NCBI GenBank assembly: GCA_030390025.1 | Contig: CM059432.1 | Coordinates: 42,844,001 to 42,908,000 of the forward strand | Length of the DNA stretch: 64,000 bases | Origin: Squalus acanthias | Lineage: Eukaryota | Direction of reading: 5' to 3' | In this document: positions 1-64,000 of the stretch, one piece after another | Position numbering within the stretch: the stretch's first letter is position 1 | Layout of the letters: each line of letters opens with the position of its first letter | The notes under the pieces: model-generated | Seen by the model: only the letters and a program-made list of their open reading frames with translations | Told to the model about the DNA's origin: nothing | The model's database searches: none | Position numbers and translations under genes: made by a program

Positions 1-148
1 AATTGGCCAGCAAACGCGCTGGGCGGGCTTAACAAGCCCAATCAAGGGAAATTCATTTCAGAGGCTGGGATGGAGACAGCAGCGGGGTCGGGACCCGCCA
101 CCGACATCGCCCACCACGGACCCGCCGAGGTTAGCAAAATCGCAGCCT
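1..148. mobile_element. Right end of a Harbinger-type non-autonomous element (cut by the window edge)
   Basis: Ends in GCAAAATCGCAGCC (a GG..GATTTT-type TIR). Positions 1-50 resemble 50023-50075 of the Harbinger derivative starting at 48420. Confidence 0.6.
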
Positions 149-274
149 GTCTCTCTATTCCAAATAACTCTCTATTTGTCCCCCAATTCTAATTATTTCT
201 CTCTTCTCTTTCTCTGTCTTTATCTTTCATTTTATTTTTCTCCATTCTCTTTCCTTTTCTCGTGCATTTCGAAA

Positions 275-485
275 AAATAGAATACAAAAGCAGGGAGGCA
301 ATGTTAAATCTATTTAGAACTGTGGTTAGATTACACTTGGAGTATTGCGTGCAGTTCTGGTCTCCATAGTACAAAAAGATTTTTGAAGCACTGGAGAAAG
401 TGCATAAAAGATTTATAAGGATGTTACCAGAATTGTCAGGATTCAACTATCAAGAAAGATTGAGCAGGCTGGAGCTCTTTTCTCA
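275..485 (+). mobile_element. Decayed CR1 LINE fragment (3' part of ORF2)
   Basis: Translates as YKSREAMLNLFRTVVRLHLEYCVQFWSP*YKKD, matching the CR1 ORFs elsewhere in the window. Confidence 0.85.
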
Positions 486-667
486 CTTGCCCTCTCCCTT
501 TGTATCAGCCGCTCCTTAATTTTGTTTCCTGTCTTTTGTATACTTCCCATATAGTTTTAAAATTATTTTTTACTGTCCCCGTGGGGCCAAAAGGAGCAGG
601 ATGCTCTTCCATTCCCACAAGGAAAGCTTGTGTTTCCCCTGCTGCGGACTCGCCTCCACCCTCCCAT

Positions 668-1930
668 TATCTCATTGAAACATAGAAGATTCTGAGGGGG
701 GTTGACAGTGTAGATGCTGAGAGGTTGTTTCTCCTGGCTGGAGAGTCTAGAATTAGCAGTCATAGGCCGCGATTTTTCCTCTCGATGCGGCTTGGGGGTG
801 GGACAGCTGCCTTCCGGGTTCCAATCCCGCCCCCAACGATGTCCAACGCACAGACGTGATTTTGCGTCAATTGGCCTTGTTAAGCCCACCCTGCAGGCTT
901 GCCGGCCAATTAAGAGGAAGCCGATGTCAGATGACATCAGATGATGACGCGTCATCTGCCGGTTTTCTTAAAGGGACCACACACAATTTTTTTTGACAGC
1001 TGATTTTTCAGTGTTTGACAGCATTGAGGTGCTGCAAACACTGACAATCACTCTGCAAAGGTGAGCCCTTGCCCCTAGGCTCTCCAGTAACTCCCTCCTT
1101 AGGCTAGAACAAATGCCAGCTGCAGGTGAGGTTACAGAAGCGATCTGTCACTGGTGAGAGAGGTTCTCCCAATGAGGTGGGACTACACAAACAATTCAAA
1201 ACTTGTCACCTACAGAAAAGTCTAAATACATTAAAAATGATTTTCTCAACATTTTCTTACCTCTGAAACTCACCAGAGTACCATTGGATACTTCACACCA
1301 CTTCTGCAGCTGTCATCAATGCAGAAACATTACAGTAGACCCACAGCACGCCACACTTACCTGGCGTGGTGTCCAGACGTCAGGAAGCCCGCAGTAAACC
1401 TGTCAAAATTGCAAAAAGCCTCTTAACTGCCTGTTAACAACCTGTTAACAAGCAGTTAAGTGCCTATAATCCTCTTCCCGCCGCTTGGTGTCGGGTCCAT
1501 GCGCAAATCGGGGACCCAACACCTGGGAAGATTGTCTGGAGACGGGTTGAACCGCTGTCAATCTTTGCGATTTTGCCGGATGTCCCGCCTCCAAACCCGC
1601 CCCCTGAGCGCCGGCAAAATTCCCCCCATAGTCTCAGGAAAAGGGGTCGGCCATTTAAGACTGAGATGAGGAGGAATTTCTTCACTCAGAGGGTTGTGAA
1701 TCTTTGGAATTCTCTACCTCAAAGTGCTGTGGATGCTGAATTGTTGAGTATATTCAAGGCTGAGATAGATAGATTTTTGGACTCATGGGGAATCAAGGGA
1801 TATGGGGATCGAGCGGTAAAGTGGAGTTGAGGTTGAAGATCAGCCATGATCTTATTGAATGGCGGAGCAGGCTCGAAGGGCCGTATGGCCTACTCCTGCT
1901 CCTAGTTCTTATGTTCTTACATTCTTACGT
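668..1930 (+). mobile_element. CR1 LINE 3' end interrupted by a MITE (765-1627)
   Basis: Reads LIET*KILRG before the MITE and resumes HSLRKRGRPFKTEMRRNFFTQRVVNLWNSLP after it. CR1 3' UTR and (TTCTTATG)-like tail. Confidence 0.9.
765..1627 (+). mobile_element. Harbinger-type non-autonomous element (MITE), ATA target duplication
   Basis: ATA|GGCCGCGATTTTT ... AAAATTCCCCCC|ATA; removing it restores the CR1 sequence. Its right subterminal region matches 54551-54590 of the coding Harbinger. Confidence 0.85.
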
Positions 1931-2016
1931 TCTTTTGTTCTCCCGATCGCAAGGCACACATGGGACAGCCCCGGTGGTCGATCCCACCACATACAATAGC
2001 AACAATCAACAATAAT

Positions 2017-2131
2017 ACTGCAGTGGTTCAAGAAGGCAGCTTTCCACCACCTTCTCAAAGGCAATTTGGGATGGGGAATAAATGCTTGCCTTGCCAGCCA
2101 CGCCCACATCCCAGGACTGAATTAAAAAAAA
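2017..2131 (+). mobile_element. 3' end of a CR1-group (Zenon-like) LINE or its SINE partner
   Basis: GGTTCAAGAAGGCAGC...CACCTTCTCAA...AATAAATGC...CCCACATCCC plus A-tail, the same tail as 20350-20460 and 39795-39900. Confidence 0.75.
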
Positions 2132-2435
2132 CGCTGTTGGCGGGTGGCCTCCCACCGAGTTCCCATGCAGAATAAGAGTTGAAGTACCTTGGGCCTTGTT
2201 TCTGGAGCAGCAGGTGAGTTTCTAATTCACACCACTTTTCACCCATCGAAAACTGGCCTGGAAAAAAAACTTGGCCGCTAGATTATTTATTTGATTTTTT
2301 TTCAGTTGTTTAGCTCAGATAAACCTTTGGAGTCAGGAATCTTTCCATTTACCATTAGTGTTGAGATTTTGAAAGACATCATGTTCAATGTTCAGTGACA
2401 GCATTTTAATTGGATATCACACTAAAATCACTAAA

Positions 2436-2560
2436 AAAAGAAGCTGCAAATGCTGGAAAGCTGATATAAACAAGGAAAATGCAGGAAATATATAGTAGGT
2501 CCATCAGCATACGAAAAGGCAAAATGCATGTTAATGCTTTAGGTAAAGAGCATTCGGGAA
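2436..2560 (-). mobile_element. Decayed Penelope-like terminal fragment
   Basis: GCTGCAAATGCTGGAAA...AAAATGCAGGAAATA resembles the Penelope-like ends at 16110 and 60625. Confidence 0.55.
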
Positions 2561-3194
2561 AGGGTCAGATGTCCACAGTGTGACCCATCCGATTCACCTC
2601 CTTTTCTCTTTTCAGAAGTACAATTACCTTTGGCTCCTCCTCTGAATCATCTACATGCTACCCCTTGGTGACATCATGTTTGTTTAATTAATTCCACTGA
2701 GTAGATAACGTGGCATGGGGCTAATGCTTAAAAATGATTTTGGTACGTGACATTTTTGCTGATCTCCTTTCCAGGACACGGTCCATAAAGATGAGTAAAC
2801 TATGCCGAAGGAGAATACGCTATGGGAACCCTATAGGGAGGAAACATTTCCTAGAATGTGGATGTTGGTCATAGACACAGAAAAATCAGTGTCTCATGTT
2901 GGGATGATTACTAGTCTATTGCATTTTTCATCATGTTTCTTTTCAGTTCTGTATTTCATATATTGAGCTAGTCAAGAAAATCAATAAAAGAAGTGCATGA
3001 AATAAGAATTTTGAGCATATAGAAGAGGTTATACCAAGAATTCGTTGGCCATATTTACAGTGGAACTGCCATTATTCCACTTCTATTATTTACCATCTCC
3101 ATTATCTGCCAGAATGTTCACAGGATAAAATCTTATTGGAAAAACATCATATTGCATAGACTCATTGTTATTTGTGTTTTATCTCCCTTGATGA

Positions 3195-4321
3195 ATAGAA
3201 ACATAGAAACATAGAAACATAGAAAATAGGTACAGGAGTAGACCATTCGGTCCTTCGAGCCTGCACCGCCATTCAATGCGTTCATGGCTGAACATGCTAC
3301 CTCAGTACCCCATTCCTGCTTTCTCGCCATACCCCTTGATCCCCTTAGTTGTGAGTGTTATATCTAACTCCCTTTTGAATATATTTAGCGAACTGGCCTC
3401 AACAACCTTCTGTGGAAGAGAATTCCATAGATTCACCACTCTCTGGGTGAAGAAGTTCCTCCTCAGCTCAGTCCTAAATGGCTTCCCCTTAATCCTTAGA
3501 CTGTGACTCCTGGTTCTAGTTTTCCCTACCATTGGGAACATTCTGCCTGCATCTAATTTGTCTAAACCAGTCAGGATTTTAAATGTCTCTATAAGATCCC
3601 CCCTCATTCTTCTGAACTCCAGAGGATACAAGTTCAGTTGACCCAATCTTTCTTGATATGTCAGTCCGGCCATCCCAGGAATCAATCTAGTGAACCTTCG
3701 CTGCACTCCCTCAATAGCAAGAATGTCCTTCCTTAAGTTAGGAGACCAAAACTGCGCACAATACTCCAGGTGTGGCCTCACCAAGGCCCTGTACAACTGT
3801 AGCATCACCTCCCTACTCCTGTACTCAAATCCCCTTGCTATGAAGGCCATCATTCCGTTTGCTTTCTTGACTGCCTGCTGCACTTGCATTCCCACCTTCA
3901 GTGACTGATGTACCATGACGCCCAGGTCTCGTTGCACGTCCCCTTTCCCTAATCTGCCACCATTCAGGTAATAGTCCGCCTCTCTATTTTTACCACCAAA
4001 GTGGATAACCTCACATTTATCCACATTGTACTTCATCTGCCATACATTTGCCCATTCACCCAACCTGTCCAAATCACTCTGTAGCCTCCTAGCATCCTCC
4101 TCATTGTTCACACTGCCTCCCAATTTAGTGTCATCCGCAAATTTGGAGATATTACATTTAATCCCTTCGTCCAAATCATTAATATATAATGTAAACAGCT
4201 GGGGTCCCAGCACCGAACCCTGCGGTACCCCGCTGGTCACTGCCTGCCATTCTGAAAAGTACCCATTTACTCCTACTCTTTGTTTCCTGTGTGCCAACCA
4301 GTTCTCAATCCACGTCAACAT
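3195..4321 (-). mobile_element. 5'-truncated young CR1 LINE; open RT/C-terminal frame 3302-4321
   Basis: 339-aa ORF with GVPQGSVLGP, FADD and RPHLEYC motifs; (TTTCTATG)n tail at 3195-3225. Confidence 0.95.
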
Positions 4322-4516
4322 AAAACTATATAATGTTTCTTTTGTTACCTTTTTTCATTCCCATGCATAGAGTATTGCTCTATAATTTAATCTTTATTAG
4401 CCAATTTCCATATGCCGTCCATTATTTAAGATAATGGAGATTTCACTGTCTTTATCGTCATATTTGAATTAGAAACCATAACGACAATGAAGTACCTTCT
4501 TCTTGTACGCTCCCCT

Positions 4517-5725
4517 AAAACATAGGATATACGGCACAGAAACCGGCCATTTGGCCCAACCAGTCCATGCCGGCATTTATGCTCCACATGAGCCTCCACC
4601 CGTCTTTCCTCATCTAAATCTATCAGTATAACCCTCTATTCCCTTTTCCCTTATATGCTTGTCTAGCCTCCCCTTAAAAGCATCTATACTATTCGCTTCA
4701 ACCACTCCCTGTGGTAGCGAGTTCCACATTCTCACCACTCTTTGGGTAAAGAAGTTTTTTCTGAATTCCCTATTGGATTTCTTGGTGACTATCTTATATT
4801 GATGGCCTCTGTACCCACTCTATCAAAACCTTTCATAATTTTAAAGACCTCTATTAGGTCACGACTCAGCCTTCTTTTTTCAAGAGAAAAGAGACCCAGC
4901 CTGTTCATCCTTTCCTGATATGTATATCCTCTCATTTCTGGTATCATCCTTGTAAATCTTCTCTGCACCCTCTCCAGTGTCTCTATATCCTTTTTATAAT
5001 ATGGTGACCAGAACTGTACGCAGTATTCTAAATGTGGTCTAACCAAGGTTCGATACAGGTTTAGAATAACTTCCCAACTTTTCAATTCTATACCTCTAGA
5101 AATAAACCCTAGTGGTTGGTTTGCTATTTTATGGCCTTGCTAACCTGTGTTGCAACTTTTAGTGATTTGTGTATTTGTACTCTGAGATCCCTTTGTTCCT
5201 CTACTCCACCTAGACTCGCACCCTCCAAGTGATAAGTGACCTCCCTATTCTTCCTACCAAAATGTAATACCTCACATTTATCTGTGTTGAACTTTATTTG
5301 CCAATTATATGCCCATTCTGCAAATTTATTAATGTCCTCCTGTAATTTGTTGCAGTCCTCAGTATTGACTATCCCCCCCCAATTTGGAGTCATCCGCATA
5401 TTTAGAAATTGTGTTTTTGATTCCAAAGTCTAAATCGTTAATGTAAATTGTGAACAGCAGTGGTCCCAGCACTGATCCTTGTGGAACATCACTTCCCACC
5501 TTCTGCCACTGTGAATAGCTACCCTTTACTCCTACTCTCTGCTTTCTGTCCTGAAGCTAGCCAGCAATGCATTCTGCTACTTGTCCCCTGACTCCGCATT
5601 CTCTGACCTTGTTCATCAGTCTATTATGGGGTACCTTATCGAAGGCCTTTTGAAAATCCAGATAAATTACATCTACTGCATTACCATTGTCTACTCTCCC
5701 TGTTACCTCTTCAAAAAATTCAAAT
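4517..5725 (-). mobile_element. 5'-truncated, frameshifted CR1 LINE
   Basis: ORF pieces DVIYLDFQKAFDKVPH, KCEVLHFGRKN, RPHLEYCVQFWSP; different 3' UTR subfamily. Confidence 0.92.
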
Positions 5726-6048
5726 TCTGGCATGAAAAACATTAAACAGTGAGACACAGAAGTAAGAATAACCATGTGGGACCTATTGATTCACTGACTC
5801 TTTCAGTAAGCTTGAGATTCCCTTTATGCTTATATCCTTTTTGTAGACATCTCTAGTCAAAACAAGGAAACAAAACCTTCAGCTGATTCAAATGTTATTA
5901 ATTGCAAAATATGGGAAATGAGTTTTGCTGTGCAGTTCACATCAGCAAACTTTCAGAATTCATCAGAGTATTTTTACTTAAGACTAAAATAGACTGGAAT
6001 TTTGCAAGGCAACAGAGCACCCAAGAAATATTTATTGATTCAAAATGT

Positions 6049-7990
6049 TGGGTGTGAATTTCCTCGCAATTTTTGGCATAATCAGGGCAAATAATTTTTT
6101 GTTGCTGGAAAATCTGCCAGTAGCTGTTTCGACTAGTTTCCCACCATTAGATTGCTTCCCCCAATTCACTCGTGCATTTTGGCCGTTTCTGCAATCCTCC
6201 TGCTGGGTTCCGAGTGCCCTCATTTAAATATATGGTAATGAGGGCCAATGGAGAACCAGCTCTGCGTTTCCTGTGTTTACGGCTGTATTGCAGTCAGGGT
6301 AATTTAGACTGAGAATTATAAGGTGCAGCTGTTGCCAGGATCAGCTCAGACAGGCAGAGGTGAGGAGTTTCTGAGTCTGGACAGTTTGACGAGCGATTTC
6401 TGCATCTGGGAAACACTTTTGCAGCAATTTCTTTTTAATTCTGCCCATATCGAGATGGACTTGCTGCTCACTGCTTCTGACAAGGTCAGACCATTGGCAA
6501 ATTTTTGATCTGCCACTTAAACCCTACCTGCTGTGAGGGCTTGTCAGGAGCAGGGTATGGTATTCGTATGGACATACCCTTGTATGCCATTATCATGGGG
6601 GAAGAGTTAGAACAGCACAGGATGGAGCAAAGGAGAGTATGGCAGCATTTAAAGGGGATGGACCCAACCAGATATTCCCCCTCCCCCCATAAAATATACA
6701 GACAGAACAGGCTTTATGAGGATCTTACTGAAGACGTGTACAAGAAGCGTGCGCTTCATCAGAGGAAATAGGGTAGCTGTCATCACTGAATGAGAACCTG
6801 CAGCCACACTCTTCTACCCGCACTGCTCTCTCTGCTCTTTCCAAACACCGTGCTTCCCCTGGGTGGCTACACGTGCCTTTCTATCGCCTATTCCAGTGTT
6901 TTGCCTTGATGGAACCTGAGGGTAAGTATCGTAAGAGATGCTTCGCTGCTCATACTCTACTAAAGGGTCATGTGGCTCTCCTCTCATGGCAGCTTGCTCC
7001 TGACAAAGAGCCACTACTGGCTGCATCTCTGGAGCTTGTCCCTGGGCAACTTGGTCTCACCTCCCACATTCCATGTGATGCTCTGAGGGGGAAAGTCTGG
7101 CATGTGTTGCTGTCCTGAGAGATGGCACGTGTACTCCAGCTGTCACCTTTCCACAGGGCCCTGAAGCTGTGTCCCCACTGATCAGCATGATGCTGCTCTA
7201 ATGGCAGCTGTCAGATCCTGAAAGCCCTGAGAGACAACAGCATGCATCACGGTCGACATGGTCCGCAAGCCACTATTCAGGCTATTCTCTATTTTGTTCC
7301 CTATTGCCACCAGAGCTGCAGTCTGATCCTTGGACGTTTCTTAGGTGGGGGTCTGCTGAAGGTTCCAGTAAAGCAGCCACATGCTCCATTGGTTCCTGCA
7401 AAGAAGACAAAGACATTGCCACAAATGAGAGCTGTAGCTTCGAGAGTCCCACCTGTCTTTTGCCGCACATCTTTGGAGACTAATCTCAGAGTCTATGCAT
7501 AGGTACATAGGTACAATGTTCATCGAACATCCTTCTTTTCAGGCGAGCACCCATGAGTTCTTGGGCCCATGACCCCAAAGCCATGACCAGACTTCTTCTC
7601 AGCCCATGCTGGAAAGGTGGCACATTCTCACATTCTCCCTTTTCCTCTGGCTCCCTCAAGCTCTTTGAATCACCCAGTGCCACATCCTCAGTAACATTAG
7701 CTAATTCTTCCTGGGTGAAAGTATTAGAGTTGGTACCTGGGAGTGAAAAATCAATTTCTCACAGGATGAGTTGGAGGAGATTAGGGCAGAGGAACATGGT
7801 GCAGGAGGGCTGTGCAGGAACTCATGGGTCGGCTTCAGTCTGCCTTCACAGCCCTCTTTATCATCATCCTCCTTGTCTTCCTGCTCATTATCATCATAGT
7901 TGACAAGGAGATAGTTGTGTCTTTGTTGTTCCTCCTCTTCCTCCCCCACATCATCATCTTCCTCCTCCTGTGTTCCCCATTAGTGTGGTG
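6049..7990. mobile_element. Decayed, internally deleted PIF/Harbinger element (transposase N-terminus on +, acidic partner-gene remnant on -)
   Basis: The + strand peptide YSPSPHKIYRQNRLYEDLTEDVYKKR resembles [13 protein letters not shown] of the 54100 transposase. Acidic EEEEE/EDKEDDD remnant on the - strand. GGGTGTGAATTTCC TIR-like start; boundaries approximate. Confidence 0.55.
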
Positions 7991-8211
7991 GATCAGCAAG
8001 AATGAAAGGTAGACGATAAGAGTAGCTAAACATTATCGCTGTAGGATTAAGGAGTAGAAGAGGAAAAAGCTTGAGTCTGTATAGAGCTTCACAGGGACAC
8101 CAGAGTGACATTAGGTCTTTAATCATTAACCTGGCACTGATAATTTGTGTCAACTTCACCATTTCCCATGGCAATAGTAGAATGCCTCCCTATGAGCTCT
8201 TTGGCCTTCTC

Positions 8212-8855
8212 CTGAGCTTCCGACCCCATATCTTCTCCATCACCAAGAATGCCTACTTCCACCTCCGTAACATTGCCAGCCCCGTCTCAGCTCATCTGCT
8301 GCTGAAACCCTCATCCATGCCTCTGTTACCTCTCGATCAGACTATTCCAATGCTATCCTGGCCAGCCTCCCACCTTGCACCCTCCCTAAACCTGAGCGTA
8401 TCCAAAACTCTGCTGCTCGTATCCTAACTTGCATCTAGTACTTTTCACCCATCACCCCTATGCTCATTGACCCATATTGGCTCCTGGTCCGGCAATGCCT
8501 CGATTTAAAAATTCCCATCCTTGTTTTCAAATCCCTCCATGGCCTCGCTCCTCCCTATCTCTGTAACCTCCTCAGCCCTACAACCCTCTGAGATCTCTGC
8601 GCTCCTCCAATTCTGGCCTCTTGTGCAACTCCGATTTTCTTTGCTCCACCATTGCCGGCCGTGCCTTCAGCTGCCAAGGCCCTAAGCTCTGCCTTAAAAC
8701 CCACCTCTTTGACCAAGCTTTTGGTCACCTGTCCTAATATCTCCTTATGTAGCTCGGTGTCAAATTTTGTTTGATAATCGCACCTGTGAAACGCCTTGGG
8801 ACATTTTACTACGTTAAAGGCGCTATATAAATCCAAGTTGCTCTTGCTCTTGTTG
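8212..8855 (+). mobile_element. L2 LINE 3' fragment
   Basis: ITKNAYFHLRNIA ... L2-type C-terminus; tail GTGAAACGCCTTGGGAC...AAAGGCGCTATATAAAT. Confidence 0.88.
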
Positions 8856-8859
8856 TACG

Positions 8860-9412
8860 GCACGAGTGTTTTTTAAGGTGGGAATGCCCCCTTCATTGAC
8901 CTGCCACTTTATGGCCATTCTCTGCCTATTGCAGGAACATTGGGCAAATGAGGGAAAGGTTAGCATTTGAGGAGCGTGCCGCAACAGCACATACAGAGCT
9001 TTCACACACCCTCCCCCCGCCCAGAGCCACAATTCCCTTGATCGCCTCCAGTTTCCAGTCACCCACTTGCCCCCACCCACCCCACCCCCATCCCCGTTCA
9101 CCATAGCCTCCCACCTCTCCCTGCTCACCTCTCCCTTGCTCGCTCTCCCCCTCCTCAGACTCCTGGTAACCATCTGGTCCCGTTTCTGGTTATCCGCTAA
9201 GTGTGGGCCGGATGTTTGCAGCAGGCAAGGGGGTAACGTCACTGAGCTGAAGGGTTCTCTGCTGCAGCAGCCGGTTGTAGAGTGGAGGCAGGTTTTGAGG
9301 CCGGGGGTGGGGGGTGGTGGTGGTTGTGTGTGTGGGGTTGGGAAATTTAAAGTGTGGATCTCCCGGTGGATTCCGGAAGACTCCCGGACAATCCGGGAAC
9401 GTCGGCAACCCT
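8860..9412. mobile_element. Probable hAT-type non-autonomous DNA element fragment
   Basis: Ends in TCCCGGACAATCCGGGAACGTCGGCAACCCTA (reverse complement TAGGGTTGCC, a hAT-like TIR) with repeated CCGG subterminal motifs. The other end was not found. Confidence 0.5.
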
Positions 9413-10397
9413 AGTTTGCCTTAGCAGTTGGACCTAGGGAATTGTGAAGAGTTTATTCATTCAGCTGCAAACTGACTTGTATTGCAAAAACAAAATGGAT
9501 TCCCAGGACAGTACAGTGAGGACTGGCTGTGAAACTAAACTGTAACAGTACAGATTAACAGGCCACCCAGCTGCTGGCATTTTAAGGAATCCCTGGATCG
9601 CTGCAATGTGTGGCTCATAATAAGCAGATCTTGCAGAATAAAACAGTGATGTTTAACAGTGACATGTTGCTTACCTGTTTACATTTTTGATTTTGAAAAG
9701 GATTTATTGTATCAGCAAAACCATTTATATCCTATTACGTATGAGTTAGTATGTTGCTATGTTTATTTGTTTGTTTCCAAATATGTAGTAACTAAATGGG
9801 GTTTAAGTTTTCTATATTTTTGTTGTGTTGCAGTTTGAAGGATAAGGAAAAGGTTAACTGACTAATTAACGCTTGAGTTTCCAGCGCGGTTGGTACATCA
9901 GCTTTCACACATACTTTTAATTGGCAACAATCATTTCAGGGAGGATAATGTCTGGATCCCTTTGAGTTGTTAGTAGATCAGTTTGGAAATAGTGGAACCC
10001 TAACAAAGTAACATCATTTTTGTGGAACACAGGAATTACTAGATGAAAAAACACCAAGCTCCATCTAGCTCGCCTTCGACCATCCTGGTAGATGCATGAC
10101 ATAATGATAATGGAGTTGTTGACTAATCATAGCAATCAATCTCTACCAATTAGTCTACAACAGACCCAGACATGAAACGGAGAAAGTCCCAGTGGTGGAG
10201 AGCTTTGGGAACCATGGATCTGAAGCCACCTTTTTCCTCTAAAGCATACTACACTTACCACATGTCATGTCTCAAATTACTCATATATGCATCCCAAAAT
10301 GTTATTTTCTGAAAGAAATCTATCTGATTTGCACTGCAATATTATATGCTTTCACTGTTTCCCGAGGGAGTCTATTCCATAGATTGACTGAAATATT

Positions 10398-11117
10398 GGG
10401 GGGAATTTTAACTCCCAAAAATGGGTGGGTTTGGGTCAGTTGGGAAGTTAACATGTTCAAAATCTCAAATCTGAACCAAAGCCACCTCCAACACGCCCAC
10501 TTCTGGCTTTAACGGAGGCAGAACGAAGGGTGGGTGACCTATCCACTCTCAGGAGGTGGATCGGTTGGCAAATCCTTTTAAGGAGGCTGCGTCCCACTAT
10601 TGTAACAAGATTTTTTTTTTAACTAATGTCGGCCAGGTTTCCAGGCCCTCGGGAAACCCGGAAGGTAAAAAGAGGCGCGAAGGGCTAAATCCATAAGGTA
10701 AGTGCCTTTACAGCACTGCTTGTGGGCCAGGAGGAGCAGGAGTGTTTCCTCCAGGCCCAACAAGCTTACCCTGTAAATGCCCCCCGATCCCGCCTCGATC
10801 TCCCCCCCCGCCCATGATCTTCACCCCTGCATGATCTCTACACTTCCCCTGGACCCCATGATCTCTAACCCCCCCACCCCCCCTGGCACCACTAGATCTA
10901 CCTGCTTCTGAGGCTGCGTCCTTGTGCCTCAGGATTTTCCGTCCGACAGGTAGCAGGATTGTCAATCAGGCTGGCTGTCAGGCAGGGAAACCTGGAGAAA
11001 CAAATTAAAACACGTCCTGGAGTTAAAACTCCACGGCGTTTGTGGAAACCTGTACTACCGGGTTTCCCGACCATATCGAGACCATTGTCTCTGCAGATCA
11101 GTTTTGAATTTACCCCC
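10398..11117 (+). mobile_element. Harbinger-type MITE, family A (splice-donor/hairpin module and CCCCGATC repeats)
   Basis: GGGGGGAATTTTAACTCCCAAAAATGGGTGGG start is the reverse complement of the ends at 15401 and 33107; the far end is GAATTTACCCCC. Confidence 0.75.
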
Positions 11118-11218
11118 TACAAGCACAGTATTTGAGGCAAAGTATATTATCATTTAATTATATATAAATTCATCAGTTTTTTTTAACTTTCTATGAAATA
11201 TTTTATCTTACTGTACAA

Positions 11219-12727
11219 TTGGTTGCAATCTACCAAAATTCCCTGGACTCTGGAGCGGTCCCAGCGGATTGGAAAACCGCAAATGTAACACCCCTATTTA
11301 AGAAAGGAGGGAGACAGAAAGCAGGAAACTATAGACCAGTTAGCCTAACATCTGTCGTTGGGAAAATGCTGGAGTCCTTCATTAAGGAAGCAGTAGCAGA
11401 GCATTTGGAAAATCATAATATAGTCAAGCAGAGTCAGCATGGTTTTATGAAAGGGAAATCATGTTTAACAAATTTGCTGGAGTTCTTTGAGGAGGTAACA
11501 AGCAGGGTGGATAAGGGTGAGCCAGTGGATGTGGTGTATTTGGATTTCAAGAAGGCATTCGATAAGGTGCCACATAAAAGGTTACTGCATAAGATAAGAG
11601 CTCACGGAGTTGGGGGTAATATATCAGCATGGACAGAAAATTGGCTAACGAACAGAAAGCAGAGAGTCAGGATAAATAGGTTATTTTCCGGTTGGCAAAC
11701 GATAACTAGTGGGGTGCCACAGGGATCGGTGCTTGGGCCTCAACTATTTACAATCTACATTAATGACTTGGATGAAGGGACCGAGTGTAATGTAGCCAAA
11801 TTTGCGGATGATACAAAGATGGGTGGGAAAGCAAGTTATGCAGAGGACTCAAAGAATCTGCAAAGGGATATAGACAGGCTAAGTAAGTGGGCAAACATTT
11901 GGCAGATGGAGTATAATGTGGGAAAGTGCGAGGTTATCCACTTTGGCAGGAAAAATAAAAAAGCAAATTATTATTTAAATGGAGAGAGATTACAAAATGC
12001 TACAGTTCAGAGGGACCTGGGGGTCCTTGTGCATGAAACACAAAAAGTTAGCATGCAGGTACAGCAAGTAATCAAAAAGGCAAATAAAATGTTGGCCTTT
12101 ATTGCAAGGGGGTTGGAGTATAAAAGCAGGGAAGTCCTGCTACAACTGTACAGGGTATTCGTGAGACCACACCTTGAGTACTGCGTACAGTTATGGTCTC
12201 CTTATTTAAGGAAGGATATACTTGCATTGGAGACAGTTCAAAGATGATTCACTCGGTTGATTCCTGAGATGAGCGGTTTGACTTATGAAGAAAGGTTGAG
12301 TAGGTTGGGCCTATACTCATTGGAATTTAGAAGAATGAGAGGTGATCTTATTGAAACATATAAGATACTGAGGGGGCACGACAAGGTAGATGCAGAGAGG
12401 ATGTTTCCCCTCGTGGGGAAATCTAGAACTCGTGGGCATAGTTTCAGAATAAAGGGTCGCCCTTTTAGAACTGAGATGAGGAGGAATTTCTTCTCTCAGA
12501 GGGTCGTAAATCTGTGGAATTCTCTGCCCCAGAGAGCCATGGAGGCTGGGTCATTAAATACATTTAAGGTGGAGATAGACAGATTTTTGCAAGATAAGGG
12601 AGTGAAGGGTTATGGGGAGCGGGCAGGGAAGTGGCTTTGAGCCCAAGATCAGCCATGATCTTATTGAATGGCGGAGCAGGCTCGAGGGGCCAATTGGCCT
12701 ATTCCTGCTCCTATTTCTTATGTTCTT
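11219..12727 (+). mobile_element. 5'-truncated young CR1 LINE; RT frame broken by one stop (12245-12247)
   Basis: ORFs 11219-12247 and 12257-12640 are in one frame: NYRPVSLTS, LDFKKAFD, GVPQGS, FADD. 3' UTR and TTCTTATG tail. Confidence 0.95.
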
Positions 12728-13511
12728 AATAGTGCGTTAATAGGCCTAACAAAAGCAATACACGTTTGATTTCAGATTCTGCTCGATGTACGTCAAAATG
12801 TTATGCTGTATCATTAATTAAGTACACTCTGAGACAAATGAAAAACTGCTCATTTGAATATCACAATAGAAATTTATTAAACTCCCTTTATATCTGTAGT
12901 TTTCAAACTTTTCCGTGTGGGGGATTCCCTGAAAATATTTACACATTCCTGAGACTCCATATCCTAACTTCTGAAAGACAACATTGCTATGCTCGTAGAA
13001 GAATTATTATATAGCAACAGACTGGCCTGGATATTAACAGATGGGTTGAGTAGGCGGTGGATTGGAGTTTCGGATGCGAAACCCGAAAGTCTAGGTTTTA
13101 ACTCCACAACGTGCGTTGTTTCTCCTGAACAGGTTCTCTGCCCAGAAGCCAGCCTGATTGACAGGCTTAGCTTCCAGTTGGACGGGGAGGGCTCCGGAGC
13201 AGGCCGCAGGAGCAGATATGTCTGTTCCCCGACCCCGGGGCGTGGTCTGATCCCCGACCTGAGGGAGGGTTTGATCCCCAACCACGGTGGTCTATTAAGG
13301 GGGGGGGTCTACTCTGATGGTGGGAGCTTCTGGGGCTGGGGGGAAGCACTCCTGCTCCTCCTGGCCCAGAAGCAGTGCTATTAAGGCACTTACCTTCTCC
13401 GCAAAGTTGTCCTCGCCTTGCTTTAGCTGCCGGGTTTCCCGAGGCCTGGGAAATCTGGCCGGCCAATGTTAAACCTGCAGAGCAGGTTAAATCAGAGGCT
13501 GCCAGCCTCAT

Positions 13512-15236
13512 TGATCTAGACGAGGGAACTAGATGTAATGGGGCAGAAATTAGGCTCGCACTATGTACTCACCCGTGGACGGAACGAAAGTGCCGTTTTC
13601 TTGCATGCACAGCGCGTGCGCAGGAAACCGGCACTTCCGTTCCCCTGAAGGAAGGGGTTCAGAGGTCGAACGCGCATGCCGGAGGGCCAGCGCGTTCGCC
13701 TCGCACTTTGTTTTTTTTTACAGGTTCCTCCGTGAGGGTAAGCACGGGGAAGATGCACAATGAAAAAGGAGGCGCAAGGTCTTCTTTTAACAAGGTAAGT
13801 GTTGATTTTATTAAAATTTAAACATTTTTTTCACAGATCTATCTTTTTTAATTACTTTAAAGAAAGGTAAGTTTAGTTTTAGCCCCGTTAAAAAGTGTAA
13901 TTATTTTTTTCAAAAATGTTGTTTAAAATAGTTAATTAATGTAATTTATAGTTATTTTAAAAATGTGATGTTTTAAAAAAAAATTATTTGTAGTTTTAGG
14001 GATGTTTTGGGGCTGATCTGTATTCATAGATTTGACAGGTCTTCCTGTCAAATCTATGAATGAAAGATGGTCTGCTGCCATTGGCTCTCCATGGCCCACG
14101 TGATCCCAGGGGACGCATCGCACTAACTACGCCCTTAGGATACGCAAGCACTGTGCGCCAGCAGTTGGAGGAGGCCCAGGACCGGAATCCCCTGCGGGCC
14201 CAGGGGTCAACAGCAGGCGCAGTAGGTAGTTGCGCATGCGATCCTTGCACCCGCGGGAAGCCAGGGAGCCGAATTTCTGGCCCAATATCTCTAAGTTTGC
14301 AGACGACACAAAGCTGGGTGGGCTTGTGTGCTGTGAGGAGGATGCAGAGAAACTCCAGTTTGATTTGGACAGGTTGGGTGATTGGGCAGATGCATGGCAG
14401 ATGCAGTATAATGTGGATAAATGCGAGGTTATCCACTTTGGTGGCAAAAACAGGAAGACAGATTATTATCTGAACGGCAATAGATTGGGAAAAGGGGAAG
14501 TGCAACGAGATCTGGGTGTCCTTGTGCACCAGTCGCTGAAGGTAAGCATGCAGGTGCAGCAGGCAGTTAAGAAGGCAAATGGCATGTTGGCCTTCATAGC
14601 GAGAGGATTCAAGTACAGGAGCAAGGATGTCTTGCTGCAGTTGTACAAGGCCTTGGTGAGACCACACCTTGAGTATTGTGTGCAGTTTTGGTTGCCTTCT
14701 CTGAGGAAGGATGTTCTTGCCATGGAGGGAGTGCAGCGAAGATTTACCAGACTGATACCTGGGATGGCAGGAATGACGTATGAAGAGAGATTGGGTCGAT
14801 TAGGCTTATATTCGCTAGAGTTTAGAAGAATGAGAGGGGATCTCATTGAAACTTATAAAATTCTAACAGGACTAGACAGACTAGATGCAGGAAGGATGTT
14901 CCCGATGGCGGGGAGTCCAGAACCAGAGGTCACAGTCGATGGATAAGGGGTAAGCCATTTAGGACTGAGATGAGGAGGAATTTCTTCACCCAAAGAGTGG
15001 TGAACCTGTGGAATTCTCTACCACAGAAGGCAGTTGAGGCCAATTCATTAAATATATTCAAGAAGAAGTTAGATATATTTCTTAAGGGTAAAGGGATCAA
15101 GGGATATGGGGAGAAAGCAGGGACATGGTACTGAATTTGGATGATCAGCCATGATCTCATTAAATGGTGGAGCAGGCTCGAGGGGCCGAATGGCCTACTC
15201 CTGCTCCTATCTTCTATGTTTCTATGCTTCTATGCT
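13512..15236 (+). mobile_element. 5'-truncated CR1 LINE containing a nested MITE
   Basis: DLDEGTRCN|ISKFADDTK is contiguous once 13540-14283 and one AAT are removed; (TTCTATG) tail at 15211-15236. Confidence 0.93.
13540..14283 (+). mobile_element. Harbinger-type MITE, family B, AAT target duplication
   Basis: AAT|GGGGCAGAAATTAGGCT ... AGCCGAATTTCTGGCCC|AAT; colinear with 59002-59763. Confidence 0.92.
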
Positions 15237-16106
15237 AAATTATTTTAATTGCCAACCCGCCTCCTGGGAGCAGGTTGGCTGCCCACCCCTTGTCCAACCT
15301 CCGTTAAACCCAGAAGTGGGCGGATTGGGATCAGGTTTGAGATTTTTCAAATTTTAACATCTAACCCAACCCACCCATTTTTGGGAGTTAAAATTCACCC
15401 CAGTCGGTCAACCAAACAAAAAAGAAAATTACAGAAATCTAGAGCCAATTCCTCCACTTCCCAAGTTGTTTTCTAACAGAAGGCTCAGGCTTCATTTATG
15501 CTGTTTTACTAATTTTCTTATTAGTGGTATTAAGATAATAGGACAATTAATAAGGCAACCTGGATGTGAGCCGAGCCCTCTGCTGGATGCTAATTTACCC
15601 CACTGGCCAAAATAGGTGCTAGACATCAGTTAAGTTCCTTAGCATCCATAACATTTGTATAATAAAAGTACCTTTGGTCCTGAAATAGCTGTGGGGGGAG
15701 CAGGAACAGGAGAGATCATGATTGCTACCTGTACCAGGAAAGTGAGTTCTACTGGCAGCGTTGCATGTGTATTTGTAGATGAAGTGCCAACAGCAAGTAG
15801 GCGGGTTGGCAGATTACATAACTAACGTTGAACTTGCGCATCCAACTTGATAACTTGGCAGATCAAATACTTTGTCGGAAACCAGGAGAAGCATCAAGGA
15901 GGTGCAGGAGAAATTCAGTTATATTAAGAAGACCACCAAAGTAAGTGACTGTAAAGAAACTGTACTCTACTGTACAGCCTCATATATTGGTTAGCCAATA
16001 GGGTTAGAAAAGTGCTGTTGCTGTTGCCACAGCTGGCAAATAAGCCTTAAGGGAAATAAATGAATGAAGTTATTAGCTCAAGGACACACCATATAAAGAG
16101 ATAGAA

Positions 16107-16650
16107 AGCCAAAATACTGCAGATGCTGGAAATTTAAAATATAAACTGAAAATGCTGGAAATAATCAGCAGGTCAGGCAGCATCTGTGGAGAGAGAAACA
16201 GAGTTAACGTTTCAGGTCCATGACCTTTCTCAGAACTGGAAAATGTTAGAGATGTAACAGGTTTTAAGCAAGTACAGAGGCAGGGAAAGGGGGAAGGCAG
16301 TAAAGCACAAAAGGTAGGTCTGTGGGTGGAAGGCATGAGTGATTAAATGACAAAAGGAATGATTGTGCAAGGCAAAAGGGAGTGGTATTGGGACAAGTAA
16401 AGAAACAAAAGATAGGTCGAGAGGAGCTGTAAATGGCAACAGCAGAATCATTATCAGCACTTGCTGTCCGAAAAAATGGAAGCAGTGTCATTCTAATTAT
16501 TCGCCCCACTCCCACTCGGCATCCGACACTGTTCCAATGAAATTCAACGGAAGCTCAAACAACAGTACCTCATTTTTCCATTAGGCACTTTACAACCTTC
16601 ATCAAGTTCAACAATTTCAGATCATAACCACTGCTCCCACTTTTTTGGAG
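16107..16650 (-). mobile_element. Penelope-like 3' UTR/terminal fragment with an inverted piece of the endonuclease end
   Basis: Matches 47340-47685 in reverse. 16530-16630 on + resembles the EEQHLIFRLGTLQP..FNNFRS coding end. Damaged hammerhead motif at 16202-16237. Confidence 0.85.
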
Positions 16651-16931
16651 CGAAGCAATTGCTGCTGCGACCTCATTTTTGATATTGTCCACCTCTCGCA
16701 GTGGGTCTAGGTCAATAACCCAGCAGAAAAACTAATCCATGATGATTGACAAACTGAAATCTGATAGTTTCCGAGACTACATGGGATTCTTTTGCAGATC
16801 CCTGGGATTTGTAGTCCCATTTGAATTCTGTGTTTTATGTTACTATTTTCTCCTCGAGTGCCTTTTGTCCCAGGATAGCAGCAGTTCCTATTCTGATTAT
16901 ATATGTATAGTTCTGGATACTCGCTTAACAT

Positions 16932-17106
16932 GGAGGATGAAATTCGACATTGGTGGTAGTGCAAAAGGAGTGATAGTGACTCGGCAGCCCGTTTTACACC
17001 GCGCCCAATTTACTTTTCCATCGAAGAAAACCAGACAGTGTGTAAAATGGGCTGCCAATTCACTGTCGCCCCTCATACGCTACCACCGAAGTCGAATTTC
17101 ACACCC
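16932..17106. mobile_element. Short foldback (hairpin) MITE
   Basis: GAAATTCGAC..GGTGGTAG..GGCAGCCCGTTTTACAC mirrored by GTGTAAAATGGGCTGCC..CTACCACC..GTCGAATTTC. Confidence 0.75.
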
Positions 17107-18128
17107 GCGGTTTCTTGAGCTGAATCAATCCAAACTGCATCGGTCTGTTCCATTGATGATCGAAGTTGCAGATGTATTATAACAATAACATGAATTTACA
17201 GTATAGCATTGGCAACGTGTTTGTATTCACAGATCCTAATAGGGATAAATTCTGATATCAAATACATACAAATCTATGCTGAAATGTTTGTAGGTGGAGT
17301 AACTCTGTAGCTGAACAGATTTAGAAGAATACAAATAAGGCTGGGAGAAAGAGTTCTATTTTGCCATCTGTTATAAAATGCTGCATTTAAGAGCATTCTA
17401 AATAATTAATTTTGCTAGCTATCAGTTGTTATTAGTTACAGCTAATATAATGTCTGGAAAGTATTATAGTGCATTGAATGTACTGTGTATGACACATTAA
17501 AAGTCCTAAAATAAATTAGCTTGTCAAAATTTGCTACCAATTGACTTCCTCCAGTGTATAAATTCTGAAAAGGAAACACCTGTGTAAATGCATGCACTCT
17601 TACTCAAGGGATTTGTTTTCATTCTAAGATTCCATACATTTTTTTTAGGATAGATGGAAAACCTGGCACAACCATGATTAATAAGCATAAACATTTATCA
17701 GGATATAAACATTTGTCCCGTATAAGTCTTCAAAAAAATATGTTTCTCATATAAGCAGACTTTTCAGTTGACAGGCAAATGCAAGAAACTTAAATTTTTA
17801 CTAAAATATCAATTTTTTATGACTCAGGAATGTCAGAATGTGTTATTGTATATTGAATTTATAAAGTGCTGCATTGATACAATGGTTCTCACTGTCAAAG
17901 TTTGTACTTGCAAAATGTTGTGCTCCTCGCCAACGTGCCACAACTGACCTTTCAGGCCTCTGGATGTTGCTTTTGAGTTGGTTACTTGATGTGCCCTGGG
18001 TGTTGACTTGTCTTTGCTTCCTGCAGGAAAGTGCCTCACTTCCACCCTTTGCTGAGATCAGGAACTCACCACAAGGCATACTGTAGATACAAAAGTCCGA
18101 ACACTCCATGATGCAAATTAGTATGCAA

Positions 18129-18550
18129 GTCATAGAATCATAGAATGATACAGCACAGATGGAGGCCATTCGGCCCATCATGCCTGAACCAGCTCTTTGA
18201 AAGAGCTATCCAATTAGTCCCACTCCCTTGCTCTTTCCCCACAGCCCTACAAAGTTTTCCCCTTCAAGTATTTATCCAATTCCTTTTTGAAAGTTAGTAT
18301 TGAATCTGCTTTCACCACCATTCCAAGTAAAGCATTCACTATAACAACTTGCTGCATAATTATTTTTTCTTCATGTCACCTCTGGTTCTTTTGCCAATTA
18401 CCTTAAATGTGGTTACTTCTGCCTTCTGCCACTGGAAACAATTTCTCCTTACTTATTCTATCAAAACCCTTCATGATTTTCAACACGTCTATCAAATCTC
18501 CCCTTAACCTTCTATGTTCTAAGAACAATCCCAGCTTCTCTAATCACTCC
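18129..18550 (-). mobile_element. CR1 3' fragment
   Basis: CATAGAATCATAGAAT tail plus CR1 3' UTR and ORF2 end. Confidence 0.88.
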
Positions 18551-18877
18551 ACATAGAATCATAGAATAGTACAACACACAAGGAGGCCATTCGGCCCATC
18601 GAGTCTGCGGCAGCTCTTTCGAAGAGCAATCCAGTTAGTCCCACTCCCCCGATCTTTCCCCATATCCCTGCAATTTTTTCTCCTTCAAGTATTTATCCAA
18701 TTCCCTTTTGAAGGCTAGTATTGAATCTGTATCCACCACCCTAACAGGTAGTGCATTCCAAATCCTAACCACTCGTTACGTAAAACGGTTTTTCCTCATG
18801 TCACCTCTGGTTCTTTTGCCAATCACCTTAAATCTGTGCCTTCTGGTTATCAACCCTTCAGCCATTGGAAACAGTTT

Positions 18878-19408
18878 GGGGAAAAAATTTGGTTGCTTTG
18901 CGCCTCCCGTTAGCGCCCTAAGAGGGTGCTAACGGGGCGCAAAGCAACTAGCACCCGGGCGCCGCCAACGCCTCCCTCGAAATTCAGCGGGAGGTTAGCG
19001 GCGGCGGTAACCGTTAGCACCCCGTGGCGCTGCGCCGCCAGCGATGACATCATCGCTGTGCGCAGCGCCCTGGCCGCGATCTTTGGTAGCGCCCCCTGAC
19101 TTACCGCCGGACGCTATGTCTGATGGGGTCAGGGGGGCCTATCTGCGGCCGGGGCGGCGCTAATTAAAGGCGAGGTGCCGGGCGGTCATTTTTGTTGCTG
19201 GCCGCCTGCCAGCACCTGCCCCCATTGCCGTCCCTGGCATCCTGAGCAGCGCCCCCGTGGAGTGCCAGCTGCGCTCCGTGAGCCCGGCACTTCTCTTGAG
19301 TGCCGGGCTCTTTTGTCGGCACTCCGATCTCTGGTGGCCCAGCTGGGATAAAAGTAGCACCCCGGCGAAGTTAGCGCCCCAAAGATAGCGCGACTCCATT
19401 TTTCCCCC
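18878..19408. mobile_element. GC-rich Harbinger-type MITE, TTT target duplication
   Basis: TTT|GGGGAAAAAATT ... ATTTTTCCCCC|TTT; repeated TTAGCGCCC motifs; removal restores the CR1. Confidence 0.85.
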
Positions 19409-19635
19409 TTTATCTTTATTTACTCTCAGTAAATCCTTCATGATTTTAAACACCTCTATCAAATCTCCTCTTAGCCTTCTCTGCTCCAAGGAGAACAACT
19501 CCAGCTTCTCTAGTTTATCCACATAACTGTAATCCTTTATCCCTGGAACAACTCCAGTAAATCTCTCCTGTACCCTCTCCAGAGCCTTCATGTCCTTCCT
19601 AAAGTGTGGTGCCCAGAATTGGACACAATAATCCC

Positions 19636-20462
19636 GCATGCAGAAAAACCTGGAAGACATTCAGGCTTGGGCTGATAAGTGGCAGGTAACATTCGTGCCA
19701 CACAAGTGCCAGGCAATGACCATCTCCAACAAAAGAGAGTCTAACCACTGCCTCTTGACATTCAAGGGCATTACCATCACCGAATCCCCCACCATCAACA
19801 TCCTGGGGGTCACCATTGACCAGAAACTTAACTGGATCAGTCACATATATACTGTGACTACAAGAACAGGTCAGAGGCTAGGTATTCTGTGGCGAGTGTC
19901 TCACCTCCTGACTCCCCAAAGCCTTTCCACCATCTACAAGGCACAAGTCAGGAGTGTGATGCAATACTCTCCACTTGCCAGGCTGTGTGCAGCTCCAACA
20001 ACACAAGAAGCTCAACACCATCAGCTCGCTTGATTGGCACCCCATCCACCACCTTAAACATCCACTCCCTCCACCACCGGCGTACCATGGCTGCAGTGTG
20101 TACCATCTACAAGATGCACTGCAGCAACTCGCCAAGGCTTCTTCAGCAGCACCTCCCAAACCTGCGACCTCTTCCACCTAGAAGGACATGGGCAGCAGGA
20201 GCATGGGAACACCACCACCTGCAAGTTCCCCTCCAAGTCACACACCATCCTGACTTGGAAATATATCGCCATTCCTTCATTGTCGCTGGGTCAAAATCCT
20301 GGAACTCCATCCCTAACAGCACTGTGGGAGTACCCTCACCACATGAAACTGCAGTGGTTCAAGAAGGCAGCTCACCACCACCTTCTCAAGGGCAATTAGG
20401 GATGGGCAATAAATGCAGGCCTTGCCAGCGACGCCCACATCCCATGAACAATTTTTTTTTAA
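19636..20462 (+). mobile_element. CR1-group (Zenon-like) LINE 3' fragment
   Basis: ILGVTIDQKLNW, LSTIYKAQVRSVMQYSPLA; 3' tail shared with the 38095-39912 element. Clade label from recalled similarity. Confidence 0.8.
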
Positions 20463-21281
20463 AGCTGGGGCCGAACTAGTGTTTAGCATAACTTCCTAGC
20501 TTTTTTACTCTATGCCTTTATTAATAAAGGCAAGGATCCTGTATGCCTTTTTAACAGCCTTCTCAACTTGTCCTGCCATGTTCAAAGATTTGTGTACATA
20601 CACCCCCATGTCTCTCTGTTCCTGCTGCTCCTTTAAATTTATACCATTCAGTTTGTATTGCCTCTCCTCATTCTTCTACTAAAATGAATCACTTCACACT
20701 TCTCTGCATTAAATTTCATCTGCCATGTGCCTGCCCATTTTACCAGTCTCTGTCCGCCTGAGGTCTGTTACTATCCTCCTCACTGTTTACTGCATTTCTG
20801 AGTTTCGTATCATCTGCAAGCTTTGAAATTATGCCCTGTATACCCAAGTCCAGGTCATTAATATATATCAAAAAGAGCAGTGGCCCAATACTGACCCCTG
20901 GGTGACACCACTGTATACTTCCCTCCAGTCTGAAAAACAACTGTTCACTACTACAACAACTGTTCACCACTACCAGGTTCCACCCCTCTCCCGCCCCCCC
21001 AACCCCAAGGCCATGCTGGATGCTGGCACTTAAGGCTGAGTCCTGGATGAGTTTGCTGCAGACTCCAAATGAATTTATGGTGAGAGTCCACTGGAGTGGT
21101 AAGGGATTTACAGGGCCATGATGTTTAGGAGTTGTCTCACTTTCTTGTATTAGGACATGCAAATTCTGTCTGATTTTGTTGAATTGGCTTGAAGATGAAT
21201 TGATCAAGATGTTTTGCTAAAATATTTGCTAGGATCTTGTCATCATAGTTCAACATGGTGATGAACTGTATCAGGAACATT

Positions 21282-21423
21282 GGGGTAAATTTTTGTCTTC
21301 ACCATCTGGGTGGTAATCTGGTAGAGTGGATTGCCCGCCCATTGTAATCAATGAAATAAAAATTGAGCAGGTTTTACAATGGGTGGGCGATTAACTCCAC
21401 CAGACGGTAAAGACAAAAATTTA
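21282..21423. mobile_element. Short foldback MITE
   Basis: TAAATTTTTGTCTT / AAGACAAAAATTTA outer arms; GCCCGCCCATTGTAA / TTACAATGGGTGGGC inner arms. Confidence 0.7.
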
Positions 21424-21646
21424 TGATATCGCGTTAGCTCTCTTCTTTTCTTATGTGTGAAAGAGATTGCCTTTGGATTGGATGCTGTTGCTAGAAAATT
21501 GTGAAGGACTCTAAAGAGGAGGAGCTTGTTTGTTGTATAGGCAGTTGTTTGGTCTGTTGTGTGCCATTAATAGATATCTATATTACCTTGAGAGGTAGCA
21601 GTGTATCAAGTTTGTCTCTGCCTTGATTTCTCAATGCAATAACATA

Positions 21647-22255
21647 GGTCCAAAAATCTGCACGCCTTCTGGCGCAATCCCACCTTTGGGTGGTAGTGTG
21701 GCCGAAGACTCGTGAATTAGGCTGAAACCCAAATACGTTGGGTCCTAGCTTGTGCTTAGAGTATTGAAAGAGCCTGTCTTGGGGTAGAACTTCCAACTGC
21801 CCCAAACATAATCCCCTGAGTCAGGTGAGAATGGCCAGGAGAAGGGACTAAGGCCAGAAGTTTCCTTAGCTCTGACCTGGGATCCGTCAGGCAGCCGGTA
21901 TGTCAGGAGAAACAAGGTGCACCACTTCCATGATCTTTGAAAGTTTGAGCCACTTGGAACTCCAAAGAAACAAGCTGCCGTGTTTTTAGTAATTGGCCCC
22001 AACCCAAAGTCTGCTGGGCCTGGGGATGCTGGCACAGTTTTGGAATGGCGGGCTTCCACAGGAATAACTGTCCAGCCCCGCTATGGCAGGCACCTTGATA
22101 TTTGCTCACAGTGGCACAGGCACCCACTAGGAAGATTTTAAATAGTGAACCTCTCCCTGACCCAGCATACTCTGGTGAAGTCAGCGATAGAGGTACCCTG
22201 CAGATGGAACATGGCACTTACATCCAGATAAGTGGCATTTGGATATTCGGGCCCC
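21647..22255. mobile_element. Older Harbinger-type MITE, possible ATA target duplication
   Basis: ATA|GGTCCAAAAATC ... GATATTCGGGCCCC|ATA; imperfect TIRs. Confidence 0.5.
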
Positions 22256-24059
22256 ATATCCTTTGCTATTAGTCAGTGAATTGCTTCCTTTGTGGATCCA
22301 AGCTTTAGTGGTATAAGCCTTGAAATCATTTCAGACCAGTCCTTTCTTATGTTGAGCTTTAAATGTTTGTTGCCCTCTTGCTTTTTCACACATAACTGTC
22401 AGTGTTGGCACAGTGAGGCTGCTTTGAGTAGTATTATTGCATGCTTACACAGGGTAAGTTCTGGTGTTACAAGTATTCCAAGGGGAACCCTGAACTCTCC
22501 ACATGTATGAGTAGCTACATGGGTTATCTGGTGCATTGATCTCTCAGAATTGCTTTAACATGATAGATTCCCTCTAAGATTTCTGTAGACTAGTTCAATT
22601 TGATGCTGGTACCTTGCTGATCTCAGTGTTAGGGCTGTCAGATAGTTTGGGGTGCTGACAAGTTCCTGTATGCCTCTTTGAATTACTAGGCCGGTGTCCA
22701 TTGGAGTTAGTCTATTGGGAAACTTTGGCCAAATGTGATTAGAATCATTTTTTTCCTAGGCTTCCTTGTGCAATTTTGTGGCAGTCAGCCATGTGTGACC
22801 TTCTGTTTCAGTGTGGAGACGACTCACTGCTTTATTCTGACAACTGCTTTGCATGTCAACTGGGTAAAGTCCTGGATTTTGAGGCAGATAGCTGCAAGGA
22901 TGCAACTACTGACTGGTATTCTTGCATCCCTGCCAATATTGAATTGAAATTTACCAGTGTGTATTGCTTTCACGAATGAAGTGGCAATTGGCTGCATTTT
23001 CTTTTAGCTTTCAGTTCCAGATATGCTTGGTTTTGTTTTGGCTGTTTAATGGACTGCTTTAATGAAGATGCCAGTGGGTTGTGGTGAGGACACAAGGTCC
23101 ACTATGCCTGTCATATCACTGAAACTTTACACTGCGCTTTAACATTTTTATACTTAGCAAACAGTTTTATCACTATTGCTTAGTTTTAAGTGACTATTTT
23201 AGCACCATCAAAATGGATACTTAATTTTGCAGTGGTGCTATAAATAATGGAATACTGTTACCTTTTCTGGTGATCTGTGCAGCAAAACTATTAAACATAA
23301 ACATCTGTTTTCACTTAATACAATCTTCTTACAATATTGCACAGCTTTCTGGTAATCTAATCAAAGGTGTCTGTCATAGTAAATAGTGCTATAGTATGTT
23401 TGGAGCCATTTTTATGTGTAGACCTGGATTTCATAACCATAAATTTATCTTCGTTGTTTTTTAAAAGTGGGAATTCACTGTACCTTTCAATGTTAATTTG
23501 TTCTCACTCTCCTCATAGTTTAAGTTTGTCGACCACAAAGTCACACTTTCTTATTGCAACTTGAAAAATCAGATTACTTTTTTTAAGCTATAAATTTATT
23601 TGGATCAGAGAGAATTTTAATGAGGTTTGAACAAATAAAATATTCCCTCTCCAGAAATGACCCAGTGTCTTTTTGTTGATAGTATTGTAAAGTGTGAGAG
23701 TCCCTGGACCTCACAGTTCTTGAGGTCAATGGAAAAGAAAACGCTGTGGCGTGTAGACACGGTGAAAATAAATTGTGGTTAAGTTGATTGTAGTTTTCAG
23801 AATTATTTTTATTATGCAAGAAAAAGTATATGTAAAATAAAAAAGACTTGAAATATTTTTGTATCACAGCAAGTTTAAATTGGTAGATAAGATTGGAAGA
23901 CAAGGAATGGAGAGCTTTAAAAGTGGATCAAAATTTGTTGAATCAGACGGAACAGGATAGTTGTACATATAACTATATGGGTAAGGAAAGAAGTGACTGG
24001 TGAGGTGCCTCAGGGATCAGTTTCTGTTTCTGTCCACTTCTACATCATTTACATACATT

Positions 24060-24567
24060 GGCCCGTATTAAAAATCTGCGCCCTTACCTGAGGGCTCCCG
24101 GGACGCACACACATCTGCTCCTGGGCCTCACCAACCTCTAAGTGCGCAGGGCCCACGTATCCCAGAGGCGCATATAGTTCGCAGCGTCCCTGGGAAGACC
24201 TGTCAAATATATGAATGGAGATCAATGAAAAAACATAGTAAAAACTTTAAATACATTTTTTAATAAACAGCACATTTTTAAAATGACTTGAAATTACAAT
24301 AAATTAAGTATTTTAAACAAAAATAAAAATTTTTGAAAAAAGTAATTAAAGTATTTTACAGGGCTAAAAATAAACTTACCTTTATTTTAAAGTATTTTTA
24401 AATGATAAATCAGTGAAATTTTTTTTTTAAATTATTTTTATTTTTTTCAACTCTTATCCTGGTAAAAGCAGGCCTTACGCTGTGCATGCCTGAAACCGGC
24501 ATTTCCGATGTCCCTACGGGTGGGTACACAGCGCATACTCACCCGTGGGCATCGGAATATCCGGGCC
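24060..24567 (-). mobile_element. MITE family B, internally deleted copy, ATT target duplication
   Basis: ATT|GGCCCG ... TCCGGGCC|ATT; shares the AT-rich core, CCTGTCAAA and CCTGAAACCGGCATTTCCGATGTCCC with 35724-36451. Confidence 0.85.
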
Positions 24568-24879
24568 ATTGTATATAGTAACCAGGGCATAAAAGGTTAT
24601 AATAACTTGCTGAGTGGTGGCACCAAGCCTCGAAACATGCCCTTGCCAATGACCTTAACAGCTTCTCTTCCAAAAAGGGTGAGTATCATTGTATTTTGTG
24701 GCATCAGCTGCTCCATGATGGCTGGTCCCCTGTCTGTCATGTCCCATTCCCTGTGGTTGTGTGCAGCCTTGGCCAATAAGATGGACCTGGAAGATTGCAT
24801 TTATTCTCCTTGCTACTTCCCTCCTTGCAGCTTGCATTTCTATCTTCATATTTAAATTTAGTTCCCAGAAGTTTGTGGG

Positions 24880-25085
24880 AATGGGTGATACGGTGAGTTA
24901 CATGCTGCCCTTTTCAGCTGTGGGACATTGAGTTCAAATTCAGACCAGCTGGATGAAATGAAAGTTCCTTCTGGCTGTTTGTGGGGGGGTCCAATATTTT
25001 TGATACAATAATCCAGTTCTTGGTGAGGATGGGCCCACAACACCACTGGTGATTTGGCACTAAATTGGTAATCTCACTCCAAAAG
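24880..25085 (+). mobile_element. Old tRNA-derived SINE, LF-SINE-like
   Basis: B-box-like GAGTTCAAATTC; TTGGCACTAAATTGG motif shared with 33190-33385. Family name from recalled consensus only. Confidence 0.5.
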
Positions 25086-25201
25086 ACCACAGGGTGATTA
25101 GTGTGGGAAATGGTGCAGTGGGGGAGCGGGGTGGGGGCGGGGGGGGCATGCTCTTCTGAGGTTGGGGCAGACCTGGGAGTGTTTGTTGCTGACACCGGAT
25201 T

Positions 25202-25340
25202 CTCGAATCAAGGGATATGAAGATAGGGCGGGAAAGTGGAGTTGAGGTAGATCAGCCATGATCTTATTGAATGGCGGAGCAGGCTCGAGGGACCGAATGG
25301 CCTACTCCTGCTCCTAATTCTTATGTTCTTATGTTCTTAT
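25202..25340 (+). mobile_element. CR1 3' terminal fragment
   Basis: GATCAGCCATGATCTTATTGAATGGCGGAGCAGGCTCG and (TTCTTATG)3 tail. Confidence 0.9.
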
Positions 25341-25737
25341 GGCCTTGTATTCCCAAAAGACTTGCACTTTGTCACACCACCTGCAGGAGATGTCCTTAAT
25401 GAAGTTTTGCATATGTTGCTCCTTGCAGCTATATCCTCACACAGCAAACAATTTATTTGCACATCCCAAAATTGTCTTTCCTTTAATAACCAGAAACAGC
25501 CTTTAAAGAACTGCCGGTTGGCCAAGTTATATGACTGGCAGTCAATAATGCTCCTTGTCTGACTCTTAATCTAATAGAGGGAAGGGCTTGCTTTACAAAA
25601 TTCGGCGAGACCTGCCCCTCTTTGATGCTGGCACAGTTGTGCCTATGCCATGGTGAGCACAGCCCTGATTTTGCTGGTCTAGGAAAATCATCAACAACAA
25701 CAACAACAACTTGTATTTATATAGCGCTTCACAGGAG

Positions 25738-27426
25738 TACTGTAGCCAAATTTGCTGATGATACAAAGATAGGTGGGTTAACAAGTTGTGAGGAGGACAT
25801 AAAGGGCTCGATTTTGCCAGGCCCGAGGAGGCGGGAATAGAGGCGTGTGGGGTGTTAAAATTGCAAAAAATGGCGGGCGGGCCCGACCCCGCCTCCATCC
25901 CGCCTCCGAGCAATTTTCCCAAATGCGTGGTATCTGATCCTGCCTCCAAGAGGTGGGATAGGCCCTTAAGGCCCTTAACAACCACTTAATTGCCTCTATA
26001 ATCCCATTTTGAGAGGCCTTTCTGATTTTAAGACTTTTCCAACGTGCTATACGCCTCCTCTGAAACACGACGGTGAAACCTGGCGGTAGCACACTTGGAT
26101 TGTTGACTATCCGCTGCAGGTCCACCATCAAAAAGGAGATTTGATCAATCATCATTCTGAGGGAACTTTTAGCAGTCATAACCATTGTTGTGGAAGTTTG
26201 GAGCTTGGAGCCTGGAGTAGTAGTGGTGGTGGTGGTGGTGGTAAAAAAAATCTGGGAGCAGACTTAGGTCTCCTGCTGCTCATTTTGCCTCCAGGCCCCT
26301 CTCACAGCAAAGGCCAAAAGGTTCCCAGTCTTTGCAGACCTTAAATGCAGCAGCAATGATGACATCATCAGAGGTGACTTTCAGACTGAAAAAACTAATT
26401 GGGTCATGGGTTCCCACATGCTGGAACTCAATAGCCCAATTAGGGGAAAATCAAATAATTCTCCCACATCCAATCGGAGTCGGGTGGCTAACACGAAAAG
26501 CGGATGACATGACCCCAGCCCGCCCCATGACAAAATCGAGCCCAAAGAGTCTGCAAAGGGATACAGATAGGTTAAGTGAGTGGGTAAAAATTTGGCAGAT
26601 GGAGTATAATGTGGGAAAATGTGAGGTTATCCACTTTGGAAGGAAGAATGAAAAAGCAAATTATTATTTAAATGGAGTGAGACTACAAAATGCTGCGGTA
26701 CAAAGGGATCTGGGGGTCCTAGTACATGAAACACAAAAAGTTAGCATGCAGGTACAGCAAGTAATTAGGAAGGCTAATGGAATGTTGGCCTTTATTGCTA
26801 GGGGTATGGAGTATAAAAGTAGGGAAGTTTTGATGCAACTTTATAGGGCGCTGGTGAGACCGCACCTGGAGTACTGTGTACAGATGTGCTCTCCATATTT
26901 AAGGAAGGATATACTTGCATTGGAGGCAGTACAGAGAAGGTTCACTAGGTTGATTCCTGGGATGAAGGGGTTGACGTATGATGAAAGGTTGAGCAGATTG
27001 GGCCTATACTCATTGGAGTTTAGAAGAATGAGAGGTGATCTTATTGAAACATATAAGATTCTGAGGGGGATTGACAGGGTGGATGCTGAGAGGATGTTTC
27101 CCCTAGTGGGGGTATCTAAAACTGGGGGCATAGTTTCAGAATAAGGGGTCGCCCATTTAAGATGGAGATGAGAAGGAATTTCTTCTCTCAGAGGGTCATG
27201 AATCATTGGCATTCTCTACCCCGGAGAGCTGTGGAGGCGGAGTCACTGAATATTCAAGGTGGAGATTGACAGACATTTGAACTACAAGGGAGTTAAGGGG
27301 TATGGGGAGAGAGCGGGAAAGTGGTGTTGAGGACAAGATTGGATCAGCCATGATCTTATTGAATGGCGGAGCAGGCTCGAGGGACCGATTGGCCTACTCC
27401 TGCTCCTGGTTCTTATGTTCTTATGT
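25738..27426 (+). mobile_element. 5'-truncated CR1 LINE containing a nested MITE
   Basis: VAKFADDTKIGGLTSCEEDIK|SLQRDTDRLSEW across the insertion; 3' UTR and tail. Confidence 0.93.
25804..26543. mobile_element. Harbinger-type MITE, AAA target duplication
   Basis: AAA|GGGCTCGATTTTG ... CAAAATCGAGCCC|AAA; perfect 13-bp TIR. Confidence 0.93.
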
Positions 27427-27427
27427 A

Positions 27428-28000
27428 AAAGACAAAAAATTTGATACCGAGCCACATAAGGAGAAATTAGGGCAGATGTCCAAAAGCTTGGTCAAAAAAG
27501 AGGTAGGTTTTAAGGAGCGTCTTAAAGGAGGAAAGAGAGGTGGCGAGGCAGGGAATTCCAGGGCCTAGGCAGCAGAAAGCAAGGCCACCAATGGCTGAGT
27601 GATTATAATCAGGGATACTCAAGAGGGAAGAATTAGAGGAGCGCAGTTATCTCAGGGGATTGTGGGGCTGAAGGAGTTTACAGAGATAGGGAGGGGCGAG
27701 GCCATGGAGGGATCTGGAAACAAGGATGAGAATTATGAAATCGAGGCGTTGCTTAACCGGGAGTCAATGTAGGTCAGCGAGCACAGGGGTGAGGGGTGAA
27801 CGGGACTTGGTGCAAGTTAGGACACGGGCAGCAGAGTTTTGGATGACCTCAAGTTTACGTAGGGTAGAATGTGGGAGGCCAGCCAGGAGTGCGTTGGAAT
27901 AGTCAAGTCTAGAGGTAACAAAGGCATGGATGAGGGTTCAGCAGCGGATGAGCTGAGGCAAGGGCGGAGACGGGCGATGTTACAGAGGTGGAATTAGGGC
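27428..28000 (-). mobile_element. L2 LINE fragment
   Basis: Reverse-complement match to 8212-8780. Confidence 0.87.
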
Positions 28001-30713
28001 TGTAGTGCTTTTAAACTGGAGTTGTTAAATAAATGTATTTGGCATAATTTACTTTTTGAAACAATCATGCTTTAGAAAACATCTTAAGGTAATGACTTAT
28101 GACATGAAACATTAAATTAATTTTATTGTAATTCTACTCTATAATTTTTTTTTATATTTAGATGTATTCCAGTCCTTCCTATTGTTCAGTATGGATTTGT
28201 GCCATTGAATTTTTTTTTACAGGGAACATTTTATATTATTATTTCAAAATTTAATTACCCAGAATATTTTATAAAGAATGTTGTGTGAATATAAAAGTGC
28301 CATCTGAATCTAGGCATTTCCTATTTTCTAGTAAATGTGGCATTCTCACTGCTGACAGAGCAGATTTGTAAATGCCACCATATGGGTTTTGAAAACTAGT
28401 TGCACTGATGATACCCCACACATGTCGGAGATGGTATGTATTGTTGGCACTTTCCCTCAACAGAAACAAGCACAGCTTTGCATACTTGGGCAGATGGCTC
28501 GGGATGTGATGCCAGGATAGCAGTGAATTAAAGGTTATACCCACCAGGTTTGAAGATCTGCCAGTTTGGGTTGGTACAGAAGCTTCTGCCCACCTGCTTA
28601 TCAGCCTCAGGACAGCTGGCATTTCTTTTTTCTAGATTGAGCTGAGTGCTGTAGGGAATAATCGTCATCTGTTAGCCAGTTTCTGGTTTTAAGTCTCATC
28701 AAAAATATGTGCCAGAGAAGTACATTGTGATAAAATGCAAAGAAAGATCATTTACTGTTTTTACACTTAATTATAAAAGTATTTTATTTCAGGGAAAAAG
28801 TTATACATATCAGTGAAAATGTATAGGCTACAGAATAGCTAATAAATTATACAAAATAAGTTGCGAAAAAGAACTACTTTGGCAAAACCACAATGGAAGA
28901 TAAATTGTGAGACTGTGAAATTGTTAGAATGCAGAGCCTTTGCCATATAAATGGCATGGAAAATGTTGTAAATATTTATTAAATAAATGCAATAAAGTAC
29001 AAATTCACATTCGCTCACAATAATTGTCTGTTTCTGCTCACAGTAAAGCACTAAAATTTGTAAACTGCATCTCTTAAAGTAAAACATATGTGAAAATCTT
29101 TTTATAAACACTCCTAAACATGGAGAAAATTACTTTCAAATGGAACAACAGGAGTGTATTTGAATTACAGTTAACAGTATTCTGAAAAAAGATACCTCTG
29201 ATTTGTTGTGCATATAGAGTATTAAAGAACAATGGTACGGAGTGAAGGTAATGGCTGCCATTAGTGGTTCCAGTCAACTTGTGTGTAAGTGTCTTTTGAC
29301 AGGAGAGCTATATACTTTACAGTAGACATGATGAAAAGCAGCCCTGTTTATGATTTTAGCCCAGCTGCCTTATTGATGGATAGAATCTCTAACACATGGT
29401 CCAGGTGGCTTCTAAAGCTGACTCTCTGCAGAAACTTCCATTTGTACATCTTAAACCATTTATTTGATTGGAACAGGATTTTCTGACTAAGTGCGGTTAC
29501 TGAGTTCAGTGGTGTGGTTGTGCTGCAAATCCAAGCTGTACTTTTCACTCATAAACATTTTTGTACTCTTCTACTTTTCCTGATGTAAAAGGAATTCCTT
29601 TCGTGGATTACAACTATCTTCATCTTTATCTGGTGCACAATATTTTAGCATTTAATAGGTTTTGTGCAAAATCCTTCTAAATATTTGCTGTTTTACTGGA
29701 AAACATTGCTCTACCCCCTAGCTGATTGGAATTGAGATCTCAGCTGCCAAGATACTGATGGATGCTTTATGTCTGGTTGCCTTAACCATGAATTTGACCT
29801 TCAGTATTTACTCTGGATGTTCAGTGGAGCAGAAAAGTTTTCTAATTTTTTTCCCACATACCCATCATACCAGTGTTGATTCTAAATGCATTTTCCTATA
29901 TTAATAGGTTTCTTTTTGTCCTAATTCACAATTAAGTCAGATGGGATACTGGAGAGATGTATGATGTTTTGTACTGTTGGTTTTATGCTTTTGTTTCCTT
30001 TTTCTAACTTGATTTATATCAGAAGGATATGCCAACTTTACACTGAAGTACTTGTATTCTTACTATGCAGTAAACTGTTTTACTGCTTCAGGTCCCTGTT
30101 TAAGACTGCATTCCAGTTAAGTGTACACATGCACATACTGTCTAGAGAGTGTCTGTAGTGCATTAAAGAGCTTACATGCGTTCTGCAGGCTCTGCTCTCA
30201 ATTTTATATTCATGTCAACTGGGTGCAGTAAAACCTCACCAGGAAATGTTGATGTGGAGTGCTAAAATGCCGTAAAAATCCATTCATGAAGGGAGATTCC
30301 AGTGTAGTTCTATACATGTAAACAAAATAATTTAAGATCCAATACTATAAGTGAAATGGTATTGCTTGATTTAGGAAAAAAGTGTGAGGGATTCTTGTTT
30401 GGGGGGCAGTTTTGGCAGTAAGTATACAGGGCCTCACGAATATGCTATTACCCACGTTTCCACATGGCAGTTGATCATTAACAGTAAATTAAGATAACAA
30501 ATCAGGACAGTCGTTCAATAATTGATGTAACTAGTTTACAAGCTAGAAATTAGACCCTTGACACTTGGAAGTTAACATGCAATAATACCAACAAAGCACA
30601 GTTGTGGAAAATGGGCATCCCTACAGAGCAGGAGGTCATTCTTGTTGTGAATGAAGTGCTGAAGAGGATGCCTGATATGTATATGACTTAATTGTCAACT
30701 TTCCCTCAACTAG

Positions 30714-31170
30714 TAACAACTTACATTTATATAGCACCTTTAACGTAGTAAAATGTCCCAAGGTGCTTCACAGGAGCGTTATCAAACAAAATTTGACACC
30801 GAGCCATATAAGGAGATATTAAGGCAGCTGACCAAAAGCTTGGTCAAAGAGGTAGGTTTTAAGGAGCGTCTTAAAGGAGGAAAGAAAGGTAGTGAGGCAA
30901 AGAGATTTAGGGAGGGAATTCCAGAGCTTAGGGCCTTGGCAGCTGAAGGCATAGCCACCGATGGTGGAGCGATTAAAATCGGGGATGCGAAAGAGGCCAG
31001 AATTGGAAGAGCTCAGATATCTCGGAGGGTTTTATGGCTGGAGGAGATTACAGAGATAGGGAGGGGCGAGGCCATGGAGGGATTCGAATACAAGGATGAG
31101 AATTTTAAAAATCGAGTCATTGCTTAACTGGGAGCCAATGTTGGTCAGCGAGCACAGGGGTGATGGGACA
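30714..31170 (-). mobile_element. L2 LINE 3' fragment
   Basis: AACAACTTACATTTATATAGCACCTTTAACG tail; body matches 8450-8850 reversed. Confidence 0.88.
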
Positions 31171-32439
31171 TAACCTCATGTGAGGCTATGGCACAAAATG
31201 AGGACGAAGTGGAAAAGGACCTCCCAGACTTTCAAGGAAAGAATTGTCATTAGTAACATTTAAGACCTATAAGCTTCTATGCAGCAAAAGAAAATCCACT
31301 CCACTCTTGCATGTGACTAATGTGCAGACAATATTACAAAAGTTGTTGGGTTCCTTGATAATCTAGCATGTTGTATTGAAATCCAGTTTAATGGAAATTC
31401 ACATTGCAGATTCGTACAAAGTTTTGAATGAAAATCAAAATTACTTCTTAGTTTTTCTGACATGCATTCAGGTCTGAGCACTGGGCCTGGCTAACTTGAG
31501 GGATGCTTGCAGTCTATATCTCTTGATTGAGCAATGGACAGGTAATTTATACTTGTCTCAGATAGGTAGATGACTGACTGGCTGCTCTGAAAAATCCCGT
31601 ACAATTTGATCTGAAACCCTTTAGAGAAATAGCTCCGCGGTCAGCATTGTATGTCTGATGGTCTTAAATACAAATCAGCACATCTTTTGAATCAATTAAT
31701 GAAATGGCACAGGACTTTATCACCTCTGCCTAAGGCATACTCGGCATTGCCAGGCAGCAATCCATATTTCAGCACTAGTTCTTGTTTTATTAATCAGGGA
31801 TTGAATAAAACTTCTCCAGCAGTGCTCCCACTGGTGACACAGGTTTACAAACCCAAGCAGGGGAATACATGGATATCACAAGAATAGATAAATAATACTG
31901 AATGTGGATGCTACATTGTATTTCTCAAAACTGATTATAATGTATATATATTTTTCAACATTGTCCCCCCTCTCCTGAAGATATTGACTCCTGCTAGGGC
32001 GCACTTCTATTGTTAGAATGGCTCCAGTGGAAGCTGAAGACTAAAAGTTTTTATTCTTCAGCCCATTTGGTCCTTACGGGGACTTTAGAAGGGTGGGAGT
32101 CCTACTGTTGATGTGCTCTTGCAGCTGCCCCAGCTATCCAAATGACTCAGTCCCCAGGATTTCTCCAACCTTGGGCAAGAGCACGTGGGGGTTCCTCTTC
32201 AATGTACTTATGCTGATGGAGTGGAACCTGAGGAATTTCCAGGCTTTGGACTCAATTCTTGAAATGAGGTGAAAGAGAGATGACATTGCAGAGGTATATA
32301 ATACTAAGTGGAATAGAAAAAGTTAATCTGGACCACAATATCAAGTTAAATATGAATGTAGGATATGCAGATGTATGTACAAATTGGTAAAAGGCAAATA
32401 CTGTACTGATGATAGGAAGTACTGGAGCTTATAATAAGA

Positions 32440-33107
32440 ACAGTAGGGACCGGAGGGGGAAGGTCGGAAGGCTGAAGGGTCATCGGGGGCCAGAGGGGTA
32501 GGTCAGAAGGCCAAGGGTGATCGGGGACTGGAGGAGGTAGGTCAGAAGGCCGGAGGGGTGATTGGAGGCCGGAGGGGGGATTGGGGGCTGGAGGGGGTGG
32601 TCGGGTCCGGGGGCCGGAGGGGGGATGGGTGGTCGGAGGGGTGTGGGAGGCTGGAGGGGGGTTTCGAGGCCAAGGATCAGTGGCCTCATGGGGGGGGGGG
32701 GAGGGGTTCCGAGGCCTTGAGGAGGTGGAAGGTCAGGGTGGGAGATCAGAAGGGTTGGGGGGATGTCTGATCGTGGGAGGTTGGTGAGACAGGAATGCTG
32801 GATCCAGCAGCTAAGTGGAAAGGCACTTACCTCCTGGATCTGGCAGTCCTGGCCTTCATTTAGCCGACGGGTTCCGCGAGGCCAGGGAAACTCGCCCGGC
32901 CGCAGTTAATTTTAAAATGGTGGATCACCATGAGGCACAGAGCCTCATTATAATATTTAAAATGCCAATCCAGGTTGGCTGCCCGCCTCCCCATCCCGTT
33001 TCCATTAAAACCGGAAGTCGGCAGGTTGGGGTCGGGATTCAGATTTTTAACTCTAACCTCCCACCCAACCCCATCCCACCCATTTTTGGGGGTTAAAATT
33101 CGTCCCC
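32440..33107 (-). mobile_element. MITE family A, partial copy with an expanded G-rich minisatellite (32446-32780)
   Basis: End CCCATTTTTGGGGGTTAAAATTCGTCCCC; GGCACTTACCT at 32822; imperfect GGCCGGAGGGGG(T)GATCGG repeats. Confidence 0.75.
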
Positions 33108-33189
33108 AAGTATTATAAGATTAATTGCAGAATAATGGTCCTTGTCAGAAGAGCATGAGTGTGATATTTTTCTTTTCATACGTCAGGTT

Positions 33190-33385
33190 TCCCTGTGACC
33201 TTCCTGAGTGAGATTGCCAATTAGTGCCAACTGCCCACTTGGAATTACAAGACATCCCAAACTTATTTCATGTGGGTTACTTACCTCCAGCAGACAGAAG
33301 AGGTTTTTATTAGTCTGTTGTGAATTCAAACACTGGTGTCAGAGGTGAAAGACCCATGGCTAACCCACTACACCACTCAGACCCC
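33190..33385 (-). mobile_element. Old tRNA-derived SINE, LF-SINE-like
   Basis: Minus strand reads GTGGTGTAGTGGGTTAGC..CTTTCACCTCT..GTTTGAATTC..ATGAAATAAGTTTGG..TTGGCACTAATTGGCA. Confidence 0.55.
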
Positions 33386-34786
33386 TATAAATTTGATCTT
33401 AATAGCTGCCACCTTTTCCTTTGTTATTTAGTTATTTCTTCTTTTTCAATAATAACCTTTGCTTATTTTCCTCTCCTTTAACTCATGCCCTTCATTATTT
33501 TCTACCCTTATTGGATTGATTAAATTTTTCAGACAAAATTTATCAATGTAAGAATGACTCTCAGCCACTAAACCCAACCAGCATAAACAGCCTGCGTATA
33601 AAAGGTCATCAGGGAGATCAGGGACTTGCCAGCACCTTAAATAGCTGTCTGCAGAAATGTGATAAACAGAGACAACAAAATGCTAACTTAGATAAGGAGG
33701 GGAAAATTCAGATCACCTCCTTTGAATGTATGCCCCATGGTTAAGGAGTAAACTTGTGATTATCATTCTTAATGGTCTTCCACCCTGCTGCATTGGAACA
33801 GATTTTCAGTACTCACTCCCATAAGGATGACACTTCTATTGGGGCATTTTAGTTCTTTGGAAAACTGTAAAAATTGGACATAAAATGAAGTTCCATTACA
33901 GCATGAATGAATAAAGGCAAATAATTCAAGTTAAGGTTGAGAAAAATCTCTTTGGAGACTTTAGTTGCAGATACTTAAACAATTCATTGGGAGGCTAAAG
34001 TCCCACTGGAGGTTTGATCGTTATACCAATTTGGGAGAACTGGGTCTTTTGTAGCATCAGGGATTTTCTTTAAATATTTTTGCAGAGACGTAATTAGTAA
34101 CCCCTACAAAAACAGAAGAACCATTACCCCTAGTGCCCAGCACTCCTGCTGCCTTGGGGATGGGGTATGAGGGACAGTTGGCTGGTAGGTAGCTAATGAA
34201 CCTTGCTATTGGGAAGGAGAGGGATTAATTGGTAGGAATACCTCCTCTGAGAGGACAGTGTAATTATACAGTATTGATGCATCAAAACATAGCACAAGAT
34301 TGTTTACTTCACATTTGATGTTATACTTGCTACTGTGTGAACTATTGCTTCGCATCACATGTGGGATTTTCAAAGGTGGCTTTCAAGTTTTTAAAAATCT
34401 TTTAAGCAGGAATATGATTAGGAGCATGATGAAATCATTGCATCAATTTTATCATTGTCCATCTCAGTTTAGAAATCTGATTTTTAAAAAAGCAAGTAAT
34501 TTTTTACCAAAACAATAATGGTTAAGTTACTATTTTTATGATAAAGTTAGCTAATCAAAGCAAACATATAGCACACAAATGAGTCAATCATAAGTTCTGT
34601 AGAATAAATCAAAAATCTCAGTTTATTCAATACATCTACCATAAAAAAAATCACACTATTTTCTGATGCTGCAACATTTATTGCTACAATTTGAATACTT
34701 CTAAATTTTCCAGTACTGTAAAAGGTAGTATTGTATTCCCAATATTGCGAAAGAAGAATTTTGTAATTTGGAGTTCAAAATGTTAT

Positions 34787-35043
34787 AAGAACATAAGAAT
34801 ATAAGAAATAGGAGCAGGAGTCGGCCATTTGGCCCCTCGAGCCTGCTCCGCCATTCAATAAGATCATGGCTGATCTGATCTTGGCCTCAACTCCACTTCC
34901 CTGCCCGCTCCCCATAACCTTTGACTCCCCTATCATTCAAAAATCTGTCTATCTCCACCTTAAATATATTCAATGACCCAGCCTCCACAGCTCTCTGGGG
35001 TAGAAACATTCACTACCCTCTGAGAGAAGAAATTCCTCCTCAA
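34787..35043 (-). mobile_element. CR1 3' terminal fragment
   Basis: (CATAAGAA)n tail and CR1 3' UTR. Confidence 0.9.
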
Positions 35044-35419
35044 TGTTAGTAAATGTTAACTGGGTCCATAGCAACATATATATATCACAACCTTCACCAC
35101 CATATTTCTCTCAGATACTGCAAAAGAATAGAAATTTGTAACCCCCTCAAAACAAAGATCATAGGGAAGATTTTCAGGGTATAGCAGCCTTGTCAGGGAC
35201 AGAATCCAGAATGATTATTTTGAATCATGTTCCCAACAACCTCCTCTCCTGACCTCTGCACAATGACTTTTGCCCCTTTATTATTCCCCCCCACTGCCAC
35301 CTTCCCAATTCCCCAGCTAGTTCCTGGGGGTTATTTTGGTGAAAGGGTGACCTTTCGTCATCGACCTGAAACATTTTATGCCTCGACTGTATTATATGAA
35401 CCAGCAACAGTTGATTTTT

Positions 35420-35570
35420 AAAAATTTGTTTATGCGATGTGGGCGTCGCTGGCAAGGCCAGCATTTATTGTCCATCCCTGATTGCCCTTGAGAAGGTGGT
35501 GGTGAGCCGCCTTCCTGAACCGCTGCAGTCCGTGTGGTGAAGGTACTCTCACAGTGCTGTTAGGTATGAG
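35420..35570 (-). mobile_element. Zenon-like LINE 3' end
   Basis: Reverse complement of the 39750-39895 tail. Confidence 0.8.
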
Positions 35571-35723
35571 TTCAAGAGTTGAACATGAGTTCAAGGTAGT
35601 TACACAAATCCTGGTGTTCACAGTATTTTGCAACCTCAAGATAAATTTCCACTGGGGTGGGGTTACACCTTCTGCATTTCTCCATGAATGCAACATGAAA
35701 TGTACCTGTAGTCATTCATTAAT

Positions 35724-36451
35724 GGCCCGTAAATTCCGATAGGAGGCATCCTGCGTGCGGATGTCTCCTATTGGGAAAAAATCTACACCCTTACCTTAGG
35801 GCTCCCGAGGTCAGGACTCTTCTGCTCCTGGGCCTCTCCTGGTGCGCGCGCAAAGGCCCAGGTATCCCAGGGGCACAGGCAGCGTCCCTGGGATCACGTG
35901 GGCCAGGCGAGCCAATGGGAGAAGGGAATCCCCCTTCATACTTTTGACAGGTAGACCTGTCAAAAGTATGAATGGGGATCACTGAAAAAAGACACTACAA
36001 CATTAAATAATTTTTTTTTTTATCACATTTTTAAAATGAGTTAAAATATTTTAAACAAAAATTTAATTTTTTGAAAAAAAGAATTTCTGTTTTTTACAGG
36101 GCTAAAAATAAACTTACCTTTTTAAAAGTATTTACATTATAAATGAGTGAATTTTTTTTTTTTAACTTTTTTAAACTCTTATGCTGGTAAAAGCAAGCCT
36201 TACGCCAGCTTTTGCCAGGCGTAAGATTTTTAATGGATTTCAGCAGGCGGAGGTTCTGCAGAAAGCGGAACTCTCCACCTGCAGAGGCCCTTCTCCAGGG
36301 CAGGCGTGCGATCTGTCAAGAGGATTCTTGACAGATCGGAAATGCCGGTTTTCAGCGCATGCGCTGTGCATGCCTGAAACCGGCATTTCCGATGTCCCTA
36401 CGGGTGTGTACACAGCGCGTACACACCCGCAGGCATCGGAAAATACTGGCC
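35724..36451 (-). mobile_element. MITE family B (sister subfamily)
   Basis: AAT|GGCCCGTAAATTCCGAT ... ATCGGAAAATACTGGCC|TAT; same layout as 13540/59002, reversed. Confidence 0.85.
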
Positions 36452-37974
36452 TATGTGTATGCTACCAATTTAAATTTCAAAATTACTAGCTATAAGTGGT
36501 GTTTCATTTATTATGGAGCACTCTGGGGAAGTCAAGCTAGAAATAGGTAAACTTCGAAGGATTTGTAGTGCAGTTATACCATGATTGTATATAGAGCTCC
36601 CATAGGACCAGTAGATCCCAGGCAATATCATTCTAAAATGGCATCACCCTATTCAAAATTCAACATTTTTAAAATAATCAGATCAGCACAATAATAAATT
36701 TTCTTTGAATGCAATACAAAATTTTAAAATATATAATGACCACAGTCAAGTAATAAATTAATACCAAATCATGAATTACGCCTGCCATAAGGAACAAAGA
36801 TAGCTGTGCTCTGAACAAGTTTCTTTCTGATTGAAATTAGGCGTCGGGCTTACTTGTTTAGGCGCAGGGACCAATCCCACCATAGAGGTGAGAACGAAAT
36901 TGTACCCCCATATATTTTCAAAGATGTGGAAAAAATATTTCAGCAGTGGCTAATTTTAGTTATCTGCCTGTGAATAAAGGGAGCAAAATCAAAAGCTGGG
37001 AATAAGGCAGGAGCCCGGGAGATCATCAAGAACAACAAGCAAAAATAAAAACCAGCAAAAAGCACACTGTAGCCAGTATTGGTTTACTGAATACTTCACA
37101 TTGTTTTCTCATTAGTGTAATAAAAAGTTTGTCATTTATACTTCATCAAAAGAAAAGTATTAATATATTAACTAAGGCAAATTCTTCTACTGCTTAATAC
37201 AGTTGTAATAATTCACAGAAAAGTTACTGTAGATTATCTAATTGTTTGTCATCTCTATTTCCAGCTAATGCCTGTGGTACCATTTTGGTCTTTTTGCAAT
37301 TGACTACAGCAGGCTCTATTTAAAGAAATAAAGTAGTTGAATGATAATCATTCAAGTTGGAAGGAGTTAGAAGAAACTCTTGAACTGAACAATGAAGATT
37401 TTGCTATAAAGTGCACTTTCCTTGAGTGCACCAGGACTCCAGAGACTTCTACATAAGAATTTTATAAATGTTGCTTCACCGAACAAGTAGTCTAGAAGGC
37501 AAAGCCAGCATCTCACCAAGACAAAAACTGTGGAAGTTTAATTCATATTTAATTGCGCAATTAAATTTGGACAGTGAACAAAATAAGCAGCTCATGCACA
37601 TGGGTTTTTCCACTTTATTACCTTCAATATACACTGAATGTCCATGTGCCTTTTATGACTATCACCTTTATGAAAAGTTATTCCATGTATCAAATCCGTG
37701 GCCAAGTACAGTGCTTGCTCCTTTTGGCCATCCATGTCTGCCTGGTGTCTGTCATTGTTTCCCTCTGACAGGTTGATTGCAATCCCAATAGGTTGCAATT
37801 GTATAGAATATAGCTGGTTACATACGCTTGGGCAAAACCAGTGTTAACTGTAAATGTCAGTCCAATGTATAAAAGGAATTTACTGGCTGCAAAACCTTTC
37901 TCCTATTTTGGGCTAAAGGTAAATGAAAAATAATTAAACCATCTTTGATTTGAAATCTCTTTTATGACTGCTGG

Positions 37975-40075
37975 GAATGGCAACATGGGTGCTTTCTGCC
38001 CTCTCATACAGTTTTTGACAGGCTATTTGACCAAGTGAGACATCACAGCAAAGTCTGATTTTGTCCTTGTCTAATGTTCATTCCAGTGCATTCTATAGGG
38101 AACGGTAGCGTAGTGGTAATGTCACTGGACTAGTAATCCAGAAGCCTGGACTAATGATCCAGAGCCTGGGTAGTCCTGTCCCACTGGCAGGACAGACCCA
38201 CCAGGGGTGGCGGCACAGTGGTATACAGTCGGGAAGGAGTGGCCCTGGGAGTCCTCAACATTGACTCCGGACCCCATGAAGTCTCATGGCTTCAGGTCAA
38301 GCATAGGCAAGGAAACCTCCTGCCACCTACTGCCCTCCCTCAGCTGATGAATCAGTACTCTGCCATGTTGAACACCACTTGGAAGAAGCACTGAGAGTAG
38401 CAAGGGCACAGAATGTACTCTGGCTGGGGGAATTCAATGTCCATCACCAAGAGTGGCTCGGTAGCACCACTACTGACCGAGCTGGCTGAGTCCTGAAGGA
38501 CATAACTGCCAGTCTGGGCCTGCGACAGGTGGTGAGAGAACCAACACGAGGGAAAAACCTACTTGACCTTGTCCTCACCAATCTATATGACAGCATTGGT
38601 AGCAGTGACCACCGCACGTCATTGTGGAGACAAAGTCCCGTCTTCACACTTAGGACATCCTCCATCATGTTGTGTGGCACTACCACTGTGCTAAATGGGA
38701 TAGATCCAGAACAGATCTAGCAGCTCAAAACTGGGCATCAATGAGGTGCTGTGGGCCATCAGCAGCAGAAGCAGCAGAATTGTATTCCACCACAATCTGT
38801 AACCTCATGTCCCGGCATATCCTTCACTCTACCATTACCATCAAGCCAGGGGACCAACCCTGGTTCAATAAGGAGGGTAGAAGAGCATGCCAGGAGCAGC
38901 ACCAGGCGTACCTAAAAATGAGGTGCCAACCTGGGGAAGCTGCAACATAGGACTTGCATGCATGCATGCTAAACAATGGCAGCAGCATGCTATAGACAGG
39001 GCTAAGCGATCCCACAATCAACGGATCAGATCAAAGCTCTACAGTCCTGCCACATCCAGTCGTGAATGGTGGTGAACCATTAAACAACTAACGGGAGGAG
39101 GAGGCTCCATGAATATCCCCATCCTCAATGATGGTGGAGCCCAGCACGTGAGTGCAAAAGACAAGGCTGAAACATTTGCAACCGTCTTCAGCCAGAAGTG
39201 CCGAGTGGATGATCCATATCGGCTTACTCCTGAGGTTCCCACCATCACAGAAGCCAGTCTTCAGCCAATTCGATTCACCCCACATGATATCAAGAAACAG
39301 CTGAGTGCACTTGATACAGAGGCTAGGTATTCTGCGACGAGTGTCTCACCTCCTGACTCCCCAAAGCCTTTCCACAATCTACAAGGCACAAATAAGGAGT
39401 GTGATGGAATACTCTCCACTTGCCTCGATGAGGGCAGCTCCAACAACACTCAAGAAGCTCGACACCATCCAGGGCAAAGCAGCCCGCTTGATTGGCACCC
39501 CATCCATCACCTTAAACATTCACTGCCTCCGCCACCAGCGTACCGTGGCTGCAGTGTGTACCGTCTACAAGATGCACTGCAGCAACTTGCCAAGGCTTCT
39601 TCGGCAGCACCTCCCAAACCCGAAACCTCTTCCACCTAGAAGGACAAGGGCAGCAGGCACATGGGAACAGCACCACCTCCAAGTCACACACCATCCTGAC
39701 TTAGAAGTATATTGCTGATGCTTCATCGTCGCTGGGTCAAAATCCTGGAACTCCCTACCTAACAGCACTGTGGGAGTACCTTCACCACACGGACTGCAGC
39801 GTTTCAAGAAGGCGGCTCACCACCACCTTCTCAAGGGCAAGTAGGGTTGGGCAATAAATGCTGGCCTTGCCAGCGATGCCCACATCCCATAAAAAAAAAT
39901 TAAAACATTAAAATTCTCCTGCAGGGGTCACTGGATAGTGAACAGGAGTGGAAAGTCTGGCTGATATTTCCACTCCCTTGTCCAAGGGTGTTGATTGTAG
40001 TGCCCCTACTGCTGCCCTCACTGAAGTCAGCGAACTCATCACAGAATGGGCAACAAAGCTGGCCTACATTGCTTT
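37975..40075 (-). mobile_element. Old SINE (AmnSINE2-like) split by the 38095-39912 insertion
   Basis: Pieces 37975-38094 and 39913-40075 are reverse-complement homologues of consecutive parts of 48130-48419 (CTATCCAGTGA; CTGTGATG; AAATAGC). Name from memory. Confidence 0.55.
38095..39912 (+). mobile_element. tRNA-headed, internally deleted CR1-group (Zenon-like) LINE
   Basis: Head GGTAGCGTAGTGGTAATGTCACTGGACTAG; endonuclease motifs DRPTRGGG, EPTRGKNLLDLVLTN, SDH; RT core missing at about 39319; A-tail; flanking ATTCT direct repeat. Confidence 0.82.
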
Positions 40076-40089
40076 GTACCATACTAAAA

Positions 40090-40535
40090 AAAGAAAGACT
40101 TGCATTTATATAGCGCCTTTCACAACCACCAGACGTCCCAAATGCTTTACAGCCAATGAACTACTTTTGAAGTGGAGTCACTGTGTAACGTGGGAAACAC
40201 GGCAGCCAATTTACACACAGCTAGCTCCCAGAAACAGCAATGTTTTTTGTTATGTTGATGGAGGGATAAATATTGGGCAGGACCCCAGGGATAACTCCCC
40301 TGCTCGTCTTCGAAATAGTGCGCTGGGATCTTTTACGTCCACCTGAGAGAGCAGACGGGGCCTTGGTTTAATGTCTCATCCAAAAGATGGCACCTCCGAC
40401 AGTGCAGCAGTCCCTCAGTACCGCACTGGAGCGACAGACTAGAGTTTCTGTGCTCGAGTCCCTGGAGTGGGATTATGAACTCACAACCTTCTGACTCAGA
40501 GGCGAGAGTGCTACCCACTGAGCCACAGCTGACAC
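40090..40535 (-). mobile_element. Full-length tRNA-derived Deu-type SINE (SacSINE1-like) with an L2-like tail
   Basis: Minus-strand head TGGCTCAGTGGGTAGCAC..GAGTTCA; central domain; AAAGGCGCTATATAAATGCAAG tail shared with the L2 copies. Confidence 0.8.
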
Positions 40536-41314
40536 TCAAAAAACGAAGTAATGCATTTACCATTTGAGCTAGCAGGCAGAAATTGAAGGGTTTTGTTTTT
40601 TTGCTTTGCGGAGTTCAGAAAGGATGGCTGCAGGAATGACACAGTGACCGCTAACAGAGTTATTGCTCATAACTGGTAACAGTGGCAAAGCACTGGTGTA
40701 TGCAAGTGCCACCATCAAAGTGCAAATATAAAACAAGGAAGTGTTACTAAACTACATGCAAGGTCAATGCAAAAGGAATTACATTTTGTCCAATCACTGA
40801 GGTAATGTGATACTATATAGCACCTAAATATTACTTTAATTAGATCATATTTTGTGCAGTACAGATTTTTGTTGCTTAGTTTCAGTGTATAATTAATTGA
40901 GGGGTTATGTTTCTCCAGATGTTTTCCTTAGTCACTGGTTTGGATTAATTTATTAGTGTAGCCTTTTTGTTTACATTTACGTATTGTTTTATGGAAATAC
41001 ATCCTTCACCAACTAAGGTAACATATGTAAATAATAGAAATTTTTGGCATTCTGTCAGGACACTGAGTGATCTCCTCAGCTTTATTTCCAGGGGGAATTG
41101 TGTGAATGAAAACTTAGAACCAACACCACAAGAGGGCTGACCTTGTTAACAAAAAGAAAATCCTGATTGGCTGAACCTCAGTGATTGTATCATGTCAATT
41201 AAAGGAATCGTCAAAGCTTAACTGTTATCTTCAATTATTTTTGAAATTGTGATCTCAATACTTACATTAGAAAAAATTATAACTTTTAAATATTACTATG
41301 CTGTGACTAAACTG

Positions 41315-42245
41315 TTATGAACATACGAACAATGATGGACAGGAAAAGCCCCCCTGGTCCATTCAGCCTATCCCACACAATTGTGATGCCTTGTGCATCA
41401 CAATATTTACATACCCAAAAACCATGTGATCTCCTGGGAGAGGCGAAAAAACAGAGAAAAATGCAGGCCAATTTGGGGGGGAAAAAATCTGGGAATTTCC
41501 TCTCCGATCCCCTTCGGCGATCATAACTATTCCAAGAGATCACCCTGGCCCTGATAATGCTATGCAGTATCTATCATTTGTACGAGATGGTCGCTGCCCC
41601 AGCCAGAAACAGGTCCAGCTCTTGCCTGAAGGAATTCAGTAAATCAGCATCCACTGCATGAGAGGGCAGCCTGTTCCAGAGGTCCACTATTCTCTGGGAA
41701 AAGAACCACCTCCTAACGTAGATCTGGTCTTTGCAACTTAAAATTGTCTTGGTCCTTCATAACCTATTGGAACAAACTGTCTACTTGAGCACAATCTATT
41801 CTCTACATCATCTTATAAACCTCTATCAAATCATCCCATAGTCTATGCTTCTCTAAAGTGTAGAGTTCCAGCTCTTTTAGCCTATCTTCATAACTAAGAT
41901 GCTTCAACCTGGGAATTAATCTAGTGGCCCTCCTTTGCATCCTTTCCAAAGCCTCAATATCATTCAACATGTGGAGACCTAAACTGGACACTGTATTCTA
42001 ACTGAGGCCTGACCAACGTCTTGCACAAGTACAAAATAGTATGTTTTGTCTGATAATCAATTGTCCTATAAGTGCACCCTAACACCCTATTCGCTCTAGC
42101 TATCGCTTCACGAAATTGCTCATGCACCTTTAAAGATCTATGCACTAGAATGTTCAGATCTCTTTCTTTCTCCACCTGCTTTAATGCTTTTCCCTTAAGG
42201 GTGTATGTCTGTTCAGCAATCACCCTGCCCACATACATAACACAG
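41315..42245 (-). mobile_element. CR1 LINE fragment, distinct subfamily
   Basis: EKERDLNILVHRSLK, LVRPQLEYSVQF, LERMQRRATRLIP; long 3' UTR. Confidence 0.88.
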
Positions 42246-42960
42246 CACATTCTTCAGATAAACATATTGGCCAAATTTTGCGTGGAGAATAACAGTGAGG
42301 CCAACAGCGCTCCCCGTTAATACGGAGAAAATCGGACAGCAACTTCCGGCGTCCGCACATGTGCATTTAAATGTGGAAATCTGGAAGTTGCTGTCAGAGA
42401 TACCCCACTCCTCCACAGGGTGTGCTGTAACAGTCTCAGCAATGAAAGACATGCAATGGCATGAACTTGGGGTACTTGGACACTAGTTCCCCACTAAAGA
42501 TGCCATAAATAGTTAGGGCTGGTGCATTCAGGAGTAAGTGAATTTTTAATGGCGCGATAAGTGATAATAACTGCCAAACAATCTCTCTGGCCCTGAAAAT
42601 TTAATTTCACATGTGTGGAGTCTCATTTCTTCAGAAGTTAATTAGTGTTGGAGATTTTAAAAATTAAATGAAAATATTTTTTTTAGCTTTTTCTGTCTGT
42701 CTCTTTTATCTCTCTCTTAATCCCATCTGTCTTTCCCAATCTTTATTCCACTTTCTGTACATGATTTAAATCTAATTTATACTTACTGCTTTATACTTCC
42801 TGGTTTAGACTCGGGGAGGTTAAATTGGATAGCCCCTGAAAAAGGGCACGGGGATCACAATGCATGTTTGAAATGCAGGCAGCACGCCATCTTCATAATA
42901 ACAACAGAAAACGCTGGAAAAACTCAGCAGGCCAGGCAGCATCCGTGGAGAGAGAAAGAG

Positions 42961-42997
42961 AGTTAACGTTTCAGGTCGATGACCTTTCATCAGAACT
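42961..42997 (-). ncRNA. Minimal type I hammerhead ribozyme motif of a Penelope-like element
   Basis: AGTT-CTGATGA-A-AGGTC(ATC)GACCT-GAAA-CG-TT-AACT: stem I AGTT/AACT, conserved core, palindromic ACGT in place of stem III. Confidence 0.75.
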
Positions 42998-43275
42998 GGG
43001 AAGAGCCGGAAATCAAATAGATTTAAGGCCAGGGTAAAGCTGGGAAAAGGGGGAGGGGATAAAGGAACAAAAGGAGAGATGAAGAGACATTAAGAGACAT
43101 TAAGAGATATGCAAGGCTAGAGGTGGTGTTAATGTGACAGATTAAGGCTGAATGAAGTGTGAAATCCACTGGCAGAATGAAGGACAGCTGCCAGCTTCTA
43201 GGAGGAAAAAAAAGGTGGGGGGGGGACAAATAAAAGGGTGGATAAAATAAAATATAAATGTGATTGGAGCTGAGG

Positions 43276-44022
43276 TTATGATCTAAAATTGTTGAACTCG
43301 ATATTGAGTCCAGAGGGCTGTAGCGTGCCTAAACGAAAGATGAGGTGCTGTTCCTCGAGCTTACGCTGAGCTTCCATGGAACAGTGTAATAGGCCGAGGA
43401 CGGTGAGGTCAGAGTGGGAGTGAAGCGGTGAATTAAAGTGACAGGCCACCGGGAGCTCGGGGTCCCCCTTACGGACTGAACGGAGGTGTTCCGCAAAGCG
43501 GTCACCCAATCTGCGTTTGGTCTCCCCAATGTAGAGGAGTCCACATCGTGAGCAGCGAATACAGTATACTAAATTGCAGGAAGTACAAGTAAATCGCTGT
43601 TTCACCTGGAAGGGGTGTTTGGGGCCCTGGACAGTGGGAAGAGGGGAGGTATAAGGGCATGTGTTGCATCTCCTGCGCGTGCACGGGAAGGTGCCGGGCG
43701 ATGGGGAAGGGGTGCTGGGGGTGGTAGAGGAGTGGACTAGGGTGTCGCGGAGGGAGCGGTCCCTACGGAATGCTGAAAGGGGAGGTGAGGGGAAGATGTG
43801 TTTGGTGGTGGGATCACGCTGGAGGTGGCGGAAATGGCGGAGGATGATCCGTTGAATGTGGAGGCTGGTGGGGTGAAAGGTGAGGACAAGGGGAACCCTA
43901 TCGTGGTTCCGGAAGGGAGGGGCAGGGGTGAGGGCAGATGTGCGGGAGATAGAACGGACACGGTCGAGGGCCGTGTCGACCACGGTAGAGGGGAATCCTC
44001 GGTTGAGGAAAAAGGAAGACAT
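43276..44022 (-). CDS. C-terminal part of the Penelope-like ORF: linker plus GIY-YIG endonuclease (truncated copy, frame open)
   Basis: CTRRRCNTC ... LVYCIRCSRCGLLYIGETKRRLGDRFAEH ... HFN ... H ... LEEQHLI ... GLN. Confidence 0.85.
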   Translation of the reverse strand: MSSFFLNRGFPSTVVDTALDRVRSISRTSALTPAPPFRNHDRVPLVLTFHPTSLHIQRIILRHFRHLQRDPTTKHIFPSPPLSAFRRDRSLRDTLVHSSTTPSTPSPSPGTFPCTRRRCNTCPYTSPLPTVQGPKHPFQVKQRFTCTSCNLVYCIRCSRCGLLYIGETKRRLGDRFAEHLRSVRKGDPELPVACHFNSPLHSHSDLTVLGLLHCSMEAQRKLEEQHLIFRLGTLQPSGLNIEFNNFRS

Positions 44023-44368
44023 GTCGGAAGCACTGGTATGGAAGGTGGCATCATCAGAGCAGATGCGGCGGAGACGGAGAAACTGGGAGAATGGAATAGA
44101 GTCCTTACAGGAGGCGGGGTGGGAGGAAGTGTAGTCCAGGTAGCTGCCTGCCCATTAGTATGATTCCTGCATGCAGCCAGCACGAACACACTGTTCATTG
44201 GCTGCACGCATCAGCAGGGGACCCAAAATTATAACTGGCTAGCACTAATTAAAGCTAGCCTGCACTGCTTAAAGCTAGCCTGCACCTCTTAAAGGAGAGG
44301 TGCATTGTGGCTGAAGCAAGTGCTGGAACTCATGCAGGAAGTGATATTGACCTTGGAAACGGTGAGGA

Positions 44369-44890
44369 ATGGCACAACATGGGAGAGAACGGGCTCCAAG
44401 GTTTTCCGATGTTGCACTGGAGGCCTTGGTGGAGGAGGTGGAAAGGAGGAGAGATGTCCTATATCTGCAGGGGCCCAGGAGGCCCTCCAGACACACAGTC
44501 AAAAGGCAGTAGGAGCAGATAGCCATGGAGCTCAATGCCAGCAGTCTAGCCCCAAGAACCTGGATGAAATGCTGCAAGAAGTTCAATGACCTCACATGAG
44601 TGGTCAAGGTAAGTGAATGCATCTTCAAATGCCATATCCTACCAACAGCATCACTAGCCTCAGCCACTCCTCAATTCACTATACCCTCATCACACACCTA
44701 CCAACAATCTCTATCAATCAGGAGTCATACCTAACATTCAAATGCTCCACCGCACCCTCACACACTTAGCACTGCTGCAAGCCTCACACATCTCACAGCT
44801 TGTACACACTGCCAGCTATTCAACCATGACAGCCACATCACCCAAACAGATTGCACGACACTCACTGACAAACTTTCCTCTCTTTTGCAG
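44369..44890 (+). pseudogene. Harbinger Myb/SANT gene remnant (exon 1 44369-44608 plus intron 1)
   Basis: MAQHGRERAPRFSDVALEALVEEVERRRDVLY...Q*EQIA...RTWMKCCKKFNDLT*VVK|GTAAGT; polypyrimidine tract and TTGCAG at 44890. Confidence 0.85.
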
Positions 44891-45475
44891 GGTCTAGAAG
44901 AGGTGTAAATGGGAATAGCAGAATCAGCACCTGCTGTCCGCAAAAATAGGGGCAAAAGTTATGGTCTGAAATTGTTGAACTTGATGTTGAGTCCAGAAGG
45001 CTGTAAAGTGCCTAATTGAAAGATCAGGTGCTGTTCCTCAAGCTTAAGTTCAGCTTCATTGGAACACTGAAGAAGGCCGAGGACAAAGAAGCCAGAGTGG
45101 GAGTGGAGCAGAGAATTAAAGTGACAGGGGACCAGAAGCTCAGGGTCATGCTTGTGGACTGAACGTAGGTGTTCGCAAAGTGGTCACTAAATCTGCGTTT
45201 CATCTCCCCAATGTAGAGAAGACCGCATCGTGAACAGCGAATGCAGTGTACTAAATTGAAAGAAGTAGAAGTAAATCGCTGTTTCACCTAGAAGGAGTGT
45301 TTGGGGCCCTGAATGGTGGGAAGGGAGGAGGTAAATGGGCAGGTGTCGCATCTCTGTGCTTGCATGGGAAGGTATCGTGGGAAGGGGAGGGGGTGTTGGG
45401 TGATTGAGGAGTGGACCAGGGTGTCGCAGAGGGAACAGTCCCTTCGGAATGCTGAAATGGGAGGGGAGGGGATGA

Positions 45476-47007
45476 TAAGAAATAAGGAAATAGCAGAGAT
45501 TAAACAAATACTTTGTGTCTGTCTTCATGGAAGAAGACGCAAAAAACCTCCCGGAAATAACGGAGAACCATGGGTCTAGTGAAAATGAGGAACTGAAAGA
45601 AATTAGTATTAGTAAAAAAATAGTACTGGGGAGATTAATGGGACTGAAAGCCGATAAATCCCCAGGACCTGATGGCCTACATCCTAGGGTTTTAAAAGAG
45701 GTGGCTATAGGAGATAGTGGATGCATTGGTTGTCATCTTCCAAAATCCCATTGATTCTAGAATGCTTCCCGCGGATTAGATAGTAGCAAATGTAACCCCA
45801 CTATTTAAGAAAGGAGGGAGAGAGAAAATGGGGAACTACAGACCAATTAGCCCACACAAGAGGTTATTAAACAAAATTAGGGCTCATGGGATTGGGGGTA
45901 ATATGATGGATTGAGGATTGGTTAATGGACAGAAAACAGAGAGTAGGAATAAACGGGTAATTTTCGGGTTGGCAGGCTGTAACTAGTGGGGTACCACAAG
46001 GATCAGTGCTTGGGCCTCAGCTATTCACAATCTACATCAATGATTTGGATGAGGGGACCAAATGTAATATATCCAAGTTTGCTGAAGATACAAAGCTAGG
46101 TGGGAATGTAAGTTGTGAGGAGGATATAAAGAAGCTTCAAGGGGATATAGACAGGCTAAGTGAGTGGGCAAGAACATGGCAAATGGAATATGATGTGGAG
46201 AAATGTGAAGTTATCCACTTTGGTAGGAAAAATAGAAAAGCAGAGTATTTTTAAAATGGTGAGAGATTGGGAAATGTTGGTGTTCAGAGGGACCTGGGTG
46301 TCCTTGTATACGAATCACTAAAAGTTAACATGCAGGTACAGCAAGCAATTAGGAAAGCAAATGGTATGTTGGCCTAAATTCCAAGAGGATTTGAGTATAA
46401 AAGTAAAAACGTCTTACTGCAATTATATAGGGCCCTGGTGAGACTACACCTGGAGTATTGTGTACAGTTTTGGTCTCCTTACCTAAGGAAGGATATACTT
46501 GCCATAGAGGGAGTGCAATGAAGGTTCACCAGACTGATTCCTGGGATGGGGGATTGTCCTTTGAGGAGAGATTGAGTAGACTGGGCCTATATTCTCTAGA
46601 GTTTAGAAGAATGAGAGGTGATCTCATTGAAACATACAAAATTCTTACAGGGCTTGACTGGGTAGATGCAGGGAGGATGTTTCCCCTGACTGGGGAATCT
46701 AGAACCAGGGGTCACAGTCTCAGAATAAGGGGTCGGTCATTTAGGACTGATATGAGGAGAAAGTTCTTCACTCAGAGGGTGGTGAATCTTTGGAATTCTC
46801 TACCCCAGAGGGCTGTGGAGGCTCAGTCGTTGAGTATATTCAAGACAGAGATCGATAGATTTTTGTTAATTAAGGGAATCAAGGGATATGGGGATAGTGC
46901 AGGAAAGTGGAGTTGAGGTAGATCAGCCATGATCTTATTGAATGGCAGAGCAGGCTCAAGGGGCCGAATGGCCTACTCCTGCGCCTATTTCTTATGTTCT
47001 TATGTTA
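45476..47007 (+). mobile_element. 5'-truncated CR1 LINE with an internal RT deletion at about 45852
   Basis: KSPGPDGLHPRVLKE; YRPIS joined directly to PHKRLL; FAEDTK; TTCTTATG tail. Confidence 0.92.
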
Positions 47008-47592
47008 TTATATATCTGGTGGTGGGATCACGCTGGAGGTAGCGGAAATGGCAGAGGATGATCCAATGAATGTGGAGGCTGGTGGTGTGGAAGGTGAGTA
47101 CAAGGGGAACCGTATTATGGTTCTGGGAGGGAGGGGAAGGGGTGAGAACAGAAGAGCGGGAAATGGAACAGACACGGTCGAGAGCCCTGTCAACCATGTT
47201 GGAGGAGAATCCTCAGTTGAGGAAAAAGGAAGACATATCGGAAGAACTGGTATGGAAGGTGGCATCGCCTGAACTGATCTTTCAACTCGGCACTTTGCAG
47301 CCTTCCGGACTCAACATCAAGTTCAACAATTTCAGATCATAACCTTTGCCCCCATTTTTTCGGACAGCAGGTGCTGATTCTGCTATTCCCATTTACACCT
47401 CTTCTAGAACCATCTTTTGTTTCTTTACTTGTCCCATTACCATCTCCTTTTTCCTTGCACCATCATCCCTTTTGTCATTTAATCTCTCCTGCCTTCCACC
47501 CTATCACAGACCTTCCCTTTTGTTCTTTCCTCCCCTTCCCCTTTCCCTTCCTCTGTACTTGCTTAAAACCTGTTCCATCTGTAACGTTTTTC

Positions 47593-47629
47593 AGTTCTGA
47601 TGAAAGGTCATCGACCTGAAACGTTAACT
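47593..47629 (+). ncRNA. Minimal type I hammerhead ribozyme motif (intact copy)
   Basis: AGTTCTGATGAAAGGTCATCGACCTGAAACGTTAACT, identical to the reverse complement of 42961-42997. Confidence 0.75.
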
Positions 47630-48129
47630 ATGTTTCTCTCTCCACAGATGCTGCCTGACCTGCTCAATATTTCCAGTATTTTCTGATTGGTTGAAGAGCC
47701 TCTCTGTTGCTTAGCCTGCTCTTAGACGCCATAGATGCCCTTTAGAGGGCGCCATGCTGGATCAAACCCCGGATTTGAGCAAGTCTGCACTCAAAAGCCC
47801 GCAAAAACTTGTGGGCAGCTGTCAGCGAGGTCAACGGCGAGTGCCGTTCCTTCGCCGCTGACCGCAATATGCGGGCCAATTTACCAGTCACAAGCCCAAT
47901 GTGTCAAGATCCACCAGAAGCAGTCAAGCATTGTCTACAGTCCTAACCCTCGCACAAATCTTAACATCATCTGCAAACTTGTTGATTGGGTTCACCATCT
48001 GCCACATGTTTTGACAGCCTAGATCACTATTAACTTTGTCATTTTATCTTTCGCATAAATATCTGTACTTTTATAAGAATGCAAAAAGGGCAACATATTG
48101 TGATTTTTGTTTTGATAATGAGTTGCCCC

Positions 48130-48419
48130 AATTACTAAGGGTGTCTATGCACCAACTGGTGTTGTACTGACCTATACAGACCAGTGAAGTCCAGGTGCAG
48201 TCCATGATCTGTGCTAAATTACTTGATCTCAGCTGGAACAATTGTGGATGCATTACAACAATCTAGGTAGGGAAAAAAATCAACTAGGTTTTCTGCTTCC
48301 AATTACTATCCAGTGATACTGCAAAGAATATATATGTGGATGCCAGATAAAGACATGATCAGGATCATCCTGTGATGCCCCCGCCCCCCCCCCGCTGACA
48401 AATAGCTAACCAACTCAAT
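48130..48419 (+). mobile_element. Old SINE (AmnSINE2-like)
   Basis: TACAGACCAG..GATCTCAGCTGG..CTATCCAGTGA..CTGTGATGCCCCC..AAATAGC; homologous to the split copy at 37975-40075. Confidence 0.5.
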
Positions 48420-50075
48420 GGGCTGAATTTTGCCGGCGTTCAGAATGCTGGTTTGGAGGTGGGTTTGCTGTCAAAATCGAAATGATTGACAGTGGTTGGG
48501 AACCCGCTGTGAACCCGCCTCCATGTAAGTTTCCAAAGTGTCGGGTCTGCGATTTCAGAACAGACCCAACACCAAGCGGAGGGGGAGGCATTTAAGATAC
48601 TTAGCTGTTTGTTAAGTGCTTGTTTACTACTATTTTGCCAGCCTTTTTCTATTTTACCACATTTTTAACGGGCTTCATGTCATTCGGAGATCACGTCAGG
48701 TAAGTAGTTTGGGTTCTCTATGTCTTCCCATTGCTGTGAATAGGTGACAGCTGCAAAAGTGGTATGAAAGCTACCATTTCACAGCTGGTCACTTTCCAAT
48801 GTCAGAAGTTTGAGTCTTCAGGACTTTGAAGACACTTTTGAGCTTTATGCAGTTTGGAAGTGTTTGGAGTAAACTCTCTATCCACTGTCACCTCCTTGGA
48901 GTAAGCTCTCTCACCATTGACAGATCGCTTCAGTCATCACAACTTCAGTTGCCATCTATTCCAGCAACATCAGTGCCCTTGAAAAAATCTCACCTTGGTC
49001 CTCTGAATCCTTCCACGATCGGCCCCAACACCAACATCACCAGGCACACCAACATCACCAACAACAATACCAACCTTCTCCACAATCACCTGATGCTGCA
49101 CAGGACACAGGGCCTCAGCACCCGACAACATTGCTACCCGGGAGGCCAGCGTTGGCATCACCATGGCCAGAATTACTTCACTTGACGCTGTACACCCTGG
49201 CTGCCACATGATGCACCAGGTTAACATCACCCCACTCCAGCACCATAAAGCATTCCTACAATGCCCAAGCCATTCCTTTCACACTCATCACCATTGCGGG
49301 GGATACTGTTACGTCTCACCATTCACTGCAACTCACTAAGACACTTCCAAAGGTGAGCACAGATCTGTACATTAAGGCAAAGTGTTGAAAATAAAGATTT
49401 TAATGTTTGACAACACATTAACAGAAAATTTATATGAACAATGCATAAAACACCCAAGTGCCTACCCTTGTGTGTTGTTAGTTTGTATGATTGCACTAGG
49501 AGGAGGGTGAGTGTGAGGGGTGGCTAGTGAGATGGGGAAGTGATAATGTAGATAGAGAGGGATGGGTGGAGGTGCAAGGTAAGTTAGTGTGAGTAAGGAT
49601 GTGCAGGAGTAGGGTAGGGAAGGCAGAGTGATGGGGATGTGATGAGTGGCACAGCAGGATGAGGTTGAGTGTGGCTTGGCAGTAACGTTTCGTGATCTAC
49701 TGAAATCATTGAAAGGTTTGCATCACTGCAGCCTGGTACTCCTGACCACATCCCTACTTTGGCCCTCCTGTGCAATATGCAACCAGGCTGCATTGGTGTC
49801 CTGGGGAGGTCTCTTCTGCCCTTGGAATGGGCATATGGAAGGAGGCATGTGGGAGCCTGGGTGCAGCCGTACATTTTTATGCAGTGCTTGTCAGTGTTTG
49901 CTGCACCTCAATGCTGCAGAACACTGACAGCACAACTGTCAAAATGAATGCGGCAACGGTCCCTTTAAGGAAACCGGCTGATGACGCGTCATCAAATGAC
50001 GTCATTAGACCCACTTCCTTTTAATTGGCTGGGAACCCTGCAGGGCGGGCTTAATGAACCCTATTAACAGAAAAA
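48420..50075. mobile_element. Internally deleted Harbinger derivative, right end lost
   Basis: AAT|GGGCTGAATTTTGCC; minus-strand Myb remnant Q*CKPFNDFSRS near 49690-49730; 49890-50030 homologous to the 765 MITE promoter region. Confidence 0.7.
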
Positions 50076-50313
50076 TTGACCCTTAGTGTTAGGGGGGATT
50101 AAATATGTGGGGTTATGGGGATAGGATATGTTAGGGGGAATTAAATACGTGGGGTTACGGGGGTAGGGTGGGATATGTGTACTGTGGGGATTAAAGCAGG
50201 GACAGGGTACTGGATTTGGATGATCAGCCATGATCGTATTGAATGGCGGAGCAGGCTCGACGGGCCGAATGGCCTACTCCTGCTCCTAGATTCTATGTTT
50301 CTATGTTTCTATG
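50073..50313 (+). mobile_element. 3' half of a V/HE1-type SINE with a tandem duplication and a CR1-derived tail
   Basis: AAATTGACCCTTAGTG; duplicated AGGGGG(G)ATTAAATA(T/C)GTGGGGTTA(T/C)GGGG unit; CR1 3' UTR and (TTTCTATG)n. Confidence 0.65.
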
Positions 50314-50656
50314 AGTGGGGTATGGCAAGGTGAGGTGAGAAAGAGACTTTTTAAAATATGTATATCTAGCTTAAGAGAGACGAGGGGGCGATTTTCCCAT
50401 TGGAGGCGGGTTTCGGTTTGGGTGGGTTCCAAACCCGCCTCCACTGTCAGGTGGGAAAAAGTTGCGATTTTCCCCTAATTGGCCAGTTAATTTCAGAGGT
50501 GTGGGATCCCCTGGGCCAATTAGTGTTTTGGGACTGAAACTCGCCTCTGCTGACGTCACTTCTCCAGCTTCATTTAAGGGCTGCTTGCTGCCTTGGCTCA
50601 TTCCCCTGGTTTTTGGTCGATGCTGCACCACTTCCAAACTTTTATCTCCTTGGAGA

Positions 50657-52636
50657 ATGGCCAGCTCCAAGGCAAGGGCCTCCCCGAGGTTCTCCGATGA
50701 GGCGCTGGGTATGCTGGTTGAGGGGGCGAGAGCCAGCAGGGAGGTGCTCTTCCCCTCATCTGGGAGGAAGAGGCCTCCCAAAGAAACCAAGGCTGTGTGA
50801 GTCCAGCTGGCAAGGGATATAACCTCCAGATCGGTGTGCAGCAGGACATGGCTGCAGTGCCATAAAAGGTTCAATGACCTTGTAAGATAAGGCAAAGTGA
50901 GTATACCTTCAGCATGATCCTCCTTCTGCTCCCCTTCTCCTCTCATCACCAGCACTCTGCATTGTCAACCTCCTCCTCCACATCCCACTTTACCCTTACA
51001 ACCCTTGCACCCTTCACCATCCCTCTCACTCTATGAACCCAATCACTTAATTATTCGACTATGCTGCCCTCACACTCCCTTTCAATGTTATGCAATGACA
51101 ATGACTAACAACGCACAGGGAGGGCCCTTGGATATGGAACCTCACTCCATCTTTGTCTCCTTCTAAGCATCTATGCTCTGGACTCTCTGCACTCACTCCA
51201 TTATTCTCACTCCAACTCCACTTGTCTCCCTCACTGCAGGAAAAGAGAGCCCACAATAGAAGGGAAAGGGCGAAGACAGGAGGAGGGCCACCTTCCATAG
51301 TCATTCTCACCCAGGCTGAAGAGGCGGCCCAGGACATCGCCGGCACAGAGGTGGAAGTGGAAGTGGGGGACGGACAGACGGGCGAGGCAGAGCAAGCTGG
51401 TGACAGAATAGTTTTGCGTCTCTCTCATTTACACTGCTTGAGTGAGTGAAATGGCTGCTGGTGTACATTATTAGAATGTCACTTGAGCATCTGCACTATT
51501 GCATGTGCATGCCACACTTCCGTCAAATGTCTAACCCATGCCTTTACTCCCCCACAGGACCATCCACAGAACCCCCCCCCCACTGTCGACGAGGAAGAGG
51601 CTGAGCCGGAAGACTCCTCAGAGGAACCTGCAACCTCTGAGGATTCAGCGTCAGCAGAATTAAGCGCACCCAGCACCAGTGCAGATACGCACACCTCGGT
51701 GGGACCTTCGGGACATAGAGTAGTGTTGTCACCTGGTGTATCACATCTCACAGGTGAGCATCAGCAGGTGGTGGAGACAGGGACAGCAGTGGAGAGTCCT
51801 CATCGGAGGTTGCAGGACTCTCCTAGCTTTGCTCCGCTGCATGTGGACCCTGTGCCCATCCAGAAGGGGAGCGGTGCTGGAAGTCCAGGAACAGGTGCAG
51901 GAATCTCTGACAGGTTTTGTCTCCAGGGTCACTGCGAGTGTGGAGAGGATGGAGGAGTCCAACTCTAACCTGAGCAGTGCCTTTGTGGAGGCAATGGCGC
52001 ATGAACACATCACCATGGAAAGGATGGCAACCACCGTGGAAAGGATGTCTACCTCCGTGGTTACGATGACTGCCTCTCTGGAAAGGGTGTTTACGGTAGA
52101 GGAGAGGATGGCTATGGCCAGAGTCTGGAAAACATGGTGATTGTTCAGAATAGACTGACATTTCTGGAAGAGCGATGGGCAGCTACTGAGCAGAGAAACC
52201 AGAGCTTCATGGAAGTCCTTTTGAGTAGGACTGCCAGTGCAGATACGGGTCCCCATGGCCCCCCTGATGTGCAGCAAGGTGCTCTCAAGCCACTTGTAAG
52301 CGCTGAGGTGGACCGGACCCATGAGAGGAAGATGGTGGCAGAGAACAAGGAAGTGGGGGCTCCTCTCCAAGCGCTCACACTTCCATGACACTGCGTAGCC
52401 CTCTGTCAGAGCCCCACCAGAGTCCGCACCCAACTGAGATGGGCGTCTCAGCCCCTGCACTGCCGCAGGATGAGCAGACATTTGGCGAGCCCTCACAGGC
52501 TCGGAAACCCAGAGGACGCCCGCCAAAGGTGTCGAAGCAGGAACAGCATGAAAGTGAGCAAGGGGCCTCCACTTCTGCTGAAGCCACAGGGGGAGCACCA
52601 CATAGTATGCATAAGAGAAAAATAAAGCACCATTAG
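50657..52636 (+). pseudogene. Harbinger Myb/SANT DNA-binding protein gene, 3 exons (50657-50896, 51240-51399, 51558-52636), with stops and frameshifts
   Basis: PRFSDEALGMLVE...RTWLQCHKRFNDL; EKRAHNRRERAKTGGGPP; GT-AG junctions; acidic tract, heptad repeat and RKPRGRPPK; AATAAA at 52621. Confidence 0.85.
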
Positions 52637-52891
52637 TCACGGGGTAGGCACTTGGGTGATTGTTTCTGTTTATTAATGAAATGCCATCCCTGTGTGAATG
52701 TATTAAAATTAGGTGATGGCAAACTGTTGGCATGATGGCATCTGTTATTTCGGCTTAAGCAGCTCCACATTGCGGCTCCGTGACACTTGCGTGGTCAGGT
52801 TGGTGGTCAGAGTGAAAGGAGGCCAGAGAGTCATGTCCATTGTCTATCATGTGTTAAGAAGGAGTCAAGCACATGTGCCATAATGGGCAGC

Positions 52892-54100
52892 CTATGCAAA
52901 TCTGGCCAGGATGAGTGCATCCTTTGCATCACGGGCAGCCATGTGCTCGCGTGCTGCCGCTGCTGCTGGTAGATGTGCCGCCGCTCAGTCTTCCTCATCA
53001 TCCTCCTCCTCCTCCTCCTCCTCCTCCTCCTCATCCTCATCTGAGGAGGCTATGAATTGAGCCACTTGCTCATCAGGAAGCTGCAAGCCACGATGCTGTG
53101 CCATGTTGTGCAGTGCACAGCAGACCATGACCATTCTGGAGACACTGGCTGCTCCACCTGATCTGTCAAGGCATCGGAATCGCATCTTCAGCAAGCCAAT
53201 GGTTTGCTCGATGATGGACCTGGTCGAAATGTGGCTGGAATTGTAGCGCTCCTCAGCCTCATTAGCTGGCCTTCTGATCGGTGTCATTAGCCACTTCTTC
53301 AGGGGATAGCCCTTGTCACCAAGTTGGTTTGGTGGATTGAAGAGTGGAGGAACACTAGAGTTCCGCAGGATGAATGAGTCATGGCAACTACCACAGATCT
53401 TGGCGTAAACATGCAAAATCTCCTTCTTGTAGTTACACACCAGCTGTACGTTGAGGGAGTGGAAGCCCTTGCGGTTGACAAAGATAGCTGGGTTGTGATG
53501 GGGTGCCCTAAGGGCCACATGTGCGCAGTCTACGACACTCTGCACCATTGGCAAGCCTGCCATATTTGCAAAGCCAACTGAACGTGCGGTTACACTTGCT
53601 TAATCCCTTGAGAAGTGGATGTAATTGTGCGCCTTTGCGAAAAGGGCATCAGTAACCTATGTGATGCAACTGTGGGCGGCCGACTGGGAGATGCTGCTGA
53701 TGATCCCTGGAAGGAGCCTGAGGCAAAAAATTTGAGTGCGGTGGTTACTTTGACAGCCACTGGTAAGGGGTGTCCACCCGTTCCTCTGGGCTCCAGGTGT
53801 TGGTGCAGCAGTGCGCAGATCTCTCGGACAACCTCTCGCAAAAGTCTCAGCCTCCTTTGGCACTGCTGCTCACTCGTTGAAGTAGCTCATCCTCTGTCTG
53901 TAAACCCTGCGAGGGGGGTATCTCCTGCAGCGACGTGCTGCCATGCGCTAGCGCCTTCTACCCTGTGCAGCATCAGGTGGGTGAGCAGGAGGTTGGCGCT
54001 CCTGCTGCTGTTGCTGCTGAGCTGCTTTGTTCTGCTGATGCTGTGGTTGCTCCTCATCTGAATCTGAGGTCCATGATGAAAGGAAATAAATGGTTCCCAT
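52892..54100 (-). pseudogene. Harbinger (HARBI1-like) DDE transposase pseudogene
   Basis: [72 protein letters not shown], poly-Glu, DALILARFA*; several stops and frameshifts. Confidence 0.93.
52990..53040. repeat. (TCC)n microsatellite encoding the acidic transposase tail
   Basis: TCCTCCTCC run read directly from the sequence. Confidence 0.9.
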
Positions 54101-55045
54101 GCTGCTGGCAGATACCTCCGTTAGGGAAGCGCTCAGTCCAAGCGGGGAGAGGGTCTTCCAAGGAGGTCCCACAGCTGAGAGATAGCAGCTGCAGCACCTC
54201 CGACTTCGGTAGGCCTGCTAAAAGTGCTGAAAGACCTGTGGAACAAAAGTTCTGCCACCTGCAACTCCCTGATGAAAGCTCGGTTTTAATGGTGGAGCTG
54301 CAGCTGTGAGGAGGCCACCCACTTGTCAACCAGCCAGGATTAGCTGGCGTGGTTTAGGAGGGTCGTGCAACACACACAAAATGTGGCAAAATAACAAAGG
54401 CCTGTCAAAATAGGATTATAGAGGCCCTTAACGACTATTTAAAGGTCTTAACTACCTCTCCTGACTGATGGAGGCGGGACCGAATCGCACCCATCAAATC
54501 CGCCTCCGGCAAAATTGCGCGGAGGCGGGTTCTGAACCCGCGCTCACTTTTTGCGATTTTCCCAACTGTCCCGCCTCCAAACCCGCCTCCTCGGGGCTGG
54601 GAAAATCGCGGCCAATGAATGGATAATTTGATAATTCAATTCTAAATACATATAACCATCTTTCTGAGATTTTGCACAGCAGTAGATGTGGCGTTTATTA
54701 CATTATATATGTAATGTATTTTCTTATCCTCCCAATGATGTTACAGTTTATTGTGGTTATTTTCAGTGCACAATTTGGTGATGAAATTACTTTCCAGTAA
54801 CAAAGTAAGCTTAAAGATAATGCTCAAAGTGGAGTAGCTGATGTCCAGCAGGGTATAATTATTGTATGTTGGATATAGTCTTTGTTATATTATACTACAA
54901 TATTTTAATGTCCAGCTGTCACATTAAATCCCAATCAAAATGACTAACTGCAAATATCTTTTTAAATGACATTGGAGTCTTGAATTCTTACCCTACTATA
55001 CTGGCCTGTGGGCTTATTTCCAATAAAATCCTCTGCTTGATAAAT

Positions 55046-57235
55046 CAACAATAACAACTTTCACTTATAAAGTGCCTTTAATGTTGTGAAACAACCCCAA
55101 GATGCTTCACAAAGAGGACGGCGAGAGGGTTGGACATCAAACAGGGATTGGGGAAGATTTAGGGGAGGTGGCAGAATTGATTTGAGGAGGCCTTTAGAGG
55201 TAGTCAGAAAAGTAGCAGGCAGGGCCCACATTAACGCATGGGCCTATGGGGACTGTGACTAGGCCTCCCAACCGAATAGGGAGTCCCCGCCAGTGGCCCT
55301 GCAAACATAGCTCAGCAGTCACTCGACGAGCCGTTTCAGGCAGGCAGTGACTGGAACTGGAGTGTTGGGCTTCCCCAGCTGGGTGTAGGGGGGAGGGGAG
55401 GCCGAGGGTTTACTCAACAGACAGTAGTTGAACCATTGTGCCTGCGTTGTGCGGCCCGCATATGGTCATCAGTGGCGGGAAGATGGTCACAGAAGAAGCT
55501 TGAGGCTGTCAGCAGAGTGGAAAGGTCAGTGGAACCTTGCAACATCATGGAAGATGGCAAATAAGTTCAGGTTCACGCTCTTAATGAGAAATACCCACAC
55601 TGACGATGAATGGATCTCAATGCAAAATGAAATGATAAAGCACAAAGTAATATCAGTGGAGAGAAAATAAAAAACAGCACGTGGGGCAGCAGCTGTGCTC
55701 AATTAACACTGACTGGCCCTCAGAATGATCACAGTAAAGAATTTAACAAGCGCAATACATTTATATTAATTTTATAGCTTTAAATCTCAGATACATATTT
55801 GGTAACCATTCTTCCTAAAGCAAAGATAGTTATTTTATTTTATTGTGTGTGCCAAAATTAAGCAGCTTCATTTAAGCATAGCATATTGTGATATGATTTG
55901 CTTCATTATTAATGCAGTGTGTAAACATTCTACGGGGCTATTTCTTCATCCATTTTATTACATGTTTTTGCTTTATTGGAAGGGGTGGTTGTGTGCGGAG
56001 GGGGAATTGTGTAGTGGGGTAGGGGACCTGAATGTTCTTGGTGTCCGGGGCCCCAAGAATTCTTGGGTTGACTCCTGGCATCAAGCCAGGTGAGTTTGTA
56101 AAGGAAATGACAGCGTGCAGAGGCATGGTGGTCAATGGTGGAGTAGGGAGAGGAGGATGCAAAGTAGATTCCATTCGGAAGAGTGGAAAATGCAAGTTGG
56201 TACGGTTGGAGAAGGTTGGAGAGTTACAACGATGCAAGGCCATAGAGGGATTGGAAGACATGGGCAAAGAATTTGAAATAAAAATGCTGGGGGTACCAGT
56301 GGAAGTCAGAAAGAACAGGGGTGAGTGGGCCTTAGCCTGAGAAAGGATGTGGACAGCAGAGTCCTGGATCAGTTGGAGTTTGTGTAGAATATAGTTGGGG
56401 AGAGTAATGGGCGGTCAGTGGGCTAGTGTGCCCGCTGCCTGCTTGTTGCTATGGCCATAAGGGCAGAACCATTTTGAAGCCCGGGCTTTATTTACATGCA
56501 GCTGGTAAGTTGCGAGTGCTAAACTGGTGCTCCGAGTAGCCTTGCTGGTTGGGCAGGGCAGGAGCCCGGTTGGCTCCTACGCTGAGCCAGATGACGGTGC
56601 TTGGGGTGCGGGGGTGGCAGTCCTGGGAGGGGGTCTTGCACTGACTGGCAGCAAGCTGAGTTTTTTTTCCTGGGTGAAGGAGGAGTACTCCAGCTCCTCC
56701 TGACTCCACAAAAATAGAAGTTTTAAAAGAAACTTTAGCCATTTTCTGAGTGGCTTCCAGTGGTTCTTTTAAGGGCCGCAGGTTAGCCATTCAGTGTTGG
56801 TACAAATGGGCAAAACATGTGCGCTTTGCCCATTTCTACCTCAAAGTGCAATCCGCACCCTGATTTGCATATTACAAATGGTCTGAAACAGGCTGACCCT
56901 CCAGCCGCCCAGCTGAGGACCCTACCCAAGATGGTGGTGGCTGGAGCAGCAACGTAAATCGATCGGTAAATGACCCGACAGGGTTATCACACACAAATTG
57001 CCCTATTTATGCCAGACGGGAGCCTTTAAAATTCATATGGTTGAGTCTAGAGGTAACAAAATTGTGGATGAAGATTTCAGCAGCATGGGGTGGCATATGG
57101 ATTGAAGTGGGCAGAGGTTGAAGTAGGAAGTCTTGATGATAGACTGGTTCATATCAGGGTCTAAAAAGACGTCAAGATTATGCATAGTCTGAGCGAGCAG
57201 CTTGGAAAGGGGATGGAAATGAGCGCTAAGGTGCA
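55046..57235 (-). mobile_element. Old L2 fragment split by a possible hAT-like element (about 55220-56090) and a MITE (about 56410-57035)
   Basis: L2 tail at 55046-55110; L2 body pieces at 56100-56400 and 57040-57235; CAGGGCCCACATTAAC start at 55220. Confidence 0.55.
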
Positions 57236-58654
57236 AATTTTCTGAAGGATGCTCAATTTCATCCTATTTTATGAAAACGTTTGAAAACAACATTTTTTAA
57301 TGTTGCCTCGTGATCTGTGGACAAAAATGAAAATCTGGCATGTTCCTGTTGGATATGATTTTAGCACAATAAGTTAGCCTGACTAAATAACAAACATACA
57401 GGTTTCAGTATTTTCAGTTTAATTACTCCACCTGGTCTCAATGAACTGATGTCATGGATTAAATCTGATCCCCGTTCCCCAATTATCTGTTCTGCGCATA
57501 ACATTCAGTAGGGCAGTTCATGTAAAAAAAAAGGGAGCATCATAATTTTGGTAATAAAATTTAAAGATGTCAATTCAGGATTCAAGCTTTTCAGCACTAA
57601 GTTTTATTAGCTGTTAGAATTTGAAAGTATTCCGTTAAGTCAGCGATTTAAGCTTGCCATGATTACATTGCCGCATAGTTTATGTTCCCCATGTGTTATA
57701 ATACTTGTCCATAAACTGAGGTGGGCAGTAGTGGTCTCGAAGGATTCAGCCAGGACTGAACATTTTCTTGGAGGGGTTACAGGAGAGGGAATAAGGGGGT
57801 CAGTATAGATCATATAGAAATATAATCTGCTTTTTTAATGAAAGCAACATTTTAAGACATGCATTGAAGCCCTAAATTGCTTTTAACGTAATAAATTGTT
57901 ATTAAAATCAGTAAAATAAGCAGTAAAACCATATGTTTCTGGTAGTCTACTTATAGATAATTCATGTTTTTATTTAAAAGAAAGCTGATATTGTAGAATA
58001 TCTTCAGATTAATTGTTAATATTCTCCTACTCATTCAGAGCAACAATCTGATTTATTTTTCATAAATATATTTTTGCATTGCTGGTTATATCTTGTGTAC
58101 TTACACATGTGACATACACAGCGCCGCTTTATTCATGTGGACAAATCGCTAGTTTGTCCTGGTGAATAAACGTTCATAAATTCACGTGAACTTACAATAC
58201 ATTTTTGTGCCAGTTTTTCTCAAAGGCACCTGGGCATTAGGGGAAAGTGACCTCGCACAGGGCTGCAATAATTGATGGCCCTTTCCTCCATAGTTGCAAA
58301 GCAGACAATATAAATACATGAAAATATCACTATTGATGGTTTTTTTGTTTTTAAACTATATATTCCACCTACTCACAATGTTTATATTAAGCATTACTCA
58401 TACTGGTGCATTAGTTCTACCCCAAGTTCATAACTTTTAGCAAGCTCAGTGAAGGTGTGACTTATACACCAGATACGATTGTAATTTAAATTGTGACAAT
58501 ATAATACAATACTTGCACGACATCTTGTGATGTAACGGACTGGATTTTGCCTGGAGTGGCAGTTCCAATGGGGTGGAACTTCTGCTGTCCCTCTGACACT
58601 GCTGCAGCCCTAAACAATTTTAGTGGTTTGAGGGTTCATAACCTATACACATTT

Positions 58655-58890
58655 TTAAAAATTCGTTCCTGGGATGTGGGCATTGCTGGCAAGGTCAGCA
58701 TTTATTGCCCATCCCTGATTGCCCTTGAGGTGGTGGTGAGCCGCCTTCTTGAACTGCTGCAGTCCGTGTGGTGAAGGTACTCCCACAGTGCTGTTAGGGA
58801 GGGAATTCCAGGATTTTGACACAGTGACAATAAAGGAACGGCGATATATTTCCAAGTCAGGATGATGTGTGACTTGGAAGGGAACATTAC
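58655..58890 (-). mobile_element. Zenon-like LINE 3' end
   Basis: Reverse complement of 39680-39895. Confidence 0.85.
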
Positions 58891-59001
58891 CAAAAGGGAG
58901 CCCACCAGTGTCACTGTGGAATCTGCGACAGTGCTGCAACTTCGAAGAACCATGCGACATTTGGCAAGGTGTTTAGTAGCGCACAACAAACTGAGAGATA
59001 T

Positions 59002-59763
59002 GGGCCAGAAATTCGGCTCTTGTCGGGTGAGTACGCGCTGTGTACTCACCCGTAAGACCACCTGAAGTGCCGGTTTCCTGCATGCACTGCACATGCGCGG
59101 GAAACCGGAATTTCCGTTCCCCTGAAGGGAGGGGTTCAGAAGTCGAACGCGTGCACGGGAGAGGCTGCGCGCATGCAGCGAACTTCGTTTTTTTTTCAGG
59201 TTTCTCCGGGAAGGAAAGTATGGAGAAGCTGCACTTTTAAAAAGGAGGTGCAAGGCCTGTTTTTAACAAGGTAAGTGGTTAATTAATTACAATTTAAACA
59301 TTTTTTCAACAGGTTTATCTTTTTTAGATACTTTAAAGAAAGGTAAGTTTATTTTTAGCACCGGTAAAAAGTATAATAAATTTTTTCAAAAATTTAAATT
59401 TTTCTTTAAAGTAGTTAATTTATGTAATTTATAGTTATTTTAAAAATGTGATTTTTTAAAACATTTATTTGAAGTTTAAGTGTGGTTTTGGGGCCGGTCT
59501 CTATTCATAGATTTGACAGGCCTTCCTGTCAAATCTATGAATGAAAATGCCCTGCTAGGATTGGCTCTCCATGGCCCACGTGATCCCAGGGGACGCTTCG
59601 AACTAACTGCGCCCCTGGGATACACAAGCACTGCGCGCCGGCAGCTGGAGGAGGCCCAGGACCCGAAGTCCTCGTGGGCCCAAAGCACAACTGCAGGCAC
59701 GGTAGGCAAGTACGCGCGCGATGCTTGCACCCGCAGGAAGCCGGAAAGCCGAATTTCTGGCCC
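59002..59763 (+). mobile_element. MITE family B, full copy
   Basis: Perfect 17-bp TIR GGGCCAGAAATTCGGCT / AGCCGAATTTCTGGCCC; flanks TAT/AAT. Confidence 0.92.
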
Positions 59764-59799
59764 AATGTGAAAATAAGGTAGGATTCTCCACTGAAATAT

Positions 59800-60258
59800 A
59801 TAAGAAAGAACTTGCATTTATATAATGCATTATCACATTCTCTGGACATACAAAAGTATTTTACAACCAATTCATTATTTTTTGAAATATAAGCGGGAAA
59901 CTGATGGGTTAGCCACTCGTTTTACACCTTGTGTGAATTTAGAGTACTCCTATAGTTACTGTTGTTACATTGGCAAATGAGCTGCCAATTTGTACACAGT
60001 AAGGTCCCACAAACATTAGTGACCACATAATGGTATGTTAATTGAGGAAAATGTTCATCAGGATACTAGGAGAGCTCCTCTTCAAATAGGTCTTTAGGAT
60101 CGTTTATATCCACCAGAGAATGCAGATAGATAACATCTCATTTGAAAGATGGCATTCACAATGTAATGTAATGAAGTGTCAGCCTGGATTACATGCTTCA
60201 GTCCATTGAACCCACAGCCTTCTGATTCAGAGGCAAGAGTGATACCCCTGAGCCAATC
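59800..60258 (-). mobile_element. Decayed Deu-type SINE
   Basis: Colinear with 40090-40535 (ACTTGCATTTATATA ... CCTTCTGATTCAGAGGC ... CTGAGCCA). Confidence 0.7.
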
Positions 60259-60621
60259 AGTGAACCATTAATGTGCTGCTGTAAACTATCATACAGTATT
60301 CATCGTGGTTGATTTTTTAAATCTCTCTCTCTCTCCCACCCATCATATTAGTGAGTGGATATTTCTGCAAGATCATTGCATACGTTTAGAATAAAATACT
60401 GACTGTGTTCCAGTGGCATAATTTGAAGAGGTCGAAGAGAAGCAGGGAAGTTTGATGAAGTCAAAGAGAAATAGTTTCATGTCACTAGAATCTCTTGACT
60501 AGATTACTACCTTTTGTTCTCTATATAATTTACTAAATCATAACTTATGCCTATCTTGGCAACTAAATCTGGCAGTCCCAAACATGAATTGGCTTGCAAT
60601 CAGTATCCTTCTGAATGTTAA

Positions 60622-60867
60622 AGCAAAATTCTGCGAATGCTGGAAATCTGAAATAAAAAGAGAAAATGCTGGAAATACTCAGCAGGTCAGGCAGCATCTG
60701 TGGAGAGAGAAACAGAGTTAACGTTTCAGGTCGATGACCTTTCGTCAGGTACTGGTACATCGCTAACCTTTTCCAGTTCTGACGAAAGGTCAACGACCTG
60801 AAACCTTAACTCTGTTTCTCGCTCCACAGATGCTGCCTGACCTGCTGAGTATTTCCAGCATTTTCTC
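60622..60867. mobile_element. Foldback of two Penelope-like termini
   Basis: Arms 60660-60748 and 60779-60867 are inverted copies with 3 mismatches; each holds a hammerhead core. Confidence 0.9.
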
Positions 60868-61459
60868 CTTCTAAATGTTGTTTGTTAATTTCATTCTTAC
60901 TCTGTCACTTCAGAATGGTTGCTCTATTGAATGTAGCCTAAAGATTAAAAATTGTCAAAGGAACTGATGACTGTATCCCTTACATAAACATGGGTTGTTT
61001 TGAGTGTCCTCGTCTGCCGTTATCGGTGCAGTAACGGCCTCAAAATGGCGTTGGTAGCCTTACTGCCCCATTAAGACTGGTGATGTGGCCAGCTCCATTT
61101 AACTAGGACCCTACCACCAGGTGCCCAAAGCATCTGCCTGATTCAGGCGATAGGCCCTTTTTAATTTGGAAATTGGGGTCCTGTGATGTAAATAGGGCCC
61201 CAATTGCCATTTTAGGTAGGAGCTGGTTGGAGCCTGCACAATTTTTCTACACAGAGGGTTATTACAGCAGGAAATGCTTTACTTCAAGTAGCTGTTGAGG
61301 CAGAGACTATAAAATCTTTTACAATAGAATTGGATATGTATTTTAAAAAGGAAGAATATAAAAGAAGATGGTAAAAGTGAAGACAACTGGGATTGAAGTA
61401 GATAGCTCCAATGTAGTAGCACTGGTGCAGTTGTAATAGGCCTGTGCTATAAATTGAAT

Positions 61460-61611
61460 GGGGGTAATTTTGACTTTGGGTGATAGTATAAAATAGGCAA
61501 TAGCGATTCAACCGTTCATTATACATCTCTCTCGATTGGGAGAGAGGTGTAACGGGTCACTGAATCGATATCACACATTTTACGCTGTCACCTAAAATCA
61601 AAATTACCCCC
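61460..61611. mobile_element. 152-bp foldback Harbinger-type MITE, AAT target duplication
   Basis: AAT|GGGGGTAATTTTGA ... TCAAAATTACCCCC|AAT; arms extend imperfectly to the centre. Confidence 0.88.
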
Positions 61612-63289
61612 AATTATATTATGCAAACCAGTTCTCATTTTATTTCGTATTTGTACAGCTTTTGAAAAACAGTGAATGGTAACCATGATTTGGGATTTTT
61701 AAAACTTTTCTAAAAGTTGGGAACCCAAATTGACAGAAATAAATCCTTAATAATCTAGACTGTTAAAGAAATGTGTGTTTTTGTGCTTCTTCGTAAGATA
61801 CTGTGTAAAATTACTATGAGAATCCAAGAATTCACCAGTTGAAATAAAAATGCAGATATAGAAGCTGAAAGTGTGCACCTAGTCTTCTAATTGAAGACTT
61901 CACAATTCTACTCCTGACAATAAGAATCTATAACTGTGGTCATGGTAAGATAACAGCACAACAGCATAGAGAAATTACAGATAAGTTATCTGTGCAAGTC
62001 GATTGCCGAATCCTGCTTTCCTTCTGCGTGACTTTGATGTTCCACAGAAAAGGGTGCAGCATGTTCTGTTACAATGGCCAGATTCATTTTGTGCATCATT
62101 TCTTATGTGATAGGAAGATGGCATTTTGATTCTAATGCTAGTGAAGTGAACTTAATTACCCAGATGAAAATTCCCAAGCGTGATGATACTGCCTAGTTCT
62201 TTTGCTTGTATGAGCGCATATGTTAGTAAAATAAATGACTTTCTGTTAAACCAAATAAATTAGAGAAAATTGTTGGTTCATCGCAATGTTTGATCCTACT
62301 GCAGGGACAATAGAAATCAATTTAGAACAAATTCAGTATCTAGCAGGTTAAAGGAGCAAGATAACTTTATATCAGGTTGTTACTGAAAAATTGTTACTAG
62401 TATAATTCTACTACTAACAATCTGATATAAAAAATGATTTTCTAAACAACTGTGCTCTGTGAAGTCCTTCAGGACTCCTCTTTTCCAAATATGGATGGGC
62501 TGAGGACATAGCCTCTATGTATTCATAGAATAGTATTCCTGCCCACCTTCACATTCAACCTAGGCAGCACAAGGTACATGGACTGACGAGCTGTTATACA
62601 CACCACTTTACCTAACCATGACACTATGCAGGATAAACTGGGTTCATATCATGCTGGTATAATTATTCATAAATATACTGAATGCAAAAAAAACTTTCTG
62701 ATGTTATGAAGACAAGTGAACCTTCAAAAGATTGCTGAAAACCCTGGAGTATCAGCATAAATGCTTGTTTACTCTGCACGATTGGGAGAGCCCCTGTGGA
62801 AATTAATGGCATCTGTATCACCCCAGGTTAACCATTTGAGCTGGTGAATGCAAGTGATAGGGTTCATGATGGAGTGGGCCAATTTCTGCTGGCAGTGCCA
62901 GATGTTGAAGGTTCTGACATTAGTTCCTTCTCTATCTGCAGCATCTTTCTAGCTTTTTGCTTCTGTGGAGATAAGAAGAATGACATTCCTGATGTCTACT
63001 TTTTCTTTCCTGTCAGGCTCATGCAAGGATATCTGTGATGTATGAGCCTCAAAAAAAAGAAACCTATTTCTGATCATTGGAACTTATTAAGCACAAACCA
63101 TCTGTGAGTGCAGGTTCTCCCACATCTCCATCCCCTACAGTATTGGCTGACTGAGTTCCCAGCATTTGCACTGCCTTCTCCTCCCACTGTCCCTCATCAT
63201 AGACTATTTAATCTGACAACTGTGTGAGAATTCCCATCACTCTTATGGAATTCTCACAGAAATGGTGTGGCTTCAAAGGGCATGCATGC

Positions 63290-63740
63290 TGCAGAACACA
63301 ACAACACTCAAGAAGCTCAATGCTATCAAGGACAAACAGTTTTCTTGATTGGCACTTCACTCACTAGCCTAAACATCCACCTCCTTCACCACCGGCATAC
63401 TGGAGCTGCAATGTGAACATTCTACAGGATGCAACTTGTCAAGGCTTCTTTGGCTGCACCTCCCAATCCTGCAACCTCCCCCACCACCCTGGAGGACAAG
63501 GACAACACATGCATGAGAACACCGTCACCTCCAAGTTCCCCTCCATGTCACACACCATCCTGACTTGGACATATATCGCCATTCCTTCATTATCGCTGGG
63601 TCAAAATCCTGGAACTCTCTACCTAATAGCATTGTGGGAGCATCTTTACCACACAGACTGCAGTGGTTCAACAAGAAGGCCCACCACCGGCTTCTCAAGG
63701 GTAACTAGGGATGGGTGTTAAATACCGACCTTGCAAGCTA
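63290..63740 (+). mobile_element. Decayed Zenon-like LINE 3' fragment
   Basis: Colinear with 39440-39870. Confidence 0.8.
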
Positions 63741-64000
63741 AGTATGAAAAGAAAATTGCCTCGGGGTCCTATCTGAGCCATGGGACCCGATTAGCATATT
63801 TTAATGAGCTGTCCACCTGAGTCAGGCAGTCGCTTCAACCGTTAAATCACCGTGGGGCGGTATTGGAGCGGGAGAAAGAGTCGCTCAGTTTCCACCAGGC
63901 TGAGGGTATTCAAATCTCTCCTGAGGTGCCGGAGATGTTCAATTTCTTAGTACTTGCATGTTTTACCTTAATGAGCACAAAATTCATCACAAAGCAAATT

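Follow-up and report, generated by a model that had tools for sequence, protein, structure and literature searches.

PIF/Harbinger MITEs, which are Tourist-like, are short non-coding elements with terminal inverted repeats and a 3-bp target-site duplication, and their ends derive from two-gene Harbinger transposons. Internal palindromes are already known among them and are stated for the Xenopus element Harbinger-N12A_XT (PMC12676858). Harbinger terminal inverted repeats are given as 25-50 bp by PMC9179366, and that source reports none of these elements in elephant shark and urges the examination of other cartilaginous fish. A 64,000-nt stretch of the 3.7-Gb genome of Squalus acanthias (hereafter the window) contains elements that resemble these systems. 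They differ from known Harbinger MITEs in that families with unrelated arms have one palindromic core in common, with U1-consensus 9-mers beside it on one strand or both. A literature search, with repeat-library consensuses outside its scope, found no description of such a shared core of palindrome and donor.

The module under study is the centre of a non-autonomous Harbinger element (Table 1). The element has identical 3-bp flanks and imperfect terminal inverted repeats that are shorter than the published range, and no open frame of at least 110 aa crosses its 686 bp. Its ends are homologous to those of an element coding for DDE_Tnp_4 and a Myb/SANT protein, and both genes occur in the genome. 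The family to which it belongs (family A) has a high copy number, with 2104 candidates and 1096 exact matches to an arm pattern genome-wide; identical 3-bp flanks were found at 8 of the 14 loci for which both ends were recovered among 60 scanned. A preliminary description had named five places in the window (the copies at 10695, 13326, 32790, 581 and 56670), all of which read as it reported, including the GCTTCT/AGAAGC swap of the sister copy and the TAAGTG/CACTTA pairing of the third.

Table 1. Features of the Harbinger-related elements in the window.
Feature	Position	Strand	Remarks
Decayed P3 fragment	576..625	+	without donor
Target-site duplication ATT, left	10395..10397	+	sequence read
Non-autonomous Harbinger element, family A copy	10398..11083	+	686 bp; imperfect terminal inverted repeats of ~12 bp
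Left arm	10398..10680	+	~280 nt of homology to transposase-side end of an autonomous Harbinger family
Palindrome inside left arm	10629-10665		
U1-consensus donor-like 9-mer AAG/GTAAGT	10695..10703	+	AAG = 10695-10697, GT from 10698
Small hairpin P2, GTGC/GCAC	10702..10718	+	specific to families A and B
Long palindrome P3, GGAG loop	10718..10766	strand-neutral	core common to many MITE families with unrelated arms
Partial inverted donor copy, partner in stem P1	10764..10773	-	intact only in a minority of copies
Decayed antisense donor-like motif, right arm	10896..10904	-	family majority CAG/GTAGGT
Target-site duplication ATT, right	11084..11086	+	sequence read
Sister copy B	13095..13461	-	arm palindrome; donor 13382-13390; P2; P3 with basal pair swapped
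Family C copy, left part	32740..33109	-	donor, then its own inverted copy; no P3
Broken autonomous Harbinger	~50385-54615	Myb-like exon +, DDE_Tnp_4 -	genes convergent
Family D1 copy	56660..56860	-	P3 present, donor absent

Both arms of the window element carry what we take to be promoter-like features (10430-10560 and 10959-10985), namely GC boxes, CCAAT, and ETS-like and PBX/PREP-like sites. Many fragments of LINE and GIY-YIG-type retroelements lie in the window, and the surroundings of the window copy yielded no identifiable host gene. Several copies share their flanking repeat context (window 10300-10397 and 11084-11140; L005, L013, L037, L145), which suggests a preferred target within another repeat family.

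The long palindrome is far more widespread than the element itself. Its exact 22-nt core has 233 matches in the genome and the reversed control none; this recurrence is far beyond chance, and it extends across different families more widely than the preliminary description had seen. P3 was present in 7 of 60 random 10-kb stretches of the genome, from which roughly 40,000 copies are extrapolated. At least three groups of MITE families, with left arms that align barely or not at all, have this core in common. At 90 examined core loci, 3 of them near-duplicates, the left arms fall into many groups, and when the A, E and H arms are reduced to their majority sequences, the longest match they share is 19 nt. 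Families E, H and I show terminus-like ends on both sides at 48 of the 90 core loci, with identical 3-bp flanks at 3 loci versus 2.1 when shuffled, the terminus pattern being a crude one. The hairpin was also the part of the element with the deepest coverage in a sequencing run of another organism, most likely of DNA.

P3 usually stands 25-45 nt past MAG/GTAAGT, often with a second donor on the opposite strand. Calling a donor-like 9-mer when at least 6 of 7 scored letters matched, one was found 10-70 nt upstream in 37 of the 90 core loci (mean 1.6 and maximum 5 in 200 shuffles). On the antisense strand such a 9-mer stands no more than 60 nt upstream in 20 of the 90. Copies picked by their arms show the same association: family H (n = 30) has a sense donor in 17, an antisense donor in 19 and P3 in 11 (E below 0.1), family E (n = 30) has 13, 12 and 22, respectively, and family A (n = 50) has a donor in 22 and P3 in 37.

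The core together with the right arm (family E majority, 33 nt; window 10728-10766) matches the antisense 3' tail of an abundant LINE/SINE, represented by window 34794-34868, at 23 of 33 ungapped positions, 12 of them consecutive. A scan of 1.46 million positions gave matches of at least 23 in 17 LINE/SINE tails, 8 P3 copies and 2 others. P3 may have originated as a captured LINE tail that was made symmetric later.

Donor and hairpin each occur without the other. Family D1, which includes the 56670 copy, has P3, and the donor was found in 1 of its 22 copies. P3 was missing from all 30 copies read of family C (1701 candidates); in its place stands an inverted copy of the ~20 nt ending at the donor, after which the element rejoins the sequence that stands 3' of P3 in family A. 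Family C thus appears, visibly from its sequence, to have arisen by fold-back copying. Several family H copies likewise carry a back-to-back donor pair and lack P3, and P2 is confined to families A and B.

Donors close to a hairpin capped by GGAG are also known from HIV-1 SL2/SL3 and Lin28-type targets. By analogy with these, the preliminary description had proposed a conserved RNA three-way junction that would hide the donor and offer its GGAG loop to a zinc-knuckle protein in host transcripts. The fold itself is as described: a three-way junction with an outer stem of 4 pairs is the best fold of 10695-10772, at -40.1 kcal/mol (z -4.8, 300 dinucleotide shuffles). Read in antisense, this stretch folds at -41.0 (z -5.4), and in 4 of the 5 copies named above the antisense fold equals or betters the sense one. 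Across 84 core loci the energies are -31.6 for sense and -31.4 for antisense, with 114 G-U pairs in sense and 152 in antisense. G-U and A-C mismatches stand at 43 to 36 in family A and 10 to 17 in family C, so that the strand-specific tolerance of G-U over A-C expected of a structured RNA is absent from these two families. No Rfam family reached its gathering score within the window.

The donor-pairing stem P1 fares no better as a general feature, and the window copy is untypical in it. Of 73 family A copies examined, 62 were readable after AAGC, and they continue with TTACC in 11, TAACC in 16 and TACCC in 16; the P1 partner is thus intact in 11 of the 62. The pairing probability of P1 exceeds 0.5 in 9 of 38 copies, and sequestration of the donor as a general rule is not supported. 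The loop is GGAG in 53 of 67 readable family A copies, the P1 partner may be ancestral in this family, and pairing of the donor recurs in families C and H; all three points speak for the junction. The limitation of P2 to two families, the inverted loops described below and the separability of donor and hairpin speak against it, and the last two also tell against a need for a GGAG loop on the donor strand. The module differs from the viral and Lin28-type sites in these same respects and in lacking strand specificity or an Rfam match, and the likeness remains an analogy.

Covariation had been read as a further sign of an RNA structure. It stands between families: in an arm-swap test on the 84 core loci, from which 6 inverted-loop candidates were excluded, the basal stems of family E reach -16.2 kcal/mol with arms of the same family versus -12.4 with arms of another, and those of family H -14.2 versus -12.6. 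It does not stand between copies. A copy's own arms have no pairing advantage over sibling arms in families E and H, and family I (11 copies) shows neither between-family nor copy-level covariation. Double changes within a copy number 3 in 969 cells in family A and 1 in 599 in family C, and compensatory changes beyond shared ancestry were not found in these families.

This pattern, between families and not between copies, is as template switching would give. Template switching in short inverted repeats yields homogenisation of the arms and inversion of the spacer (PMC8604942). Loops inverted relative to their arms were seen by eye at 5 of the 90 core loci, and a sixth was flagged by script; family D1 has 3 inverted loops among 10 readable copies (12 of 22 were unreadable), and family A none among 67. 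The elements are like the cases treated in PMC8604942 in their matched arm changes, inverted loops and apparent local conservation without an adaptive cause. They are unlike those cases in that the process is deduced here from vertebrate transposon subfamilies and leaves the constancy of the core across families unaccounted for. Template switching maintains the symmetry of the palindrome, yet alone it fails to fix a 22-nt core across families.

Excess conservation across copies was a check proposed in the preliminary description. The module is without CpG; in the arms, such sites change about three times faster. Among 27 copies picked by the right arm, raw divergence outside CpG was 0.098 for the module versus 0.189 for the left arm, figures that take in truncated copies and differences between subfamilies. 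An explanation of the module's conservation by CpG alone had been biased by picking copies on the left arm, and the right-arm sample, which still favoured the module, overturned it. A later rate test, which settled the matter, dropped poorly aligned regions and truncated copies and split variants into rare and shared ones. In 44 arm-picked copies the module then has 0.067 rare non-CpG changes per site and the donor 0.071, close to the 0.079 of the left arm and the 0.061 of the middle; pooled over these 44 copies, module and left arm differ with an odds ratio of 0.84 (p 0.049), and module and middle with p 0.34.

A sample of 50 family A copies in genome order, of which the 40 with a P3 match were used, gave a similar picture. 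In subfamily A1 (18 copies) rare changes are 0.071-0.079 in the arm, 0.081 in the donor and 0.065 in P3, and in A2/B (22 copies) 0.067-0.090, 0.111 and 0.108, respectively. Once CpG is set aside, neither donor nor hairpin shows excess conservation after insertion in these samples; rare changes at the donor, 0.071-0.111 per site, are like those of the arms, and the proposed check thus went against the RNA model. Constraint does not act on inserted copies in bulk. At the level of subfamily A1, shared variants reach 0.074-0.076 in the arms and are scarcer, at 0.00-0.022, in the centre; this contrast is weaker in A2/B. Because rare changes are arm-like while shared variants are scarcer in the centre, any constraint would act on master elements, or centres would have been exchanged between masters.

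The absence of strand bias, of post-insertion conservation and of copy-level covariation largely refutes the RNA junction for the bulk of copies, and as an account of the module we regard it as very improbable; several of the outcomes that the preliminary description had named as refuting it were obtained. A few individual copies could still have been co-opted as RNA junctions.

Central sites of the donor-like motif carry the full U1 consensus from -3 to +6, as had been claimed, and do not look like chance hexamers: of 26 sites near P3 picked by the inner hexamer, 23 have A at -2, 24 have A or C at -3 and 19 have T at +6. Sense and antisense sites share the letters from -3 to +6, in part because of the scoring. 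Beside termini, the same inner hexamer has A at -2 in only 3 of 22. Since the extra splice letters are present at central sites and missing at terminal ones, the central motif resembles a true splice signal and differs from the probable protein sites at the termini. The 9-mer also persists while the bases on either side of it differ between subfamilies.

It is improbable, though worth weighing, that the motif is instead a DNA site for a Myb/SANT-like or host protein, with the palindrome helping to bring the ends of the element together. The inner hexamer is 4.2-fold over background 10-60 nt from terminus-like ends (80 ends), and inverted pairs occur there in other Harbinger families. The second gene of the Harbingers in this genome is Myb_DNA-bind_5 (3 of 3 tested), and such proteins are described as binding element ends (PMC9179366, PMC9392472). 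Against such a site, the central inverted pairs have gaps of 2 to 14 nt, a spread not expected of a fixed dimer site, and central sites carry the extra splice-consensus letters. The hexamer is not enriched at the autonomous ends of the commonest families either (17 seen versus 19 expected, and 5 versus 16), and a resemblance to the MSANTD3 motif was not confirmed in a literature search.

Inverted GGTGAG pairs without splice-type flanks stand 10-60 nt from the termini in other Harbinger families (L114, L117, L124, L137, L142, L166; window 13460-13900), and from their sequence these are probable candidates for Myb-protein sites. Any likeness of the module to a CTCF site we take to be weak, judged by eye.

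A more serious, though tentative, alternative accepts the DNA origin of the hairpin as set out further below and places selection on the donors of master elements. Inward promoters would drive transcription, U1 recruited at the donors would raise transcription and access for the transposase, and more copies would follow. The splice-type letters at -3, -2 and +6 near P3 and not near termini fit this view. So do the donors on both strands of arm-picked families H and E, given a background density of 0.34 per kb per strand, and the Myb-side ends of autonomous elements, where donors do not exceed that background (3 of 29 on either strand). As these ends are at background, the donor is a trait specific to MITEs within the sampled elements. 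There is also a likeness to first-donor (intron-mediated) enhancement, in which the strength of the first donor and U-runs raise expression in human cells (bioRxiv 10.64898/2026.09.28.754465): here too a strong donor and U-runs, the latter 3' of the donor in families E, H and I, lie 3' of promoter-like DNA.

Several points weigh on the other side. Copies within a family are related and not independent, and only ~3 independent arm groups stand behind the donor counts. Family D1 was amplified without the donor, and in families C and H the donor sits inside a perfect inverted pair, where access of U1 should be impeded. The cited expression effect concerns spliced introns, and any transcript, start site or spliced intron of the present elements is putative. 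The more specific proposal, that unrelated MITE families gained or kept inward U1 sites on both strands around a shuffled palindromic cassette because U1 recruitment aids the mobility of masters, seems to us a little less probable again.

Contigs of other organisms that were guessed to derive from RNA bear on use of the donor. With the whole element, none of those listed has a joint or loose end leaving at the donor, and with a consensus-like copy cut past the donor those listed continue into the hairpin (X1 13, X2 2, X3 4). One X2 contig departs exactly at the donor, but the 7 letters with which it continues are a fold-back of the 7 that precede them. Evasion of HUSH was considered as a role for the donor and rejected: in PMC8770142, HUSH acts on long intronless transcripts, and it is the intron body that protects, not splice signals.

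The source of the donor was sought among autonomous relatives. The genome holds 63,886 candidates for a Harbinger transposase, among which a young family contributes numerous open frames of ~390 aa. The left arm of family A aligns over ~280 nt to the transposase-side end of one autonomous family (L261-L290; 1186 candidates, 30 loci aligned). P3 is absent from all 30 of these loci, and the place aligned to the MITE donor holds non-donor sequence, though the alignment at this spot is weak, its score being attained by 51 of 2000 shuffles. Another autonomous family, a young one (L231-L260; 26 of the 30 top transposase loci), also lacks P3 and has predicted donor, branch-like and pyrimidine/AG signals before the transposase start, which makes spliced leaders in Harbinger parents plausible here. 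In one member, L233, the upstream part has been exchanged for unrelated sequence.

No arm-picked copy continues into a transposase (0 of 110: 30 H, 30 E, 50 A), and inheritance of the donor from a parent is therefore something we infer. Two 5-kb elements with both arms gave no Harbinger coding match, a genome pattern search for a donor-bearing parent gave 0 matches, and none of these searches found a parent carrying these arms plus the donor. A strong P3 match occurs in 4 of 116 regions upstream of Myb or transposase matches (L346, L030, L043, L198). L346 was rejected as a P3-bearing parent, being a separate MITE, as were L030 and L043, in which P3 belongs to neighbouring family A copies.

Family A copies often face the Myb end of an autonomous Harbinger head to head (L033, L043, L051, L052, L055, L030; 5 of 29 left-arm-picked loci), at 280-710 nt from the start codon of the latter, probably through repeated insertion at regenerated target sites. 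At L093 (G000:C12, 7400-8415) a near-identical family A left arm of 210 nt runs on into another autonomous element, and the module is missing, a configuration that reads as a chimera or nested insertion.

The explanation we favour, with somewhat better than even confidence, is a DNA palindrome whose halves are kept matched by template switching, joined to a splice donor inherited from the leaders of parent elements, in copies that decay neutrally. Each left arm would represent the promoter and leader of a parent, ending at or near the donor. Such arms would have been joined to one common palindromic centre, and fold-back copying would then have added family-specific stem bases, flipped loops and produced inverted donor copies. 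Transposase acting in trans would have spread the elements, with no need for an RNA fold. The spread of family D1 without the donor, and of family C and some H subfamilies without P3, favours this explanation. Against it stand the failure to find a donor-bearing parent, the persistence of the 9-mer amid changing flanks and the scarcity of shared A1 variants in the centre. The element anatomy, the sharing of the core across families, the neutral decay, the strand symmetry, the loop inversions and the separability of donor and hairpin are direct observations.

The elements are best read as a warning case, in which a stable, covarying hairpin and a perfect donor occur in a DNA transposon without an RNA function. 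Absence of CpG, common ancestry and fold-back copying are the sources of the misleading RNA-like signal. MITE families of this kind are mosaics around a common centre, and their ~40,000 extrapolated copies form a large stock of cryptic donors. If the donors of masters are indeed selected, U1 and transcription would be tied to cut-and-paste mobility, and inward U1 sites would represent splice signals put to selfish use by elements without an RNA stage.
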